From a virus (lineage: Duplodnaviria; Caudoviricetes), in the IMG/VR virus record IMGVR_UViG_3300005512_000202, positions 1 to 31,489 of that record: 31,489 nt of DNA; one strand, given 5' to 3'. The first letter of the stretch is position 1, and every line of letters starts with the position of its first letter. The translations under genes were made by a program, and so were the position numbers. The notes beneath the pieces are model-generated. The model did no database searches. It was not told the origin of the DNA and worked only from the letters and a program-made list of their open reading frames with translations. Below are positions 1-31,489 of the stretch, piece after piece.

Positions 1-35
1 TTAACATTCAAGCATTACTTGGAAGGATGATCTAA
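1..35 (+). CDS. 3' end of an upstream structural gene (partial, ...NIQALLGRMI*)
   Basis: Open frame from the window edge to TAA at 33-35, overlapping the next ATG (TAATG coupling). Confidence 0.5.
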   Translation, partial: NIQALLGRMI

Positions 36-268
36 TGAGTAACTACACAAAACTGGTCAACTTCGCAGCTAAGGACTCACTGCCTAGCGGTGATGCTAAT
101 AAGCTGGTGAAGGGAACTGAAATTAATACTGAACTAGCAAACATTCAAACTGCTGTGAATAGTAAGGCTGACACTGCGTCACCTACGTTTACTGGTACGG
201 TTACAGCGGCTACGGTCAATGTCTCTGGTACGTTAACGGCAGGTACTATTGACGGAGGCACTTACTAA
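35..268 (+). CDS. Small virion/tail-associated protein ending in DGGTY
   Basis: 77 aa; SPTFTGTVTA fibre-like segment; C-terminal IDGGTY; coupled to both neighbours. Confidence 0.65.
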   Translation: MSNYTKLVNFAAKDSLPSGDANKLVKGTEINTELANIQTAVNSKADTASPTFTGTVTAATVNVSGTLTAGTIDGGTY

Positions 269-1128
269 TGGGATTACTTGCAGATATAGCAGGAGCTTTA
301 GGGACTGCAGCAGGGGGCTTAGGTAATTTAGCTGGCTCTGCTTTTACAAGTATAGGGCAAAACTTAGGCAAAACTGGAGCAGGTCTTCTTACAGGCTATG
401 GCTATAATGAAATGCTTCAAGACCTCAAGGCTTTTGGTAAAGAAGCAAGAACAGGTGCTGAGGCTATAGGACAACAAGCTGCTGAAGGTACGAGGTTTGT
501 TCCCTTTACTGTCACAGGCGCTACAGGCGCGGGTGTTGGTACTACTCCTGAAGGAAGCACTCAGTTTAATCTTTCACCACAAGAGCAGGCGTTACAGAAT
601 CAGCTATTTGGTGGTGCTAGCCAGTTCTATGGACAGGCTCAACAACCTATTGCACAGGCTGAAGAGGATATCTTTAACCGTATGTTGCAGGTAGCAGCTC
701 CTGAGCGTGAGCGTGAGCGCTTAATGACTGAAGAGCGTCTAGCGGCTCAGGGTAGGCTTGGAACGTCCTCAGCAGCCTATGGAGGCGCTACGCCAGAACA
801 GTTAGCATTAGCTACTGCTCAAGAGCAACAGCTTAATCAGTTAGGCTTACAAGCACGTAACCAAGCCCTAGCAGAGCAGATGCAAGCAGCTAACCTTGGT
901 CAAGGTATGCTTGGTGCTGCTTATACTCCACAGTCTGCACTGCTGAATGTGCTTGGTCAAGGCATAGGCGTTTCTAGTTTGGCTGATGTTGCACGTAGAC
1001 AATCGGCTATGCTTCAGTCTGAAGGTCAGATGGCAGGTCTGGATGCTCAACTGCAGTCTCAGTTAGCACGTGGAAACTTAACAGCTCAAGGCATAGCAGC
1101 CTTAGCAGCTTTATTGTCTGGGAGTTAA
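268..1128 (+). CDS. Internal virion (ejection/pilot) protein
   Basis: Gly/Ala/Gln-rich with hydrophobic Gly-rich ends; no Cys; first of four co-directional genes at the end of the structural arm. Confidence 0.65.
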   Translation: MGLLADIAGALGTAAGGLGNLAGSAFTSIGQNLGKTGAGLLTGYGYNEMLQDLKAFGKEARTGAEAIGQQAAEGTRFVPFTVTGATGAGVGTTPEGSTQFNLSPQEQALQNQLFGGASQFYGQAQQPIAQAEEDIFNRMLQVAAPERERERLMTEERLAAQGRLGTSSAAYGGATPEQLALATAQEQQLNQLGLQARNQALAEQMQAANLGQGMLGAAYTPQSALLNVLGQGIGVSSLADVARRQSAMLQSEGQMAGLDAQLQSQLARGNLTAQGIAALAALLSGS

Positions 1129-1130
1129 AC

Positions 1131-2024
1131 ATGGCATTAGGATTTTCAAGCGGTCTTTTAACAGGACTACAACAGTACGGTCAAGGTGGTGGAGCAATTC
1201 CTGCAGACCCAAGACAACGTGATCTTATGCAAGCTGCTGGAGTAACTAACCCGTTGCTGCAGCAGTTTGGTAAGAGTGTTGGTGGATTGTTTGGTGTTGA
1301 GACACGCAGCCCTATGGATCAGTTTGGGGCAGCTATACAAGATATTGATACTTCAACACCCGATGGTAAGAAAGCTTTGCTGTCTGCTCTTTCTAAAGTA
1401 GATCCTATTTCTGCTGTAAAGATGAGTGAAGCTTTTAGACAAGAAGCTTTAGACGCTCCTAAAAGAGCTGCTGACCTTGCTCGTATTGAAGCGCAAACAG
1501 CGGCTGCTAAGGCTCAAGCAGCAACTCGTAACCTTTCTTTTCAGGAAAGAAGACCAGTTCTACATCCTATTACAGGAGAGCCTACGGGACAGACAACTCT
1601 TGTTACTCATACAATGACTCAAGTATGGGACGAAAAAAATAATAAATGGACTATTCCTGAGGAAGTTAAAAATACAGCTGCCAACGCAGGTATAACAGAT
1701 GAAAAGCTAGAAGAAGTAGCAAATCAAGAAGTTATTGATTATTTCGTAGATGAGAAGGGAAAGACTCGCGTTGTTCTTAATAAGAAAGGTCAATTTTTTG
1801 ATGTGACGTCAGGAGAAGAAATAGAAATTACTCCTGAAACTTTAGACAGTTGGACAGAAAAAAAAGTTGGAGAAATAGGGAAAGAACCTGAGCTTCCTAA
1901 GCCTCCTGCAGAATCTGCTGGAGCTGTTGTTTCTCCTCAGACAAGCAAAAAGGCTGAGTCTATATTAAGACAAAGTAATGGAATGCTGACTGATCCTGTA
2001 TTTGCTCCTTACATGAATAGGTAA
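1131..2024 (+). CDS. Putative internal virion protein
   Basis: 297 aa, GGAG RBS, Gly-rich N-terminus, position in ejection cluster. Confidence 0.6.
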   Translation: MALGFSSGLLTGLQQYGQGGGAIPADPRQRDLMQAAGVTNPLLQQFGKSVGGLFGVETRSPMDQFGAAIQDIDTSTPDGKKALLSALSKVDPISAVKMSEAFRQEALDAPKRAADLARIEAQTAAAKAQAATRNLSFQERRPVLHPITGEPTGQTTLVTHTMTQVWDEKNNKWTIPEEVKNTAANAGITDEKLEEVANQEVIDYFVDEKGKTRVVLNKKGQFFDVTSGEEIEITPETLDSWTEKKVGEIGKEPELPKPPAESAGAVVSPQTSKKAESILRQSNGMLTDPVFAPYMNR

Positions 2025-2028
2025 TCTA

Positions 2029-4023
2029 ATGGCACAACCACGTCTAGTTAGACACCCCGTTGTTGGTGATGTTCTAGTTCCTGCTGACATAAAATACAGT
2101 GAGATAGATAACTATCTTATTGAACAAGCTGCTAAACAGTTGCCAGAAGAAAGTTCTGTAGAGGTCTTCTTTGACCAAGCAGGTGAGGGTTTCTTTTCTT
2201 CTATGCGCGGTCTTAGCCAGCTTGCTGATGAATATGCAGGAACAGACATAGGGTTTGACAACACCTATGAAGAAGAGTTTATGAACCGTGTCCAGCTCAA
2301 GCAAAGTCCTTGGGCAGGATATTCTGGTTTACTTCTTGGTAGTGTTGCTGATCCTGTTACATTACCTGCAGCTTTCTTAAAGCCCTTAACTTTTGCATCT
2401 AAAGTAGCAACCGCAGGTGCTAGAGGCGCTGTTGTTGGTGGAACTGCTGGAGCTTTAGAGCCTGTATACGAAGAGTTTGGAGACAGTCGAGCATTAAATA
2501 TTGGTGCTGGTACTGTCTTAGGTGCTGGTCTCGGAGCAGGCGCAACTAAGCTTCTATCTAGAGGTGACGATGTTGTAAGCAAAATAACTGAAGACACTGC
2601 AGCCAAAGTAGAAGAAGAGATATTAGAAGAAGCTCCTGTACCTAACTTTAAAAGTGACGATGAGATTAAGGCTGAGACCTTCGAGGTTGTTCAACAAGAC
2701 CTAAGAACGATGGCGTTTAATAAGCTTCCAGAAGATGAGCTTAAAGCTATTGAGGCAGGAAAGGCACAACTAACAAAGCTTGTTACAGACACTGAAGAAG
2801 AGATTCAACGCTTTCAAGACTTCACTAAGAAGGGTACACCACCTACAGCAAAACAAAAGAAACAGAATGAAAACTATGTTAATAGTTTGCTGTCTAGACT
2901 TGGCGAATACAAAGATAGAGTTGAAGGTTTAGATAAGCAGTTAAGCCTAAACAAACTCTACAGCGATGCTGATCTTGAGTTAAAGAACCTTAAAAACCTA
3001 GACAAGATCAACGAAGCTAAAGCCAAGTTAGAGGCTAGAGTTAAAACTCTCGAGGCTAGAGTAATTGAAAGCAAAAATAAAAAGATGGATGCGAAGAGTC
3101 AAAAGGCTTTAGAGAAAAAACTCAACAAAACTAAAAGAGAACTTGACAGCTTTTATGCTCGGACAGCTACACCAACGTATCAGAAAATTGTAGATGCTCG
3201 TCTTGCTGAAAACGCTAAACGAAAAGAAGAGTATACTACAAAGCTTGAAGAGTACAAAGCGAGACAAGCAGAGAAGCCTGTCGAGCAGCCTACTGAACCA
3301 GCTCCTCCAAAGACAGAGGAAGATCTTGTAGAAGATTATGGTGTTCGTACTGGTCTAGAAGCTCGAGGAACTTCGGTAGGTTCTGCAGAAGCAAGACCGT
3401 CTGCTGTGTTTGCTCAAGAAGCTGGAGAAGGTGTAGACACACAAGCTCTTGTAAAGTCTGTAACAACTAGACAGAAGGTGGCTGATGAGGATCTTGTAGG
3501 AGATGAAGGTTTTAATCTTAGTCCTACAGAACGGTTTAGACAAGCCTTCAGAAGAATAGCATCTAAAGAGCAGATCGCTAAGATCAGTGGAGTTGTTGAT
3601 GGTAAGTATACTGTCGAGGGTATACAGAAGCTAGCCAAAGAATTAGAAAAGAAAATAGGACAGAGCTACGACAGTCTCATGGACTTTGTACAAGATCGTG
3701 TAGACTCTCGTCAGATGTTTAACGCTCCAGAGATGGAGCTACTACAGCCTTTGTTTGATGAAGCAGAAGCTGCAATACCTGCTACCATGACAAGAATTAG
3801 AAAGCTTATTAGAAGCGATAACCTAGATAGCCTTGAAGGTTTAGAGGCAATTCAGGATTTGCAGTTCTACAACTACATTGGTAATATTAGACTTGATCAA
3901 CGTGCTCAAGCCTCAGCTGCTCTCCGTCAGTATCGAAGAGCAAAGAACATACGTAAAGGTCAAGACACTACAGTCAAGAAAGGCAAGCCAGTCGATAACT
4001 TATTCTTAGGGTTGAAGTGCTAA
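2029..4023 (+). CDS. Large internal virion protein (Gly-rich hydrophobic segment plus coiled coil)
   Basis: 664 aa; AVVGGTAGAL/GAGTVLGAGLGAG segments; long K/E-rich helical region; ends in its only Cys. Confidence 0.7.
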   Translation: MAQPRLVRHPVVGDVLVPADIKYSEIDNYLIEQAAKQLPEESSVEVFFDQAGEGFFSSMRGLSQLADEYAGTDIGFDNTYEEEFMNRVQLKQSPWAGYSGLLLGSVADPVTLPAAFLKPLTFASKVATAGARGAVVGGTAGALEPVYEEFGDSRALNIGAGTVLGAGLGAGATKLLSRGDDVVSKITEDTAAKVEEEILEEAPVPNFKSDDEIKAETFEVVQQDLRTMAFNKLPEDELKAIEAGKAQLTKLVTDTEEEIQRFQDFTKKGTPPTAKQKKQNENYVNSLLSRLGEYKDRVEGLDKQLSLNKLYSDADLELKNLKNLDKINEAKAKLEARVKTLEARVIESKNKKMDAKSQKALEKKLNKTKRELDSFYARTATPTYQKIVDARLAENAKRKEEYTTKLEEYKARQAEKPVEQPTEPAPPKTEEDLVEDYGVRTGLEARGTSVGSAEARPSAVFAQEAGEGVDTQALVKSVTTRQKVADEDLVGDEGFNLSPTERFRQAFRRIASKEQIAKISGVVDGKYTVEGIQKLAKELEKKIGQSYDSLMDFVQDRVDSRQMFNAPEMELLQPLFDEAEAAIPATMTRIRKLIRSDNLDSLEGLEAIQDLQFYNYIGNIRLDQRAQASAALRQYRRAKNIRKGQDTTVKKGKPVDNLFLGLKC

Positions 4024-6182
4024 TGGGTAAATTTCTTAGTAACGCTTGTATGGATAAAGCAGAATCTCTAGTAGATGCTACACATGATTTATTAGATGAC
4101 AAAGCCACTGTCGAGGCAGTCCGTGCTTCTCTTAAGAATGCTTCTCGAGTACAAAGAGCTAGAGAGATTGGCTTAAGTTTTGTTATCAACGGATACCTGT
4201 CAGGTACTATGACACCTGCTGCTAACGCAGCCTCAGTTATGCTGCAAAGCATACTACGTCCTATGACCTATGCTATTGGTTCTCTAACTGACGGTTTAAA
4301 AATAACCAAAGGTGATAGATCTATCCGAGACTTGGGAGCTATTACGCAGGCTATGCTTGAGGGCTGGGGTGCAGACATGATGTACCTCAAAGCAGGATGG
4401 TCTAGCGGAAAGCCTCTTGATATTAAAACAGAAGTAACTCGAATAGCTAATGCTAAAAACATATCAGCAGCTGAAGCAAGACGAACAATTATTGATGCTG
4501 CTTCTCGTGCTTTTGCAGAAAGACAAATAGCAAAAGGATCTAAGCAAAGTCCTCAAGAATTAGCTGACGTATTTAAAAATACAAAAAGAAGTCAGGAAGA
4601 GATTGATCAAATTATTGAGTCTTTCTTGGGAGAGAACTACGACTATATTACTAACTCGCATCCAAGCTTAGGCATTATCAACATACCTACAAAAGTATCT
4701 GTAGCTGTGGACGAGTACGGTAAAGCTCGCTTTCGTAGAATGAAGATAGCTGAAATGGCTGCTCGTAAGGCACGTAAAGACGCTAACGAAGGTAAAGGCA
4801 GATACGCAGATCTTTATAAGCAGTATCAGAAGGAGTCGCTAGAGGGTATTGATCCTGAAGGAAAGCGATACAAAGACATTCAAGCTTCCTTTACAAAGCT
4901 AGAGAGTAACTTAGCTAAAGTCTTTGGCGCTGATGAAAACGATATGCTTCCTTACGAAACAGTCAAGGAGTTTGCACTAGACAACACCTTCCAGTCTCGC
5001 CTACATGGTTCAGTAAACAAGATTGCTAAGCTACGGCATGGTGACAGCTGGTCAGGTGCAGCACTAACGTACTTCATTCCTTTTATGAAAACACCTTGGA
5101 ACATTATTAAAGAAGGCTCGACCTATGTTCCTGTAGTTCCTGTTGTGTTTCGACCTAAGTATATTTCCAAAGGTGAAGTAGTGCCCATGACCAAAGAAGA
5201 ACTAATACCTAGACAGATTCTAGGAGGTTCTATGTTTCTTGGTGTCATGGCTATGTATGAGAATGGCTACGCTACAGGTAACCCTAGAGATGCGCAGGAA
5301 GCGCAGGAGTGGAAAGACAAAGGTATACAACCTAACTCTGTATTGATAGGTGACACTTGGGTTCAGCTCTCTCGTCTTGAGCCTATAGCAACTGTGTTTG
5401 GTTTAGCTGCAGATTTGAAGAAGGCTTGGGAAGAATACAACAATGACCCTCGCCCAGAAGAAGACAAAGACTTTATGGGTGATACTGTTGTTGGTATTCT
5501 GTCAAGCTTAAAGACAAACATTCTTCAGAAAACATTCATGGAAGGTTTCGCTACCATGTTTGATATGTTGTCAGAGCCTGATAAAAACTACAAGACATTT
5601 ACCAATACAGCACTAAGACCTCTAACACCTGCTCTGTTAAACGAAGTTGGTCGTGTTCTTGATGAGCACGAGAGACAGGCTACAGATATGGGAGAAAGAT
5701 TACAGCAGCGAATACCGTTCTTTAGAGAGCAGTTACCTGTTGAGTACGGGGCTTATGGTGAAGCAAGAAAGACAGATGTTCAACAAGCTACTACAGGTTT
5801 TGCTACTAAGAAAGACTCTGAGAGGACAGCTTTACAGCGTGAGATAGAAGATGTTGGAGTATCTATATCAAGACCGCAGAAGAAGCTGAAGAATGTTGAG
5901 CTTACTAATGAGCAGCTCGGAGAGTATAGAGAAATATCTGCAGACTTTACCACTAAGTACTTAAATGCTGTGATAAATTCTCAAGGTTATAGGACTGCTC
6001 CTAAGTCAGTACGGAGAAGAATGTTGGAGCAAGCTTCTAACAAATCTAAGACAGCAGCTAGGAATAGATTCTTTGCTCTCTTGTACAGACAAGACCCTGA
6101 GTTTGCTAGGAAGTTTATGAACGAAGAGATCATCAGACAAGGCGCTGAAGATATAGTAGAACTAAAAAGCCCCTCACAATAG
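4023..6182 (+). CDS. Large internal virion/ejection protein (LPD38-like C-terminal region suspected)
   Basis: ATG at 4023 coupled to upstream TAA; motifs PFMKTPWNI, TGNP..W...GIQPNS.LIG..WV...RLEP resemble podovirus large ejection proteins. Confidence 0.7.
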   Translation: MGKFLSNACMDKAESLVDATHDLLDDKATVEAVRASLKNASRVQRAREIGLSFVINGYLSGTMTPAANAASVMLQSILRPMTYAIGSLTDGLKITKGDRSIRDLGAITQAMLEGWGADMMYLKAGWSSGKPLDIKTEVTRIANAKNISAAEARRTIIDAASRAFAERQIAKGSKQSPQELADVFKNTKRSQEEIDQIIESFLGENYDYITNSHPSLGIINIPTKVSVAVDEYGKARFRRMKIAEMAARKARKDANEGKGRYADLYKQYQKESLEGIDPEGKRYKDIQASFTKLESNLAKVFGADENDMLPYETVKEFALDNTFQSRLHGSVNKIAKLRHGDSWSGAALTYFIPFMKTPWNIIKEGSTYVPVVPVVFRPKYISKGEVVPMTKEELIPRQILGGSMFLGVMAMYENGYATGNPRDAQEAQEWKDKGIQPNSVLIGDTWVQLSRLEPIATVFGLAADLKKAWEEYNNDPRPEEDKDFMGDTVVGILSSLKTNILQKTFMEGFATMFDMLSEPDKNYKTFTNTALRPLTPALLNEVGRVLDEHERQATDMGERLQQRIPFFREQLPVEYGAYGEARKTDVQQATTGFATKKDSERTALQREIEDVGVSISRPQKKLKNVELTNEQLGEYREISADFTTKYLNAVINSQGYRTAPKSVRRRMLEQASNKSKTAARNRFFALLYRQDPEFARKFMNEEIIRQGAEDIVELKSPSQ

Positions 6183-6189
6183 AGGGGCT
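6164..6189 (-). terminator. Rho-independent terminator at the convergence of the two arms
   Basis: Stem AGCCCCTC(6168-6175)/GAGGGGCT(6182-6189), 6-nt loop; T-run on the minus strand at 6164-6168. Confidence 0.8.
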
Positions 6190-6195
6190 AGTTAG

Positions 6196-6211
6196 GTTAA
6201 TCATGATTAAC
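6196..6211. promoter_or_regulatory. Palindrome GTTAATCATGATTAAC, copy 1
   Basis: Perfect 16-bp palindrome directly abutting the RNR stop codon. Confidence 0.75.
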
Positions 6212-8113
6212 TTACGCTATCTCACAAGCTCCACCAACACACGCTAGTTCTTGTGACCCTTCAGTAACATCCTCCTGTTCATTCAAGTCCCAGTTAATCT
6301 CCTCAGGCATAGCCTTTACGAGTTCTCTGTATTGCTCTTCCGTAATTGTTTCATATGGTGCTTGCTCATAGGTATGATTAGAGTAAGGCAAAAAGCTAAC
6401 ACCACTAACACTATCGAAATTATTATATAACCAGTTACCAATAGCAAGGAATTCACTGTCTCTATAATAAACTGTAATAGACGGCTTATGCTCACACCAA
6501 TGCTCCTGATACATAGTCCATAGTTCAAGCTGCTCCAGTCCTGTCTGCTCTGAGGCTATCACAGCGCCCTCAGGAGCCTTCTTAACGAAGGAGAATACCT
6601 TGGTAGTGGGTGATAGGTTATCGTTCTCTACAGGGACTCCTGCGGCCTCTAGGACACTACATAGTGGGTCACGTGAATCAGCCCTAACACGGCGAATATA
6701 GTGCTCAGCAAATCTACCGTGGATACCACTAGCAGAGTCCACCAACTGCGAGACTGTACCAGATGGCTTAACGCACGTGATTGCAGCACTTTGGTTGATG
6801 CCCAGTTTCTTAGCCCATTCTTTATTGGTTGTTATAGCTTCATCCTTAAGCTCCTCTAATACTTGAGATAGTGGTAATCGTTTACCGTTGTTGAACCACA
6901 GCCCTCCATCCTCCTTCATAGCCAATACAGGGTGGTCAAGAATCCCTGTCATGCTTACTCCCAAAAGAGCTTCCTCTTCTGTGTTTTCCTTCCACTTGCG
7001 GCGAAGGTATCGGAAGTCTGTGAGGGTAGCTTGGAGAGTTCCAAGGATACTTGCAACTCGTACCTTCCTTCGCAGAGACTCGTATGTGTCGTCAGCCCTG
7101 ACAACAACTTCTGACAGGTTACAAAATTGGTTGGGTCTGAGGATAATTTCTGAGCAAGGATTTGTGCCAAAGTCCCAGTTGCTATCTCGTCTACCGTTTT
7201 TCTCAGCTTGTTTCTGACTTGCCACTCGACTAAAGATACCTCGTTCGCCTGATCGTGATTCATATAAACTGTTCCACTCATTTAGAAATGCTTCAAAGTC
7301 TGGCTTCTCAGTGTAGCAAGCACTGTTGTTAGCGAGACCTCGTTGGGGTTCATCTACCCACCACTGTCCGTGCTTCGCTCTGCGGAGGCGGTCGTCTGTG
7401 AGGTTGCTGAGGCTGATGAGGGCTGAGCGTCTGACTCCTCCGACAACCACAATCTGAGCGATTTTGCAGCAGATATCATGGCATTCAATACTACTAAGTT
7501 TACGTCCTGCAGCTTTCTTGAACACTTCGACTGTAAATTTGAAGAGGTCAACGAGAGGTTCAGCGCCGCTAGCTCGTCCTCCAAAAGTTTTAAGAGTTGC
7601 TCCTGCTGGTCTGACCTTTGAGACATCCCAAGACGGTAACTGACCGCTGTAAAGTAAGCTGACAAGTTCTCGATAAGCCTTTGCCCATCCGATTTTGCTG
7701 TCGCTGACTGTGATGACTGTTTCTGTTTCATGAAAGTCCTCCGAGACTTCAGGTAGTTTAGATACGTACTGGCGCTCTACAGAAAAACCAACACCCGTGC
7801 CACACATGAGTATGTACATCATCTCATCAAATGCACGGGGATGATCAATAGGTAGATAGCTACAGTTAAAGCCTGCTACGTTGTCACGGTCTAGTGCTTT
7901 ACCTGCAGTCATCAACGCTCGCATGGAAGGCATGACTTCAAGGTTCAGGATAGTGTTGTAGACCTCATCGTAGTCTTTGCCTGTGAGCTGTCCACGCTCT
8001 TTGAAGTAGTCACAGTAACGCGCTACAGTCTCAGGCCAATCCTCACGGCGTTGTTCTTCTGGAATGTAACGTGCATAACGTGACTTGTGAATGTACTCTT
8101 GATATGAATCCAT
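6212..8113 (-). CDS. nrdJ: Class II (adenosylcobalamin-dependent) ribonucleotide reductase
   Basis: FNCSY, GTGVGFS, GGVRRSA, TNPCSEI (catalytic Cys), VKPSGT, C-terminal CVGGAC redox pair; no beta-subunit gene in the arm. Confidence 0.9.
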   Translation of the reverse strand: MDSYQEYIHKSRYARYIPEEQRREDWPETVARYCDYFKERGQLTGKDYDEVYNTILNLEVMPSMRALMTAGKALDRDNVAGFNCSYLPIDHPRAFDEMMYILMCGTGVGFSVERQYVSKLPEVSEDFHETETVITVSDSKIGWAKAYRELVSLLYSGQLPSWDVSKVRPAGATLKTFGGRASGAEPLVDLFKFTVEVFKKAAGRKLSSIECHDICCKIAQIVVVGGVRRSALISLSNLTDDRLRRAKHGQWWVDEPQRGLANNSACYTEKPDFEAFLNEWNSLYESRSGERGIFSRVASQKQAEKNGRRDSNWDFGTNPCSEIILRPNQFCNLSEVVVRADDTYESLRRKVRVASILGTLQATLTDFRYLRRKWKENTEEEALLGVSMTGILDHPVLAMKEDGGLWFNNGKRLPLSQVLEELKDEAITTNKEWAKKLGINQSAAITCVKPSGTVSQLVDSASGIHGRFAEHYIRRVRADSRDPLCSVLEAAGVPVENDNLSPTTKVFSFVKKAPEGAVIASEQTGLEQLELWTMYQEHWCEHKPSITVYYRDSEFLAIGNWLYNNFDSVSGVSFLPYSNHTYEQAPYETITEEQYRELVKAMPEEINWDLNEQEDVTEGSQELACVGGACEIA

Positions 8114-8122
8114 TGGTGCTCC

Positions 8123-8368
8123 TTAGTGTATTGTTGTTTGTTCTGGGTTGTTTAATATTGACCACTTCATTAGGTCAAACATTAGAAATAATTCAGCCAT
8201 GGGCATGTCAGTAGCGATCTGTGCAAGACCGTCATCATCCTCTGTGATTAATATGAAACTACCTTTGGACTTTGTGTCTTGTACAAGGTTAGCTGTAGCC
8301 ATCGCTAACTTTTCCACCAAGGGTGTCTCTTCACCTTTCTTACCGAACTTACCGTCTACTACTTTCAT
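8123..8368 (-). CDS. Hypothetical protein
   Basis: ORF with GAGGT RBS; start probably ATG 8368 (GTG 8374 possible). Confidence 0.7.
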   Translation of the reverse strand: MKVVDGKFGKKGEETPLVEKLAMATANLVQDTKSKGSFILITEDDDGLAQIATDMPMAELFLMFDLMKWSILNNPEQTTIH

Positions 8369-8407
8369 AACCACACCTCATTAATTAAACCATACGCTAA
8401 CATTATA

Positions 8408-8599
8408 CTACACATTACTATCACAGTCAAGTACCATGCTATTTTTCTTTTCTTCATTTCTCACCTTCTGGCAATCTTTGCAGTAATGCTCTACGTCTTT
8501 GTGTCGCACACCGTAAGCCAGAATGACGCTGCACTGGTTACAGAGTAATGCGCCACGACCACCGTTAAACTTCACGATTGCGTGCCTGTACTTTGTCAT
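8408..8599 (-). CDS. Small zinc-ribbon-like protein
   Basis: CNQC...CKDC; GGAGG RBS; TGATG overlap with upstream gene. Confidence 0.7.
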   Translation of the reverse strand: MTKYRHAIVKFNGGRGALLCNQCSVILAYGVRHKDVEHYCKDCQKVRNEEKKNSMVLDCDSNV

Positions 8600-8838
8600 C
8601 ACTCACCCTCCTGCTCACTTAACTTATTATCTATGTACCTCAAATTATCGTGACCTTGTAGGTATATGACTCGTTGCTCCAATAGCTTAATGCGTCTATT
8701 CTCTGCTTCTAGCTCTTGGATATACTCCCAAGCCGCTATTGCCACTTCATCTTCAAGCAACGGGCAGTCGCCTTCAAGATGCTGTCTGGCTCGCTCTGCT
8801 TGTACTCTTAGTTCTTCGCGTTGATAGTCATGTAACAT
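8599..8838 (-). CDS. Hypothetical helical protein
   Basis: ~79 aa ORF in operon orientation; same GGGTGAGTGATG start context as the next gene. Confidence 0.65.
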   Translation of the reverse strand: MLHDYQREELRVQAERARQHLEGDCPLLEDEVAIAAWEYIQELEAENRRIKLLEQRVIYLQGHDNLRYIDNKLSEQEGE

Positions 8839-8930
8839 CACTCACCCCATTCGCTTATCATGTTGTGCTGTTGTTCGCTTATTAGGTGCAGGCACTCGCT
8901 TTCGCTTTATCCTGCGTTATCTGCCCTCCG

Positions 8931-9241
8931 CGCGGTTGGGTAGCTTATAGGAACTACCCGTGGGGCTTACAAAGTGGGTCTTCTCGGGCTAAGCGTGCGG
9001 GGTGTTGTTTGTAGTAACCCCGCTTGATGCGCATCACCGCGAATTCTTTAGAATAGACACTCGTCTTTATCGCCGTTATCCATGGTTTGGCAGGGCCTGT
9101 CGAGTTCGTCTACGGGATAGCTACTTCCCTGCGACTGGCTAGGACAATTACCGTTCACGCTTGGGCGAACCACACTGAACGCAACCCTGAGTGCCTATTC
9201 TAAAAAATTGGGACTGTCTTTTAGTTGGCCACGGCGCAGTC
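8931..9241 (-). ncRNA. Candidate structured non-coding RNA (tandem multi-stem domains)
   Basis: 16-bp closing stem 9047-9062/9189-9204 and several GC-rich inner stems; two mismatches read as G-U only on the minus strand; no ORF of 60 aa or more in the gap. Confidence 0.6.
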
Positions 9242-9373
9242 ATTCCGTTTAAGTATACTCCAATGTCCAATTTTGGCGATTTGGTGTACACATAGACATC
9301 CTCATGTCTAAAAACTGGGACTTTATGGACACTTTCTGCACATTGTTAGTATATATATCCCACTTTCCTGCGC

Positions 9374-9685
9374 CTAACGATCGCCCCCACTACCTTGTAT
9401 AACTCCACGAGCCTGTCGTGACTTCAGCTTCTCAATATTAAAGATTGCTATATCCTCTAGCTTAACACCTTGGTCTGCAGCAACGTTAGCTAGATTCCAC
9501 AGTACATCACCAAGCTCTGACACCACCTTAGTACGATCAATGTCAACAGCATCCCCACGTAACAGAGGCTTGACAAATAAGTCAGCGGCCTCTGCAGCTT
9601 CAATCATGAGTGACGTTACAGGGTACAAGCGGTCTGTGTAGATTGCTGTCTTTTGTGCTTGTTTTTGATACTCATTAAAGTCCAT
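9374..9685 (-). CDS. mazG: MazG-like nucleoside triphosphate pyrophosphohydrolase
   Basis: FNEYQ..A.KTAIY, EAAE, SELGDVLW, NIEKL.SR..RG.I.GSG. Confidence 0.9.
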   Translation of the reverse strand: MDFNEYQKQAQKTAIYTDRLYPVTSLMIEAAEAADLFVKPLLRGDAVDIDRTKVVSELGDVLWNLANVAADQGVKLEDIAIFNIEKLKSRQARGVIQGSGGDR

Positions 9686-9935
9686 TCTCTACCTCGTCCA
9701 CCGCTTCAATCATTCTGTCTAGATACCACTTAGCCTTCTTTAGATCCTGTACAGGGTGTTCCTTGTAGCGCCAGCGGTGAAGGTACTTCAGCGTGTTTCC
9801 TTCACAGTACTCAATAAAACCCTCACCCAACTGCTGTTTGATATAGTCAATGGCTTCAATGCCTCCAGTGTTGTAGTGTTTGGGTTTCGTTACTGCGTCC
9901 CACTGCTCTGGTGTTGCGTCATTCAATCTCGTCAT
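9675..9935 (-). CDS. DUF3310 protein (T7 gp1.7-like nucleotide kinase family)
   Basis: PKHY..GGIEAID, GN.LKY..RW..K, DLKKAKWYL. Confidence 0.85.
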   Translation of the reverse strand: MTRLNDATPEQWDAVTKPKHYNTGGIEAIDYIKQQLGEGFIEYCEGNTLKYLHRWRYKEHPVQDLKKAKWYLDRMIEAVDEVENGL

Positions 9936-10101
9936 CGTTATATATATCCTCTACTTCTAATTCATCTTCAAGGTAGTCACGCTTTGCTTCAATAAAATCT
10001 TCAAACCTATACACGATATCTTCTGATGATATCTCAAGTACCTCCAGCAAGTCAATCTCTGGCAGTAACTTTAGTTTGTCACACAGATCCTTGAATGTCA
10101 T
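9919..10101 (-). CDS. Small acidic hypothetical protein
   Basis: 60 aa, overlaps both neighbours, ATGA coupling. Confidence 0.7.
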   Translation of the reverse strand: MTFKDLCDKLKLLPEIDLLEVLEISSEDIVYRFEDFIEAKRDYLEDELEVEDIYNDDEIE

Positions 10102-10871
10102 GACGCATCCTTACCATACTTCTTACGGAGATAATTAATGGATACAGGTAGCTCATCAAAACTACCGTTGTTTACTTCGTTCAACATCCAGATACCTGAC
10201 CAGCTGCCGTTTGTCTGTGGATTCAAGTACTCTTCCTCGTGTTGATAGAAGATACCAGCAAACAAACCAGTAATGTTAGCGCCATCTGCACGTCTTGCAT
10301 ATGCTATGTCACGGTCTTGCACATGGCCTTGCACACACGACATCATCTTCTTCTGTAGCAACAGCTTTGCATTCGTTACAGGTCTACCCATCACACCTGA
10401 ACAGAAGTAGTGACAGTAGGCTATACCATCAATAACGATTGGCTTCAGGAACGGTACAACTTTCCAGCCCATCTCAGGCAACATCAGATCGTCATAGCTC
10501 ATCAAACCTTCTAACTTTGCATCAGACTCTATCGCTCTCTCAATGCGTTGCTCGTGGTTGCCAAGTAGGAACACCATCTTAGGTTGCCACTGCTTCTTCT
10601 TGTTGATACGGAGGCGCTCACGCTCTGCTCTGATAGGCTCTAGGAATGCAAGCATAGCATCAATACCAGCTTCTACATCTTTAGTGTATCGCCTACCTTC
10701 AAAGCTCTTCTTGCCTACGTCATAGCTGGACAGGCTTGGCATGTCCCAGTGATCACCTAAGTGTACAATCACGTCAGGCTTCTTGTCAGCAGCGTACATA
10801 CCTGCCCAACGTAGGTGGTCATGTTTGCCATCAGGTTTGACCTGTGTGTCAGGAATGATTAAGTGTTTCAT
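10098..10871 (-). CDS. Calcineurin-like metallophosphoesterase
   Basis: PDTQ, HLGDHWD, LGNHE, QGHVQ metal-binding motifs. Confidence 0.88.
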   Translation of the reverse strand: MKHLIIPDTQVKPDGKHDHLRWAGMYAADKKPDVIVHLGDHWDMPSLSSYDVGKKSFEGRRYTKDVEAGIDAMLAFLEPIRAERERLRINKKKQWQPKMVFLLGNHEQRIERAIESDAKLEGLMSYDDLMLPEMGWKVVPFLKPIVIDGIAYCHYFCSGVMGRPVTNAKLLLQKKMMSCVQGHVQDRDIAYARRADGANITGLFAGIFYQHEEEYLNPQTNGSWSGIWMLNEVNNGSFDELPVSINYLRKKYGKDAS

Positions 10872-11299
10872 TTATGTCTCCACTTGTTTGGTACAGTCTC
10901 TGGGGTGTAGAAAGTGAAACCATTCTTATTTGCCCACTCCTCCATCGTATACTTAGTCCCGTCTGCTCTCTTTCTTGCAAACGGCATTGCAGTTCTCGGA
11001 TTCTGGAATACAAATACCAGTTCATGAACAAAGTCAAAGTCAACAGTACGGTTAAGACTATCTCTAACATCGACATACTTCTTAGCCTCGTTCCTATCTC
11101 TGAACCTACCTTTGACTTCAATGTACGTTAAGATCTGCTCTTCCTCATCAAAGTATACAAAGTCAGGCTCATAAGTTCTACGTTGTATATACGGTATACG
11201 CTCTGTGTGGTACTGACATTGCCTGAGTTCTTTAGAGAGATCAAACTCTAACCAACTGTCAAACCCCTTCGGTATGTTCTTCCTTGACCGCTTCTTCAT
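10868..11299 (-). CDS. T7 endonuclease I-like Holliday junction resolvase
   Basis: FDSWLE, YEPDF, IEVKGRF PD-(D/E)xK motif; start at ATG 11299 behind AGGAAGAGG. Confidence 0.85.
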   Translation of the reverse strand: MKKRSRKNIPKGFDSWLEFDLSKELRQCQYHTERIPYIQRRTYEPDFVYFDEEEQILTYIEVKGRFRDRNEAKKYVDVRDSLNRTVDFDFVHELVFVFQNPRTAMPFARKRADGTKYTMEEWANKNGFTFYTPETVPNKWRHK

Positions 11300-11972
11300 T
11301 GACCTCTTCCTTGGTTGGTGGTGTCCAGATCTGCCCTTCATACCTCCTGAGCCACAATAGGATACCATTCTCTACAGCCCTCTCTTCACTACCTAACTTC
11401 TCAACACAGATCTCAAACATCTCACGCTCTGTCTTGCCCTCTAACAACTTCTTAGCTCTGACAGCACCGATACCTTTAACACCAATGATGTTATCAATAC
11501 GGTCGCCTGTTAAGAATTGCATGTAGAAGTTAAGTGTCCCCTGCATGTTGCTAATGTAGTACTGTTGTTTCTTGACAAAGTTATAGTGCCATCCTTTCAC
11601 TTGGTCAAAGTCTTTGTCAATGCTAACAATCCAGCACTCATCACCTAACTCAGTGGCTCTGATAGCAATAGCATCATCAGCTTCTTCACCCTCAACAAGT
11701 GTTGCTCCAATCTCCAGCATGTACTCACGCAGTGCATCGTAGTGTACAGGTCTTTCACCTTTTCTATTGCCTTTGTAAGGCTCTGTGACTGCGTAGTCGT
11801 TACGGTAGTTGGTCTTGCCTGTGATGAATAGTTCAAAGTCTTCGGTGTTGAGTTCCTCGCAGATGGTTTGGATAGTCTCGCCCAGCATATGCCGAGCGAG
11901 AGCAAAGTCCTCATCATTATAGGCGAACCCTATCCTGTATGTGAGGATGTCACCGTCAATGAGAGCGATCAC
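11259..11972 (-). CDS. 5'-3' exonuclease (T7 gp6-like)
   Basis: LIDGD, YKGNR, EADD, SIDKD, GDRIDNIIGVKGIG. Confidence 0.92.
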   Translation of the reverse strand: MIALIDGDILTYRIGFAYNDEDFALARHMLGETIQTICEELNTEDFELFITGKTNYRNDYAVTEPYKGNRKGERPVHYDALREYMLEIGATLVEGEEADDAIAIRATELGDECWIVSIDKDFDQVKGWHYNFVKKQQYYISNMQGTLNFYMQFLTGDRIDNIIGVKGIGAVRAKKLLEGKTEREMFEICVEKLGSEERAVENGILLWLRRYEGQIWTPPTKEEVNEEAVKEEHTEGV

Positions 11973-12385
11973 AAAGCTTCCTCACCTGCCACTACAGGAT
12001 TTGGGGTATACTCGATTACATCAGTCAATGTAAGACCTCCAATCTTAATACCGATAGCCCAACCACTGCGCTTAGTGGGTGCGTGTGTCCACTGGTAAGC
12101 CTCTGCTTTAACGTCAGCTTTAGAACCATTCGCTACCATCCCTTCAAAGACACCGCCGTCTTTTAAGTATGGCGTGATTGGAAACTTAGCAGACTTAGCA
12201 GTAACGAAGTAACCACGATCATCGCCTTTGGTGCGGACGTTTAAACCAATGTCTTCTAGCACACCTACCTGCTCTTCGTTGAGCTGGCATAGGTCTACCT
12301 GATACTTGCCAGACATAGTGTTAGGCTCTGCAAGAGATGCCCAGTAAAGTGTTACGTTGTTTAGTTCTACAGGTACTTTGTTCAT
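11969..12385 (-). CDS. Single-stranded DNA-binding protein (gp2.5-like OB fold)
   Basis: YWASL.EPN.MSGKYQVD, NGSK; lies between Pol and exonuclease; own strong promoter. Confidence 0.72.
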   Translation of the reverse strand: MNKVPVELNNVTLYWASLAEPNTMSGKYQVDLCQLNEEQVGVLEDIGLNVRTKGDDRGYFVTAKSAKFPITPYLKDGGVFEGMVANGSKADVKAEAYQWTHAPTKRSGWAIGIKIGGLTLTDVIEYTPNPVVAGEEAL

Positions 12386-12402
12386 AAAGTATTCTCCTAA
12401 AG

Positions 12403-12418
12403 GTTAATCATGATTAAC
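12403..12418. promoter_or_regulatory. Palindrome GTTAATCATGATTAAC, copy 2
   Basis: Between the promoter and the RBS of the SSB gene. Confidence 0.8.
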
Positions 12419-12435
12419 TTCTTGATATGCTATAT

Positions 12436-12464
12436 ATTATACAGCAAAAAGAAGTATATGTCAA
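12436..12464 (-). promoter_or_regulatory. Consensus sigma70 promoter for SSB and downstream genes
   Basis: TTGACA(12464-12459)-17 bp-TATAAT(12441-12436). Confidence 0.88.
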
Positions 12465-14119
12465 TGCGTATCATACCAACTATTACCAATTTTAGACTCA
12501 GCGTCTACGCGAACCCTGAACCCTAACTGCTTCCCTGCTTGAGTGGCAGACTCTTCCATGATCTTTGCCACCGCTACTGCCGCTTCCTCTCTTACCTCCA
12601 TTTGTATCTCATCGTGAACGAATGCTACCTGCTTTACAGTATAGCCTAGACCTGCGTTGTTGAGTCTCTTGTGTAACTGAACGCACCACTGCTTAGCTAT
12701 GATTGCACCACAGCTTTGGAGTAGCGTGTTGAGTGCTGCTCTTTCTGATCTGATGTGTAGTCTTCTACCGTCAAGACCTTTGATGTGTCCTGCTCTTGCA
12801 AGACTACCCACCAGCGTCTGGAGTTCTCTAAGCTTTGGCGTGTTCGCATAGAAGTTCTCAAGTATCTGTTCACCTTCCTTTGCACCTCCTCCTACAATTG
12901 ATCCAATCTTTGCAGCACCTGCACCGTAGAGTGTAGCATAGATCATAGTCTTTGCCATGTTTCTCTCAGGCAATCCTGCGGCCTTCTGATTCTTGGTATG
13001 GATGTCACCCTCAAGTAGCTCCTGTGTCCACTCATCATCCTTCATGTAGTGTGCTAGACAGCGCAACTCAATACCACTCAAGTCACAACCAACAAGCTTG
13101 TAACCTTCAGGCACTACCCAGAGACTGCGACACTCTGCGCCATACGGACTAGACACTGACGGTATTTGTCCCATGTTGGGACTACTGTGTGTCATGCGTC
13201 CTGTTACAGCACCATTACTGATCACTCTACCATGTACTCTGTTGTCGTCACCTGCGGCATTGATCCAACTATCAACAAGACCAACACGCTTCTGTAACAT
13301 TAAGTACTCTGCCACCAGCTTAGCCTCTGGCAGGTCTATATCAGCCAGTGTGCCTTCATCAACTACAGGTCTGCCTGTCTCTGTCACGCGCTTCCACTTC
13401 ACACCAAGACTCTCAAGCCTCTTAGCTACCTGCTGGCGTGAGCCTACGTTGAAGACCTCAACATGATCCTTGAGGCGCTTTCCTGTCTTCTCGCTCCAGC
13501 GTTCAGTCACGATAGGTGGGAAGGTATCCTGCATCTGCTCTTCAATCTCAGCCATGCGAGCCTTGAGCATAGTCAGTAGATCTGTAGCACCTCGAACATC
13601 CAACAAGAATCCATTGCGCTCTTGCTTGCACATCTGTATTGCTACAGCGTGTTCAAGATCAATGGACTGCTGAGAGAAACCAAGGTTGTCTAGCTCACCA
13701 ACAAGATGGTGATATAGATCGTGAGTAAGATCAACATCACGTTTACAATACTCGACCATCTCTTTTGAATAGCCTGCCTCAAAGTCATCAAAGTCAATCT
13801 TACCATCATCACCTCTCAATCGCTGTCCCCATGCCTTGAGTGAGTGACCGCCTTCAATGTCAGGTTTATACAAACGAGACATGACAAGCGTATCAATCAC
13901 CTGAGATGGGTAGAGTGTTATATCCCAGACATCACGCAATACAGGAGCATCAAAACCAATACCATTGTGCATGACAACAGGCGCATTGCTGTTTAGGTAC
14001 TCTTGAAAGAAGGTGTTATTGTCCTCAGTCCAGACTTTAAACCCATCAGCTTCGGAATACGTAACAGCACACCAAATAGTGTCATGCGCTAGGTTAGTTT
14101 CAATGTCCAATACAATCAC
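12461..14119 (-). CDS. polA: Family A DNA polymerase with 3'-5' exonuclease
   Basis: LDIET, HNGIGFD, YCKRD exo motifs; DLSGIELR, RNMAKTMIYATLYG, VHDE polymerase motifs. Confidence 0.95.
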   Translation of the reverse strand: MIVLDIETNLAHDTIWCAVTYSEADGFKVWTEDNNTFFQEYLNSNAPVVMHNGIGFDAPVLRDVWDITLYPSQVIDTLVMSRLYKPDIEGGHSLKAWGQRLRGDDGKIDFDDFEAGYSKEMVEYCKRDVDLTHDLYHHLVGELDNLGFSQQSIDLEHAVAIQMCKQERNGFLLDVRGATDLLTMLKARMAEIEEQMQDTFPPIVTERWSEKTGKRLKDHVEVFNVGSRQQVAKRLESLGVKWKRVTETGRPVVDEGTLADIDLPEAKLVAEYLMLQKRVGLVDSWINAAGDDNRVHGRVISNGAVTGRMTHSSPNMGQIPSVSSPYGAECRSLWVVPEGYKLVGCDLSGIELRCLAHYMKDDEWTQELLEGDIHTKNQKAAGLPERNMAKTMIYATLYGAGAAKIGSIVGGGAKEGEQILENFYANTPKLRELQTLVGSLARAGHIKGLDGRRLHIRSERAALNTLLQSCGAIIAKQWCVQLHKRLNNAGLGYTVKQVAFVHDEIQMEVREEAAVAVAKIMEESATQAGKQLGFRVRVDAESKIGNSWYDTH

Positions 14120-15708
14120 AAGTTGTCCTCTATGTTGTGTTCGCTCATTCTACCAGTACCCAGATCGTATAGCAAGTCACACGCCTTACCTGTGATACCA
14201 CTAAAGCGATTCTTCAGCACCCTAACGTGTGTGGTGTTGCGTACTATAAGATCATCAGCTTGACCGTTACGCTCTAGTCCCAACACCATGTCACTAAGCT
14301 GTGCAATCGCGCCACTTCCCCGTAATTGCGACAAACTAGTAGCGCTACCTTCCTCGTGACCTTTGCCGTCAGGTCTCTTCAGATGGCTCACACAGATCAA
14401 GCCTATGCCTGTCTCCTGCACAAGCATGCGTAGCCTTGTCATTATCTCATCAATGGCCTTACGCTCGTCACCAGAGCCTTGTGCAGACACGACAATCGAG
14501 ATGTGATCCAAGAAGATATACTCGCACCCAAGACCTTTTGCGAGATAACGCACACGATTAATAATATTATCGACAGTTGTGCTACCAAAATGATCAAACA
14601 GGTAGAGACGATTTGTTCCAAGAGTTTTCTCATAGGCTGTAATCTTTTCATCATCGCTTGCTTCACAGTCTGGTAGGTGCAGTGGCTTGTTAGCGGCCAG
14701 CGACATGATACTCAGACCTGTTCTGCGTGTACTCTCCTCTAAAAATAATAAGCCAATGTTATCCTGAGTCTTCTCAAGAATATGCCATACAATCTCACGC
14801 ACAAATTGAGACTTACCAAGCCCAGAACCTGCAGTTATGGTAACTAACTCACCCTTTCGGATACCGTAGGTTAATTTGTTTAGGCCTGTGAAAGGATACA
14901 TTACATCACTAGCCTCGACAGGCTTCATCACTAGATCAAACAAGGTACTGCCTTGAATGATACCGTCAGGAACAAACTGATCAGCCGCCCACCAAGCATC
15001 ACTAAACTCTTTACCAAGGTTGTCAACAAGGTAGTCGCAAGCGTCCTTGATGGGGATGTTGTTGATGCTGGGACGATGACGCATGATGCGAGACTTAGCC
15101 CCAAACAGCTCAGCTACTTCGTTGGTAGCTTTCTGTCCTGCCTCATCATTATCAAAACAGATCACAATAGAATCAAAGCTGTCGAGCCACTCGTATTCTT
15201 TCTTGCAATCCTTCAATGCTGATGCAGCACCATTACGGATAGACACAACAGGCCACTTAGATCCCAACATCTGGTATGCCGCGAGAGCGTCCATCTCACC
15301 CTCAACAACAGTAACAAACTTGCCACCTTTCTTGAACAAGTGCTGTCCGTACAGTGTCGCTTGCTTCCACTCACCATTGATGCTGAATGACTTGTCTGGT
15401 GTCTTGATCTTCTCGGCCACAGCAGATCCAGTGTGGTCACGATATGTAAAGATAAGGTTATTACTATCGGTAACACAGCCGTAGGTGCGACAGGTCTCTG
15501 CACTGATGTTACGTGACGGTATAGACCTGAATACTCCATCACTCTTAGGTTCAAACTTAACTACTGTATTCACAACAAGCTCTCCTACGCTGTCTACTTT
15601 ACGTCTTGTTTGGCAAACAAAGCAATGACTCCAACCATCATCGTTTACAGCGAGACCGTCACTACTACCACAATCATGGCATGGTTGATGTGTTTGTATA
15701 AAAGACAC
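14116..15708 (-). CDS. Primase-helicase (T7 gp4-like)
   Basis: CHDC...CFVC zinc finger, VEGEMD and FDND TOPRIM, GSGLGKS Walker A, LDHI, LRGSG, KNRF. Confidence 0.95.
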   Translation of the reverse strand: MSFIQTHQPCHDCGSSDGLAVNDDGWSHCFVCQTRRKVDSVGELVVNTVVKFEPKSDGVFRSIPSRNISAETCRTYGCVTDSNNLIFTYRDHTGSAVAEKIKTPDKSFSINGEWKQATLYGQHLFKKGGKFVTVVEGEMDALAAYQMLGSKWPVVSIRNGAASALKDCKKEYEWLDSFDSIVICFDNDEAGQKATNEVAELFGAKSRIMRHRPSINNIPIKDACDYLVDNLGKEFSDAWWAADQFVPDGIIQGSTLFDLVMKPVEASDVMYPFTGLNKLTYGIRKGELVTITAGSGLGKSQFVREIVWHILEKTQDNIGLLFLEESTRRTGLSIMSLAANKPLHLPDCEASDDEKITAYEKTLGTNRLYLFDHFGSTTVDNIINRVRYLAKGLGCEYIFLDHISIVVSAQGSGDERKAIDEIMTRLRMLVQETGIGLICVSHLKRPDGKGHEEGSATSLSQLRGSGAIAQLSDMVLGLERNGQADDLIVRNTTHVRVLKNRFSGITGKACDLLYDLGTGRMSEHNIEDNL

Positions 15709-15886
15709 GTGGTTCTCTCCTCAACATAGTCTTGATTACTCTAAACGCATTAGCGTGGTGCGGGTCTCGACAATGCTCTTCCATCAAATCAAAAAACAAG
15801 TCAAGATCAACATCTTCTGCAACACGAGCAGCTTCCATTAACGTATGGTAGCGATGTGCTTCCAACATATCTTCATAACCTTCCAT
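15674..15886 (-). CDS. Hypothetical protein
   Basis: Start moved to ATG 15886 behind GGAG; the longer track ORF runs through promoter/leader DNA. Confidence 0.65.
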   Translation of the reverse strand: MEGYEDMLEAHRYHTLMEAARVAEDVDLDLFFDLMEEHCRDPHHANAFRVIKTMLRREPRVFYTNTSTMP

Positions 15887-15901
15887 AACAGTACTCCATA
15901 G

Positions 15902-15917
15902 GTTAATCATGATTAAC
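15902..15917. promoter_or_regulatory. Palindrome GTTAATCATGATTAAC, copy 3
   Basis: In the leader of the primase/polymerase transcript, just before the RBS. Confidence 0.8.
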
Positions 15918-15977
15918 TTCAGTTGGTAAAGATAATAATAAACACTAATAACTCTACCACTCACTGACATACTATAT

Positions 15978-16006
15978 AGTATACAGGACAAACCAAACTC
16001 TGTCAA
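15978..16006 (-). promoter_or_regulatory. sigma70 promoter for the replication genes
   Basis: TTGACA(16006-16001)-17 bp-TATACT(15983-15978). Confidence 0.82.
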
Positions 16007-16221
16007 GACTCAAGTGAAAATAAATCATCAAGGTCATCGTAACGTATGTCGAGTTCAGCATGATCCATCTCTGTCAATAGATCTTCACGTTCTGTTGTGT
16101 GAATATTTCTCTTGACATAACTGTAACAGTGATTACACATATCAACAAACTCTTGGGTATCAGCATACTTTCTAGTGGCTTCGAAGTCGGTCAAGCCTTC
16201 GTTACAAATAACACACCTCAT
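16003..16221 (-). CDS. Small zinc-finger protein
   Basis: CVIC...CNHC, acidic tail. Confidence 0.75.
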   Translation of the reverse strand: MRCVICNEGLTDFEATRKYADTQEFVDMCNHCYSYVKRNIHTTEREDLLTEMDHAELDIRYDDLDDLFSLES

Positions 16222-16514
16222 AGCTCACCCTCTTGCTGAAACTGCTCAAGCTCAGCATTAAACAGTTTAAAGATTAGTTTACCTGCTTTCTCAGCATCAT
16301 TGTTAAACCAACACTGAAAAATATCATCAGTAAACTTGTCAATCCCTGCCACTGTGTCGTAAAAATACTCACCAGTGTAGCATTCTAAGCGTGCCTGAGA
16401 GTTGGTATTCATCAAATCAATAAAACCATTTTCAGCACAATCACGACAAAGTACCGTATCTTCGACACTAAAGTGCTCACAATCCCTGCAAACTTCATAT
16501 CCACTCATAATCAT
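16218..16514 (-). CDS. Hypothetical protein with N-terminal zinc ribbon
   Basis: CRDC...CRDC; AAGGAG RBS. Confidence 0.72.
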   Translation of the reverse strand: MIMSGYEVCRDCEHFSVEDTVLCRDCAENGFIDLMNTNSQARLECYTGEYFYDTVAGIDKFTDDIFQCWFNNDAEKAGKLIFKLFNAELEQFQQEGEL

Positions 16515-16574
16515 TTACTCCTTAATTTAAAAAGGACACGAGTTCTAATAGAGCCCTATTAGAGATGATGTCCT

Positions 16575-16664
16575 TTATTCTCTCCAATCTTCATCACTAA
16601 ACCAAATGACAAATATGCTAATCATTACACCAAGAAAAATCATATCATAAATATCAGGCAGCAT
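16575..16664 (-). CDS. 29-aa single-pass membrane microprotein (not in ORF track)
   Basis: AGGAG RBS then MLPDIYDMIFLGVMISIFVIWFSDEDWRE*; fills an otherwise empty gap. Confidence 0.55.
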   Translation of the reverse strand: MLPDIYDMIFLGVMISIFVIWFSDEDWRE

Positions 16665-17133
16665 ACACAATTCTCCTACCAGTCCAGTACATATTAACAC
16701 CTTTTACTTTCCAGTCAAGTCGTTTCTGTTCGTAGTAATTACGATAAGCAACAATGGCATTGGTATCTTTGCACTCGTCAGGCATACACTGTGGCGGGTC
16801 TGTCCACTCAATGCTGGGAATGCCTCTAGGAGGCTTTGAGAGAGCTTCTGAGCAACGTTCCCATGTTTTGTGTACCCTACCATACCTAAAGGTGTACTCG
16901 TCTGAGAGAGCCTTTAAGAGCCTGTAGAGCCATCGGTACTGATAACGACCAGATCTAGCCCAAACAGCACTCGGGTGGTTTTTGTGTGTAACTTTGTACG
17001 GAGCTGTACCACCAAGCTCGTGATGAGCTGTAGATAGTAACTGTGCATACTCGATTATCATTTTGTTGACGTGCTTGTCGCAGTGCATTTTAGCGCACTG
17101 CCATACGTCCCTGTGTAGATAGAATATATTCAT
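16654..17133 (-). CDS. Pyrimidine-dimer DNA glycosylase family protein
   Basis: MNIFYL, CDKHV.KM..E.AQLLST.H, Y..TH.NHP...W, PQCMP, YR.YY. Confidence 0.8.
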   Translation of the reverse strand: MNIFYLHRDVWQCAKMHCDKHVNKMIIEYAQLLSTAHHELGGTAPYKVTHKNHPSAVWARSGRYQYRWLYRLLKALSDEYTFRYGRVHKTWERCSEALSKPPRGIPSIEWTDPPQCMPDECKDTNAIVAYRNYYEQKRLDWKVKGVNMYWTGRRIVYAA

Positions 17134-17254
17134 TTGCTAAGCTCCTCAGTTTGGCCTGTATGTCATAAAGGTCTTGTCGTGTGGTGTCTTCTGGATCATC
17201 CAACAGACATGCAATGTCAAGCTCTAAATCTGTGATTCTTTCTAAAATGCTCAT
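17090..17254 (-). CDS. 54-aa hypothetical protein (not in ORF track)
   Basis: GAGGAG RBS; MSILERITDLELDIACLLDDPEDTTRQDLYDIQAKLRSLANEYILSTQGRMAVR*. Confidence 0.6.
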   Translation of the reverse strand: MSILERITDLELDIACLLDDPEDTTRQDLYDIQAKLRSLANEYILSTQGRMAVR

Positions 17255-17268
17255 ACTGTTACTCTCCT

Positions 17269-17469
17269 CTAGTCCTCACCAAAGAAATCGTACCATTCCT
17301 CAGGCGTGATACCAGTCTTGATAAACTCACGCTGTGCAGGCGTAAGGTTTGGAAAGGCATCCTGTAGTAGAACGCCAAAGTTTTCGTAAGCATACAATTG
17401 TTCAGGCGTGATGTCAAGCTCCATCTCATGCGCCTCATCGGTCAAGCTACTAATCCGCATTACCAACAT
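17269..17469 (-). CDS. Small acidic early protein
   Basis: AAGGAGG RBS; LLQDAFPNLTPAQREFIKTGITPEEW. Confidence 0.75.
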   Translation of the reverse strand: MLVMRISSLTDEAHEMELDITPEQLYAYENFGVLLQDAFPNLTPAQREFIKTGITPEEWYDFFGED

Positions 17470-17659
17470 CGGCAACCTCCTTTGGTAAATAGTTTCTGAT
17501 CATACTCTCGTACGATTCAGCCGCAAGTGTATAGGCCTGAGCTTTGCCTTTGAAATAGTCATCCTCTGTCTCGACAAAAAGCTCAGTGTTTATGCTACTC
17601 AGCGATCTGAATGACTCAACTTGTCCTTCCAGTAAATATCTCATTGTGTCTGCATTCAT
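17450..17659 (-). CDS. Hypothetical early protein
   Basis: 69 aa, GAGGT RBS, ATGA overlap. Confidence 0.7.
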   Translation of the reverse strand: MNADTMRYLLEGQVESFRSLSSINTELFVETEDDYFKGKAQAYTLAAESYESMIRNYLPKEVADVGNAD

Positions 17660-17889
17660 GCTACCACCTCGTGTGTGTCAGGTTCAAATAATTCTATGTT
17701 GTACTGCACCAAATAACTACGCTGTCCGTTCAAAGCGCGAAGCACCAAATCATCATTAGCGTAGACATAGTATGCACCGTCACGCTTCTCAACGTCAAGA
17801 GCATTGGCTCGACACTCTCGCAAAGTTTTTTGCAGCGTTCGCTTAGCCATGATTGTGCTTTTTGTGGGCTGTAATACTTTCTGTATCAT
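17656..17889 (-). CDS. Hypothetical early protein
   Basis: 77 aa, AAGGAG RBS. Confidence 0.7.
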   Translation of the reverse strand: MIQKVLQPTKSTIMAKRTLQKTLRECRANALDVEKRDGAYYVYANDDLVLRALNGQRSYLVQYNIELFEPDTHEVVA

Positions 17890-17902
17890 AAAAATCTCCT
17901 TG

Positions 17903-17919
17903 GTTAATCAGTGATTAAC
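17903..17919. promoter_or_regulatory. Palindrome variant GTTAATCA-G-TGATTAAC, copy 4
   Basis: Same half-sites with a 1-bp central insertion; between a stop codon and the next RBS. Confidence 0.7.
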
Positions 17920-18519
17920 TTACAATAAAAATGTGTAGTGAACTTCGCTGACATGATTGCCATCAATCCACCGCTTAGACTTGGTAGACAGGTAGTCACA
18001 CCAAGCATTCCAGAGGTGTTCTGTGCCTATAGTATGACACAGGTCAACATACTTTTCAATGCGTTTACGCTTGAGCGCAACAGACTTGACAGATTTAGCA
18101 AGGGTCAAATCACGTATATCAATATTGTACATGCGAATATTATGCACATCAATACAGCCTACTAACCCTGCACAAAGCTGACACAAGAAACCTGCTTTGG
18201 GCAAACCCAAACCATCAATGCGCAAGAATACTTGCATCATCGAGACAGCCTTGTCGAAGTCTGTTTTGTTACTGTTAAGCACAGCCATAAACTGACTGTA
18301 CAGAAAATGCTTGTGAGTCTGCAAAAACAAATAAGTTTTGCGCTTGTTACCCCACAAAAATCTACTGTCAAGTTTATTCTCTCGAACATCATCGAGTTGA
18401 TCACCAACAAAATACCAATTCTGTTGAATGCTGAGCACCACCATTAAGGCGGTGTCAGCAAAGTTGTCAGCATTGCGTTGAGCAAATGCATTAATCTTTG
18501 GGTTGTGTGTCTGAAACAT
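17920..18519 (-). CDS. HhH-GPD superfamily DNA glycosylase/AP-lyase-like protein
   Basis: HhH motif LRIDGLGLPKA followed by CIDVH, matching the Lys...Asp-x-His arrangement of EndoIII/Ogg-type enzymes. Confidence 0.6.
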   Translation of the reverse strand: MFQTHNPKINAFAQRNADNFADTALMVVLSIQQNWYFVGDQLDDVRENKLDSRFLWGNKRKTYLFLQTHKHFLYSQFMAVLNSNKTDFDKAVSMMQVFLRIDGLGLPKAGFLCQLCAGLVGCIDVHNIRMYNIDIRDLTLAKSVKSVALKRKRIEKYVDLCHTIGTEHLWNAWCDYLSTKSKRWIDGNHVSEVHYTFLL

Positions 18520-18528
18520 TGGATGCCT

Positions 18529-18771
18529 CTACTTGTTCTTGACGCAAACGTATGTTGCAGGTTTGGTTGGGTGGCGATACAAGCTGTAACGCCCTCGCAT
18601 GTAGTTAGAGCAAGCTTGTTGCGTTCGAGCATAGTCAGCTTTATCGACTAAGAACCAATGACCAACATCCATTGACTCGAACAAATCACGCCACTGTGAC
18701 CGACCAGATTTGTGATGAAGCTGTGCAGGTGGTCGCTGATATTTTACTACTTTGAAGTTAAAAGTTTTCAT
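18529..18771 (-). CDS. Small basic putative DNA-binding protein
   Basis: Start moved to ATG 18771 behind AGAGGA; 80 aa; GRSQWRDLFESMDVGHWFLV resembles small phage nucleic-acid-binding proteins. Confidence 0.6.
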   Translation of the reverse strand: MKTFNFKVVKYQRPPAQLHHKSGRSQWRDLFESMDVGHWFLVDKADYARTQQACSNYMRGRYSLYRHPTKPATYVCVKNK

Positions 18772-18792
18772 TGTCAAAATCCTCTTAATTTT

Positions 18793-18808
18793 GTTAATCA
18801 TGATTAAC
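18793..18808. promoter_or_regulatory. Palindrome GTTAATCATGATTAAC, copy 5
   Basis: Just upstream of the RBS of 18771; contains the stop of the 47-aa ORF. Confidence 0.8.
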
Positions 18809-18947
18809 CTAGAAATAAACGAACCAAAGCGTACGCGAATGTTCCCACGTACAGACCTAGTATACCAATAAACAGACAAAAGTCAAGTACTTTTAATTTG
18901 ACCAAATCACGGTTGCGGGTTGCTCCGCGAAGTTTAAGAATGAACAT
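18804..18947 (-). CDS. 47-aa membrane microprotein (not in ORF track)
   Basis: GAGG RBS; MFILKLRGATRNRDLVKLKVLDFCLFIGILGLYVGTFAYALVRLFLG*; basic N-terminus then one hydrophobic helix. Confidence 0.6.
   Translation of the reverse strand: MFILKLRGATRNRDLVKLKVLDFCLFIGILGLYVGTFAYALVRLFLG
18859..18886 (-). promoter_or_regulatory. Probable sigma70 early promoter
   Basis: TTGACT(18886-18881)-16 bp-TATACT(18864-18859). Confidence 0.55.
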
Positions 18948-18960
18948 AAAATTTCCTCGA

Positions 18961-18982
18961 TAAAATGCCCACCGAAGTGGGC
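18961..18982 (-). terminator. UUCG hairpin/terminator after the first early gene
   Basis: Minus strand GCCCAC-TTCG-GTGGGC-ATTTTA. Confidence 0.7.
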
Positions 18983-19004
18983 GAATATGTGTGGACTGGA
19001 TGGA

Positions 19005-19547
19005 TTACTTGGCGGCCTTCGCCAGCTTGGACAGCTCGGCTATTGCCTTCTGGATGTCTGACGCGCTGGCTCCAGAGTCAGCGAATGACTGTGCAAGCTT
19101 TGCAAGCTTCGAAGTCATTTGCTCGACCGTTGGCGCTTGGGGTGTTATGTCATCCTTGCCCGCGTCTACATCGCTTGCGTCTTTTATGGACTCTCTAGCG
19201 CCCTTGCTCAATTGCTGTAATGACTTCGCCTCACCTGCTACTCGGTCTGCTTCTGCTTTTACTTGCTCGGCTGTCCATGTTTCTTGTCCTTTTTTCCATC
19301 CTTTCGCGAATTCCAGAAAGGTCTTAATGTTCGACTTAATCACCTTCAAGCTGTCGGGATTGAATGCCTTCTGCTTGTATGCGGTCTCGAAAGCCAGCAA
19401 GTAAGAACCGATGTCTGCTGGCTCTTTGATAATGCTTGATACGCTCACAAGAATCTGCACCTCAGTCAGTGCCGCCTTGTCTTGGGCGCTTCGTGCGTTC
19501 AGATGCTCGACCGCCATAGAGTCAAGCTTGTTCGTTGATACTGTCAT
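19005..19547 (-). CDS. First early gene, Ala/Lys-rich helical protein of unknown function
   Basis: Start ATG 19547 behind GGAG; own promoter and terminator. Confidence 0.75.
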   Translation of the reverse strand: MTVSTNKLDSMAVEHLNARSAQDKAALTEVQILVSVSSIIKEPADIGSYLLAFETAYKQKAFNPDSLKVIKSNIKTFLEFAKGWKKGQETWTAEQVKAEADRVAGEAKSLQQLSKGARESIKDASDVDAGKDDITPQAPTVEQMTSKLAKLAQSFADSGASASDIQKAIAELSKLAKAAK

Positions 19548-19586
19548 GGTCACTTCTCCGTTACATGGCGACATTGCCACACTGAT

Positions 19587-19614
19587 AGATTAACAGAATG
19601 GTGACAGGGGTCAA
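19587..19614 (-). promoter_or_regulatory. Probable first early promoter
   Basis: TTGACC(19614-19609)-16 bp-TAATCT with a TGn extension. Confidence 0.55.
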
Positions 19615-19628
19615 GTGTTTTTGCTGGA

Positions 19629-19644
19629 GTTAATCATGATTAAC
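19629..19644. promoter_or_regulatory. Palindrome GTTAATCATGATTAAC, copy 6
   Basis: About 15 bp upstream of the -35 box of the first early promoter. Confidence 0.8.
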
Positions 19645-20002
19645 CTGGTACTTGATAGTGTCTGGTGGGTACAGCATAGACTCTCACGCTGCACACTTCG
19701 AAGTGTCTGTCAAGTGTTGACATAGCGCTACAAAGATGGTACGGGGGAGGGGGGACACCAAAGGTTTCTACGTAGTGTACCTACCCAGATACAAAAAAGA
19801 AGGAAATTAGACTAGGGTTATGGCCTAAAAAGACCTCTATATAACTGTAATGTACAGTAAAGTAAACCTTTGATAACTAAAAAGAATAACTAAAAAGTCT
19901 TTGCGGCATCTCTAGGACTGCTGAAGCCCGCTGAAGTAGCTAAAAAAGGGGAGGAATAGTACACGACAGTACTGTAAAGAGTAGTGTGTGTAATATTAAC
20001 AT

Positions 20003-20044
20003 AAATTTAACTTGACTTTTGTGTGTTTTTATGATATAATATAC
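20003..20044 (+). promoter_or_regulatory. Structural-arm promoter 1
   Basis: TTGACT(20012-20017)-17 bp-TATAAT(20035-20040), extended -10; flanks identical to the promoter at 24971. Confidence 0.85.
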
Positions 20045-20179
20045 ACATACTTAAGCAACTATAGAGAACAACAGAGCACACCTTACTGGTAGAGTATAAA
20101 TATTAATAATAACTTTACCAAGTTCTACCATCTCTGTTGATCTCTATAGAGCACTACAACCCTGTAAAGGATAATTGTC

Positions 20180-20566
20180 ATGACTGATGAAACTAAACCA
20201 ATAGGCAGACCCGCTAAGAGGGCTGTTGCGGCTAAAAAGAAGGGTAGTCGTGGTCAAGTTGGTAGACCTAAAGGTGATGCAGCCATCATTAACGAGTACA
20301 AAGCTCGTATGTTAGCATCTCCTAAGTCTCGTAAAGTCCTAGAGACTATCTTTGATGCAGCACTCAACGATGAACACAAGAATCAAGCAGCGGCTTGGAA
20401 GCTTGTCATGGATAGGGTGTTACCTGTTGCGGCATTTGAAAAAGATGTTGTCAAGTCAGGTGGTAAAAACGCTATCAGCATTAACATTACTGGTGTTGGT
20501 GCTACTACAATCTCCAGTGAACAAGCAGAAGATAACTACATTGAAGGAGAGTATGTTGAGTCTTAA
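20180..20566 (+). CDS. Putative terminase small subunit
   Basis: Basic N-terminus with GRP repeats (GRPAK, GRPKG), helical core, C-terminal ISINITG strand; upstream of terL. Confidence 0.6.
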   Translation: MTDETKPIGRPAKRAVAAKKKGSRGQVGRPKGDAAIINEYKARMLASPKSRKVLETIFDAALNDEHKNQAAAWKLVMDRVLPVAAFEKDVVKSGGKNAISINITGVGATTISSEQAEDNYIEGEYVES

Positions 20567-20930
20567 TGCCTCGCAGAGCGTATACAAGCACTTTGAACTA
20601 AGTGAATTTGATTGTCAAGAGACTGGTGAAAACAATATGTCTCCTAACTTTCTAATCATGCTTGACAAACTCCGTGAGGCCTGTGGTTTCCCCTTTGTTA
20701 TCACAAGTGGCTACAGAAGCCCTCAGCACTCTTTAGAGAAAGATAAACCAAATGGTGGTGGTACGCACACCAAAGGCATAGCAGCCGACATAGCGGTCTC
20801 TGGAGGCTTTCAGCGCTATCGTATTGTTGAGGAAGCTATTAAACTAGGATTTGCTGGTATTGGTGTTGCTAAAGGTTTTGTGCATGTTGACCTACGCCAC
20901 ACTGATGACCCTGTTATGTGGACTTACTAA
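20553..20930 (+). CDS. Peptidase M15A-type endolysin
   Basis: ITSGYR, H..G.AADI, FVHVD zinc-peptidase motifs; start at ATG 20553 behind AAGGAG. Confidence 0.88.
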   Translation: MLSLNASQSVYKHFELSEFDCQETGENNMSPNFLIMLDKLREACGFPFVITSGYRSPQHSLEKDKPNGGGTHTKGIAADIAVSGGFQRYRIVEEAIKLGFAGIGVAKGFVHVDLRHTDDPVMWTY

Positions 20931-21280
20931 TGGTTACTACTCTAGGCTCTAAAGGCTACATCCCTCAAGTTGCTGACAACGGTACGTTTGTTACTGTCAT
21001 TACAGTCCCTGACGGTTATCACTGCAAAATAAACTACTTTTTTGCTGCCGCTGGTGGCTCTGTTACCGTAGATGCTAGGTGGTCTGATGGTAGTGACTAC
21101 AGTTTTCTAAAAGGTAAGAACCTCAGTGCTGGTGATATTATAGAGTTTGGTGTTGGTGAAAACCAATATCTAATACTAACTGAGGGTGAGACAATAGACA
21201 TTAAGTGTAGCTCTGTCAACGCTACGTTTATCATCTCTTATGAACTCTACATTGCACCCACGAGCACTATAGTACTGTAA
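20930..21280 (+). CDS. Hypothetical beta-rich protein
   Basis: TAATG-coupled at both ends. Confidence 0.7.
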   Translation: MVTTLGSKGYIPQVADNGTFVTVITVPDGYHCKINYFFAAAGGSVTVDARWSDGSDYSFLKGKNLSAGDIIEFGVGENQYLILTEGETIDIKCSSVNATFIISYELYIAPTSTIVL

Positions 21281-22536
21281 TGTCAGATTTAAATATTTCT
21301 TTGTTACCGTGGCAACAGGAAGTCTGGGAAGACGACACTAGATTTAAGATTGTTGCTGCAGGACGAAGGACAGGGAAGTCTCGCTTGGCTGCTTGGCTTC
21401 TCATAGTAAATGCCCTACAGACTGACCGAGGGCATGTGTTTTACGTTGCGCCAACACAAGGACAGGCCAGAGACATTATGTGGCAGACTTTGTTGGAGTT
21501 AGGACATCCTGTCATAGCTGGGTCGCACATAAACAACCTACAGATCAAACTGATTAATGGAGCTACAATATCATTAAAAGGGGGAGACAGACCAGAAACT
21601 ATGCGTGGTGTGTCTCTTAAATACTTAGTGTTGGATGAATATGCTGACATCAAACCAGACGTGTGGGAACAGATCTTAAGACCAGCCCTAGCTGACCAGA
21701 AAGGCTCTGCATTGTTCATTGGTACTCCTATGGGGCGTAACCATTTTTATGAACTTTACAAATATGGAGAGCTATCAGGAGATGAAACTTATAGGAGTTG
21801 GCACTTTACCTCTTACGACAACCCACTACTTGACCCCTCGGAAATTGACGTTGCCAAAAAGTCAATGTCCAGCTATGCGTTCCGTCAAGAGTTTATGGCT
21901 TCGTTTGAGGCGAAAGGCTCGGAGATGTTTAAAGAAGAATGGGTTACTGTCGTAGATGACAGCACAATGGAGGGTGACTACTATGTCGCTATTGACCTTG
22001 CAGGTTTCCAAGACGTTAGCAAAAAGCGTTCAAAGAATTCAAGACTGGACAACACAGCTATTGCAGTTGTTAAAGTTGGTGAGTCTGGGTGGTTTGTTGA
22101 GAACATTGTCTACGGTCGCTGGACGCTTGAAGAAACTGCTCGTAAGATTTTTGAAGTGGTTAGAGACTACAAACCAATTAGTGTGGGAATTGAAAGAGGA
22201 ATTGCTAAGCAGGCGGTAATGTCCCCTCTGACTGACATGATGAAACGTCAAGGGTTCTTCTTTCGTGTTGAGGAACTAACACACGGTAACCAAAAGAAAA
22301 CAGACAGGATCATGTGGGCGCTACAGGGGCGCTTTGAGCATGGTCTTATTACTCTTGGTAAGGGTGAATGGAACAGCAGATTCCTTGACGAGTTGTTCCA
22401 GTTCCCTGACCCTCTAACACACGATGACTTAGTGGACGCTCTTGCCTACATTGACCAGTTAGCTAAAGTAGCTTATGCAGGCAACTGGGAAGAGTATGAC
22501 GACTACGAACAACTTGACGCAATATCAGGATATTGA
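21280..22536 (+). CDS. terL: Terminase large subunit
   Basis: Q motif, GRRTGKS Walker A, LVLDE Walker B, GTP coupling motif, IDLAG and HDDLVDA nuclease residues. Confidence 0.95.
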   Translation: MSDLNISLLPWQQEVWEDDTRFKIVAAGRRTGKSRLAAWLLIVNALQTDRGHVFYVAPTQGQARDIMWQTLLELGHPVIAGSHINNLQIKLINGATISLKGGDRPETMRGVSLKYLVLDEYADIKPDVWEQILRPALADQKGSALFIGTPMGRNHFYELYKYGELSGDETYRSWHFTSYDNPLLDPSEIDVAKKSMSSYAFRQEFMASFEAKGSEMFKEEWVTVVDDSTMEGDYYVAIDLAGFQDVSKKRSKNSRLDNTAIAVVKVGESGWFVENIVYGRWTLEETARKIFEVVRDYKPISVGIERGIAKQAVMSPLTDMMKRQGFFFRVEELTHGNQKKTDRIMWALQGRFEHGLITLGKGEWNSRFLDELFQFPDPLTHDDLVDALAYIDQLAKVAYAGNWEEYDDYEQLDAISGY

Positions 22537-22537
22537 T

Positions 22538-24577
22538 ATGGAATATTACGAAGGTTTAGAAGATGCCCCAATGGTGATTGAAGAGTCACTAGAAGACTGG
22601 GTAATGCACAACTGCAACAAATGGCGTGACCACTACGAAGCTAACTACTCTGAGAAGTTTGATGAGTACTACAGGCTTTGGCGGGGTATCTGGGCTAGTG
22701 AGGACAAGACACGCGACAGTGAACGCTCTCGTATCATAGCACCTGCGCTACAGCAGGCTGTTGAGTCCTCTGTGGCTGAACTTGAGGAAGCTACCTTTGG
22801 CCGTGGTAAATGGTTTGATATCTCTGATGACCGTAACGATCCTGACGCTAGTGACATTGCTTATCTACGCAACCAGCTGCACGAGGACTTTAACAAGACT
22901 AAGATCCGCAAAGCAGTAGCAGAGTGTCTTATCAACGCAGCTGTCTTTGGTACTGGTGTTGCTGAAGTAGTTGTTTCTGAAGAAAAGGAAATGGCTCCTG
23001 CTACACAGCCCATTATGGACGGTGACTTGACTGCTGTTGGTGTCAACATTCGTGACCGTGTTGTTGTCAAGCTACGTCCTGTCATGCCTCAGAACTTCCT
23101 TATTGATCCTATCGCTACGTCTGTAGAGGAAGCTCTTGGTGTTGCTGTGGATGAGTTTGTACCTCGTCACTCTGTAGAGATGCTACAGGAACAGGGTGTA
23201 TACAAGAAGACCTACCTTGGTAACGCTGCTGAGGATATGGACATTGAGCCTGATCAAGAGCTAACTCTGTATCAGGACGACAAGATTCGTTTAACTAAGT
23301 ACTATGGTCTAGTACCTCGTTATCTTCTTGAGGCAGCTGAAGAGTACGAAGACCTTGGTGAAGGGGAAGAAGAGAAGTCATACTACGTAGAGGCTATCGT
23401 TGTTATTGCTAATGACGGTGTTCTACTTAAGGCTGAAGAGTCTCCCTACATGATGCAGGATCGTCCTGTAGTTGCGTTCCCTTGGGACGTAGTGCCTTCA
23501 CGTTTTTGGGGTCGTGGTGTTTGTGAGAAAGGCTACAACAGCCAGAAAGCCCTTGACGCAGAGATTCGTGCACGTATTGATGCCCTAGCCTTGACAGTAC
23601 ATCCAATGATGGCTATGGACGCTACACGCATTCCTAGAGGCACTAAACCAGAAATCAGAGCAGGGAAGTTAATACTAACCAATGGCGATCCTAAAGAAAT
23701 TCTTAATCCGTTTAACTTTGGTAACGTGTCTCAGATTACCTTTGCACAAGCTCAAGCCCTTCAAGGCATGGTTCAGCAAGCTACAGGTGCTGTGGACTCA
23801 GCTGGTATCGCAGGCAACATTAACGGAGAAGCTACTGCTGCTGGCATCTCTATGTCTCTTGGCGCTATTATTAAGCGTCATAAACGTACCCTTATAAACT
23901 TCCAAGAATCTTTTCTGTTGCCTTTTGTTCAGAAAGCAGCTTATAGGTATATGCAGTTTGAACCTGAACTGTACCCTGTCAAGGACTACAAGTTTAACGC
24001 TACAAGCTCTTTAGGTATCATTGCACGAGAGTACGAAGTAACACAGCTTGTACAGTTACTACAAACGATGCAACAGGATAGCCCACTGTACCCTGTCTTG
24101 ATTCAATCAATCATTGACAACATGAACCTAAGCAACCGTGAAGAACTGATTGCTACAATGAAACAGGCTTCACAACCTAACCCTGAAGCACAACAGATGC
24201 AACAAGCTCAGATGCAGGCTCAGATGGCCTTCCAGAACGCACAGACAGCCGCTCTGGAGGCGCAAGCACAAGAGTCTTCAGCTAGGGCACAGAAGATGGT
24301 TATTGAGGCTCAGACGATCCCTCAGGAGCTTGAGATTGATAAACTTAAAGCCATCACAACAAACATACGACAGGGTGAGGAGGATGATCGTGAGTTTGAA
24401 CGTAGACTCAAGATCGCTGATCGCCTACTTAAAGAGAAAGATATAGACTTGAGAAACCGAGGAGGTCAGGCAAATGGTAGTGTCACAAGCCCAGCTCAAC
24501 AAAGCACTGGAGGAAATCAACAACAGTTACAGCAAGCTCTTGGAGCGATTGGCAGCGTTGGAGGCCAAGGTCAATGA
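22538..24577 (+). CDS. Portal protein (P22-like with C-terminal helical barrel)
   Basis: ~680 aa directly after terL; acidic; Gln-rich C-terminal helices; start ATG 22538. Confidence 0.88.
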   Translation: MEYYEGLEDAPMVIEESLEDWVMHNCNKWRDHYEANYSEKFDEYYRLWRGIWASEDKTRDSERSRIIAPALQQAVESSVAELEEATFGRGKWFDISDDRNDPDASDIAYLRNQLHEDFNKTKIRKAVAECLINAAVFGTGVAEVVVSEEKEMAPATQPIMDGDLTAVGVNIRDRVVVKLRPVMPQNFLIDPIATSVEEALGVAVDEFVPRHSVEMLQEQGVYKKTYLGNAAEDMDIEPDQELTLYQDDKIRLTKYYGLVPRYLLEAAEEYEDLGEGEEEKSYYVEAIVVIANDGVLLKAEESPYMMQDRPVVAFPWDVVPSRFWGRGVCEKGYNSQKALDAEIRARIDALALTVHPMMAMDATRIPRGTKPEIRAGKLILTNGDPKEILNPFNFGNVSQITFAQAQALQGMVQQATGAVDSAGIAGNINGEATAAGISMSLGAIIKRHKRTLINFQESFLLPFVQKAAYRYMQFEPELYPVKDYKFNATSSLGIIAREYEVTQLVQLLQTMQQDSPLYPVLIQSIIDNMNLSNREELIATMKQASQPNPEAQQMQQAQMQAQMAFQNAQTAALEAQAQESSARAQKMVIEAQTIPQELEIDKLKAITTNIRQGEEDDREFERRLKIADRLLKEKDIDLRNRGGQANGSVTSPAQQSTGGNQQQLQQALGAIGSVGGQGQ

Positions 24578-24656
24578 GCAAGGAGAAAGACCCAAGACTA
24601 GCACGAGCAGGGGTAAGCGGGTACAACAAACCGAAGCGGACTCCGAGTCATCCTAA
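24474..24656 (+). CDS. 60-aa coiled-coil protein fully overlapping its neighbours
   Basis: Strong GAGGAGG RBS before ATG; amphipathic heptad pattern. Confidence 0.55.
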   Translation: MVVSQAQLNKALEEINNSYSKLLERLAALEAKVNEQGERPKTSTSRGKRVQQTEADSESS

Positions 24657-24840
24657 GAAATCCCACGTAGTTGTTGCCAAGGAAGGTGACAAAGTTAAAA
24701 CCATTAGGTTTGGACAGCAGGGCGTTAGCGGTGATAAGAAACCCACAGCTAGACAGAAGTCTTTTAAAGCTCGTCATGCTTCTAACATCGCTAAAGGCAA
24801 GATGTCTGCAGCATACTGGGCTGATAAGGTGAAATGGTAA
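24574..24840 (+). CDS. Small basic protein (possibly DUF5754-like)
   Basis: GGAGG RBS; IRFGQQG, SFKARH, SAAYWA..KW; very Lys/Arg-rich. Confidence 0.75.
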   Translation: MSKEKDPRLARAGVSGYNKPKRTPSHPKKSHVVVAKEGDKVKTIRFGQQGVSGDKKPTARQKSFKARHASNIAKGKMSAAYWADKVKW

Positions 24841-24859
24841 CTAAAAACGGAGATAAACT

Positions 24860-24967
24860 ATGCCAATGGTAAACGGAAAGAAATACTCATACACAGCTAA
24901 GGGCAAAGCAGCAGCTAAGAAAGCAGCAGCCAAGTCTGGTAAAAAGATGAAGACTGTGAAAAAGTAA
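24860..24967 (+). CDS. 35-aa Lys/Ala-rich peptide (not in ORF track)
   Basis: GGAG RBS; MPMVNGKKYSYTAKGKAAAKKAAAKSGKKMKTVKK*. Confidence 0.7.
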   Translation: MPMVNGKKYSYTAKGKAAAKKAAAKSGKKMKTVKK

Positions 24968-24970
24968 CTA

Positions 24971-25012
24971 AAATTTAACTTGACTTTTACTCAAAAGTAT
25001 GATATAATATAC
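24971..25012 (+). promoter_or_regulatory. Structural-arm promoter 2 (head genes)
   Basis: TTGACT(24980-24985)-17 bp-TATAAT(25003-25008), extended -10. Confidence 0.85.
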
Positions 25013-25016
25013 CTAT

Positions 25017-25045
25017 ACTATAACATAGTATGATTGTAAAGTCAA
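25017..25045 (-). promoter_or_regulatory. Opposing antisense sigma70-like promoter
   Basis: TTGACT(25045-25040)-17 bp-TATAGT(25022-25017) with TGn. Confidence 0.5.
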
Positions 25046-25083
25046 CATAAATATTCACACTGTCCCCTAAGGAGAAACAGTTA

Positions 25084-25338
25084 ATGACACCAGAAACAGA
25101 AAAGTACTTTCGTGATCTAAATGACATGTTCCGTTCAGAAGGATGGAAGATTCTTTTAGGAGACATTCAAGCATCAGCTCAGAGTGTTAATTCAATTGAG
25201 GGTACTAAAGACGAGCAAGACCTTTACTTCCGCAAAGGACAACTTGCAGTGATGGCTAACATCCTTAATCTTGAGACTCAGGTAGCTGCTGCTCAAGAAC
25301 AAGCTGAAGCAGAAGACATAGCTGATGCTGAAGATTAG
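25084..25338 (+). CDS. Small head-module protein
   Basis: AAGGAG RBS; F.SEGWK, YFRKGQ; lies between portal and scaffold. Confidence 0.75.
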   Translation: MTPETEKYFRDLNDMFRSEGWKILLGDIQASAQSVNSIEGTKDEQDLYFRKGQLAVMANILNLETQVAAAQEQAEAEDIADAED

Positions 25339-25552
25339 AGATTTTAAATGTCCTGACGGACACATCAAAGAATACTTTGTTAGTGACGATATCGTACTTA
25401 TTAGGTGCGAGTGCGGTAAAGACGCTAAGAAAGTGATCTCTCCAATCAAGTCTGTACTAGAACCTCACAGTGGTGACTTTGCAGGAGCTACTATGAAGTG
25501 GGCTAGAGACCGAGAAAGGAAGATCAAACAAGAACGGAAGGCAAACTCTTAG
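25325..25552 (+). CDS. FmdB-like zinc-ribbon protein
   Basis: DFKCPDGH..E...RCECG...KVIS. Confidence 0.7.
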   Translation: MLKIRDFKCPDGHIKEYFVSDDIVLIRCECGKDAKKVISPIKSVLEPHSGDFAGATMKWARDRERKIKQERKANS

Positions 25553-25604
25553 AGCCCTTCTACAAACTACCACTCTCCATAATGCTAAGGCACGGGGTTT
25601 AATA

Positions 25605-26405
25605 ATGGCAGCAAAGATAATTGACGAGCGTCCTGAAGAGGATAACGTAGATACAGCAAAACTTGACACACAAGAAGAACAGTTTGAACAAGAGCCTCAA
25701 CCAGAGGTAACTCAACAAGCTGAAGAAGAAGATTTACCTGATAAGTACCGAGGTAAGTCAGCTGCAGAACTTGCACGTATGCACCAAGAAGCTGAGAAGC
25801 TTTTAGGTCGTCAGAGTTCTGAAGTAGGTGAGTTAAGGAAAGTTGTTGATAGTTATATTCAGACACAACTCTCACAACAACAAGCACCACAACAGCCTGA
25901 AGATGATGATTATGACTTCTTCACTGACCCTGACAAGGCAGTAAGTAGAGCCATTGAGAACCATCCTAAGATTAAAGAAGCTGAACAGTACACTCAACAG
26001 TACAAAAAAGCATCCGCTTTAAATCAGCTTCAGAGCAAACATCCAGAGATGCAGACGATCCTACAGGACAACCGCTTTGCAGAATGGATTAAGGCATCTA
26101 AGATTAGGACTCAATTGTTTGTACAAGCTGACCAGCAGTATGACTATGAAGCGGCTGATGAACTATTCACTCTGTGGAAAGATCGTCAAACCACTGTCAA
26201 GCAAACTGCACAGGCAGAGAAAGCTGGACGGAAGGAAGCAGTAAAGTCAGCTAACACTGGCAATGCTCGTGGAAATCCAGACAGTCAGTCACGTAAGATT
26301 TATCGTAGGGCAGACATTATTAAACTTATGAAAACTGACCCTGACCGATACCAAAGCCTATCTGATGAGATCATGAAGGCATATCAAGAGGGACGGGTTA
26401 AATAG
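25605..26405 (+). CDS. Capsid scaffolding protein
   Basis: Acidic N-terminus, PDKYRGKS...LA.M..EAEK.LG, helical, directly before the capsid gene. Confidence 0.85.
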   Translation: MAAKIIDERPEEDNVDTAKLDTQEEQFEQEPQPEVTQQAEEEDLPDKYRGKSAAELARMHQEAEKLLGRQSSEVGELRKVVDSYIQTQLSQQQAPQQPEDDDYDFFTDPDKAVSRAIENHPKIKEAEQYTQQYKKASALNQLQSKHPEMQTILQDNRFAEWIKASKIRTQLFVQADQQYDYEAADELFTLWKDRQTTVKQTAQAEKAGRKEAVKSANTGNARGNPDSQSRKIYRRADIIKLMKTDPDRYQSLSDEIMKAYQEGRVK

Positions 26406-26425
26406 CTAACATTTAGGAGAATCTA

Positions 26426-27379
26426 ATGGCTACTTCAACTTACCCCGCCACTGGTGGATTTGTAGATAACACTTCAGCAGCAGTCTTTATTCCAGAGATC
26501 TGGAGTGATGAGGTTATTGCTGCTTATGAGAAAAACTTAGTACTTGCTAACCTTGTCAAGAAAATGTCAATGACTGGCAAGAAAGGTGACACCATCCACA
26601 TTCCTAAGCCCACTCGTGGTTCAGCGAATGCGAAGGTTGAGAACCAAGCAGTAACTGTTCAGAATGCTGTTGAGACCGAAGTAACGGTTGTTATCAACAA
26701 GCACTTTGAATACTCACGTTTGATTGAAGACATTACTGAAGCACAGGCTCTTGCGTCTCTACGTCAGTTCTACACTGGCGATGCTGGTTACGCTCTTGCT
26801 AAGCAAGTTGATGATGACTTGTTTGCTCTTGGTAAGTCTTTCGGTGACGGTGATGGCTCAGACTGGGTACACAGCAACGTTTACTACAACGATGCTTCTA
26901 CTGGTACTACCGCTTACGCTGTAGACACTGTAGCAGCTGCTGACGTGTTCACTGACGCTTTCTTCCGTGACATGGTACAGAAGATGGATGATCAGGACAC
27001 TCCTATGGACGGGCGTTTCCTTGCTATTCCTCCTGCGTTGCGTAACGCTATCATGGGTATTGATCGCTACGTGTCTTCTGACTTCGTAGATGGTCGTGGT
27101 GTTGTTAACGGTAAGATCGGTAACCTCTACGGTATTGACATCTACGTTACCAGCAACTGCCCAACCATTGAAACTGCTGCAGAAAACGCAGCTGGTGGTG
27201 CAGTACGTGGTGCTATCCTTGGTCACAAAGACACCATGGTAATGGCTGAGCAGCAGGGCGTTCGCTCTCAGACTCAGTACAAGCAGGAGTTCTTAGGTAC
27301 TCTGTACACTGCTGACCGTCTGTACGGTACTCAGGTACTACGTCCCGAGACTGGCTTCGTACTCGCCGTAAACGGCTAA
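26426..27379 (+). CDS. Major capsid protein
   Basis: FIPEIWS, KGDTIHIP, G.IGNLYGIDIY.T, LYG..VLRPE; followed by a strong terminator. Confidence 0.92.
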   Translation: MATSTYPATGGFVDNTSAAVFIPEIWSDEVIAAYEKNLVLANLVKKMSMTGKKGDTIHIPKPTRGSANAKVENQAVTVQNAVETEVTVVINKHFEYSRLIEDITEAQALASLRQFYTGDAGYALAKQVDDDLFALGKSFGDGDGSDWVHSNVYYNDASTGTTAYAVDTVAAADVFTDAFFRDMVQKMDDQDTPMDGRFLAIPPALRNAIMGIDRYVSSDFVDGRGVVNGKIGNLYGIDIYVTSNCPTIETAAENAAGGAVRGAILGHKDTMVMAEQQGVRSQTQYKQEFLGTLYTADRLYGTQVLRPETGFVLAVNG

Positions 27380-27387
27380 GCCTCTCT

Positions 27388-27424
27388 AAGCCCCTCTTCG
27401 GAGGGGTTTTCTCTTTTCTTTTTT
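27388..27424 (+). terminator. Rho-independent terminator after capsid gene
   Basis: CCCCTC-TTCG-GAGGGG followed by a long T-rich tract. Confidence 0.9.
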
Positions 27425-27447
27425 GTTTGTTTTCGTAGGAGCAGTAG

Positions 27448-28494
27448 ATGCCTATATACCGTGGTGATGGTGGAGCAGGGGACGCAAGCACAGACGCTTA
27501 TGCCTCCCAGATTGCCACCTATGCACAGACTGCCACTACTAAAGCAAACGAAGCTAGTGCTAGTGCTTCCGCTGCGTCAGCCTCAGCAACATCGGCAGAG
27601 ACTGCTAAGACAGCTGCTGAGTTAGCTGAAACCAACGCAGAGACTGCACAGGCAGCTGCTGAAACAGCACAGACTGCCGCAGAGCTTGCGGAGACTAATG
27701 CTGAGACTGCAGAAACTAACGCAGCCTCTAGTGCATCAGCAGCATCCACATCAGCCTCTAACGCTTCAACGTCCGCTACCAATGCAGCTTCATCTGCTAG
27801 CGCAGCGTCTACGTCAGAAACCAATGCAGCAGCTAGTGCTAGTACAGCTACAACCAAAGCTAGTGAGGCATCAACATCAGCTACCAATGCAGCTACCTCA
27901 GCCACTACAGCAACCACTCAGGCAACCAATGCCGCTACAAGCGCCTCAGCAGCCTCTACAAGCGCTTCTAACGCAGCCAGTAGTGCTACAGCATCAGCTA
28001 GCTCTGCAACGGCTTCAGCGGCCTCTGAGACAGCCTCAGCGGCATCAGCGAGTGCAGCAGCAACTAGCGAGACTAATGCAGCCACTAGTGCCTCTAATGC
28101 AGCTACGTCAGCAACGAGTGCAGCTACGTCAGCTACAGCTGCTTCAACAAGCGCAACCAATTCAGCGAATAGCGCTACAGCAGCATCAGCGAGTGAGACC
28201 AACGCAGCATCTTCAGCAAGCGCTGCATCTACTAGTGCTACTAACGCGGCCACTAGCGCATCAGCTGCATCAACCAGCGCAACTAATGCAGCATCATCAG
28301 CTACAGCAGCTTCAGGGAGTGCAACAGCAGCAGCATCAAGTGCTTCTGCAGCTTCCACTTCGGAGACTAATGCAGCAGCTTCGGCAGCGGCAGCAGCTAC
28401 ATCGGAAACTAACGTAACTAACGCACTCACAGATTATTACACAAGCTCGGAGGTTGACACGTTGTTGTCAGTCTTAGACGGAGGAACTTATTAA
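27448..28494 (+). CDS. Ala/Ser/Thr-repeat fibre stalk protein
   Basis: (E/A)TNAA repeats at mostly 14-aa spacing, resembling the lambda Stf N-terminal repeats; ends in LDGGTY. Confidence 0.75.
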   Translation: MPIYRGDGGAGDASTDAYASQIATYAQTATTKANEASASASAASASATSAETAKTAAELAETNAETAQAAAETAQTAAELAETNAETAETNAASSASAASTSASNASTSATNAASSASAASTSETNAAASASTATTKASEASTSATNAATSATTATTQATNAATSASAASTSASNAASSATASASSATASAASETASAASASAAATSETNAATSASNAATSATSAATSATAASTSATNSANSATAASASETNAASSASAASTSATNAATSASAASTSATNAASSATAASGSATAAASSASAASTSETNAAASAAAAATSETNVTNALTDYYTSSEVDTLLSVLDGGTY

Positions 28495-30020
28495 TGGCTT
28501 CAACAATTAAACTTAAGAATGGCTCAGGTGCTCCTCTTGCTGGAGACTTAGTACAAGGTGAGCCAGCATTAGACTTAACTAATAAGCGTCTCTATACTGA
28601 GAATGCTTCAGGTACAGTGATTGAGGTGGGTACTAATCCTGGTGAGGACGTAACCTTTGCTGATAACCGTAAAGCCATCTTTGGTGCTGGCTCAGACCTA
28701 CAGATTTACCATGATGGTAGTCATAGTTATATTGATGATGTAGGCGGCACTGGAAACTTAAAAATACGTGCAACTAATCTTGTACTACAATCAGCGATTG
28801 ATGAAAACTACGCAACTTTTGTAGCTAACGGAGCTGCTTCTTTATTTTACGACAACGCAGAAAAACTATCCACCACCTCCACAGGCATAGACGTAACAGG
28901 CACAGTCACGGCTGATGGGTTGACTGTTAGTGGGACAACAAATACTCCAACAGTATTTGAAAGTTCAGTGGCGGCTAGTTATGTTCAATTTAAAGACTCT
29001 GGGACTACCGCTGATAATAGCAACCGTATTGGCTCTAACGGCGATACGCTTACATTATGGTCAGGAGGTTCTAAAGCTGTAACTATTGATGCTTCACAAC
29101 GTGTTGGAATTGGCAACACATCACCTGCTACAGCCTTAGACGTAACAGGCACAGTCACGGCTGATGGGTTGACTGTTGATGGAAACGGCTCCTTACTTAC
29201 ACTGGATAATGGCTCAAACCCTGCAACTATTTCTAATACAAACGGTAATATTACAACTGACTTTGATACTTCAAACGCTGGTCGTAATTATACTATTCAA
29301 GCTAACAGTGTTAATGCTTTTAGAATAGCCAACGGCGGAGACATCTCCTTCTACGAAGACACGGGCACGACTGCAAAGTTCTTCTGGGACGCTAGTGCTG
29401 AGAAACTTTCTGTAGGCGGTTCAACCATAGCGGGTACTTTAAACTTACCTAGCACTGGCACTATAACATGGGACTCAACTTCATGCGCTATTGAAGGTAA
29501 CGCTTCAGGCGCTGACTACATTAAGTTTACGACCAATACCTCAGAAGCCATGCGCATAGACAGCTCAGGCAACGTGGGTATTGGTTGTAGTCCTGCTTAT
29601 AAGTTGGATATTAATGGCGGTGCAGACAACACAATCTTGCGTCTCCTTTCAACGGACGACACTTGCGGAATCATACTGACAGATAACGCCTCTAGCAGTA
29701 CAATTACACATCAGAACGGCGATCTCATCTTTAACGCCGATTCTGGAAACGCAGACCCAGCATCCTCTGAAATGGTGTTCCAAGTTGACGCAACAGAACG
29801 CATGCGCATAGACAGCTCAGGCAACTTGTTAATCGGAACAAGTACAGCAGGCGCATCTAAACTTGTTGTTAATGATGACTCAATTCAAGTTAATACATCG
29901 AAGACTCCTGCATCTGCAAGTGCCACAGGTACTACTGGTCAAATTGCATGGGATGCAAATTATGTGTATGTTTGTGTTGCAACTAATACATGGAAGCGTT
30001 CGGCTCTGAGTACTTGGTAA
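28494..30020 (+). CDS. Tail fibre/receptor-binding protein
   Basis: N-terminal IKLK...L..GE.ALD..NKRLY (Mtd-N-like); repeated DVTGTVTADGL and MRIDSSGN modules. Confidence 0.85.
   Translation: MASTIKLKNGSGAPLAGDLVQGEPALDLTNKRLYTENASGTVIEVGTNPGEDVTFADNRKAIFGAGSDLQIYHDGSHSYIDDVGGTGNLKIRATNLVLQSAIDENYATFVANGAASLFYDNAEKLSTTSTGIDVTGTVTADGLTVSGTTNTPTVFESSVAASYVQFKDSGTTADNSNRIGSNGDTLTLWSGGSKAVTIDASQRVGIGNTSPATALDVTGTVTADGLTVDGNGSLLTLDNGSNPATISNTNGNITTDFDTSNAGRNYTIQANSVNAFRIANGGDISFYEDTGTTAKFFWDASAEKLSVGGSTIAGTLNLPSTGTITWDSTSCAIEGNASGADYIKFTTNTSEAMRIDSSGNVGIGCSPAYKLDINGGADNTILRLLSTDDTCGIILTDNASSSTITHQNGDLIFNADSGNADPASSEMVFQVDATERMRIDSSGNLLIGTSTAGASKLVVNDDSIQVNTSKTPASASATGTTGQIAWDANYVYVCVATNTWKRSALSTW
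28888..29177 (+). repeat. 41-bp perfect direct repeat (28888-28928 and 29137-29177)
   Basis: TAGACGTAACAGGCACAGTCACGGCTGATGGGTTGACTGTT twice, 249 bp apart. Confidence 0.9.
29549..29825 (+). repeat. 25-bp perfect direct repeat (29549-29573 and 29801-29825)
   Basis: CATGCGCATAGACAGCTCAGGCAAC twice, 252 bp apart. Confidence 0.9.
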
Positions 30021-30559
30021 TGAAGCAATGCTCTAAATGCAATTTGATGTTAAATCTTGATGCCTTTTATTCAAGCAAAAGGCACAAAGATGGCTTGTTA
30101 TCTCATTGCAAGCAGTGTGAATCTTTGCGTAGCAAATTAAAAAACCAAAACAATAAAGATACTCGTCTTGCTAAATCAAAGGAATATAGAGAGCAAAACA
30201 AAGAGAAGTGTTCTCAAATGTCAAAGGACTGGCGCAATAGAAACAAACAAAGGGTTGCGGCAGTATTGCGAAGCTGGGCTGAAAACAATAAAGACAAAGT
30301 AAACGCTAAGTGGATGAAGCGCAAAGCGTCAAAAACTAAAAGAACACTTCCTTGGTTAACAGCTGAGCATTTTAAGCAAATAGAAGATATTTATTTTTTA
30401 GCAAAGGACGCATCTGTAATCAGTGGTGAACCTTATGAGGTTGACCATATAATTCCACTACAAGGCAAAACAGTTAGCGGGCTACACGTGCCTTGGAATT
30501 TGCAGGTTTTGCCAAAATATTTAAACCGTAAAAAATCAAACACATTATTTGGAGCATAA
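30020..30559 (+). CDS. Free-standing HNH (homing) endonuclease
   Basis: CSKC...CKQC, YEVDHIIPL, GLHVPWNLQ, N..KSN; A-rich relative to neighbours; start ATG 30020. Confidence 0.9.
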   Translation: MKQCSKCNLMLNLDAFYSSKRHKDGLLSHCKQCESLRSKLKNQNNKDTRLAKSKEYREQNKEKCSQMSKDWRNRNKQRVAAVLRSWAENNKDKVNAKWMKRKASKTKRTLPWLTAEHFKQIEDIYFLAKDASVISGEPYEVDHIIPLQGKTVSGLHVPWNLQVLPKYLNRKKSNTLFGA

Positions 30560-30560
30560 C

Positions 30561-30854
30561 ATGACAACTTGGACTATCGCACAACTAGAAAGAAACACAG
30601 CAGACGGTGGAGTCGTAGTAGCCCACTGGAGAGTCACAGCAACTGACGGAGACTACTCTGCAAGCTCTTACGGCACTTGTGGTTTTACACCAGACCCTTC
30701 AGACCCTGCTTACATTCCTTATGAGAACCTCACAGAAACTGACGTACTAGCATGGGTCTATGAGTCTGTAGATAAAGATGCTACTGAAGCGGCACTGGCG
30801 GCTAACATTGAAGATCAGAAAGCGCCTAAGACTGTAGTGGGAACACCATGGTAA
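30561..30854 (+). CDS. Small tail-fibre-associated protein
   Basis: GGAG RBS; V..AHWRV, IPYENLTE..VL.WV, C-terminal GTPW. Confidence 0.7.
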   Translation: MTTWTIAQLERNTADGGVVVAHWRVTATDGDYSASSYGTCGFTPDPSDPAYIPYENLTETDVLAWVYESVDKDATEAALAANIEDQKAPKTVVGTPW

Positions 30855-31036
30855 AACAAGCGCTCAAGTCCAGAACAGTACAGTTTGGCGTAGCACTAGC
30901 CTGCCTGTCTGTACTTCAAGGTTTTGTAGGTTTTATACCTGCAAGTCCTGCGGTACAGGCTGTGATAGGTTGTGCAATTGCTAGCGGTATTGTAATCCTA
31001 CGCTTTATGACAACCATGCCAGTCAGTGAGAGATAA
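30848..31036 (+). CDS. Holin-like two-TM membrane protein
   Basis: KSRT motif then two hydrophobic helices, LRFMTT.PV tail. Confidence 0.6.
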   Translation: MVKQALKSRTVQFGVALACLSVLQGFVGFIPASPAVQAVIGCAIASGIVILRFMTTMPVSER

Positions 31037-31038
31037 TC

Positions 31039-31290
31039 ATGGAACAGTCCTTTATCAATATGCTCGCTGGAGCAGTCTCAGTCTTGTTCGGTTGGATACT
31101 TAAGACCGTGTGGGACGCTGTCAAAGACCTGCAACACGCTGATGACGAGCTAGTTGATAAGGTCAATCGCATTGAAGTCTTGGTGGCTGGCGAATACGTT
31201 AAGCGCGAAGACTTCAGAGCTGACATGGACAGGTTGTTTGATAAGCTAGATTTAATTGATAAGAAATTAGATTCAAAGGCTGACAAATGA
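31039..31290 (+). CDS. Membrane-anchored coiled-coil protein
   Basis: N-terminal hydrophobic helix, EYVKREDF, heptad C-terminus. Confidence 0.7.
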   Translation: MEQSFINMLAGAVSVLFGWILKTVWDAVKDLQHADDELVDKVNRIEVLVAGEYVKREDFRADMDRLFDKLDLIDKKLDSKADK

Positions 31291-31489
31291 TTGCAGAGCT
31301 TGCCGCTTTCAATGCTGCCTACTCAGTAGTTAAAGAGTTTGTAGCAAACGGTAAAGACTTAACCGACTGCTTTGGTTTCATTGGTCAGATGACTACAGCC
31401 AAAGAAGACCTTAAGTTACGGCAAGCAAAGAAGAATGGCTTTACCAGTGATGCTGAAGAGTTTGCAGCACTTGAGCAAATAAAACAAGC
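31287..31489 (+). CDS. Hypothetical protein (partial, runs off window)
   Basis: ATGA overlap; MIAELAAFNAAYSVVKEFVANGKD... open to the window end. Confidence 0.7.
   Translation, partial: MIAELAAFNAAYSVVKEFVANGKDLTDCFGFIGQMTTAKEDLKLRQAKKNGFTSDAEEFAALEQIKQ

Follow-up and report, generated by a model that had tools for sequence, protein, structure and literature searches.

Three structured RNA modules forming a mobile cassette in marine and saline phages, with a candidate decoy of the AbiF defence toxin

The ORF-free gap and its surroundings

The window (the whole stretch of DNA that was analysed, 31,489 nucleotides) is a linear virus record, 87% complete, of a podovirus-type phage in which the genes for DNA polymerase A, a primase/helicase, a class II ribonucleotide reductase (RNR) and MazG are all carried on the minus strand. 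The closest cultured phages are distant marine relatives, with 40-62% identity in single proteins (RNR 62%, polymerase 46%). The gap between 8841 and 9374, recognised as ORF-free in the first-pass annotation, was found to hold no conserved ORF, tRNA or Rfam family. Upstream of its element stands the MazG-like gene (9374-9685, minus strand), and the class II (B12-type) RNR (6212-8113, minus strand) follows three ORFs downstream; both are context, the RNR being unlinked to the element. No Rfam family reached its gathering score anywhere in the window, and a local scan of 8700-9500 with E values up to 10 returned two chance snoRNA matches only. No tRNA or tmRNA was detected, in agreement with the earlier statement that the element is not a canonical tRNA.

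The gap holds a mobile cassette in which three modules follow one another on the minus strand, in the order C (9207-9247), A (9042-9209) and B (8885-9042). The stems from which one or more structured RNAs had first been proposed are real, every one being present in the sequence at the position assigned to it; the element is not a single RNA. The minus strand folded better than its shuffles (z -2.52, 1/100), and the plus strand folded no better than its own (z -0.36, 37/100).

A predicted sigma70-type promoter (9252-9279, minus strand; TCGCCA, 16 nt, TATACT) lies about 6 nt ahead of module C and matches the consensus at 9 of 12 positions, which taken alone is the level of a chance scan. A promoter-like hexamer pair was present at a fixed spacing before C in all nine cassette loci examined, two of them with a different spacer. 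Another promoter-like site, strong (11/12), was seen at 8402-8430, ahead of the last ORF and the RNR; it is more likely than the cassette to drive transcription of the RNR. Upstream of the cassette, after MazG, a 20-bp DNA motif (9305-9324, minus strand) recurs in relatives without the RNA modules. It occurs once in L001 (4441-4460) and twice in L002, is kept with or without the cassette, and may be an origin, have a regulatory role or be the point at which the cassette entered by recombination.

Homologues were collected by pattern scans of viral and metagenome contigs followed by iterative profiles, which gave 42 distinct sequences of A, 19 pieces of B and 13 sequences of C from partly redundant loci; the spread of C is an undercount. 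The modules recur in unrelated marine and saline phages, mostly within tRNA clusters (a tRNA gene in 45 of 65 element loci), and their order is shuffled: C-A-B in the window, C-B-A in L107, B-A-C in L132, C-A-A-B in L117, and, in most metagenome loci, A without the other modules. Between unrelated flanks, four phages share 363-500 nt with the window at 90-95% identity; the modules have thus been exchanged among phages recently. An RNR was present in only 1 of the 65 element loci, and that locus is 99.5% identical to the window. None of the 80 loci fetched by their RNR carried the structured part; two of them, L001 and L002, match the gap over its initial 90-140 nt and no further. The MazG-to-RNR gene order is kept in L001-L003. 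By BLAST, the gap found no match among cultured phages, and a sister cassette compared with phages and plasmids gave only short matches outside the modules or matches at chance level.

Variation of alleles inside the gap was assessed in a single comparison against contigs of public DNA runs. Alleles skipping A, or A together with C, were found there, with joints at 9046-9210, 9043-9250 and 9044-9253. AATT stands on both flanks of A, and for most of the skip joints the letters between are given as not known. All sequencing runs that contained the sequence were DNA runs. One RNA-labelled run left 9065-9166 uncovered; it was available as contigs only and contained 0.04 of the words, so that it is uninformative either way.

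Structures of modules A and C

Module A (9042-9209, minus strand), which is precisely absent in some alleles, consists of a closing or carrier stem, P1, of 17-21 bp around a core with helices P2-P5 and two pseudoknots. The first-pass annotation had placed the closure in a 16-bp stem (9047-9062/9189-9204); this stem is present, and its arms actually extend over 21 nt (9042-9062 and 9189-9209, 90% complementary). Of the 42 copies, 28 of full length entered the alignment used for scoring; those that were partial, nearly duplicated or interrupted by long insertions were omitted. With the structure drawn from the scored sequences themselves and kinship uncorrected, 47 pairs in 8 helices were paired in 96.3% of cells and 30 of the 47 were changed on both sides (27 sequences), the weaker helices being less secure. 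None of 500 shuffles was as good, and slid controls paired at 26-46%. The closing stem was doubly changed at 14 of its 18 pairs; the pseudoknots were 92.6% and 95.1% paired, with doubly changed pairs numbering just 2 and 1, respectively.

The mismatches of two stems had been read as A-C on the plus strand and G-U on the minus strand. Indeed, this asymmetry holds among homologues: closing-stem columns 9-23 of 27 sequences contain 16 G-U cells on the minus strand against a single A-C cell. Covariation, one of the checks named at the outset, is likewise present, both in module A and in the 3′ domain of B. There is no conserved ORF, the anchor-to-anchor length of A being spread over the three frames (13, 9 and 6 of 28 rows).

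The core of A contains unpaired, A-rich linkers that are invariant, and the module often begins directly after the end of a tRNA. A stem of the P1 type encloses many unrelated cores of 40-140 nt in these phages and for this reason looks like a carrier. At least 12 further core types, with module cores of 36-141 nt, are closed by a similar long stem in phage tRNA clusters (L094, L129, L131, L132, L143, L153, L189, L196, L198, L203, L208, L209, L213, L218, L224, L234, L342, L344 and L347); T-loop-like words were noted in several of them, and none had an Rfam match in the loci scanned. Group I introns were also seen near copies of A within phage tRNA clusters (L201:1071-1285 and L202:422-622).

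Two loops of A carry self-complementary hexamers. The hexamer of the last loop (9080-9085, minus strand; CCAUGG in the window), a candidate kissing loop, is self-complementary in 42 of 42 copies. It reads CCUAGG in 38 of them, and there are four variants, one of which is self-complementary by wobble; ACUAGU, UCUAGA and UCUAGG belong to single lineages. The second hexamer, UAGCUA in the P4 loop (9118-9123, minus strand), is a perfect palindrome, of four kinds overall, in 24 of the 35 copies with a parsable hairpin. Whether these loops form kissing-loop dimers is evenly balanced, and C-N-N-G tetraloops would account for part of the pattern.

Long complementary ends enclose A, as they do a retron msr-msd RNA. 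A retron reading was not supported: no adjacent reverse transcriptase gene was present among the 45 ORFs scanned in the window, and in a weak test module A had no significant match in 30 reverse transcriptase loci, just one of which passed the family cut-off. The comparison with retrons and DRT9 draws on PMC12916289 and 10.1101/2025.03.24.645077; the kissing loops of DRT9 make single-base contacts, unlike the palindromic loops of A.

Module C (9207-9247, minus strand) is 36-45 nt long and has near-invariant arms around an optional hairpin; of the 13 distinct sequences in the set, one is probably a chance match. The smaller stem listed at 9212-9241 in the first pass is present, and it forms a module in its own right, found alone as well (solitary between tRNA genes in L131), which by itself folds no better than shuffles (z -0.11). 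A resemblance of C to group I P7, and words reminiscent of RNase P, are impressions that no model supports. Models of self-cleaving ribozyme and group I intron families had no match in the window.

Cellular counterparts were found for neither A, C nor the 3′ domain of B. An exact-pattern scan of 185,579 genomes returned 17 stretches for A, 6 for C and 2 for the 3′ domain of B, numbers at or below the chance estimates and unconfirmed by profile; the best cellular match was one of C in L186 (E 1e-5). Covariance models run over 151 genomes gave no hit for A and two weak hits for the 3′ domain of B, of which one, in L385, is a true orphan copy of B. When the cassette was compared by BLAST with sets of 301 and 400 genomes, the only hits were to tRNAs or at chance level, and an apparent pile-up of matches on the last hairpin of A was discarded, the matches lying in coding sequence.

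Another phage module, in L196 (945-1005), matches a cellular element at L434:2745-2805 over 61 nt with 89% identity. The L434 element is intergenic and lies on the opposite strand, at a distance of 23 nt on the 3′ side of a DUF3800 operon that adjoins a restriction-type locus; it reaches the gathering score of no DUF3800 family in Rfam. The putative DUF3800 link comes from one genome (1 of 28 DUF3800 loci; 1 of 28 genomes in the family), a defence role for DUF3800 not being established in the literature found.

Module B and its relation to AbiF antitoxin RNAs

The 5′ domain of B (8985-9040, minus strand) is a circularly permuted RNA of the AbiF antitoxin type. It is made up of a GCG strand (9030-9032), a 6-nt bulge (9024-9029), a stem (9018-9023/8997-9002) and a CGC strand (8993-8995); in the loop at 9003-9017 (minus strand), 3 nt connect what are naturally the 3′ and the 5′ flank. 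The fold predicted for 8983-9041, a 3-bp helix and a 6-nt bulge opposite 1 nt followed by the stem, has the layout of the Rfam abiF consensus. Two elements of the initial fold were not upheld in homologues. The CGCGG/CCGCG pairing proposed to close domain B is not conserved, and B extends to about 8885, where it ends in a pseudoknot. The palindrome at 9025-9036 is not kept as a hairpin, its GCG pairing instead with the CGC at 8993-8995.

AbiF genes were fetched from 301 genomes of the order of G002 (titled Pseudomonadales), 29 of which were positive, with 30 loci; 25 loci were scored against the two halves of the window copy, five partial, weak or contig-end loci being omitted. At 6 of the 25 the halves were matched with 4-9 mismatches, none of 200 shuffles being as good in each case (shuffle minima 12-15). 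With the halves swapped and both flanks included, the window agrees at 35 of 39 bases with the RNA that precedes the AbiF gene of L368, a gammaproteobacterial locus whose gene is an Abi_2 member (E 1e-53). These data indicate that the 5′ domain almost certainly derives from an AbiF antitoxin RNA. From the type of AbiF RNA and from the locus L385 described below, we infer Gammaproteobacteria as the host group.

The permuted order was present in nine distinct phage variants and in none of 137 cellular loci, so that a tandem precursor that would explain its origin was not found. No tandem repeat expansion of the permuted unit was seen either: the unit is single-copy, and 8800-9420 contains no such repeat family. 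The variants track both cellular types, GCU/AGC and GCG/CGC, and pairing is kept in all nine. The permuted copy of L162 agrees with the halves of the cellular Rfam type at 20 of 20 positions. The window copy differs from these halves at 7 of 20, a score matched by 123 of 300 shuffles and alone not significant, and 3 of its 6 bulge bases differ from those of L368; it may therefore fit a different AbiF, or have drifted.

The window domain also lies below the gathering threshold of Rfam RF03085, which gave no hit. The same model finds just 1 of 20 gammaproteobacterial AbiF loci (within L354-L383). Most AbiF-upstream RNAs of this class thus fall under the Rfam cut-off, and a wider model, covering the GCG/CGC and long-loop types, is needed. 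Unpermuted abiF RNAs above the gathering score were found in the sister cassettes L129 (45.4 bits), L135 (42.2 bits) and L226.

No Abi_2 gene is present in the window (87% of the genome), no AbiF in four carrier phage records, and no AbiF-like ORF in 65 element loci. The permuted unit, with its own closing stem, also lies within the intervening segment of two-piece tmRNAs (L496:968-1379 and L502:1047-1460); in L350 an unpermuted abiF RNA adjoins a two-piece tmRNA. A complete orphan B was located at L385:1449-1616 (G077). It stands last in an integrative element, next to an AbiEii/AbiEi toxin-antitoxin pair, with no AbiF-sized candidate noted in 14.8 kb. From this island it follows that mobile elements other than phages carry B too.

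The 3′ domain of B (8885-8977, minus strand) is an H-type pseudoknot in which 8972-8976 pairs with 8893-8897 and is crossed by the pairing of 8911-8915 with 8888-8892. Its loops hold hairpins, and three conserved linkers contain UAA. Across 16 sequences all cells of the pseudoknot helix are paired (100%), and 4 of its 5 pairs show double changes; for the crossing helix the corresponding values are 89.9% and 3 of 5. The hairpin at 8938-8959 pointed out in the first pass is an optional insertion, found in 4 of 14 aligned B sequences. Of 11 viral matches to the Rfam-type abiF motif, six were followed by the 3′ pseudoknot without a long ORF and one by a 300-aa ORF; the remaining matches had neither feature or were not displayed, and downstream ORFs were taken by length. 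The pseudoknot followed none of 107 cellular abiF-motif matches, and a relaxed descriptor for it proved unspecific. An extra conserved module of about 50-60 nt with a hairpin stands between unpermuted abiF and the 3′ domain in L129, L342, L344, L349, L352 and L135. In L121, an HNH-AP2 endonuclease gene (213-767) is inserted between the two domains of B and is preceded by a fold like that of the 3′ domain.

Proposed function, alternatives and comparison with known systems

AbiF is a HEPN RNase held inactive by abiF RNA, which acts in trans by direct binding, according to the accessible part of one report (10.1101/2025.04.15.648962), and bulge nucleotides of the RNA inhibit the RNase in the available text of another (PMC12737573). 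A review, as far as its text was accessible, classes AbiF with the type III systems and presents Cas13 as a presumed descendant of AbiF (PMC13064643). For a phage copy that retains the bulge but comes without a toxin, a decoy is the simplest reading, as for the pseudo-ToxI RNA. By this analogy, the 5′ domain of B would quite likely neutralise host AbiF in trans; AbiF is available as a target in 29 of the 301 genomes of the sampled order. Counting against the decoy reading, the abiF RNA of C. difficile consists of two motifs, both of which mattered in the accessible part of the report (10.1101/2025.04.15.648962), and the window B has one.

The cassette as a whole is probably a set of RNA decoys that keep RNA-controlled defence proteins of the host off during infection. 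One of the possibilities raised in the first pass, a decoy or antitoxin-mimic ncRNA, has gained ground, through the permuted copy of an RNA found upstream of AbiF toxin genes and through the presence of the modules in tRNA clusters of other phages. Transcription would be driven from about 9246 by the host through the sigma70-type promoter, and the long carrier stem and tRNA-like neighbours would let host or phage RNases excise the modules as stable RNAs. The 5′ domain of B would then bind the host AbiF HEPN RNase dimer like the true antitoxin and replace the latter once host transcription stops, so that abortive infection would fail. As a result of the permutation, the ends of the RNA would lie at a distance from the bulge that binds the toxin, and the 3′ pseudoknot would serve as protection or as a further decoy. 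For A and C a decoy role against other RNA-dependent defence systems is predicted, with possible dimerisation of A via its palindromic loops. They are assigned this role from their company in the cassette only, and a decoy function for these two is as probable as its absence.

The alternative that survives best, which we regard as unlikely, is that only B is a defence decoy and that A (and C) shares the transcript but has a function of its own, for example that of a ribozyme, of a processing signal or of a structural RNA that assembles with itself. The compact, double-pseudoknot core of A with its invariant unpaired A-rich linkers would suit such an RNA, as would two palindromic loops fit for dimerisation, the frequent position directly after a tRNA end, the occurrence without B in most metagenome loci, and the failure to find a host counterpart. 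Against this, no Rfam ribozyme family matched, a carrier stem around many unrelated cores fits an array of interchangeable cargo, and both of the cassette modules that could be traced lead to bacterial toxin or orphan-RNA loci. An independent role for A is compatible with the result for B.

That the modules are selfish or neutral MITE-like mobile pieces, with the abiF likeness a relic of recombination with a host toxin-antitoxin locus, is considered very improbable. Inverted repeats bound A, which is precisely missing in some contigs, the cassette keeps its 90-95% identity over 363-500 nt in phages whose flanks are unrelated, and B of L121 has received an HNH-AP2 gene. However, the closing-stem sequence varies freely with its pairs kept (the 14 of 18 doubly changed), unlike transposase-bound ends; the ends of A vary with compensatory changes and are not sequence-conserved terminal inverted repeats. 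Internal helices and pseudoknots covary as well, and the permuted unit keeps its pairing in nine variants and reappears in the spacer of two-piece tmRNA, which is not expected of a relic.

The position of the element upstream of the B12-dependent RNR, on the same strand, suggests that it might act on this gene in cis, as a regulator or a riboswitch. Such a role is scarcely credible and already largely refuted: no cobalamin family matched, three ORFs and a separate promoter-like site intervene, close relatives with the same gene order and 91-94% identical RNR lack the modules, and the single RNR among the 65 element loci belongs to nearly the same phage. An antisense regulator, also proposed initially, finds no match elsewhere in the window beyond chance.

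Returning to the preferred reading, a set of decoys, a wider version of it is possible, though we hold it only tentatively. Marine and saline phages may run a general RNA anti-defence platform of interchangeable small RNAs, arranged in arrays and enclosed by carrier stems or by tRNA/tmRNA precursors, with every small RNA modelled on the RNA component of a separate bacterial immune system. AbiF would be one target, A a self-dimerising decoy, and A, C, the 3′ domain of B and the other cores a catalogue of RNA-controlled defence systems, including DUF3800. If the other modules are decoys too, RNA-dependent defence systems as yet unknown could be found backwards from the phage copy, and phage tRNA clusters would gain a second job as carriers of anti-defence RNAs.

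Within the literature found, where coverage of subscription papers was incomplete, no paper dealt with phage abiF mimics or with these cassettes, and six supplementary files of PMC10690425 held no match to the modules; A or C could be listed as unnamed candidates in the supplement of PMC5737381 or in other files of PMC10690425. The available text of PMC5737381 describes GOLLD and ROOL near tRNA genes in phages, as the modules are here, and DUF3800 motifs that are complex and somewhat UAA-rich, a richness that resembles the 3′ domain of B. GOLLD/ROOL and the DUF3800, drum and skipping-rope motifs differ in that the present modules are much smaller, and none gave an Rfam match here.

RNA-based counter-defence is represented, in the accessible portions of the literature, by pseudo-ToxI in one phage (PMC3594212) and by Racr RNA anti-CRISPRs (PMC10651486). 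The latter, as described there, are solitary viral copies of the RNA part of a defence system that act as inhibitors; their target is CRISPR-Cas, whereas the present modules are larger, pseudoknotted and held in carrier stems within tRNA clusters. Pseudo-ToxI of PhiTE, as far as the source text was available, is a toxin-less phage mimic of the ToxIN antitoxin and a proposed direct toxin inhibitor (PMC3594212). Like it, the 5′ domain of B resembles a type III RNA antitoxin while being encoded by a phage and having no toxin beside it, and the active unit that is out of phase with the DNA repeat there has a parallel in the permutation here. The differences are that pseudo-ToxI is directed at ToxIN and built of tandem repeats, and that the candidate target here is the AbiF HEPN RNase, addressed by a single permuted copy that belongs to a multi-module cassette spread over unrelated wild phages. 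From the abiF RNA antitoxin itself (AbiFr/RCd22, RF03085), with which it shares the stem, the 1-nt gap, the 3-bp helix and the 6-nt bulge, the domain is set apart by swapped halves, an opened apical loop, fusion to a pseudoknot, and the lack of a terminator or abiF gene behind it. With the cassette, these known systems are joined by a candidate RNA inhibitor of AbiF that is naturally circularly permuted, is missed by Rfam and is spread among unrelated wild phages.
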